Assembly: GCA_020137815.1 (NCBI GenBank)
Contig: CM035359.1
Coordinates: forward strand, 3,224,001-3,288,000
Length of the DNA stretch: 64,000 nt
Source of the DNA: Hormiphora californensis
Lineage: Eukaryota > Animalia > Ctenophora
Reading direction: 5' to 3'
A program made the translations under genes and the position numbers. This document shows, in pieces, positions 1 through 64,000 of this stretch; the first letter of the stretch is position 1, and each line of letters opens with the position of its first letter. The notes under the pieces are model-generated. The model saw only the letters and a list, made by a program, of their open reading frames with translations, was not told the origin of the DNA and made no database searches.

Positions 1-40
1 CATGCACAAGGATAAACGAGCGTTTCTGCGGACTTTTTAC

Positions 41-223
41 CACCCGCACGTACAGCCCCTGCTTTTTGAGGGTCGAGCTAGGCAAGCCCATGTATGGTCG
101 AATCACAAAAGTAAAAGCGAGATAGATAGGAATTGATATACTAATTGCCGCTATACAAAGCTGCGATGCAGATTCTATAAGGACATGGTACAGTATCAAA
201 CCATCAACATCATCTCCATACAT
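41..223 (-). CDS. Candidate alternative first coding exon A (MYGDDVDGLILYHVLIESASQLCIAAISISIPIYLAFTFVIRPY...GLYVRV), with a hydrophobic segment
   Basis: Acceptor atattcAG 22 nt upstream of ATG at 223. The frame is open to the window edge, so it is absent from the ORF track. A possible phase-0 donor GTG|gtaaaa lies at 41, but the exon may instead continue past position 1. Confidence 0.35.
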
Positions 224-1053
224 CACCGACAGATCAGAAGTCCCACTGAATATATTAATATGATTATATCAGGTTCGGAGACAGAGAAGAAGGTTCGGCG
301 ACACATGGAAATATCGCTCTCTGAGATACTATACTCCCACAGAGGGATATATATACTGGGATCGGATCAGCTGATGGATAATAGAGATAATTACCCACTA
401 AACACGTATCATTTGGATTTTGGATAATTACGGTGCGGGTATATTATATTGTGTTGGTAAGAGCTACTATATACTCCTCCCCATGAGGATCATACTGATC
501 AACCTACTACGACAAGTAACTGCTCCGTATATAATTGTAATTACTGGTCAGGGCAATCACAGCTCAGCAGCTTCTCCTTCTACTCAGGAGGGTGGAAGGA
601 ATCCCTGCAATTGAGAGACCTCTCTTTCGCTTTCCTGTAAGCTGTATGCTACGTCAGCGGGACATGTGACAATCAGGTGGATGTGTAATGAGCTGCAATA
701 GAGCCGGTAATTGTAAAGAAATTCACATAAATTAGTTTCATGGTATCAAAATGACAACATGAGACCCAGAGATCTCATGGTTACAATTGCTGGAGCTGTC
801 ATCTTGCAACCGCAAAGCCGCAAAGGGATGATTATAATATGAAGTTTAACTTCCAGTTCACATGCAGATTTCTGAATTCGAAAGAATTGTCGCCCATCAT
901 GTGTACACAGTGTGCCATGATGATTGGATAGAGTTAAGATTATACATGAAGATAATAGAAATTGATAACTGGCTATCTCTACATAACAGCCATGGGATCT
1001 CACCGAGAAACGATGTATGCGGTTTGGTAAATTAATCTTTAGCTCTTTTTATT

Positions 1054-1177
<124 letters not shown>

Positions 1178-2095
1178 TCGCTCTCCCCCTCACTTTATCC
1201 CTCTCTCTCTCCCCATCCCAAACCGCGGCTCGTTTTGTAGTACGCAACTAATTATCTGGTGAAAGATGAAAGTAAGTAACACCCTTAATGCCAAAAGCAT
1301 CAAATGCACGTTTAGTAAAGCAAGGTGGAGCGGTACCAAAGGTATTATAATTCTGTCTTGTTTTTGTGGTCTGGAGCCAATTGGAAATCTCATTACTCAA
1401 AGCCATGTATAATATAGTTATTCAGTCAAGAGCTGAGTGGGTACCTATATCTGGATGCAAAAGAGGTTTATATATCCGATGATCGATTCATTTCATTTTC
1501 TGACGGTCACCAAGCATGACCTCTAAAGCATTCCACAATTTATACGATTAAACTTTTGAAGCCAGCGCATACATATTGTCAGACATAATAAAATCCAAGC
1601 GTTTCAATACATGATAGTTGCTACATATGCTGCAAAAATAACCCCAAGAAAGACACAAGCATTGTGCCATCTGAAGCGTGTACAACAGATGGCCCTATTA
1701 TAAGTTTTACAGTCAGTGAAAAGTGTTGAACACACTATGTGTCGCTCAATCTGATTGCAGGTGTGAAATTGCAGCTCGTGCGATAGAACACGGTACGTGG
1801 TTTATTTAAAAACATGAACCTTCATGTTTCCGTTTAGCTGTATAATAGTGAATAGGCTAATATCTAGTGAAGTAATGAATCTGAACAAATTCAAATCAAA
1901 CCAAAGGGCAATATCAAGAGTGGCAAATTATATACCCAGCGCATGACGAGACATGAGTTCCTCCAGAACAATTGAGACTCAACATAGCATCTTCAGTGAT
2001 GTTAAACAAGAAGAAAACAATATTCGAGGTTGTGGTCCTCGTCCTCCGGACGTAGAGAGTATCAAAAATAAATGCAGGGAAACAATTATACTCAC

Positions 2096-2200
2096 CAGGT
2101 TTGGGAGGTGAACTGCGTCAATATCCCCTTTAGAACCATCACCATCATCACCATTCCGTCCGATGTTGGTGTAACCTATCCTGGAGCGCTCTGTGCCCAT
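2096..2200 (-). CDS. Candidate alternative first coding exon B (MGTERSRIGYTNIGRNGDDGDGSKGDIDAVHLPNL)
   Basis: ATG at 2200, 35 codons, ending at consensus donor CTG|gtgagt in phase 0. AG 11 nt upstream of the ATG. Confidence 0.55.
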
Positions 2201-4803
2201 ACCTCGATATACTGATCAATAGTACAGTAGCTAAGTTGAAAATTATTTACCCAAAAACGCGGGTTAGCAACCCCTAGTAGCTAGTAAACTGAGAGCTGAT
2301 ATAGCAAACCCTATATAGTATTCAAAAGTACAGTAGATGCCGCATGTCACATGCCGCTAATTATCAGGAGGAAAAGTAGACAAGAAAATAAAATATATTT
2401 TTTATTACAATAAGCTTTATATCCTATGCAAGCAATTGAGGAGCTGGGTTCAAACTAGAGTTCATATAACATAAAGAAGCCGGCTAAGTGATGTGGACTC
2501 TGTATAGAGCTAGCTGTACTGAGCTGTTATTATAGAGGCCTATCTTGCTGGAATTATTCTGTGACAGGGCCGAATCGAGTTTTTGACAACCTAACCGTTT
2601 GTCTAGTGTCTGCAGCTATAAGTGAACCCTAAACTGTCCTATCCTGGGACACAATACTTATGATGTAGTGCTCTGTACAAGAGAAAACAAACTTCAGAAT
2701 ATGCCTGACATAACATATGTTTTATCCAAAAACCACGAAATATATAATGACGAAAGGTGTGGGAGACAATTTGGGGAGGAGAAAAAAACCGCAAATCGTG
2801 GTTAAAAAGAAGAGACGAGACATGTAATCATAAAGCAAAGTTTTAGATCAGAATGTGATCTTGTTACTCTGCCAGGCCAATGCTCAGGTTCTCCGCCAGT
2901 TGTTACTTGGATACGAATCTAGGTTTGGGAGGAGAAAGAGAGAGCAACAGGATGAGTTGGGTATACCATACTTCACTGATGACCGGCCTATATTGGAGCT
3001 ATTGAACGCGATCTCGTTCTCATTAAAGGAGAACAGAACATCCAAGTAAAATTAAATGGCAGTTCTATAAAGTAAGGGGATTGGTCAGAGTCTCGCAACA
3101 CAGTGGAAGCTGTTACCTCAGTTCTATAAAGTTCATGTGTTTGTTACCTGCAGTTATACACAAGTAAATACCTTCAACGGAATCAGGAAAATCAGCTCTA
3201 CCTATATAGATTCCATATATATTGATATCATTTGCCTGATGAATCAATATATTCTAGTCGGAACCCATACAACGTGTTCTACACATATTCTGATACTTGC
3301 ATACCCTGCAGGGGGCAACTTTTAGCTTTTTATGCCTACACTAGTCCTCATCACTAGCTGTTAACTTTTTGAATGATTTAATTCATAACTTCAAACAAAC
3401 TTTTACTGCAGCCTTGGTATCCCCCCCCCCCCTTTAAAAGATGATCACTTTTCAAGTATTTTTCAGTTAACCCTATAGCGACAACTGCTAATTGAGAAAA
3501 AAAGCAACTCAAAGCCGGGGAAGAGGACTAACAAATCCCACCCTCAAACGAGGCCGGGGAAAGAAAACTCTATGGTTCCAACCCTTAATCTCAACAATGG
3601 TGGAGACTGCCTCAAAGAAGAAGAAGATCGATTGCAATGACGACTCAGGACGCCAGTATAGTTCCACTATTAAAGGTCCCATCCCAAAGATCGGTCTGGA
3701 TAAGAAGTGAAGCAGGTTCTTAGTAGGTAACGAAATCACCCCTGTCGTAATAAGGCACGTTTTAGCGTGCCCACAATTGGTAGAGATAATTGCGTTATCA
3801 AGTTCTTAGTAGGTAATTCCGTCTTTCTTCAGCCAGCATCCCTGATCTTCTTCTTCTACAGAGTCCAGGCACAAGGATACCATGGTTACCATGGTTACCA
3901 TGGTTACCATGGTTACCATGGTTACTAATCACTACTTTGTGTTATGACGTCATTGTTTAGAACAAGTCATGATCTCACTAAACAGCTGCCAAGTCACGAT
4001 ATAATGCATTCTCAAATATATCGCAGGCATGACGCATGTACTAAAATATTGATGTTAACTATAGGTTAACAAGGTTAACTATAATCTATATGTTTGATTG
4101 GCCATATATTGGTCATATATTGGTCATATTAGTCATATAATGATCATACTATTGATAACCTAAAAGTTCATCACGTCTCTCACCTCATTCCGCAATAACC
4201 TCCTCTTAATTCGCTGGTATAGTCTTGTCATCCAAAACTGAATGCCAAACCAAGGGATACAGATTATGGAAAGTGTAAAACACATTGAACAAGAGTGATC
4301 AATAATCGTGCACATCATTAACTCGAGTTGCTAGGAAAACTACTAATTCGCTCAATGCATGTATTCCTCATACAGTGCATACTGCAATGTAATCAGTCGA
4401 TGACCCCTTGCTGTAGTTTGTGGAAAAATGTCACTTCCTTTTGTTGGCCCCCCATGGACGTGTGGCGCCCAAGAGTTGTGCAATATCAGCTTGTACCTGA
4501 CTCTACATCTAATTTATTGCTTGCAATGCATTTTTTCGTCCAATCGATATTTATAATGGTTACTTGCGTCAATGGAGAATTCCACTAGATCTTTGTCGTC
4601 AAATTATAAACGAAACTATGTGACTAGGATATGCCTTTCTCTGGGTAAATTTTCAGAATAAATCTATTAGACATATTATAAAAGATCGAATATTGAATAG
4701 GGGAGAATCATATACATTAATACATTATTCTTCTTTCTCTCACCGCCAGTTCTAAAGGAGGGGTATAGTACACCTTTTCAAGGAAAGAAACCTTTGCTAC
4801 TAT

Positions 4804-4954
4804 TGGGGGAAACAGTCGTGACTGAACCAGAGATTCAGGCCAACCGGCTGAAATCTCAGGGAATGGCCGTTTATACAGAGCCCTGAGGTCTGAGGTCTCA
4901 GTGATAAATAGCCGTGACCTGAACTAGAGATTCAGGCACGGCTGTTTTCCCCCA
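4804..4954. mobile_element. MITE (TIR ggg(g)aaacagtcgtg); second copy at 47620-47830
   Basis: Terminal inverted repeats gggggaaacagtcgtg / cacggctgttttccccc and internal inverted symmetry. Same termini and ttcaggcacg motif at 47620-47830. Confidence 0.65.
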
Positions 4955-5087
4955 CCATGTGTTAGGTTACTAGGTACATGCAGGCGACAAGAATTAAACT
5001 CGGAATCTCCCATGGTTACGAGCTAGAGTTTCCAAAAAGCAGCTAATACTCCGAGCCAGCGGGTAATAAGGAGTAACAAATTATATA

Positions 5088-5545
5088 GACCCCGCTGGCA
5101 CAAATAGACGCACGGCACGCTCAAACAATTTGCACTGGTCTATTGGGCCGTGCACTGCCGTGAGTTTGTGTCTCGATAGACGCACGCCCTCTGACAGATT
5201 TGTGTAAAGATCACAAAGAATCACTGGAAACACGATAAAATGACTTGGTAACACAAGAGGGAGTGTGTGTACAACCTACTACGCTCTCTGTCTAGATTTG
5301 GCGCCCGCCAGTCTGTTGCAACTGTTGCTCATGACCCACAATTATAATTAACTGTAATCTCTCTCTGCATTCCACCCCCATTCCACCCTTTGAAACTGTT
5401 ACAACAATTGTTACGAGTGTGTAGGAATGTAGAGAGGCACTCTGTAGCTTCATTTCCAACTGTTTGATCCGTTTTGTGTGAGCTCTCTGTGTGTCAACCA
5501 CCTAATTTGTGCTTGTTTTGCTTCTAGGTGCCCGCCAGCGGGGTC
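5088..5545. mobile_element. MITE with TIR gaccccgctggc, flanked by TATA
   Basis: tata|gaccccgctggc ... gccagcggggtc|tata. Confidence 0.65.
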
Positions 5546-5549
5546 TATA

Positions 5550-5719
5550 GAACATAACTCCCTCCCTTGCGTGCAGATATACCTGTAAACCCCTCGCTGA
5601 CGCTCGGGATTTACAGGGCTGTAATGCACGGTCCCTTCGGGACCCGTGCATTACAGCTCAATAGACGCACTGCTCTGCAGTCTATTGATTATATGCCCGC
5701 GCGGGAGGGAGTTATGTAC
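5550..5719. mobile_element. MITE with TIR g(a/t)acataactccctccc, flanked by TATA, with internal hairpin
   Basis: tata|gaacataactccctccc ... gggagggagttatgtac|tata. Internal hairpin gctgtaatgcacggtccc-ttc-gggacccgtgcattacagc. Confidence 0.65.
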
Positions 5720-5783
5720 TATATAACTGCTTGAATACAGAACACACATGATACCTTCCGGTTAAAACATACAGTTCACATAC

Positions 5784-5906
5784 CTTTCTGTTACGAAGCC
5801 GGGAAATCCACCTGCTTAGAGGTAGTTTCTCACTAAGGATCAGGTTCTCTGCGCTGATCCCTTGTTCCGTAGTTATTTGTGTCTTGAACTCACTCTGGGT
5901 CTCCAT
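5784..5906 (-). CDS. Candidate alternative first coding exon C (METQSEFKTQITTEQGISAENLILSEKLPLSRWISRLRNRK)
   Basis: AG 13 nt upstream of ATG at 5906. 41 codons ending at donor AAG|gtatgt, phase 0. Confidence 0.55.
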
Positions 5907-6449
5907 CTTGTACAAGCTTCTATATAACTTATCGAGTAACAAAATATATAAGCTCAGGTTTACCTCATTTAAATTCGGACCCCGATTTACCACTGAATCC
6001 CGATTCGGGATTTCTTCCCACGACATATCCCATGGTAAGTCGGGGTCCGGTTGTATAATTGTGAAAGGTGCAAGACCATGCAAGTATCAAAACCCTATGA
6101 TATCATGATTGAAAATTTAAGAGCTTAATATCTTGATAAGTACATATAAGTGTAGTAGGTAGTGTAATAATGAAGTAGCTCGGTTAGTGTACAAGCTGAG
6201 AAGATGAACAAGATATACTGCTCTTGATTTGAGGTGCCTACACCGCGGCACCACTATCATGAGATGAATTCGACGGCCGTGAGTGTGTGTGACAGGTAAT
6301 CATTCCGATTGAACACCTTTGGCAGGAGCTGCACTGGGGGAAAATGGATTTAAGAGAGAGGAGAAGCTAGACGTCCTCGCTCTGACTCTCTCGCGCGCTT
6401 CTCTTCTGCCTCTCTCCTCTCCTCTCTACTCTCTCGCTAAAAAACTCTA

Positions 6450-6532
<83 letters not shown>

Positions 6533-7188
6533 CGCTCCCTCTCCTCCTATGACAAAACCCTGAAGTATAGGGCACGAAATCATCCTCGACGACTCTCCTC
6601 TCTCTCTCGATCCTCTCTCTCTCTCTCTCTCTCTCTCCTCTCTTCTTCCTTCTTTCTCCCTACTTTCTGCTTTCTTCCTACCTCTCCTTCCTCCCCCTCT
6701 CTTCCCTCCTCTCTCATCCTCTTTCCCCTTTTCTCTTTCCTCTCCTTCTCTCCTCTCTTCCCTCTCCTGTCCTCCCTCTTCTTTTTTTTCGGCTTCCTTC
6801 CCTCTCGTCTCAATAAACCCTAGCGAGGTACTTCTAGAGTAGTTGAAGGAGAATGCAATTAATACCCTTACCCATAAAGATCTCACTCCTCAACAACCCC
6901 TTTAATGGATTAAAATGAATTTTAAAGGAGCTATGAGAAGAATGAGAGGAAATTTTTTACATAAAAAAATCTTTTCCGTTTTAAATTTCGGCCCCTTTCC
7001 CGGGTGGGTTTTCCCCCTTTTTCCCTTTTCCCCCCTTTTTTTTCCCCCCTTTCCCTTTTTTTTTTCTTTTTTTTTTTCTTTTTCCTTTTTTCCCCTTTCC
7101 CCCTTTCCCCCTTTTCCCCCCCTTTCCCCCCCTTCTTTTCCCGCCCCCCCCCTTTTTTAAAAACCCCCAAGGGGAAAACAAAAAACCC

Positions 7189-7241
<53 letters not shown>

Positions 7242-8308
7242 TTTTTTTTTTTTATTTTTCCCCACCCCCCTTTCCCCCCCCGGGGGGGAAAAAAGAAAGC
7301 AGAAAAGGGGGGGACAGGAGAAAAGGGAAGAAAAGGGAAAAAAAAAAAGGAAAAGGGGGGGAGGATGGGAAAAAACCTTCCCCTCGAATAAAAAAAAAAA
7401 AAAATTTTAAAAGGTTTAAAAAAAATTTTTTTTTAAAAAAATTTTTTTTATACTTTTAAATTTATAGTATAAATTTAATATATATAAAAAATTTTTTTTT
7501 AAAAATTTAACGATTTTTTTTTTAAAATGCAATACAAAAGTAAAAAATGTAACCCATAAAAATTACGGAATGGGTTTAATTTAACCCCCCCCTCGGGGGG
7601 CATAACTGTACTGAAAAAACCCCCTTAAAGAAGGCGGAGGGGTAGTATTATATACAGTGATCATCGAGGTTAGAATGAATATGATGATAATAGCATCTCT
7701 CTATCTTTCTATCTCCTGTTATCTGTCTCTCTATCTCCATCGTTCTAGCTCTTTCTATCTCTCTCAGTTGTCTCCCAATATGTCTGTTGTCAGATTATAT
7801 GAACATGATGAGGATGCCAATAGGGGGACAAAGCTCATGTTATACCAGCATGATGATATTCGACTCTTGATTCTCGAAAAGTAACAATTTACTATAAAGG
7901 TACACCAATCACCTAGCCACACTTTCTATATCCCCAAGACGCAAGTAGACGCGGACGAATAGTATGTGTGAATTCACATATCATATTCAAGATTGCAAGA
8001 CTTAATTTAATCAGAAATAGTAAGGTGTGTGGAGTCCACACGTGTCGTCAATGTGCAGTTCACATATTCTGTTCTATTCCACATGTACATCATTAACTGA
8101 TGAACATATATTAATTCTCGTTAAGCTACTACAAGTTCAACCCAACACGATATATCAGATACAACGATGGCTGAAAAACAACCTCCGCTGAGATTCAACA
8201 ATACCCCCGCAGTTAGTGTCAATAAAAGCTAACTGCATGATCATATATAAATTCAATTCAATTCAAATATTAATTATGAACAATTAAAGTGATTAATATT
8301 TTATGTAA

Positions 8309-8417
8309 CAGGAACCGACCGAATCAGGAAATACTGATCCCTGATTGGCTGATAACCAGTCACGTGACCTAAATAACGAGTTCTGATTGGTTGTTTACTT
8401 GTTTCGGTCGGTTCCTG
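8309..8417 (+). mobile_element. ~108-bp hAT-like MITE (TIR caggaaccgaccga); further copies 26780-26854 (partial), 33063-33153, 39767-39875, 46072-46176
   Basis: 14-bp TIR and near-identical dispersed copies. ~8-bp imperfect TSDs: tggtatgt/cggtatgt at 33063, tatctaa(c) at 39767, ttatgtaa/gtttgtaa here. Confidence 0.85.
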
Positions 8418-8430
8418 GTTTGTAACTAAC

Positions 8431-8538
8431 CTTCTCCTCAGATTTTGGGCTCATGTCCTCAGGTCTAACTTTCTGGTACCGCTGATGCCGCTGCAGGGGC
8501 ATCTGTTTCGGCCTGTTGTCAGAGGGGCCCGCTACCAT
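8431..8538 (-). CDS. Candidate alternative first coding exon D (MVAGPSDNRPKQMPLQRHQRYQKVRPEDMSPKSEEK)
   Basis: Kozak-like accATGG at 8538. 36 codons ending at donor AAG|gttagt, phase 0. Acceptor tttcatAG 45 nt upstream. Confidence 0.55.
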
Positions 8539-8790
8539 GGTAACCACGAGACTCCGATAGCAAGAATTACAATGTAAATATAACTATGAAATGTCGACTG
8601 TCGAACCTGACTTCGGAACAACTGTCACACAATTCAAAGCTAGTGGCAAAGTGCTATGTAGAAGTAGAGTAGAAGTGTAGCGAGGAGCAAAGTGTCAACT
8701 TTTCCTGCACCTCTTTCGCACTAGAGAGAAAAAGGTAGAGGAAGGTGATAGAAAGATAGAAAGAGATGGAGAGAGAAGGAGAGAGAGAGT

Positions 8791-8840
<50 letters not shown>

Positions 8841-9337
8841 GAGGAGAAGGGGAGTAATTTTAAGGAAAAAGTAGTGGGTAATACCATTAGCTTACTACAA
8901 AAACCAGACTGCCCTATAGGGTGGTGACAGTTCTATATAACACTACACCTTCCTGGCGTTCTAGGCTAAAGGTATGGAAAAAGACCAAGCAAAAGTTGGC
9001 AATATCCTGCAAAGTCTTATTGTGTATCGTATCACGATAATGTGTAAAGTGATTTTGCATTTAGTGGTTACATGGATGCCTGTAATTCAGCAAGCCTAAA
9101 ACAATTACGATTTTATCAATAAGTGTTCGGTCCATGTACATCTTTAGAATTTCTAATACAGCTGTGAAACTCTTGCGAGATTTGAGCAACGTTTATATGT
9201 ATCACACAAGTGATAATTGATGATAATAAACCGGGTTTTTATAAACTTTGATTTTTTTAAAATTTTCACCTACCAGGCCAGGTTAAAAAGTAAAAAAGAT
9301 GCTCACAATCACAGCGACACAAAACACCAAATCCTAC

Positions 9338-10636
9338 CTTTTGTTTGAACGCTTTCCACTTCTTTCGGGTTCGATAAATCGCTGATTTCTCAAGCTGCAT
9401 CTCATAGACTCCCGCCCGAAACAGATGGGACAGCCGCCTTCTAGAATCTTCCTGATCTCCATCGATCGTAGCTACTTGTTGGACAAACGAGAGGATTCCA
9501 GGACGAACAGTTTCTAACGATCCCACTGAGCTTACCGCGTCATGGGTCGTGGACCGATCAATAGTTGAGGGAAGTCGCTCATATAAAATTTGTCTGGAGT
9601 GTGATCCTAGTAAAGTTGAAGGGAGCCCTTCATACGGGTCTTCTTCCATCTCGATTGAAGGTTGTTTGGGAAGTTCAATGACGTCATCGTGTTTCGATAG
9701 TTGTAGTGAGCTGATACGAGAACCGATGGGCACCTCATAGTGGGACTCAGTATAAAAGTTCGTCGGAGATTCATAAAGTGGTTCACCTCGAGATCTGCGA
9801 TTGGGTTTCTGTTCCGTTTTATCGAAATCATAAATAAACTGATGATCTGCAGCACTATTGACCCGATTTGAATCGTAAATTGGTAACATCTGATCATTGT
9901 TTCCAGGGTAGCAAAACTCTGTGCTGCTAACCGGCAACTTGGAGTAACTGTTCGCTTTAGAAGCGAGAACCAAGTCAGTGACTGATGAAATATGAGAGAG
10001 GGAAAATGAGGAAGAGTTCTGCCCTTGGGACGCTGGAAAAGAGGTTTGTTCGTATGATGACCGCCCAGATTGAGATGTCTCAAGTTCCAAACTAACTGAC
10101 TCTGTTTGACCTAGAACTGACGAATACAAACTGCTCCTTGATCTGTGATCCTCTGTACTGGAGCAGTCTGGTCGGGCGGCATCTCTGAGCGCATAGATCT
10201 TCTCCTGAATGGGCGAGCAAATCACGTGACTCTCCGCCACGTGTGTCAAGTGGAGGTACAGTTCATCCAGCACCCCTTCAATCGCACCACACTGACACAG
10301 ATCAGGAGGGGAACTGCTTGTGGTGCAGTGATCATCGGGAGGAGGGGAGCTAGTGGTGGTGGTTGGAGAGGTTGCTTCTCCGATCTCCTCAACACTTCCT
10401 GGGGATATGAACCGAGGAGACCATGGATCATTTTCTGAAGTACAGTTCCTTTCATCAAGCAAGGATTGCAGTTTCCCGCGGATAATCGCCTTTTTTAGGT
10501 CAGATGAGAACTCGGCAAGTGCGAGGTGGTCTTCCTCAAGTTGGAGGCCAAGGTGGGAAAACTCCCGGTTAATTTGGTCCTCGCTCAACAGATTTAATAC
10601 TTGGAGACATGTACATGCCGTGAAAGAGGTAGCCAT
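9338..10636 (-). CDS. Large candidate first coding exon E, 433 aa, Ser-rich/disordered, no recognised domain
   Basis: Non-repetitive 456-aa ORF with an in-frame TGA two codons before the ATG. Donor AAG|gtagga after ...KWKAFKQK (phase 0). Strong acceptor ctttcttgtttttttAG at 10799-10800. Confidence 0.75.
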
Positions 10637-11714
10637 TGTTCATTGGGTTGCTTGCGGAGGATGATTCGAGTATAACTGCAGGAACTGAATGATGTGCCAC
10701 TCCGTATAATGCGTATATCAGAAGACCATTGGTTCCATCAAACACACACCCTGCAGCGTATCATCATCTGTGTCGTGTATTATAGCTACGACTGATTTCT
10801 AAAAAAACAAGAAAGAAAAGTCAGTTGAGTTAGCATTTGCTTGTATAGAATTAGAGCAAAGGGAGGAGGAGGAGGGGAGAAAATATTTGGGCAGTAACTA
10901 TCTCCAGGAATTCACCACAGATTGTCTGCAATCACTAGGATATTTTAATACGTGGAATTAAAAAGCTCGATGCTACGTGCCATTAGTAATCCGAATTTAA
11001 TGCTAAGTATAGTGTATACAAGAGACACAATATATAAACATATATCTGTATAATATATACAATTTAATGGGTGACAGCTCAGTTTAGTATGGTCGAATTA
11101 TAATGAGAGAGGTGTGACCGTATATTAGAAACATTATGAATTATACAAAATACAAACACGATCATAGCAAATTAAACACAGATTACAGAGCTCAGAAGGA
11201 TGGAAATTATAATATGTGCTAAACGATTCTAGTATGATAAATGTTATCAAAAAACTACTTCACATTGTGTACTAATTACAGCATATAATCGAAATATTCA
11301 TTTCATATTTTCATACTGCAGCTCCCGTGACCCATCCCGGTAGAAGAGCACTCTCAGTGGCAGGCGCCACCTAATCGCATAATCGAAACAATAATCATAA
11401 CAATAGCACTCATTTTTACAGGCATGCAACTCTATAGCACATAACAAGCCCTATTGAATGCTTTGAGAATAGAAGGACCTTTGTTCATTCATTCTTGAGT
11501 GAGTTTCATGTGGGGTTAAATGATAAGCATAGTGCATGCAGTGTCGACTGTCGAGCAAGGCAAGTTATAATGCAGTGTAGAGCAAGTTCGGTAAACAAGA
11601 TAAGTTCGGTAAACAAGCTGGGGGATATTACGCAGATCGGAGCACCCTGCTTCGCTGTCTGTTTAAGTACCTGCGTTTAACCTACTCAATGTCTATTCAT
11701 GGAAGAGATATCTC

Positions 11715-11786
<72 letters not shown>

Positions 11787-11803
11787 ATCTCTCTCTCTCT
11801 CTA

Positions 11804-11872
<69 letters not shown>

Positions 11873-13331
11873 CCTCACTTAGAACAAGAGCAAGACAGTA
11901 TGGAGGCCACATAATCATTAAAACTGGCTGTAAACAAGATCATGCATAATACGGGCATTGTGGGATGGAAGGGAGAATTGAGGAAAAAGATAGAGAGAAA
12001 GAGAGATTGATAAAAGTGTAATAGCTTGTTGTGGAATATGGGAGGAATGGAGAGATCTGTGGCCTGTGGTTTGGACGTGCGACAGCTGAGGAGAGAGATA
12101 GTCAGAGATTATAGTGAGAGATAGAGATAAAGATAGGGATAGAGAGATAGAGAGAGTGTGTATTGTGGAAATGGCGGATCTCATAGATAGGATGATGTAG
12201 TCGAGGGAGATGTAGTGACATATGTATGGTGATAGAGAAAGAGTGAGGGGACTACTACGTTCTATATAATGACGATGTATATAGTAGTAGCTACTAGCCT
12301 GTGTGTGCATTTCTTATCTAGAACAGAATCAGGCTAATTATATGTTAGTAGTTTGAGCGCAGAATTTGAAGCCATAAACTATAGGGCATTAATTAGGTAC
12401 TACATCAGAATCGATCCGAAACGTAACACACACAAGTTCAACCATTATTTATGGCACTGACATGTATACCATTCATGACAATTCACGTTCGGTAGGTTCT
12501 GACACACGACATTGAAATCACATAGGATAATATTCCAAGTGAAAAGTTTTGACCATTGTTCGCGGTCAACATTCTGCCGAAATCAACATAGGATACAAGG
12601 AATTTGGAAAAAGGTGATATTCTCGTTTATCAGTAGAAGATGTAGAACTGACAAGCCTGATATCCTGGAAAAATATTTTGGAAATAAATTTGTCAACTTA
12701 GGATCACGGAAATGTTAATTGATATTTGGGTGTTTCGTATGGGAATGATTGATAATTAATTCACTGTGTGCAATGCCACAACCCCAAAATAATATTTTCT
12801 CTGTAAATATTAAAGAAAATTTATCAACCAAATGAGAGATCCGGTAAATATTGTTTAAAAATGTTTTTTTCCAATCCTGATCATGATAGGGTGTTTGAAA
12901 TGGGTGTATCAGACTTGATCACGTTTAGTAATCATACTATGTCTCGTAATTTGACAACTCTCCAATACATAATATATTTCTCTGTACATCCTTTTCGATG
13001 AAATTACTATCCTAACCAAATTTGAAGAGATCGGTAATAGAGATTACAAAGAGGAATGTTACTCCTGTTGCCTAATATTTTAATGATGATAGGGTTGATA
13101 ATCAAAAACGGAGCATGATTGCAGGTTTAGAAAACAAAGACCAATAGCAATATTAATGATAAATAATCAAAACAACTTACCACAATACTATATAGAATCT
13201 TTATAATATTAAAGTAGTGGCTACTAAAGTACTAAACGAGCAAAGAAAGCTCAAAGAGTACACTTGCAGCCTTAGCTGGGTCCCTGACACGCCGCCTTGT
13301 TAACATATAAACGATTGTCCCCAAAACACAC

Positions 13332-13475
13332 TGACAAACATATGTACTTGGGGGAATCTAGTGCCCTTCCTGGCTGGTAGGGTTGGTGTTGGCCAGGTCG
13401 AGCGGGGGGTCCATGGTTGTTCTTTTGAAACCTCCGGGATAACTCCTGGTTAGAGGGGCCAGGAACTTCATTCAT
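13332..13475 (-). CDS. Weak candidate alternative first exon F (MNEVPGPSNQELSRRFQKNNHGPPARPGQHQPYQPGRALDSPK...)
   Basis: GC-rich coding-like island with ctaac branch motif and AG just upstream of the ATG. The donor is ambiguous (a phase-0 TCA|gtgtgt option exists), and the region adjoins low-quality sequence. Confidence 0.25.
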
Positions 13476-14903
13476 CACCGCTGTCAACTTTCCACTTTGA
13501 AGGATGGTAGTAGATGTTAGATAGAACACTAAATAAACACAATATACTTTCCCTTTAGGAAGAAAAAACAAAGTCAAAATATCCCTAAAACCCAAAGCTA
13601 AGGTGCAAGTTTTATCACACAGTATAAAAAGTCGCTTTAAAATATCAAGATTAATAAAGATATGACCCACCTTCCAGCACCATAGGGGGTTTTAAGGGCC
13701 CGGGGTTTCCCAAAATGCTATATCCCTGGGCCATTTAATATTGAGTACAGAACCCTTAATTAATTTTGGGGTTTAGCTTGCACCCCGGGGGGCACATTTT
13801 TGTTACCTTTTCAGGGAGTTTTTAAAGGGGAGAAAAAAGGGAGAGGAGAATTTTGAAAAGGGGGAGAGGAAAAGGGGAGGTGGGGCCCCTGAAGGGGGGT
13901 TTTGGGGGGGGGGGTTTTTTTTTTGGGGGCCAAAACCCCTTTTTTTTTCTCTTTTCACGGGGGGGCCCCCCTTTTTGGGGTTTTCCTTTTTTTACTTGGG
14001 GGGCGGATCTCCTTTTAGCCCCAAAATTTTTTATTTCCTAGGAGGAAAGCCCCAATTTTCTTTTTTTATTTTTTTCCCCCCCTTTTTTTCCCCCCCCCCC
14101 AAAGGGGGGGGGGGAGGGGGGGGGGGGGGGGGGCCCCCCCCCCCCCAAAAAAGGGGGGGAAAAAAAATTTTTTTTTCCCAAAATTTTTTTTTTCCCCCTT
14201 TTTTTTCCCCCCTTAAACCCCCCCCCTTTTTTTTTTTACCCAAAAAGGGGGGAATTTCCCCAATTTTTAAAAGGGAAAAGGGGGGGAAAAAAAAAAAAGG
14301 GGAAGAATAAAAAAAAGGAAGACCCCCCAAAAAAACTTTTGGGGGGCCCCTCTTCCCCCCCTCATCTATCAACTTTATTTGGTTCTCCAAAAAAATTAAA
14401 AATTAAAAATTCATGTAAGGGGGGGGGGGAAAAAAAAACAAAAAAAGAGGGATTTTTTTTCTAAAAAGGCAATGTTCCCCCAAATTTTATTTAAAATTTC
14501 CCCCAATGAAAAAAAAAGGAAATAGTGGACCCAACCCCTTTGGAAAAGGGACAAAAAAATCAAGTACTTTCCTAAAAAAAAAAACCCCTGGAAAACCCGT
14601 TTTCACGGTTTTTGTTTCGCCGTTGGTTTTTTTCCCCAGTCATTTTTTTGTTTCCGTCCTCCCTTTTTTCTTTTTTTCTTTCCCCTTTTTCGTTCCCTTT
14701 TCCCCCCCTTTTTTTTTCCCCCTTTTTTTTTATTTTTCCCCGTCTCAGATAGTCTCCATCTCTCCCTCTTCCTTTTCCCTCTCTCCAATTGTTCTCCCTT
14801 CTCTTCTATCTTTCCTCTTCCTCCGATAGCGTCTCAGTCATCTGCAGATCTGCGGCATCTAATCCTCTTGGGGCTTCTCTAATTCTCTCCCCTCTCTCTC
14901 TCT

Positions 14904-14973
<70 letters not shown>

Positions 14974-15619
14974 TCTCTCTTTCTCTCTCTTTCTCTCTCT
15001 CTCTCTATCGATACCATTTCATATTGCTGTTCTCAACGCATCAATTAAGGGAACTGAATTTGACAGCTTATGAAGTGTCATAGAAGGTGTCAAAACTCGG
15101 GCAAACAAAATTTGCGTTATTATATGTTCTATGGAATGAATAAATCAAAGTCACACTGACCCTACCAGAAAACTATTGATGGGGTCCCGCGATGAGCGTA
15201 CGCCGTACACTCAGTCGTATGCTAGATCTTTTACTTGGTTCGTCGACGAACCAAGTAAAAATTAATAGCGCAATCTCATGGTAATGTCATGTAGACATTT
15301 TACAAAATCACATACGATGTATTTTATTCTAATAAGAGATCACATGTCTCCATGTCTCAATTGCATGGTGTAAATTATCCGTGCCCGAATGAGGTTTTAA
15401 GTAATTAAAGAAACTAGTGGACCCAGACCATCCTACGGATGGCTTACAATTAATTGATTACTCAAGTGACGTACACTAAACTAAAAACACCTAGGAAATT
15501 CCTCGTTTTTCGTATCGCTCTGTTTCTCTGTCTCTCTGTCTCTGTCTCTGTCTGTCTCTGTCTGTCTCTGTCTATGTCTATGTCTATGTCTCTGTCTGTC
15601 TCTGTCTCTCTCTCTCCTT

Positions 15620-15684
<65 letters not shown>

Positions 15685-15774
15685 ATTTCTCTGTCGTCTT
15701 TGTCTATTTTCTACTCTATATGGGGATCTCATCACGCACAGTGGACTGCTGGGTGAAATGTGGGATCTGATAAC

Positions 15775-15945
15775 CACTGGGATGATCTGATACTCACTGG
15801 GGTGATCTGATCATGGGTGGGGTGATCTGATCATGGGTGGGGTGATCTGATCCTCAATGGGATGATCTGATCTTGGGTGGGGGATCTGATCCTCAGTAGG
15901 GTGATCTGATCATGCATGTTGGGTGATGTGATCTGATCTTGATGA
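15775..15945. repeat. ~20-bp minisatellite (gggtggggtgatctgatcat)
   Basis: About 8 degenerate tandem copies. Confidence 0.85.
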
Positions 15946-16734
15946 CGACGATTTAGGGACCACCAAACATGCATGGGTGGGATCAAGTTTCGGGTGTTTT
16001 TGCATTATATAGTAAGATAAACTCTAGGCGCACTAGGTTACACAGGGTGACCCATTGATTCCAAATAACGGTTCGAGCTGTTATAAACCATAACGGGTGA
16101 CCCAAACGCTAAGAAAAGCAAGTCTTTTTTAGCCGCCAAACTTTATAAACAGTACCTAAATACAACGGTTGGCTCGAGCTGCAGTTGCTGTTATAGAAGC
16201 AGTTTATTAACATGACAACAAAAACCCAGCTCACACATGCTAGTTGCTGGCTCATGAATTACTAATCAATATATATATATCCAGCAATCATAGCTTGGTC
16301 TGTATATACTGGTCTAGGGTAATCACACTAGACAGTACACGTTGTTCAAAGGACTCTCTAAATAATTGAGATGATCCTACTGCTCGTCATTGGTCATTAA
16401 ATACTACATGCAGCTTTCAATTATTGACTTGGGGGATATTAAATTCCCTCCTTTTAACTGTATATTGAATTCTAAGGGATTAAATTCCTTCCTTTTAATT
16501 GTGTGAGGAGTGTGATAAATCAACACGAAACCACCACCATCATGATCGATGGGTTGGTGGCATATAGACACCTGACGCGACCCCCGTGTGAGCTCAATCT
16601 TGGTCGCACACGGTGTCTATGTCACCAAATCGATGGGTATCACGTGGGCAAATAATTTATTATATACTTAACTAAAAATAGAAACATGATGGGTTATATC
16701 ACTTGGTTAAAAAATGTTAAAAATTGAAACATAC

Positions 16735-16923
16735 CACATCAGCGAGGGTCTTTATCTCCCCAACCCTAAACTCCTGAATCCCCTCCATCAGCTCCTCCCT
16801 CCTTATCCTCTCTTCCTCCTTAATCTTTCTCATAGTCCTTCGGTTTCTTGGTCCCTCCGAGAAGGAAGGAAGAGGTATCGGACCGGTGAAGAAGTTTGAG
16901 CATGTTGTGTACTGAGAGAGCAT
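16735..16923 (-). CDS. Candidate alternative first coding exon G (MLSQYTTCSNFFTGPIPLPSFSEGPRNRRTMRKIKEEERIRREELMEGIQEFRVGEIKTLADV)
   Basis: Acceptor aaatacAG 52 nt upstream, with an in-frame TAG before the ATG. 63 codons ending at donor GTG|gtatgt, phase 0. Confidence 0.6.
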
Positions 16924-17360
16924 CAGAGCTCTGGTCGAGAGCCGGCCGCTCTACATCGGAATGCTAGTTTTTGGGCTGTATTTCATACGTTAGTCAATTA
17001 TTAGTAGATATCATGGACAAATCAACAGTGTATCATGTTCATAAGCATGGCAAGATTTCGAAAGGGTTGTATTGTTTGAAACCCTAGTGATTTGAGACTC
17101 GAGCTCAACACAAATAAGAAACATGATCTGAATAGCGCCCGATGGTCTCATGGTCATGGTACAGCTTATTTGCATAATTGGATGGTGATTTGCATTCAGT
17201 TACAGCTGAGAGATCAACTGATCGATGTAATAACTGATTTACTTCAAACCACAATTTGTTCCTAGAACGTACTAGGATAGAAGAATTGACTTTACTACTA
17301 CTTTACTACTATATAATTGCGGTCTATAAGTGGGGACTGGGGGACTTGAATTAGTATATG

Positions 17361-17452
17361 CATATCTGCTGTGGCCGAAATAATTTCAAGTTCAGTGAAA
17401 TTTCGCTTACAGAATATAGCATCCACCTATTATTTCGGCCACAGCAGATATG
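17361..17452. mobile_element. 92-bp MITE with 23-bp perfect TIR
   Basis: catatctgctgtggccgaaataa ... ttatttcggccacagcagatatg. No clear TSD. Confidence 0.6.
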
Positions 17453-17492
17453 GTGTAACTAAATCAGCCGGAAGGAGATATCATCTCTACAG

Positions 17493-20400
17493 CCCAGTGT
17501 CCCGATCTCTGGAATATGAAGGAAAGATAAATGCAAAAATTCTGCAGCAAAACAAAATCCTTGCAGCAAAATGAAAAAAATATTGGGGGACTGCAGCAGC
17601 AGCTGCTGCAGCAGCAGAAGATATTTCCCATACTTACACACAGAGATACAGCTGTGGTGGGAGAAATGGCTCACCCTAGAACAATTGCAAGTTAATAGCA
17701 AAAATGCATAATAACCTGTAAATCACTTGTAATTCGAAGTTCAAACTAGTTTTGAAATTTTTTTTAGAAAAATTTTAGTTTTGAAATAGCTTTTGAAATA
17801 GTTTTGAAATAGCTTTTGAAATAGTTTTGAAATAGCTTTTGAAATAGCTTTTGAAATAGCTTTTGAAATAGCTTTTGAAATGGCTTTGGACGGGTGGTAG
17901 AAATGGCTCATGTGGCTCATCTGGCAGCTGCACGATCATTATGAACACAAGGACATTCATATAAAAGCGAAAACCAGTGTACCCGACTAATTTTAATACG
18001 CTGAATCACGTGAGCAACTCTGGCAAGCGCTCAGATGTGAAGAAAGTGCACTAATTGAGCATAATTGGGTGTAATTGACCGGACTTACAACTTTTCTCCT
18101 GAAAACGCTAGAAGTTAATGTGAGGGCACTTTTCCGACTAACTTTGATACGCTGATTCACGTAAGCAACTTTTCCAAGCCCTAAGAGGCGGGGAAATTGC
18201 CCTAATTGAGTCTGATTGGGTCTAATTGACCATAATTGCTCAATTAGGGCACTTTCTTCACCTCTGAGGGCTTGGAAAAGTTTTTTACGTGATTCAGCGT
18301 ATCAAAGTTAGTCGGAAAAGTGCCCTCACATTAACTTCTAGCGTTTCCAGGAGAAAAGTTGTAAGTCCGGTCAATTACACCCAATTATGCTCAATTAGGG
18401 CACTTTCTTCACATCTGAGCGCTTGCCAGAGTTGCTCACGTGATTCAGCGTATCAAAGTTAGTCGGAAAAGTGCCCTCACATTAACTTCTAGCGTTTCCA
18501 GGAGAAAAGTTGTAAGTCCGGTCAATTACACCCAATTATGCTCAATTAGGGCACTTTCTTCACATCTGAGCGCTTGCCAGAGTTGCTCACGTGATTCAGC
18601 GTATTAAAATTAGTCGGGTACACTGGTTTTCGCTTTTATATGAAGTAGCTTTTGAAATAGCTTTTGAAATAGCTTTTGAAATAGCTTTTGAAATGGCTTT
18701 CGAAATGGCTTTTGAAATGGCTTTGGACGGGTGGTAGAAATGGCTCATGTGGCTCATCTGGCAGCTGCACGATCATTATGAACACAAGGACATTCATATA
18801 AAAGCGAAAACCAGTGTACCCGACTAATTTTAGTACGCTGAATCACGTGAGCAACTCTAGCAAGCGCTCAGATGTGAAGAAAGTGCCCTAATTGAGCATA
18901 ATTGGGTGTAATTGACCGGACTTACAACTTTTCTCCTGGAAACGCTAGAAGTTAATGTGAGGGCACTTTTCCGACTAACTTTGATACGCTGAATCACGTA
19001 AAAAACTTTTCCAAGCCCTCAGAGGTGAAGAAAGTGCCCTAATTGAGCAATTATGGTCAATTAGACCCAATCAGACTCAATTAGGGCAATTTCCCCGCCT
19101 CTTAGGGCTTGGAAAAGGTGCTTACGTGAATCAGCGTATCAAAGTTAGTCGGAAAAGTGCCCTCACATTAACTTCTAGCGTTTCCAGGAGAAAAGTTGTA
19201 AGTCCGGTCAATTACACCCAATTATGCTCAATTAGGGCACTTTCTTCACATCTGAGCGCTTGCCAGAGTTGCTCACGTGATTCAGCGTATTAAAATTAGT
19301 CGGGTACACTGGTTTTCGCTTTTATATGAAGTAGCTTTTGAAATAGCTTTTGAAATAGCTTTTGAAATAGCTTTTGAAATGGCTTTCGAAATGGCTTTTG
19401 AAATGGCTTTGGACGGGTGGTAGAAATGGCTCATGTGGCTCATCTGGCAGCTGCACGATCATTATGAACACAAGGACATTCATATAAAAGCGAAAACCAG
19501 TGTACCCGACTAATTTTAGTACGCTGAATCACGTGAGCAACTCTAGCAAGCGCTCAGATGTGAAGAAAGTGCCCTAATTGAGCATAATTGGGTGTAATTG
19601 ACCGGACTTACAACTTTTCTCCTGGAAACGCTAGAAGTTAATGTGAGGGCACTTTTCCGACTAACTTTGATACGCTGAATCACGTAAAAAACTTTTCCAA
19701 GCCCTCAGAGGTGAAGAAAGTGCCCTAATTGAGCAATTATGGTCAATTAGACCCAATCAGACTCAATTAGGGCAATTTCCCCGCCTCTTAGGGCTTGGAA
19801 AAGGTGCTTACGTGAATCAGCGTATCAAAGTTAGTCGGAAAAGTGCCCTCACATTAACTTCTAGCGTTTTCAGGAGAAAAGTTGTAAGTCCGGTCAATTA
19901 CACCCAATTATGCTCAATTAGTGCACTTTCTTCACATCTGAGCGCTTGCCAGAGTTGCTCACGTGATTCAGCGTATTAAAATTAGTCGGGTACACTGGTT
20001 TTCGCTTTTATATGAATGTCCTTGTGTTCATAATGATCGTGCAGCTGCCAGATGAGCCACATGAGCCATTTCTACCACCCGTCCAAAGCCATTTCAAAAG
20101 CTATTTCAAAAGCTATTTCAAAAGCTATTTCAAAAGCTATTTCAAAACTATTTCAAAAGCTATTTCAAAACTATTTCAAAAGCTATTTCAAAACTAAAAT
20201 TTTTCTAAAAAAAATTTCAAAACTAGTTTGAACTTCGAATTACAAGTGATTTACAGGTTATTATGCATTTTTGCTATTAACTTGCAATTGTTCTAGGGTG
20301 AGCCATTTCTCCCACCACATACAGCAGTGCTGCAGTGTTAACAGTGTGTAACAGAGAGATAGAATATGTTGGGGCATGTTCCAGTTGTGCGTAATGCACC

Positions 20401-21104
20401 GACAACAGTCGAGTAAGGGGGAAGGGGAAAGAAAAGAGAGATTCATACTTTAACATAGCTCTCTTTTTTCCCCATAGCTTTACAAAGGGGTGAGATCGTT
20501 ATAGTCACTGTTGCAGTACCTGAGTGGAATTTTCTCGGAATTTTCCATCTCTGCAGTCGCTGCAGCACTGCAGCAGGGAAGGGGAAGAAAAGAGAGATTC
20601 ATACTTTAACATAGCTCTCTTTTTTCCCCATAGCTTTACAAAGGGGTGAGATCGTTATAGTCACTGTTGCAGTCCCTGAGTGGAATATTCCAAGAAATTT
20701 CCACTACTGCAGCAGCACTGCAGCAGGCACTGCAGAGATGGAATATTCCAAGGAATTTTCACTACTGCAGCAGCACTGCAGCAGGCACTGCAGAGATGGA
20801 ATATTCCAAGGAATTTTCACTACTGCAGCAGCACTGCAGCAGGCACTGCAAAGATGGAATATTCCAAGGAATTTCCACTACTGCAGCAGCACTGCAGAGA
20901 TGGAATATTCCAAGGAATATTCCAACCTTCCAACTGCAGTAGGGAAATATTCCAATGTTAGGGGTACTGGGACTGCCGGGGTATTTTAGGACGGTAAAAT
21001 CCCTATCCATGACTCAATGACTGCAGCAAATAGTAAAATTCCTGCAGCAAAACGAGCTCCCAAAATGAAAATTCCAGGCGTGAAAAAAAAATCGGGACAC
21101 CGGG
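17493..21104. mobile_element. Non-autonomous DNA transposon with internal ctgcag-rich ~58-bp tandem repeats; host of the foldback element
   Basis: TIR cccagtgtcccgat / atcgggacaccggg, flanked by direct repeat ctctacag (17485-17492, 21105-21112; the TIR/TSD boundary is ambiguous). Tandem repeats at 20680-20940. Confidence 0.65.
17653..20319. mobile_element. 2.67-kb foldback-type element with long modular inverted repeats
   Basis: Near-perfect inverted arms >500 bp starting tgtggtgggagaaatggc, with 6-bp TSD tacagc. Contains a 12-bp satellite ttttgaaatagc, ~129-bp modules and a ~686-bp direct duplication. A solo end fragment lies at 25215-25240. Confidence 0.85.
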
Positions 21105-23746
21105 CTCTACAGATTATACACCATGGTCGTCATGAATATTATGACTCAATATGGGGCGTGGGAAAGCAGGGTCGAGCAAGACCAGACCAGTATATATGTG
21201 TTGGTAAATACAGCAAGAGTGTAGATGAAGATCTGTTTGCAAAAAATTATACTGTATTGGCACGTGTATCTCACTGCAATTGTGTAAATTGTGGATGGAA
21301 TCGTTTTCAGTAAACACACACAGCTCTGATTCATGTCGCTGGGATGGTCGAAGAAATTTGAAAATCTGATAATGTTTGATTGAGTAGGTTTAACCATATC
21401 AGTATATATATTGAACTGAGATTATCCTTCATTCTAATTACCAAATTAAAGTGTGACGCAAACAAAAAGGCTTGCTTGAATTTGGCCTAACATAAAGAAC
21501 AGCCATTGTGCGAAAAAAAATCGAGTTGAAACTTTTCCCATCTTTAAAAATACATTGTAGACATATATTTCAAATGCATGATCTACACGATCTGAGATTA
21601 CCAAATTTTCATAATTGTGCGAAAATCCCAAGATTAATCGTGCTCGGCATATTGTACTGCACATGTTTTATACAGTATAAAATCCCACAAAACACACAGA
21701 ACGGCAAAGAGAACGGCAATTTTAATCATTAAGACTAGCTTCTACTTAATGATTAAGTATACAGTGATTAGAGCAGTAAGTTTTACTGGTTCATAATTTA
21801 ACATAATTACAATGGCAGCGGTAAAGATCGGAGATGATTCAGAAGCTTTCAACTGAACTATGCAGTAAGCCGTCATTTACCTATGGTAATTAAGTCGAGT
21901 GTGGAATAATTTGCCAGTTCATACTTATTCAAATTTCACATGGATATTAATTCAATATAACGTACGTATTGTTGGAACTACCGCCTGGGCAAAAAAAAAG
22001 TCATGGTACGCCGAGCCTCATATCTCCCAAATCTTAACTTCCATCACTCTGATATTTTGACACAATATTTGTATGGGTACTCATTCGAGGAATCCGGAGT
22101 TTCAGCCCTCTGGATGAAAGTTCATTTTTTCCGCCCGAATGAACATTGAAGGAACACCAAAAAGGGACCATATTTTGGTACCAAAGTTTCACAAATTTGT
22201 TTGGCTATCGATTTTCTTTCGAACGCGACCAGTTTGAGCTTAATTGGATCACCACAAGAATTACAGTGGCCAGTTTACCAAGCCTAGGTTGGGTCATGTG
22301 ATCCCCATCAAATTATGACGTGTTAGCAAGAGAGATTACTATTTTAACGGACGCTGTATCGGTACACCGTCCTCATTAGCAGATGTGATACGTGATACTC
22401 GACCGTTACACCTGCTTATTGGCACTTCGTAATGACACTAGCGTCTCAATGGGGGTCACATGACCAGACCCAGGGTTAGAAAACTGGACACTGCGTCTCT
22501 TGTGGTGGTCCAATTGAGCTAAAACTAGTCGCGTTTGAAAGGAAATCGATACCCAAAGACGACTGTGAAATTCCGGTTTGAAAAAGCATTCCTATTTTCA
22601 AGTTCATTCAGGATTCATTTCAGTCGGAAAAATGAACTTTGAGATGGAGAGCTAAAATTCCGGCTAACATCAACATTGATCAAGTGCAATGGCCGTACCA
22701 ACCTTTAGCGCCTGAAATTACCGATTTCTCCTCAAAATGGGTCAAAATCGATGTTTGGTAAAAATGACCATTTTTTAATCATTTATTTCACCAACTAAAC
22801 TTGATTCATTTTTAATAAAAATTCGGATTGCCATTTATTATTGTTTAATCTAATGCATGGTTGCTTTTTTTAAGAATAAAATCGAATTTGACAATGAGAA
22901 AACGTGGAAAACCCCAAAAAATGAAAAAAGGGGTTCATTAATGAATTTTAAAGATTTAGGAATTGAAACTCCGGATTCCTCGAATGAGTACCCATACAAA
23001 CACTGCCCCTTTTTTTTAGAATGAAGTATTTGCAATTTTGGCGATTTTGAGTTATTTATACCATCTTGATCAGGAGAAAAAGATCTACAAGATGGGCTAA
23101 GTCTCGTGTCTCAATCTTCAAAAAATAGAGTGAAGTGTTTTTTGTGAAGTACTTTTATTTTTGAAAAACTGCAGAAAAGTGAAGCAAATGGCAATTGCTT
23201 CGCTAATATAATTCGGAAATAAATACTGCTTCGTTAAACTTTTCTACCATAGAAGTAATAACCGCAGAAAAATTTGCTTCAGTTGTTTGCTTCATTTAAA
23301 AAATTCTATTGAAATACTTCAATCAGCTGCAGATTTTGTTTGAAGTATTGTCCACTCAGAAGATACTTCACTTCATTTACTTCAATTTGAAAATGCTTCA
23401 TAAATCAGTTGCAGATTTTGTTTGAAGTATTTTCAAATCAGAAGATACTTCACTTCATTTACTTCAATTTGAAAATGCTTCATAAATCTGTGGAATTCAA
23501 ATGCTTCTTGTCGCATCCAGAAAAAATACTTCATAACTTAAGAATACTTCATTTTTTATTATAATATGTGCCATTTATAACACAAGTCCGGCCAAATGAA
23601 GTAATTTCCAAGATTTGTTCTTTGCTGCAGCATCATCATGATGAAGGTCGAACGGAGGCGATCCCTATAATAATTATTCTATTCTGAGTAATTATAATTA
23701 TCGTTCACATCTCGAATTACTCATCCTCACCGTCACAACTACGTCA

Positions 23747-24771
23747 CACAGTGCTGCGAGGGGCCAGTTTGCTTTTTGAGTATTTTAGTCAAAAAACTAA
23801 CTTTTGATATTTGGTTCAGCTCGAAGACCCGGACCAGATGGACTATTCAAAAAGCGCCTTTGCCCACACCTTCCTGGAGAAAAATGAGGTTAACTTTTTG
23901 CCCAAAACTGGTGTTAACCTCAATAAATCATAGACTGCAAGTCATAAGACCATGAAGCCGGTTCTAATAGTTAAATCTCGCCAGGGGTATAGTTTGTATG
24001 TAATTTGACAATCCTAAACCAAGCCATTGGCAAAATTTTAGAGGTTAACATTATTTCCGAAAAGTTACATTTTTGCGATTATTTCGTAATAATTTCGTAA
24101 GGTCTAGCGGAATTTCCAAACGAGATATCTTAGAACTGGGCCTTGTAATTTGGTAAGAAAGGTCCTAACTAACTGAATTAACATTTTGAAGGGAAAAATG
24201 GGGTGTGGTTTTTATTTTATTGAGGTTAACATGCTTAAAAAGTGTAAAAAAAGTGAAATATTACACGTTTTAAGCATGTTAACCTCAATAAAATAAAAAC
24301 CACGCCCCATTTTCCCCTTCAAAATGTTAATTCAGTTACTTAGGACCTTTCTTACCAAATTACAAGGCCCAGTTCTAAGATATCTCGTTTGGAAATTCCG
24401 CTAGACCTGACGAAATTATTACGAAATAATCGCAAAAATGTAACTTTTCGGAAATAATGTTAACCTCTAAAATTTTGCCAATGGCTTGGTTTAGGATTGT
24501 CAAATTACATACAAACTATACCCCTGGCGAGATTTAACTATTAGAACCGGCTTCATGGTCTTATGACTTGCAGTCTATGATTTATTGAGGTTAACACCAG
24601 TTTTGGGCAAAAAGTTAACCTCATTTTTCTCCAGGAAGGTGTGGGCAAAGGCGCTTTTTGAATAGTCCATCTGGTCCGGGTCTTCGAGCTGAACCAAATA
24701 TCAAAAGTTAGTTTTTTGACTAAAATACTCGATATTCTAACTGAACAAAAGTGGCATTTCGCAGCACTGTG
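23747..24771. mobile_element. Transib-like non-autonomous element containing a 953-bp near-perfect palindrome
   Basis: Termini CACAGTGctgcga / tcgcagCACTGTG with a perfect 5-bp TSD cgtca. Palindrome spans 23778-24730. Confidence 0.8.
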
Positions 24772-25623
24772 CGTCACTCCAATCTCATTCTTCGAACTTA
24801 GAACCCCACATTCAAAGGTAGCATTATGTTCCAGTACCGTACTGTCGTAACGACACAACACAACCAGTTGTTAGGTAACTCAACAAGTGGAGAAGAGATG
24901 TCTGGGGGCCGGGGTGATCATGATTCTGGGATTATCTCTATGTAAGAGTGTCACTCTGAGACAAAGAGAGAGAGACACCACAAACAATGTTGTCAAACAC
25001 TGACCTCATAAGGTTTTATAAGTTATTGCCCTAGCGTTTGGTTTCAAATTTACATCATTCCGAAAGGCTAGGGGGCCAGCTGCAGCTGGTTTGAAAACTC
25101 AACCTGTCTGGAGTTCAAATAGTAGCTAACGGACATCCGTGTGTATCGTATCATGCTGCAGCGGTACAATGTTTCTGTCACTCTCAGACATTTGTTGTAA
25201 AATAGTAAAAAATATAGGGTAAGCCATTTCTCCCACCACACGCAGCTGCTGCTTAGTTAGCCACCATGTACATTGAATGTATACCCGTTTCGTTTTGTCT
25301 CTCCTATTGCAATTACAATAAACCGTTTTTATTATGATAATAATTATTGTTATCAGGACGTGATTTAAAAGCACGTTACCCTGTTTTTGATGAAACTTCG
25401 GAGCCACGAGGGTTAATTGACTATGACTATGACTATGACTATGACTATGACTATGGTCTGTCATGGTCTGTCATGGTCTGTCATGGTCTGTCATGGTCTG
25501 TCATGCTATAGAGATATCGATAAAGAAAGAGTAAAAAGTAAGAGAAAGAGTGAGACAAATTTGATAAAAAGATAGAGAAAAAATAGAGTTAAAAGTGACA
25601 GAGTCAAAAATACTTTTACAAAT

Positions 25624-25690
25624 ACCGGGGACTCGAACCCGGAACCTCGAGGCTTATACGACAATGCCCTAACCACTACACCATCTCCGC
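25624..25690 (-). mobile_element. tRNA-derived SINE head or tRNA pseudogene
   Basis: A box tggtgtagtgg and B box ggttcgagtcc at tRNA spacing. The anticodon stem does not pair. Confidence 0.55.
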
Positions 25691-25799
25691 TTGTGAATAT
25701 TTGCAATCTAACCCGCTATATAATGTTTTTGCTGAACCTGCCAGGGACTAGGGAGAAAGATCGAGAGAAACAAGAAGGAGAGAGAAACAAGAAGGAGAG

Positions 25800-25882
<83 letters not shown>

Positions 25883-25919
25883 AGCTGCTGATTTCCCGCC
25901 CGTTTTTTGTTGAAGTATC

Positions 25920-26555
25920 CCCCCGTCACCTTATCTCCAATTGTAACCCCTGTCACTTTGCCTCCCACTGTAACCCAGTCACCTTGTCATCCAATCAATC
26001 ATCCAGTCAGTGATCAGTCAGTGATCAGGTACTATCAGGAGGCAGGATAACCCGGGGAAGGGGGTGACCTAGGGAAGGGGGTGAGTTAGGAGGCAGGATG
26101 ACCTGGGGAAGGGAGGTGAGTTAGGGGTCAGGATGACCTGGGGAAGGGGGTGAGTTAGGGGTCAGGATAACCTGGGGAAGGGGGTGAGTTAGGGGTCAGG
26201 ATAACCTGGGGAAGGGGGTGAGTTAGGAGGCAGGATGACCTGGGGAAGGGGGGTGAGTTAGGAGGCAGGATGACCTAGGGAAGGGGGGTGAGTTAGGGGT
26301 CAGGATGACCTAGGGAAGGGGGGTGAGTTAGGAGGCAGGATGACCTGGGGAAGGGGGGTGAGTTAGGAGGCAGGATGACCTGGGGAAGGGGGTGAGTTAG
26401 GAGGCAGGATGACCTGGGGAAGGGGGGTGAGTGAGGGCCTGTCACCTTATATCCCTTTGTCACCCCTGTCACCTTATCTCCAATTGTAACCCCTGTCACT
26501 TTGCCTCCCATTGTAACCCCTGTCACTTTGCCTCCCACTGTCTCCCATGTCACTG
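25920..26555. repeat. Compound minisatellite: 27-bp units flanking a G-rich 32-33-bp array (26040-26432)
   Basis: gtcaccttatctccaattgtaacccct-type units, and about 11 copies of gttaggaggcaggatgacctggggaaggggggtga. Confidence 0.9.
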
Positions 26556-28179
26556 AACTATCACACTCACGGGAATTTGAAATGTTTGTAAAAAATTAAA
26601 GAATACGGATACAAATCATCCAAATATTAACAAAATATATTGTCATCTAACTGTTCTGTCCTTACATTCCCACACTCCTAGACAAATACTCCTCTTCGTG
26701 AATAACCCGAATGGAGACAATCTCACTCCCGTTCCCTCTCATCGATATTATCTCTCTGTCAGACCCTTTCTCTATCTCTCAGCAACCGACCGGACCAAAT
26801 AAACAACCAATCCGAGCTCATTATTCAGGTCACGTGACTGGTTATCAGCCAATCGATTGTTAAAACATGTAATGAACTGGCCTGTGTGTCTGTCTGTGTG
26901 TCTGTCTGTGATCTGTTTGTATGTCTGTGATCTGTTTGTATGTCTGTCATATTTTATGAACACGGACCTGTGTAGAGGTCGGAAGAAAATTCTTGAATCT
27001 CCAATCTCCATGTTTCACTCTGATATTACAAGCCGAACTCAACCAATTTCAAAGTATGACTCGTACCGGAACAGATTAATCTTCCAGATTTTATCTGCAG
27101 GTTCGTCTTAGTTTGAGGGTTGCCATAGCGTTTTTCTGTTTTCGCTCAATTTATCAGCACCATGATTTTAACATTCCGCCCGAAGGGCGGGCGGCCCATC
27201 TCTTTATGCTGCTGCAGGCTGCTGCAGGCTGCTGCAGTTGTAATTTGTGCGTCTGTTTGTCTGTGCGTCTGTTTGTCTGCAGCTGCTGCTCTGGAGTTAC
27301 TTTCAAGACTAGCAAGAATTCTAACACATTTTATACTTCACTGCGTGTTAAATGAAAATTAACTTCGTTTGTGATTTTATCCAAAATATTGAAGTAAGAT
27401 TGCGATTTTGAAGCACATGTACACTTTTGTTCGATTAAGTTACTTTTAGGCATTTTGAATACAGTTCTGAAGAAGTATTTTTAGGAATGAAGTAATTACT
27501 GAAGTATATGCAAGTGAAGTACTTTTTAGGTGCTTTTGTTGCTATTATGATGAAGTATTTTTTTGAGTGAAGTAATTACTGAAGTATCTACCACGAAAAA
27601 TTATGCTTCAGTCGATATCAGTCTAGCAACGGAAGTATTTTCAAAACTGTAATATAAGTGAAGTAACCAACAGAGTAAGGCATCAATTTTGATGCCTGAC
27701 ATCAATTTGAGACAAATTTGATGATAGCTGATAATTGGAAGTCCTGCAGAATTCCTTCAGGATTCTTGTGGTATAAGTCATAAATCGTTTGACGTACTAT
27801 TTGGGCTTCTATGACAATTTTAGTTCCGAAAAACCCTCTAAAAAACTTTAAAGTCGATTTTCTCGAAACTTAAAAAATGCAAATACTTCATTCTAAAAAA
27901 AAGGGGCAGAACATTGTGTCAAAACATCAGAGTGATCGAAGTTAAGATTTGGGAGATATGAGGCTCGGCGTACCATGACTTTTTTTTGGCCCAGGCGGTA
28001 TATAGCTAAACAGTGAACACTACACTGTACAGTCCCCTGTAGTACCAAAAGATAAATGGCCAGACAACACAGAAACAATCGATGGTCAACTGAGTTGGAA
28101 GGCACAACTCCAATTTATCGGTACTTGGTGTTTGTTCACGAAGTCTTCAACACCCAATTATTGCGACGAGTGTTTGACA

Positions 28180-29499
28180 GGGTGTCCTCCACGAACAGTA
28201 CTAAACTTTTAGATCTCGACTAATTTGGCCTTTTGAGTGTGAAAATTGGAGAGCTCTATCGATTTCGTCCACGAACTACAGAATTAGTGTTGGTTTTTTG
28301 TGCTTTGAGTAGGGTTTTAGAGAGGGATTAGTTCCATACTAAAACCCCCTCCACGTGGTACAAGTCACGTGATTTCACGCCCCATTTCACACTGAACCCA
28401 TATAAGCCCCACTAACCTAGCACTAAAATTTCGACTAAACATGCTGAGAATTTAGCCAACCCAAAGGCTGTCTAAATTGAAACTAAATTTTACTATTGTG
28501 GAAATGCGTTCCCAAAACGACCCCAAAATGACTCAAAATTGCCAAAATGGCCACGGTTGTCTTTGACACACATGCTTACATGATGAACTTGAGATATTGA
28601 AATTGTTTAAATTGAAAAAATCATTTTAAAGGAACGAGATAAGAGGGAGAGAGAGAATTACTTATGTGCATATCCCAGAAATATGAGAGGATGTATGAAA
28701 GAGTATAATTAGACAGTACTTCTCAAGATATGTACTAGGGGGCCAAAATGAAATATTATACTGGATAGAATTGCCTGTATTATGTTTAACTAGCAAAATC
28801 ATAGCAAAAGTATCAAAAGTAAGTACGTATCTCTCTTATAGTCTCTCTCTCTCTCTCTCTCCTTCTCTCTCATTCCCCTCTCAAGTCTCATTCCCCTCTC
28901 TCCCAATCTCAGTCCCCCCTCTCATTCTCCCCTCTCATTCCCTCTTCTCTCCCAAACTCATTCCCATCTCTCATTCCCCCTCCCATTCCCACTATATCCC
29001 AATCTCTCACTCCCCCGCTCATTATCCACCTCTCATTCCCTCTCTCATTCCCCCTCTCATTCTCCCCTCTTTCCCAAACTCATTCCCATATCTCATTCTC
29101 CATCTCTTTCCCTCCTATCTCCCAATCTCTCATTCCCGGTTCCCCCTTTCATTATGCCCCTCTCGTTATCCCCCTCTCAGGTGTGGCACTGGCTATTAAT
29201 TATCGCACATTGATAATCAAGTGTTCTGATTGGCCAGTGGATCTCTATCTCGATTCACACATTACGTTCCACGTTATTGTATGTCACGCTGATATCTTCA
29301 CGTGATGGAAAAGAGAGAGTGCCCATTGGGTGTCGCATTCTATCACATGTATAACACCTCAGTATCACGTGGGTCGGACCAAGCCCCGAAACATGTTGTT
29401 CGTGGACGGTTTTCTAAAGTTTAGCGAAATATTAGTCCCTCACTAACTTGACTTCTAAATTTCAACACTAAACTGAATTTAGTTTCGTGGAGGACACCC
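28180..29499. mobile_element. Non-autonomous TIR element, possibly PIF/Harbinger-type
   Basis: 16-bp TIR gggtgtcctccacgaa / ttcgtggaggacaccc, subterminal gtccacgaac repeats. The 3-bp flanks aca/aga match only partly. Confidence 0.6.
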
Positions 29500-29939
29500 A
29501 GAAATTCGTACACAAACCCGAAATATAGTGTGATTAGTTCGAGCAAACAACAGAATGAAGTAGAGTTTAGTCGCTAACCCACTAGGGACATATTCAGGGG
29601 TGAGAAGGTGCAGTCACTAGACACAATGAGTCATCATAGTTCATACAGTCCCCGTGTGGATTGTGCCGAAAAATGAATAAATTAAACGCTTATACGTGGA
29701 CGTAGTATAGTGAGAAGCGTAAAGAAGGTAACCTTTGAGTTCGCTGTATGGTCGCTGCGATGTTATTATGAATATATGGATATTGGTACAATTCATTCTC
29801 TCTTCTTCTATTATCTCCCTTCCTATCTTTCGTTCTCTCAGTCTCGCCCTCTCTCTTTCGCTCTCTCTATCTCTATATCTAGATCTCTCTCTCCCTCTCT
29901 ATCTTTCGTTCTCTCAGCCTTCAACTCTCTCGCTCTCTT

Positions 29940-30025
<86 letters not shown>

Positions 30026-30677
30026 ACGTGACTCAATTCACACACCACTCGGGCACTCGGCCGATCACTTTAGATGATAGGATACAATCTATATACCGGA
30101 GAGGGCCGGGTATACTTGGTACGTGTGATAAAACCAGCTGAGCAACACCTACCAAAAGGATCTGAATTTATTCATTTGTGTTACACTCTCCATTGTTATA
30201 TATATGAGCAGATGATCGGTCATAAATGAATAGCTCCTTCAAAATGGGTCGAATGTGCCTTTTGAATATAACAATTAGGTCTGTGTCGCCACTCATGGTC
30301 GACTACTGCGGTCTTCCTGAGGGAGCGTGATCTACAGTAACATGCTCTGCATAAACTGATTGGTGGGTGCCCACTGCCCTTGCTACGACGGAGTGGTGGA
30401 CGTGCTGTGGCGCCTAATAAGCGTGTTCGGTGCGGCCTCTGCTACTTTCGAGCATGTCATCCTCCAGATGCAACAAACAAAAATAAAGGTAAACAATTTA
30501 TTAAACAACCACCAAAAAATCAGATCATGTAATAACGCAATCAAAAAGTATAATTTTTCCAAACCTAGAAACCATTTAAACTTCCTAAATTTAATGAGGG
30601 AATAGTACGCTAGATGCTTAAAAAGCGTGGGGTCACAAAGGACGATTTGAAAATCATTATATACACAATTCTCTTAC

Positions 30678-30848
30678 CGGTTGGCTGCTGTCAGAACTGC
30701 TACTGCTGATACTCCGTCCCCTTCGGAAGCTAACATCTCGATATGGTGACATGGTCTTCAAACTCTCTCCCTCCTCCTGATCCTCCGGGAGCTGGTCCAG
30801 GAGGGGTCTCGCACCACCATTAGATCTGTCCAGTTCGGTTATGTTCAT
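30678..30848 (-). CDS. Candidate alternative first coding exon H (MNITELDRSNGGARPLLDQLPEDQEEGESLKTMSPYRDVSFRRGRSISSSSSDSSQP)
   Basis: Acceptor aatttacAG 6 nt before the ATG. 57 codons ending at donor CCG|gtaaga, phase 0. Confidence 0.6.
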
Positions 30849-31229
30849 GCCACGCTGTAAATTGTTATAAGTTAATGGGGGAAAACACTTGTGCTTGAAC
30901 CTCTAGTTCAGGCCAAGCTGCTATTTTCTCCCATTGTAGAACATTAAAACAAGTAGAATTGAGTACGAGCGAGTATTGACAAAGAAAGGATTTGGAAAAG
31001 ACAAAGAAAGCATATTATCAACAAACTATCAATAAAAGCCCTGTCTATACGCCTAATCTGTTCAGATAGCAATAAAACACAAGGATTGTTGCTATCTGAG
31101 ATTCCTATAGCAGTTGATCACGTCATATTTATTGTTATCAATTGATGCGTTAACTAGAATCTAGTGATCATGCGGAATGGTTGTCGACAATTGCAATTTA
31201 TGGCCAAGACTGCATGCGTGACTTGGTCA

Positions 31230-31315
31230 GTGTGAACTAGTAGTCAAATGAACCAATAACTGAGCTGTATAGTCTACTCATATATATATTGGTTCATTGG
31301 AAGACTAGTTCACAC
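31230..31315. mobile_element. Small degenerate MITE-like inverted repeat
   Basis: gtgtgaactagt..aatgaaccaata / tattggttcatt..actagttcacac. Confidence 0.45.
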
Positions 31316-32570
31316 GATCCGGTTTATTAGACCTCAATAACTGAGCAATATAATATCTAGCTGGGGTTGGTGGAAGCTAGATTATTGGAGTTTTATGTGG
31401 GAAGAAGTTAAATTCTCATAATTAGAGTCTCGTGTGAAGGCAGGAAATAAACTTTTGTTTTTTAACAATCGGGTTTTCAAAAAAGGACAATTCTAGGGTA
31501 TTTGCGATAAATAAAATAGTGACTATTATACTTCAAACATACCTCATACCGATACCCATGAATGTTATCGATAATGTAGATATATGCTATTGATATATAC
31601 TAATCGTACTATATGATAACCCATTGCTTATGCCGCCTAAAGACCAGCACAAATACATTATTCAGAGGATTGGCCTTAGTCTTATTTCTTTCACGGATAC
31701 GGAGCGTGCGAGAACCGCGGTCAGAGCATTGGCCTAGCAGTTATTCAGATATGATACATTTAATGCAGTATAACAACGGGTATGAATATTATTATGATGT
31801 TAGTACGTTATATACTGATTAAATATCATTCGGGTCATTATTTGACCTCCATGATCAGTGATAAAGTGAGTCGCACATATTAACACTATTATTATCACTG
31901 GATCAGTGTTTATTATAAACTAGAACGACTGTAGAAAGAATGGTGTTTCATAGTGACAGTAGGGGACACTAACGTGGTAGTTTAATTCTATAGTGTCGAC
32001 CGTACTATGAAACTTTCACACGGTCGAACAATGGAACTGCACTATGAACTCATTTCTCAAGGCTAGTTCTTCTCAAAAGAGGTGCTATATTGTAAAGAAC
32101 AGGAGAGGTGACAGCTTTTGTGTGTTCTAGCATGACCTAGATCGTTTTTGAACTGTGTGAACACTGAACAGACGATTATAATTACTAAGCCTATTGATAT
32201 TGTAATGAGCACATAATGAATGTTATACAGATGATAATGAATGTTATGTCGATGTCGATTTCATGAAAAAATATATTTGCCATTCTGTGCTCTTTCACAC
32301 AAGTGATTGGGATAATCAGTTTGGGAGTCACCGCGTCACACCGCTTAAAGAGCTTGGTAGAACGTCGGCTTAGTATCATCAACCAACCAACATATATATT
32401 TGCCATGCCATGTAAGGTGGTGCTGTTATACTCTTGTTATACTCCTGATTCAGAACCCCACTTTTCTCATCTTATTACCTTCAATTTGTCTATCATCCTC
32501 TTTACGAACCCTTGAAGGGTTCCCCATCTCTGAATCTCTCTCGTTCTTTTGTTCTCTTTCTATATATACC

Positions 32571-32601
<31 letters not shown>

Positions 32602-32641
32602 GCTCTCTATATCTGTCTCTCTCCCTCTCACTATCTCTCTC

Positions 32642-32727
<86 letters not shown>

Positions 32728-33251
32728 ATTAATTACCTATAAATCTCTCCTTTTTTCAGAGTATTGGCGTGTCCTCCAATTCACTGCATGAAAGTACATA
32801 GTTACAATATGATGCTGACTAGAAAAGTCTCCCGCCAGAGGGGCTGTCTGCAACACTCAATTGTGTATACATCGTCTTGACATCTGCTACCCTGTGTGAG
32901 TGATATATCTTGTAGTATCGGATACACACATATCTGTGTAACTAGAACGTGTGTAACTAATTGTGTAACTAAAGTGGTGTGTAACTAACAGCTGATCAAT
33001 GGAACCGCAACAACCGTGCAACAGATGCGGAAATACCTCCTGTCAGGATGTTGCTGGTATGTCAGGAACCGACCGAATCAGGAAATACTGGTCCCTGATT
33101 GTATTGTTTATGTGCAACAGCACAAGTTTTTTACTTGTGTCGGTCGGTTCCTGCGGTATGTCATTATATCGACCGCAAAGTTATTTGACAGTTTCTATGT
33201 GCTCCTTCATTAAACTTTACACTGAAAATCATTTCAGTGGCGGACCCGCAC

Positions 33252-36200
33252 ATGAGCATCAGTAAATTCTCAATGAGTAAGAGTGACTTGCTTGAGGTGC
33301 ATTATAAGTTTGGAATGTACTCCGAGCCACCAAAATCACCGCCACCAGAACCCCCTGAACAACATCAACAACAACAAGCCAAATCTAACTCCTCATCGGT
33401 ATGTTTCTATATAGAGAGATTGTTACTTTTACTAGGACAGAACAAGAGAAAGATAGTTAGATTAATTAAAATCTGCTCAGCTACAACTAAATAACAAACA
33501 CATGATCATCATCATGTGAATTACTATCATACAAACATAATATTGTGACACTTGAATATTCTTGTTACGGAAGTAAGGCAGTATGTAGCTGCATTAGCTT
33601 CAGAGATCCCATTTTTCAAAGATATCCTACTTATAATTTAACATGACCCATATTTTCAGTCAAGTAGTTCCTCTGGAAAAACAAGGAAATCAGCTGTGGG
33701 ATTCGGGTTCAAAAACAAGAAAAGCAAGAAAAAACCTAAGGTAATATTTTTACTAATTTATTCGGACACACATGGCCTGCATTTGTTCACCAGTTACACA
33801 ACAATTAGAACGGGTTACACAACGTCTAGCTATATAGCAACATGAGTCGCTTGATACACATCAGCCTGATACTATCAGCTGTGTTCGTGGTAGTGGCACT
33901 GCTCGCTGATTACAGATTCTACGTGCTTACCATTCATTACTCTATCAAGCTATATTCACAGTTGAGTGTAAACTATAGATTGCTCTATCGATCGATGTTG
34001 CTGTTTTTCATTTACTTCCAGCTATATTACCTCCTGTAGATTTAATCACAATTCAACGTGATACTTTTGTAGGTATTTTCTAGTACTTGATAATATGTGC
34101 TACAATAGTAATCAAGTTGAGTACTTGTAGCACCTATAATAGCTGCATCGTGTAATTTACATTTTGTTTATATCACATGATGCTATCTTTCAGAAACGAT
34201 CAGAGCCACCACCGATGGAGCGAATCTCAGAGGAGAGATCAGACGTTCAAGAAGTGGAGGAAGAGTATGTTGTTGTCGAGGCAGAAGAAGCAGAAGCAGA
34301 GTTCATAGAGTCGGACCATGAATACAAAATAGAGTTTACGGGTGTGAAGTTTGCAGTTGACACAACGGAACTAAATCGGAATGTTGCTGCCAAAAAGAAG
34401 GACGTGTTTGGAGATAAGAACAACCCAAAGAGCTTCCAGGCGGGACTCAGTGTGAAGTTCAGGGAGAAAACTGATCAGGATATCGTGGATGAGAACATCA
34501 GACGAGCTCTGGAGGAAGAGGAGGAGAGGAGGAAGGAGGAGAGAAATATTGCGGTGAGAGAACAGCAGTATAAAGAGGTTTTGAGGCTGAAGGACAAGAC
34601 GAATGAGTGGGTGCCTCCTGAGAGTGAGGTGGGGTACAATGGAGATGAAGATGATGGACAGGAGACTGATTCAAGGGATGGATCACGTCCCAGGGTGAAC
34701 CAGAATGCGAATGGAAATTGTTTGGATTCCCTTTGTCTTTATGTGAAACTGCAGCTCCTTCAGTTTTCACATTTTAGTGTCAGGACAGTTTCACCTGATC
34801 TTGAGAAACATGAGGCAGAGAGAAAGAGGGAGGAGGAAGAGAGACTGGCGAGAGAAGCCGAGGAGGCTAGAGTAAGAGAGGAGGAAGAGGAAGCAAGGAG
34901 GAGGGAGCAAGAGAGGCGTGAGGCGGAGATGGAAGAAAATAGGCGACCACCAGTAAGGAGGAAGAAATCGAAACGTCGTTCCAAAAACTCTAAGAAAAGA
35001 AAAAATAGTGGTTCTGGGATTACGTTTGGCTTTTCAAACAAAAAGAAATCAACGGCCTCATCCTCAAGTTCGTCCTCTATCTCGAGCAAAGCACCGTCTC
35101 TTGCTCCATCGCTACCATCAGAACGTGCTCCTTCAGAAAAACCTCCATCCACAGTCAGTTCAGCAACCACTTCCACCAGCCAGAATATCATCGAAGAGTT
35201 CTGGGAAACGACCAAAGATGCTTATGAGGTCCAAAAGGCGGGAGCGGAAGCATTAATTGATAAAACAAAGGATTTCACGAAGCCTGTCACTGATAAATTT
35301 GATAAAGGAGCAGAGGAGGCGAAAGATAAGACGGTTGAGACTTATGATGACGCCACTGAGAATGTGACAGTATTTGATCGAGTATTTGGGAGACCAAAGC
35401 AAGGATCAGAGAAGGATGGATCAGAAGTCACCACGGATCAAGAAGCTCCTATCAGCAGGGATGGTGACCGATCGAGTGTTGCTGGTAAATCTTCATCATC
35501 AAGTTCATCATCAAATCGTTCTAAACATTCTAAGATTGTCTCCCTTGAACGCCAGAAACGATCCAAGAGTTTGGGTGGGTCTTCACGGACATCACGGACT
35601 TCCTCAAAATCAGGAAAAAGTACAAAGAGCAAACTGCAATTTGGATTTGGTTTCAAGAAGGAAAAGGAGAAGAAAAAGAAAAAGAAGGAACAAATGAAAC
35701 CAGAACCCATAAAAGAGGAATCTCCCGAACCTGAACCATCTCCTCCACCACCTCCTCCTCCTCCAAAATCAATATCTTCTTCGTCATCATCATCTTCTTC
35801 AAGGAGTTCTAGGAAAATGGAATCAATTCCAGAGATGGAGGTCCTTGAGATAATTCGAGAAGACCCCCCTCCTCCTTCCGCTCCAGTAGCAGAATCGGTC
35901 AAGTCCCATTCAACTAGTCACAGCTCAAAGTCAAGTCATTCGAGCAAGAAATCAGGGCCGAACATAATGACAGAATTCTTCGTAACCACCCGGGAGGCGT
36001 TCGAAACAACGAAAGTTGGAGCTGAGAAAATCATTGATAAATCTAACGAATATAAAAATCAGATCTATGAAAATGTTAGGCCATCCGAACAGCAGAGGGA
36101 TCCAACGGAAGACCGTAGTTCAGTGAGCAGTGATGACAGGAAATCCCAAGATCATTATGTGAACATGCAAAGCGGAGGAGCAAACAACAACAACAACAAC

Positions 36201-37250
36201 TATGTCAACATTCAACCACGTGCAGGAAACCAACAAAATGGCGATGGAAGTGGTGATGATAGTGACGATGCTCATCTACAGAGACTATGGAGAACTCTCA
36301 CCGGTCAGGACGACGAGGATGATAAAGAAAAAGATCAGGAGGAGAGGAGATCAGAAGTTTTCGATAAGTTTGAGAGGTTACCCTCCTCGCAGTCGGGGAA
36401 GAAAGATAAAAAGAAGGATAAGGATGATAAAAAGAAGGAAGAGGAGAAGAAGAAGGGAAAAAAGAAGAAGGGCAAGGCGGACACTAGTGATCGATATTCT
36501 GTCTCAGAAACGGTAAGCAAACATCTTGGAAATTTATACCCAAGTCATTACAAGCTTATACCAAACGTTTGCCAATCTGTGTGAGTATCTTGCACAGTTT
36601 CGCAATACCATTATCTAATTATGTACCGACATTCATGCATTATGTTAGGAACGGTATAAGTATCATGCAAACCTAATCCCAACACCACACAGTGAACAAC
36701 ACCACTCTTCCCTATACAGATATACGAAAACTTGGCCTCTGGGCAGCATATAGTGCCAGCTTCATCAAGTTCATCGAGTTCATCAAGTTCAGCAACTACG
36801 ACAACCAGCTCGGTAACGGGCTGGCTTCAGGACCGATCACAGGACCCCGATAACTATAAACACAGTGTGAGGAGTATAGATTATGGGGTAAGTGCTTTTA
36901 TACAACCTGTTAGGCCAATGTTCTGACCGTTATTCTCGCGTGCTGAAAGAAATAAGAATAGGTTCTGACAGAGTATAACAAAACGTTACGAAGTCACCCC
37001 TTGCCAGCGCACGCGAGTGTGAGGTGTCTTCGATACCAAAACAAAACGCGTGTTATTTTTGTGCCCTCTCAACAAATGCATGGCGGGGACTATTTAACTC
37101 AGCAGAAAAGCTCCTTGTGCCTGTAGTCCTTGTCTTGATGGTATTCAATTCTATATGGACACCTATAATAATACGCATGTTTAGAGTAGTGAGTACTATA
37201 ACATTGCTCTTTAACACTCTTTAGTCTCTTTATCTCTCTCTCTCTCGCTC

Positions 37251-37294
<44 letters not shown>

Positions 37295-38177
37295 TATCTC
37301 TCCCTTGGGCTCCCTACACCTATATATTTGTTGAACGCCCACCCACCACCTAAGTCTAGTATTATGCCATGAAAGACCTACCGACACGAAATTCCAGGAA
37401 TCGGAAATTGTAGGTTGTTGTCATAAGCATATGCAATCCGGGAAGGATATAATAGTGGGCCACGATTCTCTTATTGATGTCCAAGTCTAGACTGGAACAT
37501 CATTGAGAAAGTGTTTGATAAACAAACTCACCAAATATGCCAACTTACCAAATCCGGCGTTAAAATGATAAATAAGAAATCTGAGACTTTCCAAATGTAT
37601 GGACTCAACGATATCTTCCACTATTAAGGTTCCAATATAACGTACAGGTTGAGACGATACCAATTGATCTTATTAGCACAACAAGGGACCCCGGTGTCAT
37701 GTCTAGAGCTATTCCCATAACAGTCGGCTCGTCTATCATTCATGAGAGTAATGACACTTATTTAACTACCTGTAGATGCTACAAGATTCTATAGAATTTC
37801 CATAGCCAGGAAAGGGCGTATATCACTCAATTGAGCCAAGCTTGATACGAAAGTTTAGATCTATCTCATGGATATGGGCAAAGTGATCCTACCGAATTCC
37901 AAATTAATCACTCAAATTTCCCTACAGGATCAGGCAAAATGGAAGTTTTGGAAAGGAGAAAATCCAGTTTTGGTAAGCGTCTTGAAATTTCAATTGTTCG
38001 TCCATTCAAGCTGCCCTTGGTAACGAAGTTACCCCTCCCTTGTCAGCTTTATGAGGGGTAACCAATAAATCTTTCTATTTCTAATCCATCAGACCTTGAC
38101 AAATAATTTATAAACCGTTTCAGCGAGAACCACTACGGCAACCACTCAATCCAAACAGACAATGGGAGGAAGACTGA
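33252..38177 (+). CDS. Uncharacterised ~940-aa low-complexity (Ser/Lys/Glu-rich) protein, 6 coding exons
   Basis: Exons 33252-33398, 33660-33740, 34194-36512, 36720-36887, 37928-37972 and 38124-38177 join via GT-AG introns, all phase 0, ending ...NRQWEED*. A short in-frame intron near 34.7 kb is possible. Confidence 0.8.
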
Positions 38178-38719
38178 GCATATTAGCTTGGTATACCATG
38201 CCGTCCCGGTCTAGCATTGATTGAATTCGTTCCAGCAGGTAAACGCGGTTATACTGACTACATGGTAGTCATGACAACGAACTGACATGACCATGACTTG
38301 TGCAGTATAGTCATGACGACAAACTGACTCTATACATGAGATTATAATTGGAAGTATACAACTGACACTGTTTGTTCGTAAGTCTACGTGTTTGTATTTT
38401 CATTTGTGACATTATGATTAACTGTTTTTGAGGTTTGTAACTACTGATCTGTTATGACGAACAAATTAACAATTGATGACAAAATACGACCTCAAAAACT
38501 CATTCCATTCATTCGCATAGATATGTACATAAAATATATCAAAACTCCAATGAATGGACGCACAAAAACAGTTCAAACAAGTTATTATCCGGTAAATGTA
38601 AATTTGAGTCATTTAATTGTGGCAATAGTTTGTCCTCAAAAACGCCCCAATTTAGATAAATTTCGCACACTCTTTTGATTGTTCTTGTACTACATGATAT
38701 ATTGCCTCCTCCCCTGCAC

Positions 38720-40419
38720 CTATGAGATAACACAGCCGCCAGTATTATCTTTAGGTACCATCCCTCCCGTTCGCTTGTCCACCACCTTGATCAGGTCCTT
38801 GAGGCACTGTAGCACGTTTGTATCGTTCTTACATGATATCTCATTGAACTGGCAGGATGAGAGGGTCGCTGCAAACTCAACACCTGTAGTAATCAGAGGG
38901 TAAAAGGGTTTCGTGGCCATAGTACCACTTTTATGAAATCAAATCAAAAATACAGCTATAGTTTAGAGAACGGGATAAGAGCGAATATTGAGCTCAAAGT
39001 GCAGAAAGTTTTTTTGAGTCAAGTCTGAAAAAGAGAAAAATACAATAGAAATCAAAGTCTAAAAACTCAGTTTACTTCATTATACACTTCCATACCTGAT
39101 GCTCGTAAAACTTGTCTACTCTCTTCAAGGTCTAACTTGTTGCCCACCTGATCAGGAAGAATGTATTCGAAGAGATATCTATATGTACAAAAAAGGAGTA
39201 CAATAAAATTGGATAATCTGTAGGATATTATCTCCTTCCGGCTTCAATCAAGGTGGTCAAAGGAAAAACACGGTGATTTTGGATGTGTAACGTACCAATG
39301 CGATGGGTGTTTTCTTGTCCTTCTTCTTTTCAACGATCTCCTTAGCGATGGCACATGCTGCTGTGAAACTCTCCTCACTTGCAATATCGTACAACACCAC
39401 GAAACCTGCATTGAGAAAAAGCTGTTTGGCCTTGCTACGGCGGAGTGGTGGATGTGTTGGGGCGTCTAATTTAAAGATGATTACCTTGTCCATAGGCATA
39501 TTGGGAGTCAACAGTTTTATCATCTCCACTCTGTTCCTGATCAGTCTTCTCTGGAGATGTTGTACCTGTACCGTTCACCTACATTTGAGTTTCAATGTTA
39601 ATACACTAGTTAGAAAAGCTTTGTCGAATTGTTGACTTGAGCCTATCTCTACATTCTCGAAGAAAAGGAAGACAGCTGGTAAAGCTAGCCGACTCATCTA
39701 ACCCGACTTATATACATATCCCGACTTACATCTATCCGGGATCTATCCCGACTTATATCTATCTAACAGGAACCGACCGACACAAGTAAACAACCAATCA
39801 GAACTCGTTATTCAGGTCACGTGACTGGTTATCAGCCAATCAGGGACCAGTATTTCCTGATTCGGTCGGTTCCTGTATCTAACCTGATCACTACCGTTCG
39901 TAGTGGTTGATCGTTTCATGGTTCCACTAATGGGGATCTGCTGTTCTGATGCCTGATCACTCTGTTGGACCTGATCCCTCCCTTCTTTACCCACTGTATC
40001 AAGGATGTTGACTGTGTACTGAATCTGACTGTGATCTGTTACCTGGTCAACCACCTTCCTTCGGTACAAATCCTGTGGAGGTTAAATTTATGTCTTACAG
40101 TGCTGCACTGCTTACAGTGGTGGGATGCAGTAAAATGTCTGAATAATACGGTATTTTTGCGGTGCTTACTAAGCACTTCTTAGCGTAGGGCACAAAGCGG
40201 GATTTTGGGCACCAAAGGGCGGTCGCGTGACCTTCATCTGCAGAACCAGTGAGGCTAGAGAGGAAACAAAACGATGGAGGGTGTTGGTATGTTAGTGTGG
40301 AATTATACCTGTCTGGTGGGGTCATAGTTTTGAACGAATATTCCCTGTATAAGCCGGATTGTGAACGTACTCTTCCCCACTCCTGGTGCGCCAACAACCT
40401 CAATATTGTACTCCTTCAT
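38720..40419 (-). CDS. Divergent Ras/Rap-family small GTPase, ~239 aa, CAAX = CVIS
   Basis: Exons 40309-40419, 39884-40072, 39485-39578, 39296-39405, 39096-39147 and 38720-38883 are phase-compatible. G1 GAPGVGKS, effector loop YDPTRQD, G3 [18 protein letters not shown]4 VGNKLDL, G5 EISCK. Confidence 0.92.
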
Positions 40420-42390
40420 AATTTAATATACTGATCTGGGAGGGCACAGGAATTTTGTTGGCTTGTAAGTTAGTTGGTCCCTATATAGTTGATAGACAAC
40501 AAACTCGGGAATCAAGGACAATCCAGCTGGTTTGGATCCATCGCATCCTATTCTCGCTCCGCGAATAATAGGATGCCGGCCCGTTGAGAGCAAGAACTCA
40601 CGTGCGCGCGATATAAAGCACGTTTTCAGCAGATCGCGCGTGATAGACCGTTTTTGGAGACCTTTTTAGCTGACCTAGCACTACTCAAAGGTCAATTATG
40701 GCCTCATTTCGCATCGTGATGAATCGGCGGGTATTTTCCCATACTCACAAGGCCATGACGATTCCCCCAGTACCCGCAGATTGTCCCAGGACCGAGTAGG
40801 AGCTTGCAGCCAGGTCTTTAAAGAATTGCTCATGTTTAGCGTCAATTTTGACCCACTATTCCTCAAATGCTGATACTCGCGGGTATTTTCCGTGAAACTA
40901 GAGACAATTGTCTGCCAGGAGCAACAAACGAGATGCAAATCGGTTGAGTAGTTCCTTGCAGCCAGGTCTTTGAAAAAGTTTGCTCTAAAATCAATAACGC
41001 GCCGGAGGCCTAGATGTGAGATCGATCTCGGTCGCTGCGCGACCTCGATCTCACTCAGGCATCAATGTGGCCAACCAGCTGGTCTGATCATGTCGTGAGA
41101 GCATCTTCAACACAACATGATTTGATATGAACAACTTAAGTAGTTGGGTGGCATGAACAGCAAGCTCAATGAATAAACAGAACCCTTCAGAACCCTTCAG
41201 AAAACCATATCAAGTACGCGTTGATAGAATTATTGTAGTATATTTTGTATTTGCTCTTGGAAAATGCATGCCCCCTACTATTATAACCGACCATACAATA
41301 AAGCTAAAGGGGTGGGTGATATATTGGCCGGTACAATACAAAACTGCGGAGCAGGACCCTAATGGCAATGTAAAACTGCTGTTAGTACATACATAGCAGG
41401 AAAAGGACTGCACATTCGAGAGGGATATATGGGTTGTTACATGCAATATCTTATTGAGAGAATGAAATACACGGTTGAACAGAGTAAAATGCAAATATGG
41501 TAGTAGTCAGCAGCGTATGGTTCGTAGTTCAAATGTTAAACATTGTTAACATTGACAGCAGCTTATATATCATTCTGTAAAGTACGTATTAGCAGTAATA
41601 CAACGTTAAACCAATTGAAGCCATGCACACAGCATGTACATGTACTAGTACACAGCAACAACGTTGCAGCCAGTGGTTCAGACACGTGGTTGAAGCTGTA
41701 CCACGTGACCAAGTGCTGCAGGCTTGACACCACTGCACTTTCCGAGACTTAATATATTATATACCTCGTGGTATTATAGGTGCAGGTACTGCAGCAGCTG
41801 AGGAGGCAAATTATCCCCCAATGGAACATACAGCTTTATATGTAACACGCGGGTGCTGGCGTCAAATGTATACATACAAGAATGGAAGTCAAGTTGATAA
41901 GTAGATCATAAGAAGCTGAAGTTCATGGTTTGAAAACGCAATCCTATACATGAATATACTCACTTTCATTCGCTATTCCTGATGTACACCAAGTAATCGC
42001 AACAGATTCATAAGACTTGAGATTAGAAGCTGGGTTCTAAACCATCATCAACATTGAATTCCAATTAGTCAGTCAAGTACATCAAGTATATCACTATATC
42101 ATCTCCATCGTTGGAATCTCCCGTTCACCATACAGCTACTTCTTCCATTGGAAATCTGACATGAATCTTAATTAATCTTAATTAATCATGAGTTGATAAT
42201 ATTAGAAAATACAACTTGCTTGAATGGGTGTCATAAAATGCGTCTCTCTTCTCCTCCCATATTCGTGGTATAGTCATTTTTCTCACCTTCGGGCACACGC
42301 AATTTGGGGCAAAATGACACTTTAATTAAAGGAAAAGGGGAGCAGGGACAGAACTGGTTAGAGAGGAGTTGGTCCCTTCCGGTGGAGAGG

Positions 42391-42421
<31 letters not shown>

Positions 42422-42520
42422 GAGAGAGAGAGAGAGACGAGCGAGAGAGAGAGAGACGAGAGAGAGACGAGAGAGTAGAGGAGAGAGAGAGAGAGAGGGA
42501 GAGAGATGAGGCTGGAGAGA

Positions 42521-42556
<36 letters not shown>

Positions 42557-43118
42557 CGGGCGAAAGTGGTAGAAGCATTGCAATTTAGACGGAGCTATTG
42601 CCGTCTCGTCTTGAATTTGTAAAAGGAAATCCTAGGTCTCTTCTGAAACTCTCATCTATTGCAGCTGGTTCTTCATTCTTAAGGATTGTGCTTCATTCTC
42701 AAGGATTGTGCTTCTTCTAAACTTGCTGATACAATCTTGGAACAAGGATTTCTATTGAAGGTAGGTGATCCCCGATTTATCCCCAGGATTTAGGTAGGTG
42801 TGTCGGTGTTATAATAACATCCTATAATTAATACGATTAATTTCAGCAATTCCGGCCTTTATAAACGGAACTACCGAAATTAATCGTATTAGTTAGTAAG
42901 ATACTGGATCTATTATCTTTTTCAGTTTTTCCGTTTTTTCTCCTGTTTCTAATTCTGCAGATGTATACCAGAAAACGGGTGATAATTTCCCGATATCATT
43001 CATCGGAGTTTTCCCTGAATGAAACTTTCCTCAGAAGTTTGAAATTTCATTCTTTTTCGTTGTTTTCAATTGTTCTGTCATTCAAAAACCATTGTCTTAC
43101 ATTAGCTTGGTTTGACTG

Positions 43119-43192
43119 TCAGGCCAATGCTCTGACCATAGTTCTCGCGTGTTCCGAGACGAAACGAGAATGGATCAGGCCAATGTTCTGAC
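43119..43192 (+). repeat. ~70-bp dispersed element with 18-bp terminal direct repeats; copies at 31665-31735 (-), 36911-36970, 52267-52335
   Basis: tcaggccaatg(c/t)tctgac at both ends, shared core gttctcgcg/gttctcgca. Confidence 0.7.
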
Positions 43193-43618
43193 TGGTTTGA
43201 TCACTAATCCATCATCATGCATTGTTCATGTTGCGACACAACAAGTAATCTTTTTCATTTCCTGTTTGGCACGTGAGGTGTATTTTAATTGATATCTCCA
43301 ATTAAGGAATGATTTGTAAACATATCTAGGAGATACGGATCTCAAACGAATTTGTTCTCTCTGAAATCGTATTGAAATATATTTATAGTAATGCACTGTC
43401 CCTATTTAGATCCGATGTTTTCACCCAGATTTACTTAATTGATTTGGTTTGTGTGTGCAATTGTGTCACGATCATGATGGTTCGGTAATTTTTGTGTTCT
43501 CACTGCTCTTTCACTATAACCTCATCATATCACACTGGTTTGGTGTGGTTTGAGCTTGAGTCAATAGCTTGAGTCAATAAAATGTTTCATTACTAGCTAT
43601 TATAGTACCCTAGATTTC

Positions 43619-44892
43619 AAAGTAATACAAGGTTTTTAATTGTTTACTAATAGTTTCATGCTTTCGCAATCGTCAGAACAATGCTTGCAAATTTTAAAAC
43701 GTTCAACTTCCTCTTCGACTCCTTCATCAAACCGTTTGTTGAAGTGATGCCAGGTGTCCTCTCCGGTGGGGACATTTGTTAAGAAGCTCCCCTTTCTTGT
43801 TAATTAGTCCTTTCCTCGTTAATATTGCGAACTTTTCGGCCAGGCATAGAGAGCAGGTGATGTTGCCTGGGCGGTATGGTGGAGCTTTGGCGATGATCTG
43901 CCATGTTATGTCATACGTTATCTGTCTGTCATGGAGGCTCCAAACGAGTTTGGAGAGTTCTGTCGCTGTCCTGTGTTTGTCGTGTCTTATTGTCGCCATG
44001 TGACCATTGAACCTGGTTTTGAATGACCCACCCGTCATTCCCACATATTTCTGTTCTACCCCGTCGCTGTGTTTGATTAGTGCTTCGTAGACTACACCGG
44101 ATTTCAGGCATGTGTTTCCCACAGGACAGTTTTCTGGAATTCTGCAGTTACACAGGCGTTCACTCTGTTTTTCCTCATCCTCCGCTTTCTTGAGTATCGC
44201 TTTGTTGTGAGACTTCACTATCCCGTCCATGTTTATCATACATGAGTACGAAAGTTTTATTGTTTTCTTGTTAAACAATGCGTTGAATGGATGTTGTGGT
44301 GGGAAGTGCAGTCTGACCAATTCAAAGAATCGTTCTCCGATGTTAGTGGCGACGTTCTTGCTGAAGGGTGGATTATACCAGATGATTTTTCTTTGCCTTT
44401 TTCTGTTTTTGGGTTTTCCGGTTCTTCCTCTTTGTTCGTACATTAACTCCTTGCTGTATCCTGCTGTTTTCAAGGCTGCCTGGTATTCCTCTTTTGCTCC
44501 TTCGAATTCCTCCTCGGTACTGGATATGCAGCTAAGGCGTTTTTGTATCGATGCTGGAATGTTTTTTAGTATCGATGATGGGTGGTTGGAAGCACGTTTC
44601 ACGTAGGCGATGTTGCTGTTGGGTTTTTTGTACGGTTTGTAGCTTCCGTTTATCGCTGATAGTGTTACATCCAGTATGTTGACTATCTTTCCTGTTTGTT
44701 CCACTGTTATCTTTAATTGATTGTTTTTGAAGATCTTGTGGAGCGCTTTTGTTATTTTGGTTATCTCAGGACCGTTGCTGTTTTCTACGTAGATTAGGCC
44801 GTCGTCGCGGTACAGTCCACAGTTGCTTCCCTTGTGATTCATTTCCAGGTACTTTTGCACCTGCCCTAGTAGGAAGAGTCCTGTTAGATCCG
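43619..44892 (-). mobile_element. 5'-truncated Penelope-like retroelement (RT C-terminus/thumb plus GIY-YIG endonuclease)
   Basis: ORF 43727-44860 with GLYRDDGL, WYNPPFS, IKLSYSCM, CNC-x5-CP, VVY..YVG..FKTR. Flanked by 10-bp direct repeat cctagatttc (43609-43618, 44893-44902). Confidence 0.93.
43639..43682 (-). ncRNA. Minimal type I hammerhead ribozyme in the Penelope 3' pLTR
   Basis: Minus strand reads auuguu CUGACGA uugc-gaaa-gcau GAA acuauuaGUA aacaau: 6-bp stem I, conserved core, quasi-palindromic stem III, GUA cleavage triplet. Confidence 0.8.
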
Positions 44893-45193
44893 CCTAGATT
44901 TCGAAATCCAGACCTCTGATTGGCTCGTGCACCGAAAAATTGCCAAAAATGAAGCCTGTAAGTGTACATAAATCCCATAATCCATTAAGCTTGTTATAAT
45001 GGTTAACCTTTCTTATATTCACCTTTTATCTTCACATAAAATCCTCGCTCAGATATGTGGTTGGGGGAGATTTTAAAGCTTTGGATCTCCCTTTTCTAAA
45101 AACGCATACTACATGTGTATGTCCACTCTTCCCATTTTGCTGATGTTATAGATTTTACAACAGCTTACTGTAAAGTGTTGAGTGATCTTAGTA

Positions 45194-46032
45194 CAGTCGG
45201 ACCCCGATTTAACGGCCCCCGATTTAGCGGCACCCCGATTTAACGGCAGGATAAATTTCCCCCAAAAATTTTTTGAAAATTTTTTTTTGAAAATTTTTTA
45301 AATTTTTTTGAAGGTGTATCAACCACGTCTGAATCTTTTTTCGAATCGGTGCATCTTATTGCATGTCTTGCCGGTAATTAGACGGTTCGAAACGAACAGA
45401 TATGTGATCCCCATGAGGCCCATCGAATCGCAATTTTGACTTTGTTAAACTGGCCCCATGGGGATCACGTATCGGTTCGTTTCGAACCGTCTAATTAGCG
45501 ACAGGACGTGCGATAATATGCACTGATTCGAAACACGATTCGGACGTGGTTGATATACCTTTGAAAAATTTTCATAACTTTCTTTGCAAAATTTTACAGA
45601 TTGATTGTCAATGCTTTGATCGGTGCTCCCCATGATTTTTCAGAGAAAAAGATATTTTGAAATTCGAATTCTTCCTCACCCCGCTTAAAATGCCCCGATT
45701 CGGCATGGTATCACGTATCGGTTCGTTTCGAACCGTCTAATTAGCAGCAAGACATGCGATAAGATGCACTGATTCGATAAACGATTCAGACGTGGTTGAT
45801 GATTTATAATTTTTTTGAAATTTTTTTAAATTATTTTCTTTTTCTAATCAGAAATTATCATGTAATCAATACATGGACATTACATTTAACACTTAGATGT
45901 GTTTTAGTATAACATTTTGGAAAAAAATAGGGTTTTATGGGCCAAATATGCTTAACCCCGATTTAACGGACACCCCGATTTAACGGACAAAACCCTTTCC
46001 CCCGAGGGTGACGTTAAATCGGGGTCCGACTG
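45194..46032. mobile_element. Tc1/mariner (pogo-like) MITE, 839 bp; shorter relatives at 57289-57443, ~5975-6054 and ~57140-57199
   Basis: ta|cagtcggaccccgatttaacg ... cgttaaatcggggtccgactg|ta, with subterminal ccccgattta repeats. Confidence 0.88.
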
Positions 46033-46588
46033 TACTACCAGTTTCTCCTATAATAAAATATCAATATATTCCAAGAACCGAATCAGGAAACACTGGTCCC
46101 TGATTGGCTGATAACCAGTCACGTGAGCTAAATAACGAGTTGTGATTGGTTGTTTACTTGTGTCGGTCGGTTCCTGTTCAGTATATTCCTTTCTCTGGGC
46201 GTCAACTCAAATTCCATCACTGGCTATTTAGAATTTGAGAGATCGCTTACCACAAAGTATTTAGAACTTTAGAACGTGTTAGAAAAGTATAAACATTTCT
46301 CAGCGGCTGCATCATTTAACTTGTGTCGCTTACGCCATTATATTACATCTCTCCCTAGATTTAATCTATTTATATCCTGTCTTTTCTTGTGTCGATTTCC
46401 GTCAAATTTGCCATCTGCTGCGTCAAGGCATATATCCCATTGTAAATCCTTGCACTAGTAGGTTTTTAATAGTTTCGTTTTCTTTCGTTGGACTCACACG
46501 TATGCAGCAGTAGATGAAGTTGAAAGTTTTGGTTTGTCTCTGATCCGAATTTCAAAGGCCCCCGATCTCGCTGTGAAGTGAAGACATC

Positions 46589-49500
46589 ATGGAACTGTAC
46601 AGCTTTTTCCCGCGGAGTGAGCTGATCACCCAGGCAGCAATTAACTTCCAGTTTAAGAAGCGTTGTCTAGGCTCAGGGGCTGGTGATAATGAGGCTACGG
46701 AAAACAATCGGGATGCGCTCAGGTGAGATAAACATGGGGAGTGAGAATACGGTATCGGTTCGCGCGATTACCGTAATGTAATGCCATTATAACCGTTTTT
46801 TTCACTCCAAGCACCACTGAAAGTTTGGTGCCATGTCACCAAAGATAAAGTAAGACTGGCTTATATTTTCATATATAAATGTTAAACACATTATAATATT
46901 GAACACATACCCCATGCTCCACTGATTATTTGAGACATTTTATACATGTTGAGTGGGAAGACGACACCACGGCGTCGATGGAGAAGAGAGAGAGAGAGAG
47001 AGTTCGTATTTTGTATGCTACCTGGACGCAGATTGATTTTTATATTTTTCTCCGCCTCGATCAAATTTCCTCGCAATTTATTTGCAGCTAGGGGCCAGGG
47101 TCACACGTTGATTGCATCAGCTCTAGCCAGTACTTAGTTTCCAACCATTCGATTGGGAGTCCTTCACCTACAGTTATCGAGAATCTGGCTTTTGTGGTGC
47201 TTTCTGAGCTGATTATACTTATCGTGCAGTACTAATATAATAAGTACCTATCCCATAATAATTTGATCCATTCCGAATCATGTTTCGAATTAGCTTCCAT
47301 ATTGAATGTATCAAGCTAGTAACTGCTACTTCTCGAGAAGAACTGAACACACAGTCGACCTTCCACAATCTTCTACAGAGAGAATTCTCTCTGTAGGTAG
47401 ATTGTGGAAGGTCGACTGTGTGTTCAGTTCATTAAGAAACTGTAGCTGATAAGGCATGAATCATGAAACCGTATTACGTACGCTCATAATCTCTTTTTCT
47501 CTATCTCTTTCTCTCCCTCGGTAATACAGTCAGTGCCTTGTTCTTCGTACTAACATTTCTGTATGACCTGTGTCCTGCAGCAGCTCCTGAGCTGCATATG
47601 CCCTTGTCTAATCCCAATGGCGGGAAACAGTCGTGACCTGACCTGTGAACATCAGGTTCAGTTCACGGCTATTTACCCCTGAGACCTGAGATTTCAGGGT
47701 TATTCTTGGCTATTCCTAGAATATTTCCTGAAATCTCAGAAAATATAGCGGTCACTGGACCCTGAGATCTTAGGTCTCAGAGGTAAATGGCCTTGACTTG
47801 AACCTGAGTTCAGGCACGACTGTTTCCCACAATGGCCAATACCCTTTCTGTGATTATTTTATATGTCATGGTCTGTATGGCGGCGCCATACCCATTTGAT
47901 TCTCAAATTGAGACGTGCGCTCAGATGGGTCGCGGCGCCAGACAGGTCATGGTATACTCGCCGCGATCGGTAGCTCAATTGCCTTCATCTAGGACATGAT
48001 TTTATGTTCTAACCCTATGGCCGCCGGTTCATAGCAAAAAACCGATTCATCTTCCGTTCATTCCGATTCAGTTAGAAATAAATGAGAGGGAGATCAAGTT
48101 GTTCACTGTTCATAGTTCCCTGCAGCTTCCCGTAGCCCCCTTCACTGATTATATTTGTGATACATGGAGAGTGTTGCTTTCTTGTTTAATTATTCTTTGA
48201 AACCACAGAGATCGCATAATGTTTTTGAATAAGTAACGTTACGTGGCAAGAGAAAGATTGTGTTATGTATGCTGAGCATAATGTTTATCGAAGGATGAGA
48301 ATGCCTAATAAGTGGCGTTGTTTTTTCAAGCTGTAGAGAAGAAGAATGAGCGAGAATTATGGATCGCTTTAGGAAAAACAAAGAAGAGAGATATCAAACT
48401 ATATTATATCTACCATATAATAAACTTGTTGCTGTATACAACTCCATATAATGCTCATCACTTCTTGAAGGGGCCATCTAGGAAGGAGCTGAGAGGTTAG
48501 AAGGAGAGCTGCTGTGTTTGTTTTAGCTAGTGCATAGCTCTCCCCCGCGACTGTGTTGTACTCCGTCGTGTTTTACTTGCATCGCATTCCTTCTTTCAGA
48601 CATGGGCATATTCAGGTAATATACTATTGGTTACCATTGGTTACCATTTGTTACTATTGGTTACTATTGGTTACCATTGGTTACTATTAGTTACTATTGG
48701 TCACTATTGGTTACCATTGGTTACTATTGGTTACTATTGGTTACTATTAGTTACTATTGGTTACTATTAGTTACTATTAGTTACTATTGGCTACCATTGG
48801 TTACTATTAGTTACTATTGGTTACCATTGGTTACTATTAGTTACTATTGGTTACCATTGGTTACTATTAGTTACTATTGATTACCATTGGTTACTATTGG
48901 TTACTATTGGTTACTATTGGTTACTTTTAGTTTCTATTGGTTACTATTGGTTACTATTGGTTACCATTAAAATGCTATGTTTGGTATCCATGGTGGCGAT
49001 GAATAAAAGGACTATAACCGACTATTTGATTTATCATAAACAAATTTGACAGTGACGTTGACGATGTAATTTTAAATATAAAAGGGATTCAGGAAGTCAT
49101 ATCTTCCTTGACCCCCATGTCTCCCCTCATCATGCATCCATCCCCACCCCTGACCTCTCTCTCCTCTTCTTTCTCTTTCCTCTCTTTTTCTCTCTTCTCT
49201 CCCTTTTCCCTTTTTCCTCTTCCCCCTCTCACTTCTCTTTTCTCTCTCTCCCACCCTCTCTTCTCCCCTTTCTCTCTCCCCTCTCTCTATCCCTCGCCCG
49301 GGTTGAGTAAGCAACTCATGCTCCTCTCTCCTCGGGCCTTCCTCTCCGATTTCTTCTCTCCCCTACTTTCTTCCTGGTCGGTTTTTTTTTGATTTGTTGT
49401 TTTCTTTCTTTTTTTCCCCCCAAAAATCAAAGGGCTCCTTTTGTTTTCTTTTTTTTTTTTCTTTTTAAAATTTTTTTTTTGTTAACTTCTTCCTTTCGGG

Positions 49501-52500
49501 TCTTTTTTACCCTCCCCTCCCTCTCTTTTTCTTTTTTTCCCACGGGGGGGTTTTCCTTTTTTCTCCCCTTTTCCTTTTTCCTTTCGAAAAATTTTTTTAA
49601 AATTTCCCCTTTCCCCTTTTTCCTAGTTTTTTCTTTGCGAGAGGATCTTACGCCCTTTTCTGCTCCCTTCTAAACCCCCTTTTACCCCATCACCCTGGTT
49701 TTTTAGGGTCCCGAAACGTCTTCTTCCCCCGTCCCCTCTTTTTTTCCGGTTCTTTCTTCTCCTTGGTTTTGTTGTTTTATGAAGCCAACCTTTTCCCCCT
49801 CGGGGGGGTTTTAACCCCCCCCTCTTGTTTACTTCGGACCCCCCTCTTTTGTTACCCCATTTTTTTTTTTTAAAAATTCACCTTTTTTACGGGGACAACT
49901 TTAATGGTTTTTATTAAAATACTAGGTTTAAAACCCTTTAAAACAAACCCTTCTAAAAACCCCCCCCCTACTGCAGGTACAACCTACATCGCCCCTCTCC
50001 ATCTAAACCCCCCTACTGCCAGGTACAACCTACATCGCCCTCTCCATCTAAACCCCCCCTACTGCAGGTACAACCTACATCGCCCTCTCCATCTAACCCC
50101 CCCCCCTACTGCAGGTTACAACCTACATCGCCCTCTCCATCTAAACCCCCCCCCTACTGCAGGTACAACCTACATCGCCCTCTCCATCTAAACCCCCCCT
50201 ACTGCAGGTACAACCTACATCGCCCTCTCCATCTAAACCCCCCCTACTGCAGGTACAACCTACATCGCCCTCTCCATCTAAACCCCCTTCTTCACATCAG
50301 GTACAACCTACATCGCCCTCTCCATCTAAACCCCCCCTACTGCAGGTACAACCTACATCGCCCTCTCCATCTAAACCCCCCTACTGCAGGTACAACCTAC
50401 ATCGCCCTCTCCATCTAAACCCCCCCCTACTGCAGGTACAACCTACATCGCCCTCTCCATCTAAACCCCCCCTACTGCAGGTACAACCTACATCGCCCTC
50501 TCCATCTAAACCCCCCCTACTGCAGGTACAACCTACATCGCCCTCTCCATCTAAACCCCCCCCTACTGCAGGTACAACCTACATCGCCCTCTCCATCTAA
50601 ACCCCCCCTACTGCAGGTACAACCTACATCGCCCTCTCCATCTAAACCCCCCCCTACTGCAGGTACAACCTACATCGCCCTCTCCATCTAAACCCCCCCT
50701 ACTGCAGGTACAACCTACATCGCCCTCTCCATCTAAACCCCCCCCTACTGCAGGTACAACCTACATCGCCCTCTCCATCTAAACCCCCCCTACTGCAGGT
50801 ACAACCTACATCGCCCTCTCCATCTAAACCCCCCCCTACTGCAGGTACAACCTACATCGCCCTCTCCATCTAAACCCCCCCTACTGCAGGTACAACCTAC
50901 ATCGCCCTCTCCATCTAAACCCCCCCTACTGCAGGTACAACCTACATCGCCCTCTCCATCTAAACCCCCCCCCCTACTGCAGGTACAACCTACATCGCCC
51001 TCTCCATCTAAACCCCCCCCTACTGCAGGTACAACCTACATCGCCCTCTCCATCTAAACCCCCCCTACTGCAGGTACAACCTACATCGCCCTCTCCATCT
51101 AAACCCCCCCCCCTACTGCAGGTACAACCTACATCGCCCTCTCCATCTAAACCCCCCCTACTGCAGGTACAACCTACATCGCCCTCTCCATCTAAACCCC
51201 CCCCTACTGCAGGTACAACCTACATCGCCCTCTCCATCTAAACCCCCCCTACTGCAGGTACAACCTACATCGCCCTCTCCATCTAAACCCCCCCTACTGC
51301 AGGTACAACCTACATCGCCCTCTCCATCTAAACCCCCCCTACTGCAGGTACAACCTACATCGCCCTCTCCATCTAAACCCCCCCTACTGCAGGTACAACC
51401 TACATCGCCCTCTCCATCTAAACCCCCCCTACTGCAGGTACAACCTACATCGCCCTCTCCATCTAAACCCCCCCTACTGCAGGTACAACCTACATCGCCC
51501 TCTCCATCTAAACCCCCCCTACTGCAGGTACAACCTACATCGCCCTCTCCATCTAAACCCCCCCCTACTGCAGGTACAACCTACATCGCCCTCTCCATCT
51601 AAACCCCCCCTACTGCAGGTACAACCTACATCGCCCTCTCCATCTAAACCCCCCCCTACTGCAGGTACAACCTACATCGCCCTCTCCATCTAAACCCCCC
51701 CTACTGCAGGTACAACCTACATCGCCCTCTCCATCTAAACCCCCCTACTGCAGGTACAACCTACATCGCCCTCTCCATCTAAACCCCCCCTACTGCAGGT
51801 ACAACCTACATCGCCCTCTCCATCTAAACCCCCCCTACTGCAGGTACAACCTACATCGCCCTCTCCATCTAAACCCCCCCCTACTGCAGGTACAACCTAC
51901 ATTGCCCTCTCCATCTAAACCCCCCCTACTGCAGGTACAACCTACATTGCCCTCTCCATCTAAACCCCCCCCTACTGCAGGTACAACCTACATCGCCCTC
52001 TCCATCTAAACCCCCCCTACTGCAGGTACAACATACATCGCCCTCTCCATCTAAACCCCCCCTACTGCAGGTACAACCTACATCGCCCTCTCCATCTAAA
52101 CCCCCCCTACTGCAGGTACAACCTACATCGCCCTCTCCATCTAAACCCCCCCTACTACAGGTACAACCTACATCGCCCTCTCCATCTACATGTGCGCTAT
52201 AGGGTTCTGTGGTGGAAATGTTCTTGTTTACACAATAGGAAAGGTAAATATGACTTGACAGTTTTGTCAGGCCAATATGCTCTGCAGACCACGGTTCTCG
52301 CACGCTCGCATTCTCCGTCAAGCCAATGCTCTGATAGTGACAGTTGATTGCAGCAGAATTGTTTTAAACTTGTGACTTTCCGGTATTCTTAAATCTAAGA
52401 TAGGAATTATTTCTTCCTTTCAAGTGGTTATAATACAGTTCATTCAACGTCATATTTTTGAAGTGATGCCAATACAAATGTTATTTGCTTATCAAAATCA

Positions 52501-55500
52501 AATCATATATTTGCTTATCAACCCCCAACCCCCTATAGACCCTAGCAACCGACATTACTTTTCCAGATCAACCTTGAATGACCTAATTGTTTTTCCAAAC
52601 TCCAACCACCTAACATGTATCAACCCCTCAGCAACCACCTAGTTACCACCTAGTAACCCCCTAGTTATCTCTTAGTAACCCCCTAGTAATCCCCTAGCAA
52701 CCCCCTAGTAACCCCTTAGCAACCCCCTATCCCCAGGCAACGGAATGGAACCCCTCAAAGTCTGGTGCTGCAAATGGAGTCATTGGGTTCTTTATAGGAA
52801 TCAGTGGGTTTATTGGCAGCTTCATTTGCACGGTGTACGTGAACCCAAACAACGTCCAAACGCAACGTGTATTTGATCCAGCTTACCCTGAACTAGGTAA
52901 TTAATGTAGTTAATGCAGTTTTTTAACGTTACATGAAATTAGTTAGATGACTCATTACGCTCCCTCACACTTCTCCGACGACTGAGCATATTTTTCCCAC
53001 AAGATCAACCACGTGATACCGTCGTGATTACCTGACATCCTGCACCGCACTGGCCCTCTCGCTCGCTTCGCTCGGAAGCTCTTTAGAGCGAAGCGATATC
53101 GAGAGTGGAACCCCCGGCACCCAACTAACTAACCCAGGAAACGACCGAACCGGGTTTTTTTCCACCGAACCGAACCGAACCGAATTTGAAAAACTTTTTT
53201 ACCGAACCGAACCGAACCGAACCGAACCGAATTTCGGTAACCGAACCGAACCGAACCATACAAAACTTTTTCTGTATAAATGTTTCTCTAAAAAGTCATG
53301 GAGAGCACCGATCAAGGTATTGAGAATCATTCTCTGAAATTTTGTTAAAAAATGTTTGAAAAAATTTCAAAGTCAATTTTGTGAAAAAAATTTCAAAGTC
53401 AATTTTATCGTAAATTTTCTATGTCAATTTTTGCGTACGAATCGTGTTTCGAATCGGCAATGCTATACGGGAATGGTATTGCTAATTAGCAGGATTAAAC
53501 GAACCATAAATCGTGTCTCTCTAAATTTCCTAATTAGATTTGATGGGGGATCACGTATCAGCACAATCCATCTCGGACCCACTAATTACCAACATCACTC
53601 GCGTTTAGCATTGTCGATTAGAAACACGATTCGTATACCATAATTTACTTAAAATATTTTCCACAAAAAAAATTTCACAAAATTTCAGGTAATGATTCTC
53701 AATAACTTGATCGATGCTCTCCATGAATTTTTAGAGAAACATTTAATTTTGTGAAAAAACTTAGTAAAATATTTCAAAGTAAATTTCGGAAAAAAAATTA
53801 TATGTCAATTTTGCCGTACGAATCGTGTTGCGAATCGGTGATGCTATGCGGCAGTGCTCTCGCTAATTAGCAGGATTTATTGAAACATGAATCGTTTCCC
53901 CTAAACTTCCTAATATAATTAGATTTGATGGGGGATCACGTATCAGCATAATCCATCTCGGACCCACTAATTAGCAACATCACTCCCGCTTAGTAATACC
54001 GATTCGAAAGACGATTCGTACGCAAAAATTGACATAGAAAATTTTCCATAAAATTGACTTTGAAATATTTTCCAAACTTTTTTACAAAATTTCAGAGAAT
54101 GATTCTTAACACCGTGATCGGTGCTCTCCATGAATTTTTTGAAAAAAAAGTTTCTGAATTTGTTGACCCTCTCATGAGGACACGATTCGATGGGAAGTCA
54201 GGTATCAAATCAATCCATATCGAACCCGCTAACTAGCGAAATCATTTCCACATAGCACCACCGATTCGAAATAAGGTTAATACGGCGAAATTGACATTGA
54301 AATCCATACAATTTTCGTGAAATAATTGAAAAATTTTGCATGAAAAAGCCCGATTTCTGGGCATTTTTTGATCAAAAAATTCGGTGGTTCGGCCAAAATT
54401 TCCTACCGAACCGAACCGAACCGAACCGCCCAAAAAACACCGAATTTCCGAACCGAACCGAACCGAACCGAATATTCGGTCGCTTCCTGAACTAACCCCC
54501 TACCCCCTCCCAGGTAATGTGACGATATTCACCGACCCTGCAATCTACGAGAAGGTGCCCTGGCTCTGGGTCATCTTTGCAGTCATGTTCACCGCCCTCT
54601 TCCTACCATCCATTATCATTGTCAGGTAACTTATCAGGCACCAGCTTCCAAATACCACCATGGCATCTCCGTGCACGTGTGGTTTATCGGTTCTTCAAAG
54701 CTCAGATATAGCACCCAATCATTTGCTCCGGAGTAATTGTTTCCAATTAAAATTATTCCTACACTCTAAACTCCTATTAATTACAAATAGCTAATCATTC
54801 CTATTGTTAAACACTCTAAACTCCTATTAATTTCAGGTCGCCCACACCAGATGAGGTGTGTGAGATGACCCCGCTGTGTGATGAGAGTTTTGAGGTCAAC
54901 AAACTCACCTCAGACCACAACTACTCGGTAGGTTGTTACCAGGAAGCGACCGAATATTCGGTTCGGTTCGGTTCGGTTCGGAAATTCGGTGTTTTTTGGG
55001 CGGTTCGGTTCGGTTCGGTTCGGTGGAAAATTTTGGCCGAACCACCGAATTTTTTGTTCAAAAAATGGCCAAAAATCGGGCTTTTTCAGCCATAATTTTT
55101 TCAATTATTTTACAATTTTTATAGATTTCAATGTCAATTTCGCCGTATGAACCGTATCTCGAATCGGTGGTGCTATGTGGAAATGATTTCGCTAGTTAGC
55201 GGGTTCGATATGGATTGATTTGATACGTGACTTCCCGTCGAATCGTGTCCTCATGAGAGGGTCAACAAATTCAAAAACTATTTTTTCAAAAAGTTCATGG
55301 AGAGCACCGATCAAGGTGTTAAGAATCATTCTCTGAAATTTTGTAGAAAAGTTTGGAAAATATTTCAAAGTCAATTTTGTGAAAAAATTTTCAAAGTCAA
55401 TTTTATGGAAAATTTTCTATGTCAATTTTTGCGTACGAATCGTGTTTCGAATCGGTATTGCTAAGCGGGAGTGATGTTGCTACATAATTAGTGGGTCCGA

Positions 55501-57841
55501 GATGGATTATGCTGATACGTGATCCCCCATCAAATCTAATTAGGAAGTTTAGGGGAAACGATTCATGTTTCGATAAATCCTGCTAATTAGCGAGAGCACT
55601 GCTGCATAGCATCACCGATTCGCAACACGATTCGTACGGCAAAATTGACATATAATTTTTTTTACGAAATCGACTTTTGAAATATTTTACAAAGTTTTTT
55701 TCACAAAATTAAATGTTTCTCTAAAAATTCATGGAGAGCATCGATCAAGGTATTGAGAATCATTCCCAGAAATTTTGTGAAAATTTTTTTTGTGAAAAAT
55801 ATTTTAAGTAAATTCTGGTATACGAATCGTGTTTCGAATCGACAATGCTAAACGGGAGTGATGTTGGTAATTAGTGGGTCCGAGATGGATTGTGCTGATA
55901 CGTGATCCCCCATCAAATCTAATTAGGAAATTTAGAGAGACACGATTCATGGTTCGTTTAATCCTGCTAATTAGCAATACCATTCCCGTATAGCATTGCC
56001 GATTCGAAACACGATTCGTACGCAAAAATTGACATAGAAAATTTTCGATAAAATTGACTTTGAAAATTTTTTCACAAAATTGACTTTGAAATTTTTCCAA
56101 ACTTTTTTTAACAAAATTTCAGAGAATGATTCTCAATACCTTGATCGGTGCTCTCCATGACTTTTTAGAGAAACATTTATACAGTAAAAGTTTGGTATGG
56201 TTCGGTTCGGTTCGTTTACCGAAATTCGGTTCGGTTCGGTTCGGTTCGGTTCGGTAAAAAAGTTTTTCAAATTCGGTTCGGTTCGGTTCGGTGGGAAAAA
56301 ACCCGGTTCGGTCGTTTCCTGGTTGTTACCCTTAGTTACCCCTTAGTTACCCCTTAGTTACCCCTAGTTACCCCCTATGTTCCTCCCCAGTTACCCCTAG
56401 TTACCCCATGAAGTTACTAAACTCACCTCTCAGGTAATTGAGATGTTGAAAACTTGTAAGTTCTACGTTCTCTACGTTATTGTAATGACCATGAGTCTAG
56501 CACTCCTAACTGGAACAGAGATCTTCAAGGAACTAGCTAAGGATACCATCGCAGATGACCATGTGAGTATAAATTACACATGGTACGATGTGAGCTGTAG
56601 TTCCTGTTCGCATGGCAGCTAGTTCTTCAAGATTAAAGAAGAGTTCAAGCTTTCTGCCTAGCACCAAACATGAACTGGTTACACCACTTTCTCCCCCCTT
56701 TTCAGTTTTTGAATGTTATTGGTGCGGTGCTAGCCATCTGCAATGCCTTCGGTCGACTGCTATGGGGAGTCGTCATGGACAAAATAGGTAATTAATACGT
56801 ATCAATTACCTCTAAAATAGCTTGTGAATATTAAATCCCAGCTAATTCATGAAATTCAGAATATTGATGCCACTGCTGCACAACATACTGCCAATTTTGT
56901 GGCATCAGTTTTCAAGACAGCTTCTGAACAAGTCCAATAAACTCACACAATACTTTCAGGTGCCCGGTGGGCTCTATTCTCTGCCTTTTTGATAATAACC
57001 CCTGCCATTATATTGCTGTATTGGACACGGTTGATGCCCTGGCCATACTTGATCAATGTTTGTGTTGTGGCATTCGCTTCTGGGATCTTTACAGGTTAGC
57101 TATATAGGGAGAGGAGTTTTCTTTAAAATATAGGTATCCCCCGGTATGCCGGTTAGAAAAGTACCACCGAGTATTCCGGTAAATCGGGGTCCGCCTGTAC
57201 TCAGTACTGGGAGATTTGGTAAAAATGTGTTAGAAAGCTGTTTTGGAGAAGATAATCTCGGTGAAACCCGGAGCAGTGTCTCTTATTACAGTCAGACCCC
57301 GATTTAGGGACACCCTCGGGGGAAAGGCTCTTGTCCACTAAATCGGGGTCAAATAAGGTTAATTTCCTATATCGGGGGAAAAAAATCCTGTCCCTAAATC
57401 GGGGTGCCACTAAATCGGGGGGCCCTAAATCAGGGTCCGACTGTACTAACTAACATAACTAACATAAACAACTCTCTCTCTCTTCCAGGAATAGCCCCTG
57501 CACTAGTTGAGTTGTTTGGCCACAGAGATATCTCTCTAAAATACAGCATCTGTCTGAGTGGGGAACTGTTTGGATGTCTCCTGTTTTATCTTCTATCAAT
57601 TGGCAGTGTCACACTCTATAGTGATCTAGTGAGTTTTGAACTTTTAATAACCCCTCACATCTGCTGAAGATGTGTCCTCGAAATTTTATTTAGTGAATCC
57701 ATTTCAGCTATAGCAGCTGAAGATGTGTTCTCGAAATCTTTGGAGACATCCAAATAATACAGCAAATTCTTTCAGGTATTTTTGATATTGCTGGCTGTAC
57801 CGTGTGGGGTGAGCTGTATCGCGGGCCTCATTTTCATTTGA
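46589..57841 (+). CDS. MFS transporter, oxalate:formate antiporter (OFA)-like family
   Basis: Phase-compatible exons 52161-52243, 52737-52896, 54514-54625, 54837-54927, 56434-56562, 56706-56787, 56960-57094, 57489-57628 and 57776-57841. Motifs EWNPSKSGAANG, YVNPNN, EMLKTCKFY, IADDHFL, NAFGRLLWGVVMDKIG, ELFG. Candidate first exons 46589-46722 and 48602-48615. TM1-3 exons are not resolvable and probably lie in the garbled 49.1-49.95 kb region. Confidence 0.85.
47340..47430. repeat. 91-bp near-perfect palindrome
   Basis: gaactgaacacacagtcgaccttccacaatct...agattgtggaaggtcgactgtgtgttcagttc, centred on gaattc. Confidence 0.85.
48622..48968. repeat. 10-bp minisatellite (ggttactatt/ggttaccatt) directly after a 5' splice site
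   Basis: About 35 copies beginning a few nt after CAG|gtaata. Confidence 0.95.
49960..52188 (+). repeat. 45-bp tandem array (~49 copies) derived from an intron/exon junction of the MFS gene
   Basis: Unit ctaaaccccccctactgcag|gtacaacctacatcgccctctccat. The last unit runs into the coding exon 52161-52243. Confidence 0.95.
53135..54489 (+). mobile_element. Non-autonomous hAT element, 1355 bp, intronic
   Basis: TIR caggaaacgaccgaa / ttcggtcgcttcctg, perfect 8-bp TSD aactaacc, subterminal (ccgaa)n. Confidence 0.92.
54940..56321 (-). mobile_element. Second copy of the same hAT element, inverted, 1382 bp, intronic
   Basis: Same TIRs reversed, perfect 8-bp TSD gttgttac. Confidence 0.92.
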
Positions 57842-58189
57842 TACATCTTAAGTGGAACGAATGCAGAATCACGTGATGACGATCCTTCGAACTGCAATAA
57901 TTTGGACTTTCAGTGTGTGATATGATTGAGTCAGAGACTGTTTTGAGAAACTGACTGAGAGTGATCAGTGTTTACATCATATGTGTTTGGTTTTTTTTTG
58001 TCCGAAGACTCTCGCACGACATGATTTTCAAGCCCGACGTAGCAGGTTTTGCACATAGTCGTTTTATAACATGTTTCTATTTTTTCCAAAAAAATATACC
58101 GTCTTTTAGGTTCGTTTTTAAATATTGGTAACGCGGTCACCCTTAAAACTCCCGCGCGGCAAAACGAAGAGAGGTGACGGCGCCACCAA

Positions 58190-59895
58190 CAAGAAATCAG
58201 CTACTGACAAGAAATCAGCTACTGATAAGAAACCAGCTACTGATAAGAAATCAGCTACTGATAAGAAATCAGATACTGATAAGAAATCAGTTACTGATAA
58301 GAAATCAGCTACTGATAAGAAACCAGTTACTGATAAGAAACCAGCTACTGATAAGAAATCAGTTACTGATAAGAAATCAGCTACTGATAAGAAACCAGCT
58401 ACTGATAAGAAATCAGTTACTGATAAGAAACCAGCTACTGATAAGAAATCAGCTACTGATAAGAAATCAGTTACTGATAAGAAACCAGTTACTGATAAGA
58501 AATCAGCTACTGATAAAAAACCAGCTACTGATAAGAAATCAGCTACTGATAAGAAACCAGCTACTGATAAGAAACCAGCTACTGATAAGAAACCAGCTAC
58601 TGATAAGAAATCAGCTACTGATAAGAAATCAGTTACTGATAAGAAATCAGTTACTGATAAGAAATCAGTTACTGATAAGAAATCAGCTACTGATAAGAAA
58701 CCAGCTACTGATAAGAAATCAGCTACTGATAAGAAATCAGCTACTGATAAGAAATCAGCTACTGATAAGAAATCAGTTACTGATAAGAAACCAGCTACTG
58801 ATAAGAAATCAGTTACTGATAAGAAATCAGCTACTGATAAGAAATCAGCTACTGATAAGAAATCAGCTACTGATAAGAAACCAGTTACTGATAAGAAATC
58901 AGCTACTGATAAGAAACCAGCTACTGATAAGAAATCAGTTACTGATAAGAAACCAGCTACTGATAAGAAATCAGCTACTGATAAGAAATCAGCTACTGAT
59001 AAGAAATCAGTTACTGATAAGAAATCAGCTACTGATAAGAAATCAGCTACTGATAAGAAATCAGCTACTGATAAGAAATCAGCTACTGATAAGAAATCAG
59101 CTACTGATAAGAAATCAGCTACTGATAAGAAATCAGCTACTGATAAGAAATCAGCTACTGATAAGAAATCAGCTACTGATAAGAAACCAGCTACTGATAA
59201 GAAACCAGCTACTGATAAGAAACCAGATACTGATAAGAAATCAGCTACTGATAAGAAATCAGTTACTGATAAGAAATCAGTTACTGATAAGAAATCAGTT
59301 ACTGATAAGAAATCAGTTACTGATAAGAAATCAGCTACTGATAAGAAACCAGCTACTGATAAGAAATCAGCTACTGATAAGAAATCAGCTACTGATAAGA
59401 AATCAGCTACTGATAAGAAATCAGTTACTGATAAGAAACCAGCTACTGATAAGAAATCAGTTACTGATAAGAAATCAGCTACTGATAAGAAATCAGCTAC
59501 TGATAAGAAATCAGCTACTGATAAGAAACCAGTTACTGATAAGAAATCAGCTACTGATAAGAAATCAGCTACTGATAAGAAATCAGCTACTGATAAGAAA
59601 CCAGTTACTGATAAGAAATCAGCTACTGATAAGAAATCAGCTACTGATAAGAAATCAGCTACTGATAAGAAATCAGCTACTGATAAGAAATCAGCTACTG
59701 ATAAGAAATCAGCTACTGATAAGAAATCAGTTACTGATAAGAAATCAGCTACTGATAAGAAATCAGCTACTGATAAGAAATCAGCTACTGATAAGAAATC
59801 AGCTACTGATAAGAAACCAGTTACTGATAAGAAATCAGCTACTGATAAGAAACCAGCTACTGATAAGAAACCAGCTACTTATAAGAAACCAGCCT
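58190..59895 (+). repeat. 18-bp minisatellite (tgataagaaa(t/c)cag(c/t)tac), ~95 copies
   Basis: Exact 18-bp period without indels. Two stop-free + frames (TDKKSA and IRNQLL). Confidence 0.97.
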
Positions 59896-60422
59896 ATCAG
59901 CTTCTTGTCTTCTTCCTGGCTGACTAAGTAATATGGAATAGAATAAAACCCATTTGACTATTTTTAGACAAAGGGGCGGAGATCGACGACTAATTCAGGA
60001 CGATTTCGATGGCCTGAATTAGGGCACCATCGAAAATGGTTTTTCTGATATAAGTCAGTTAAATTTGATTGATTTCTTACTTAACTGCTGTTGCAAATTG
60101 ATTTGAGCATACTTGGGATGATACTGTCCCCTCAGATCTACTAGTTATTTTAATAATTCATGACCTATGCGCTACTTTATCATGTTTTAACGCCGTAACG
60201 GGGCGGCGGAGTGTATAGATAGAGAGTGAGAAAGAGAGAAAAGGGGGGTCGAACTTTTCGTATACGATATAGTCCAATGATAAATGCACGTTATTTTAAT
60301 AATTCATTTGAATGAATGTTGCATTATAATACGGTACGTATCATGTGAAAACAACACGTGATACTGGCCCTCTTTTCACAAACAGCAGTTACAATTATGT
60401 AGTAACAAAGTATTTTCAATTC

Positions 60423-63400
60423 ATGATTTTACAACTTATATTCTGTTGGTGGATTTGTCAAACAATCTCCCATTCTTTGTTGAGTAAAGGTTGGGAAACA
60501 ACCTCGTACTCCACCACCTCGTACTCAACCACTGATCCTTATGCATCAATTGATTCTGGTACTGACTGTCCGGTGCGAGAGTACAAAGGGTTTTTACATC
60601 GAGTTTGTAAAGTCTGGAATGACCTACGTGCGGTTGTGCAATGCTACAACTCCAAGCAACGATACTCGGTAATCAAAATCACTGCGCTGGCAAGCGCAAA
60701 GATGACCATCCCCTCCCCCAGCCGTGCATGCCAGAAAGCGGTAATAACTTCTTTTATTCCAGTTTTAAGTAATAATACTAGTTATAACTTATACTTATAG
60801 GGTTTAAGATGAGATATAATCATAATAATAAGCAGGATATACATTATGGTTCCCTTTTTTAGGGTGACGCTGCTACCCAGCGGTTGGAATTATAAAGCTG
60901 ACATTTAAATGAAAAACTGTCCCACAAACAATCAATGAATTATAGTGTTTATCACTATTCTTGAGCCTCATTCCACTCGATAAAGCCCTTTTGTCATGCT
61001 CCACTTTCAGGTGTATCAGATGCCAGCGATGTTCAAACAGGTGCCAATAATACAACTAAATGAGACCTGTATTAATGATACAAACCTCTATCAGGTACGT
61101 GGGTATAATTTCTCCTAAAAAGTGAAATAATCACTTTATAATTGTGAACTTCCCTTTGAAATTTTTCAACATTCCATAAGAATATTCCCCATAAAAATCC
61201 CAATAAGAATCCCATGGCTACTAACTCTTTCAGGCGTGCTGGAGTTTTCGAACTGATTCTAATTTTCACATTAAAAGTTCCTCTCCCCAATGTGGAGTCT
61301 GGTGTGATATTCGTTCAATTGGTTTAGAGACAGCTCATTATGAGCGGATGGCAGACAACACAAGTTGCAATTTGTATGATGAGATTTCAGATCTGACTGA
61401 TAACTTAACTTCTGTTGAGATTTACGCAGATTATATTTTTAGCTATCGACAGGAGCATATTTGTAATAACTTGTGCAATATACCGGTTGAATACCCGCCT
61501 TACGTTAGAATAGAACGAATGTACTTACATAATCCATGCTTCGATGAAATGTATTGCAATGGACTTACTTATGGGGAGCGCTGTCCGGGATTGAGTATGA
61601 ATTTGTACCCATTTCATAATTGTTATTTTGATTTTGATCCATCAAACCATGCACAAAACATACACAGGTTTTGCAAAATTTACGATGACGGCAAGGCTCT
61701 ATTTCCCCTGTACAATGGTTCCCGGTGCTTTCCGTTTCGAAGAGATGTACCCACGTCATCATTGGACAAAGAGGGTGGATCTGGAAGAGCCTTTTGTGCA
61801 AATGGGTACGACCAAACAAATTGTAGTGACCCGAGTCGAGTTGCAGGGACGTGCTTGGTAGAGGGTTATCTAACCAGCATTTCAGCGTTTGTGGTTTGTC
61901 AGAATCTGCCTTCAGTTCTTATTTGTGATGACGGTTTAGATGGCCGATGCTTTGAAGTTGAACCGTTTTGTACCATCCATAAGCACTTGATCTGCGATGG
62001 TGTCGAAGACTGCTTAAGTGGAAGGGATGAAAAAGGTTGCATACTCTCTTTTAAACTCTGCATTCGAACATTCAACTCACATCTTGGTCCATTGAAAATT
62101 CCCTTTGGGTGGGTCCTGGACAGTGAATCGGATTGTTTTGATCATATGGATGAAAAACAGGAAGATTGGGTCGCCTGCGGAAGTGGAGTCACGACACGGT
62201 ACCGAGATCATCAAGATAATTGTAGTGAAGTTTGGTGGTGTGACGAGCGGAAAGAAGAGTATGTTGAGTTAACCCAGGTTTGTGATACGATCGATAGTTG
62301 TGGTAATGAGGCGATCATGTGTCGACAATCGAAGACCAAGTTTAACGTAAAATTTGACATGTTGGATAGTGATAAAGTTGGATTTTTAAAAGTATCTCCT
62401 CCTTGCATTCTTGGATGAGTCAGTTTACACGTAATTTTGAAGTTAGCTGTACTAGCCAGACAGTAAAACATAAGTTCAGTGGGTTTTTCGGAAAGGAAAG
62501 GGACTTGGTTTTCATATCTGAAGCAATGAAGAAAGATTGTAGGTTTTATTTTGGCGAGCAGTATGTGCTAATGGCGTGTAGTGGTATGTGCCTGAACAAG
62601 GTCCAATGTCCCTTGAACCAACGGCCCGCTCTTCATAACTCATGCACTAACATTCGAAGAAAAGTTTTAACTTTATCAGATTCAGGCTGGCTTACCGTTG
62701 TTGTTCCCCACAAGGAACACTTCCACAACAACTTCTTTGTTTGTGATAATGGTGAGTGTATTTCATTCTCGGGGGTGTGTGATACAGTGGACAACTGTGG
62801 GGATGGTTCAGATGAGAAGCACTGCATAAATAGTTTTCAATGCGACTCCCAGTTTCTAGTTGTCAGTCAGGTTTGTAATGGCAAGTACGATTGCCATGAT
62901 CTTACGGACGAGTGTAATGAGAGATGCTCTAGGAAGCTTATTGAAAAATCCTGGTTGTCAGCATTTGCGGGATCCTTCGGTAGTGCTGGACTGTTGTTGA
63001 ATGTGTACATTCTTGGAAAGGGTTTATTCTTTGCTCCTCAGTCGAAATCTCGGGCCGTTTTTGTTCAGCAATCCTTTGTGAGACTGATAACGTTCGGAGA
63101 CATCCTCACATGTCTCTACCTGGTATCAATTTTTGTGCTGAACTTCATATATTGGTCGGAGTACTGTAAAATACAGGTTCAGTGGTTGACTAGCATTCCT
63201 TGTAACATCCTTGGGGTTATCACAGCTACGGGATCTGGAATTTCTTCCCTATCGATGGCGGTTCTCAGTTGCTTTCGATTGAGAGGAACTAACAATGCCT
63301 TGCAATTTCGAAGGTCTGCAGAGGTTGACCTCAGATACAAAAGAAACATGTTTGTTGTACAGTGTGGCATTGTCTGTCTGTCTGCCCTAATTGCCTGTGT

Positions 63401-64000
63401 TCCCCTCATCCCGGCCTTAGAAAATCGGTTCGTCAATGGCCTGGCTTATCTAGGGGACATGAAGTTGTTTGTAGGGTTTGTTGATAAGAAGAGGCATTTG
63501 GCAATTATCAAGGGCTACATGGGGAAGGTTGATAGATCGCAAGACCGTAGTACCGGGTGGTCCTGGGAGTTGATCAGACAAAGTGTGAGAGCTATGTTTA
63601 CTAGTGATATCAAGGGTGTTACTGGAGTGAAGCAGTCCTTCTACGGTAATGATGCTTCATGTCTCTTCAAGTTTTTTGTCTTGTGGAGTGAACCTCAGGC
63701 AGGGTTTGTTTGGGGCCTTGGACTGGCCATTCACTGTACTTGTTTTATTGTCGTGGTCGTTTGTCACTTTCTCATCGCCATTTTCGCCTCTAAGAAAAGT
63801 GATGTACCAGTTGCAGCAGCTAAGAGGAATCGCGTACTTCGAGCCAAGATAAGTGCAATTATTATCTCGGATGTTTGTTGCTGGGTCCCATTCCTGGTGT
63901 GTTGTGTGCTCCACACTGTTGATGTGGTTGATATGACTCCTTGGTACTCGACATTCTCTATTGCGATTTTGCCAATCAACTCCGTGATCAATCCCATTGT
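60423..64000 (+). CDS. LDL-receptor class A repeat-containing rhodopsin-class GPCR (GRL101-like), partial, with apparent 1-bp frameshift at ~62415
   Basis: ORF 61348-62418 has LDLa-like repeats (CDGVEDCLSGRDEKGC). A second frame from 62415 is open to the window end, with FVCDNGECI..CDTVDNCGDGSDEKHC and 7TM motifs (LLNV, TFGD, YC..WLTS.PC, FYGND..C, SDVCCWVP, LPINSVINP). Signal-peptide-like start MILQLIFCWW at 60423; the 5' exon structure is uncertain. Confidence 0.88.

What the first reader, a model, noticed from the sequence alone, without database searches (positions are those of the whole stretch)
49960..52243. ~49 tandem copies of a complete 3' splice site: only the last gives protein (possible recursive-splicing ratchet)
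Seen: the 45-bp unit is branch-like ctaaac + C-tract + tactgcAG + the first 28 nt of the TM4 exon, joined through tcta microhomology. Using any upstream acceptor reads GT ACA ACC TAC ATC GCC CTC TCC ATC TAA, a stop. Only the final unit, which uniquely has ctactacag, continues ...ATC TAC ATG TGC to the donor at 52243, in frame with the downstream MFS exons. Every unit is AG|GTACAA, so splicing to it regenerates a possible donor. Established: AG|GT ratchet points define recursive splicing, and tandem duplication of AGGT is a proposed intron-gain route. Inference: the gene must either skip ~48 decoy acceptors, splice recursively, or be tuned by NMD according to copy number.
Basis: partly seen in the sequence, partly recalled or inferred. 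Interest (0 to 1): 0.85.

Follow-up and report, generated by a model that had tools for sequence, protein, structure and literature searches.

The report
Comb-jelly splice-acceptor "mirage" minisatellite
A 45-base piece spanning an intron end and the start of the next exon of a predicted comb-jelly membrane-transporter gene stands 49 times in a row; the one RNA contig found holds a single copy, so the 48 extras are likely skipped as intron, a repeat type already described in lancelets.

Summary
The array is real. It has 49 units, all with CAG, and is present in DNA runs from two samples of two studies. None of the 48 upstream acceptors reads through to the donor at 52244. The host is a ctenophore MFS gene (100% over 53 aa to a Pleurobrachia bachei gene model) with an intact 331-codon frame from the last unit on. 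The only RNA contig holds one unit and is spliced normally, but it comes from another haplotype and has depth 2.9. Recursive splicing is not supported: the regenerated donor matches U1 at 4 of 9 positions (real donors 6-8), 6 of 9 exons of this gene begin with GT anyway, and a related ctenophore has GA there. This is a 'mirage' minisatellite, known from amphioxus, with human donor-side analogues; this scan noted the same kind on other genomes (27 word hits). One wrinkle: read contigs suggest a different, probably ancestral acceptor at the array's entry, so the working acceptor would be an array-derived type. The copy number of 49 and the left edge are unconfirmed, and about 100 upstream codons are unreadable in the window.

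The parts
48600..48615 (+). First coding exon (ATG at 48602, reads MGIFR), donor at 48616
   Evidence: Same N-terminus as gene models P0001 and P0005; not covered by RNA here
49150..49961 (.). Unreadable, homopolymer-rich stretch after a CT microsatellite; should hold residues 6-105 of the protein, the donor of the array's intron and the array's left edge
   Evidence: No intact copy of these residues in the window; homopolymer load 0.2-0.47 against 0-0.1 upstream. A degraded match to the last missing exon at 49636-49708 beat 20 of 20 shuffles in one test but not in a second: suggestive only
49962..52188 (+). 45-bp minisatellite, 49 copies: 17 nt of intron end (branch-like CTAAA, C-tract, CAG) plus 28 nt of exon head
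   Evidence: unit contigs in 5 of 5 DNA runs laid
49977..52160 (+). 48 decoy exon heads; each leads to a premature stop if its acceptor is used
   Evidence: 46 of 48 TAA at codon 9, 2 of 48 frameshifted, 0 of 48 open to the donor
50253..50300 (+). Unit 7, a 48-bp variant whose acceptor resembles the entry-type acceptor seen in read contigs; likely an older unit type
   Evidence: a 61- or 60-letter contig with 3 other letters and 3 gaps, as expected for this type, in X1, X4, X5, X6 (letters not printed, so the match is inferred)
52144..52160 (+). Last acceptor, the only productive one (TACAG variant; branch-like CTAAA at -17)
   Evidence: CTAAA also stands at -18 and -14 in two other acceptors of this gene
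52161..52243 (+). True 83-nt exon (about the fourth transmembrane helix, by inspection), donor AAG|GTAAAT
   Evidence: RNA contig joins an upstream exon end to 52161 and skips 493 nt GT..AG to 52737
52737..52896 (+). Downstream MFS exon
54514..54625 (+). Downstream MFS exon; begins with GTAATG
54837..54927 (+). Downstream MFS exon; begins with GT
56434..56562 (+). Downstream MFS exon; begins with GTAATT, the same six bases as two real donors of this gene
56706..56787 (+). Downstream MFS exon
56960..57094 (+). Downstream MFS exon; begins with GT
57489..57628 (+). Downstream MFS exon
57776..57841 (+). Last coding exon with stop codon; begins with GT

Best explanation
The end of one intron and the first 28 bases of the next exon of a predicted ctenophore MFS transporter gene are repeated 49 times head to tail, likely through replication slippage and unequal exchange, and the spliceosome likely uses only the last acceptor, so the other 48 copies would be removed with the intron. 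Shown: anatomy, presence in two samples, stop codons in all decoys, intact downstream frame, one correctly spliced RNA contig from another haplotype. Inferred: the last acceptor wins because only it lies one short exon (83 nt) from a good donor (exon definition); occasional use of the nearest decoys would give stop-containing RNA removed by nonsense-mediated decay; the decoys stay intact because units are homogenised together with the working acceptor, which lies inside the repeat; an entry-type acceptor seen in reads is the ancestral one, and unit 7 is an intermediate form.
For: RNA contig of run X7 (182 nt): 16 letters that read as the end of the preceding exon join 52161 directly, then a GT..AG skip to 52737; no RNA cover over 52100-52133. 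Array contigs in S1 and S2; S2 differs from the window at 3 sites in this exon and 3 in the next, 6 of 6 synonymous. 331 codons intact, 70% identity to two orthologues. 40 of 48 units identical outside the C-tract. Amphioxus BflGb6 has the same intron-end plus exon-head anatomy and splices normally (PMC3087553); human donor-side arrays use the authentic site, sometimes with the next two (PMC1557585).
Against: The RNA evidence is 1 contig at depth 2.9 from a marine metagenome library; it carries 2 of the S2-type letters, not the window's, and whether its source has the array is unknown. Contigs drop rare forms, so leakage cannot be seen. Introns of this gene without inserts are short (143-493 nt), a size at which pairing across the intron (recalled textbook knowledge) would favour the first decoy. 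The upstream donor is unreadable in the window. Copy number is not confirmed.
Confidence: 0.75

Rival explanations
1. Leaky array: a sizeable share of transcripts uses decoy acceptors and is destroyed by NMD, so array length tunes transporter level.
For: All 48 decoys keep CAG and a branch-like motif of the kind used by real acceptors of this gene. Human 6-16 and CBS arrays use the two nearest pseudo-sites. All decoy products carry a stop.
Against: No RNA contig with unit sequence among 2 contigs laid from X7, although depth is far too low to exclude it. Amphioxus mirages gave no aberrant mRNA. No sign of selection on length was tested.
Confidence: 0.12
2. Recursive rescue: the upstream donor first joins an early decoy, and the regenerated GT at the exon head then removes the rest of the array as a second intron (zero-length exon).
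For: Every unit is AG|GT. It is the only productive route if an upstream decoy is chosen first, since the unit has no other GT. The first decoy may lie only about 250 nt from the donor (suggestive).
Against: Regenerated donor matches U1 at 4 of 9 positions; 9 of 9 real donors score 6-8, and 67% of 6,945 GT sites in the window reach 4. 6 of 9 exons start with GT, 2 with better donor-like heads. A related ctenophore transcript has GA at this junction (L001). Fly recursive sites lie in the longest 3% of introns, with segments nearly all over 1 kb (PMC6110457).
Confidence: 0.05
3. The array allele is a null or near-null allele, and the spliced RNA comes from alleles without the array.
For: RNA contig is not from the window's haplotype. 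The X2 contig that joins unique DNA to the exon head could be an array-free allele rather than the array's entry.
Against: Array in two samples with different exon haplotypes, at a floor of 22 units per exon copy in X6; no stop or frameshift in 331 codons; 6 of 6 differences synonymous.
Confidence: 0.06
4. The array is an assembly artefact.
For: Its left edge borders unreadable sequence, and units 1-4 carry indel errors. Depth in X2 suggests fewer than 49 copies.
Against: Unit-junction contigs at high depth in 5 of 5 DNA runs laid, from two studies. Only the exact length is open.
Confidence: 0.02

Closest known systems
Amphioxus 'mirage' minisatellites (globin BflGb6 and BflGb9, Adh3, troponin C, PGBD5); PMC3087553 and PMC3902484, passages read
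   Same: Tandem copies of an intron end plus exon head (BflGb6), splice signals kept, units homogenised with boundaries left out, normal mRNA reported.
   Different: Ctenophore, not chordate; 49 copies against 3-6 for BflGb6; 48 of 48 decoys keep the AG; each decoy carries a stop at the junction.
Human donor-side minisatellites: F7 intron 7 (37 bp), CBS intron 13, 6-16, lamin B2, PDGF; PMC1557585, abstract and passages
   Same: First or last unit is the authentic splice site, the rest are identical pseudo-sites; the site nearest the exon body is used, sometimes with the next two.
   Different: Those repeat the donor; this repeats the acceptor.
Recursive splicing ratchet points in Drosophila; PMC6110457, passages; PMC8605326, short abstract only
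   Same: AG directly followed by GT.
   Different: Weak regenerated donor, 45-nt spacing, intron of about 2.5 kb, GT not kept in a relative.
Dual-specific AGGT sites in the UBC tandem array; PMC10809524, abstract only
   Same: AGGT in each unit of a tandem repeat.
   Different: UBC units are whole coding monomers and splicing varies their number; here the units hold a stop, and splicing between units would only shorten the intron.

Membership tests
Mirage minisatellite | Tandem repeat whose unit spans an intron-exon boundary of the host gene | tested here: met
   17 nt intron end plus 28 nt exon head, 49 copies; exon confirmed by RNA contig and orthologues
Mirage minisatellite | Unit of minisatellite size (10-160 bp in the amphioxus cases) | tested here: met
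   44-48 bp, mode 45; range
Mirage minisatellite | Many units keep the splice signal | tested here: met
   49 of 49 CAG
Mirage minisatellite | Normal mRNA is still made | tested here: inconclusive
   1 RNA contig, one unit, correctly spliced, but another haplotype and depth 2.9
Mirage minisatellite | Length instability between alleles or cells | tested here: inconclusive
   C-tract and unit variants in all runs; depth-based copy estimates too rough to compare
Mirage minisatellite | Concerted evolution inside the array, boundaries left out | tested here: met
   40 of 48 units identical outside the C-tract; last acceptor has a private letter; a different acceptor type adjoins unique DNA (its place at the left edge is inferred)
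Recursive-splicing ratchet point | Acceptor AG directly followed by GT | tested here: met
   49 of 49 units; but also 6 of 9 ordinary exons of this gene
Recursive-splicing ratchet point | Strong regenerated donor | tested here: not met
   4 of 9 U1 matches against 6-8 for 9 real donors; 67% of all GT sites reach 4 (simple match count against a recalled consensus, no species-trained score)
Recursive-splicing ratchet point | Very long intron, segments over 1 kb | tested here: not met
   Units 45 nt apart; intron at most 3.5 kb (48616-52160), about 2.5 kb if the upstream exon ends near 49708; criterion
Recursive-splicing ratchet point | Motif conserved in relatives | tested here: not met
   L001, a related ctenophore transcript, has GA at this exon start; 1 relative only, its intron unseen
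Recursive-splicing ratchet point | Intermediates or lariats at the site | not testable with these tools
   Only assembled contigs were served; no nascent RNA

The most novel reading that the evidence does not exclude
In this short-intron animal the upstream donor first pairs with the ancestral acceptor left at the array's entry, and the weak GT regenerated at the exon head then removes the whole 2.2-kb array in a second, recursive step; a minisatellite would thus have created an obligatory zero-length exon in a ctenophore.
Probability: 0.05. Interest if true: 0.7.

Novelty: new member of a known kind. Interest (0 to 1): 0.22.

Why it matters
As it stands it extends mirage minisatellites to ctenophores; no such report turned up in three library searches (open-access library only). 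It is also a natural test of how an early-branching animal with short introns picks among 49 near-identical acceptors: correct splicing of the array allele would point to exon definition. If the entry-type acceptor is ancestral, it shows a working splice site being replaced by a repeat-derived one. It is not a new mechanism.

Tried and rejected
No whole genome is held, so no genome-wide count of such arrays. Run X9 laid 0 contigs: no evidence either way. An 862-nt X6 contig first looked like an array-free allele; its unaligned part lies downstream (minus strand, loose end behind 52254), so that reading was dropped. Exact search of metagenome contigs for the exon head: 0 hits; the protein search gave 1 locus of 99 candidate stretches, a spliced transcript of another ctenophore. 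Placing the missing exons in the unreadable stretch: 1 of 4 protein-profile tests beat all 20 shuffles, 0 of 5 DNA tests was significant. Degraded extra units at 49710-49962: score 20.8 against 18.2 +/- 2.5, not significant. The RNA loose end and the entry-type acceptor have no true match in the window. Exon 48600-48615 as the exon directly upstream was rejected by the RNA loose end and the gene models. One search had one exon end off by one base; one search is the corrected run. The TAA count was off by one; one search is the corrected count. My motif screen of 13 arrays missed the main array itself, so it is not a valid census. A search for papers on tandem acceptor choice gave only the F7 paper. 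No note of this scan exists for this genome.

Full report
Observation. Tandem Repeats Finder gives one array at 49962-52188, period 45, 49.0 copies, 96% matches. Cutting it at the exon head gives 49 starts, 49977 to 52161; 49 of 49 follow CAG. Outside the C-tract (5-10 C, mode 7), 40 of the 48 upstream units are identical. 46 of 48 decoys read a TAA at codon 9; the two others carry a one-base insertion and stop after 70 and 24 codons; only the last unit is open to the donor at 52244. Its TACAG acceptor is unique in the window.

Host gene. The next exon (53 aa) is 100% identical to gene model P0001, which the collection names as Pleurobrachia bachei, 81% to Bolinopsis microptera and 74% to Mnemiopsis leidyi. 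The two full-length orthologues pass the Pfam MFS_1 cut-off; the partial model P0005 had no hit (2 of 3). Nine exons from 52161 to 57841 give 331 codons and one terminal stop, 232 of 330 residues identical to each orthologue. The first coding exon is 48600-48615. Residues 6-105 have no readable copy in the window; they should lie in the homopolymer-rich stretch 49150-49961, but only 1 of 9 alignment tests supported a placement (49636-49708). The array's left edge and the intron's donor are therefore not readable.

Is it real? Nine runs were listed, 7 holding part of the stretch; I laid 7 of the 9. All 5 DNA runs laid hold unit contigs at depths far above the exon tail: in X2 the core word has depth 900 against 32-35 for rare contigs; in X6 the summed peak is 428,675 against 625.6, at least 22 units per exon copy even if overlap inflates the sum 31-fold. 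These are rough; they show tens of copies in two samples of two studies and do not confirm 49. Sample S2 differs from the window at 3 sites in the true exon and 3 in the next; 6 of 6 are synonymous. S1 may be the window's own source and is then no independent support; S2 has another haplotype.

RNA. Run X7 laid 2 contigs; one (182 nt, depth 2.9) joins 16 letters that fit the end of the preceding exon directly to 52161 and then skips 493 nt, GT..AG, to 52737. It holds one unit. It carries 2 letters of the S2 type, so it is not the window's allele, and its source may or may not have the array. X9 laid nothing. This supports normal splicing of the gene but does not show it for the array allele, and cannot show rare forms.

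Acceptor types. One X2 contig (67 nt, depth 32.4) joins unique DNA with a canonical CTGAC branch motif and a pyrimidine tract to the exon head. Window unit 7 (50253-50300) has nearly the same tract behind the array's CTAAA; contigs of its expected shape occur in X1, X4, X5, X6, and an X5 loose end shows the entry-type tract behind a unit. I infer a series from entry type to unit-7 type to common type to the last acceptor. The working acceptor lies between two exon heads, inside the repeat, so it would be homogenised with the decoys; selection on it could keep all decoys intact without any function for them. The alternative, that the X2 contig is an array-free allele, cannot be excluded from contigs.

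Recursive splicing. After splicing to any unit the regenerated donor is TTG|GTACAA, 4 of 9 matches to the U1-pairing consensus (recalled); the gene's 9 donors score 6-8, and 67% of 6,945 GT sites in the window reach 4. 6 of 9 exons begin with GT, one with the same six bases as two real donors, so AG|GT is ordinary here. The T is the third base of a glycine codon, and a related ctenophore transcript (L001, 70-80% alike) has A there. Fly recursive sites lie in the longest 3% of introns, with segments nearly all over 1 kb and conserved motifs (PMC6110457, passages). In its favour: it is the only productive route if an early decoy is chosen, and this gene's plain introns are short (143-493 nt). 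I give it 0.05.

Mechanism. Most likely the last acceptor is chosen because it alone sits 83 nt from a good donor; the next three would make exons of 128, 173 and 218 nt with a stop and are the likeliest leaks. This is inferred from the anatomy and from known cases, not measured.

Known kinds. The scan's earlier notes (27 word hits in at least 8 genomes, 8 shown) gave me the name 'mirage' and the papers; I checked the papers, not those notes' own claims. Ebner et al. describe tandem copies of the intron 3' end plus exon 5' part in amphioxus BflGb6, with normal splicing, length differences between haplotypes and homogenisation that leaves out the boundaries (PMC3087553, 6 passages); PMC3902484 (1 passage) lists Adh, troponin C and PGBD5. 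The Adh3 paper and the intron-gain proposal by Rogers I know only through these. Human donor-side arrays are reviewed in PMC1557585 (abstract and 10 passages). PMC10809524 and PMC8605326: abstracts only. PMC5954066 (ABCA7 VNTR): search listing only. No supplements were read; Additional file 4 of PMC3087553 bears on how many amphioxus units keep the AG. Searches for a ctenophore case found none, in an open-access library only.

Verdict. A real feature and a new member of a known kind: an unusually long and clean acceptor-side mirage in a ctenophore. Interest 0.22.

Noticed in passing
window 26065-26436: 35-bp array, 10.8 copies; on the minus strand each unit reads like an acceptor (CTAAC, C-tract, CAG|GT), on the plus strand it holds GTGAGT. 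No adjoining exon was evident by eye, so it may be a second mirage or chance.
   Followed up: partly
window 53134-54489 and 54938-56322: Two copies of a roughly 1.36-kb element with ACCGA-rich inverted ends, in opposite orientation, in two introns of the same MFS gene; looks like a non-autonomous DNA transposon (seen; label recalled, not tested).
   Followed up: no
window 58191-59893: 18-bp array, 94.6 copies, just behind the MFS stop codon; open in three frames, one reading KKSATD repeats for 601 codons. Probably a plain minisatellite.
   Followed up: no
window about 7001-7500, 13501-14500, 49400-49960: Three homopolymer-rich unreadable stretches, each near a CT/GA microsatellite: a recurring sequencing failure in this assembly that can hide exons.
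   Followed up: partly
window 52624-52729, 56325-56407, 48622-48968: 10- and 11-bp simple repeats within this gene's introns; two lie just upstream of acceptors and add extra TAG trinucleotides there. The 11-bp type is very deep in the DNA runs.
   Followed up: no
window 43727-44893, minus strand: 388-codon open frame that looks like the end of a reverse transcriptase plus a GIY-YIG-type nuclease, as in Penelope-like elements (label recalled, not tested).
   Followed up: no
proteins P0001 and P0005: Two partial P. bachei gene models for this gene, differing from each other and at a few residues from the window; two haplotypes or a faulty older model.
   Followed up: partly
L001 1-1710: Full-length spliced transcript of the orthologous transporter from another ctenophore in a metagenome collection.
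   Followed up: partly
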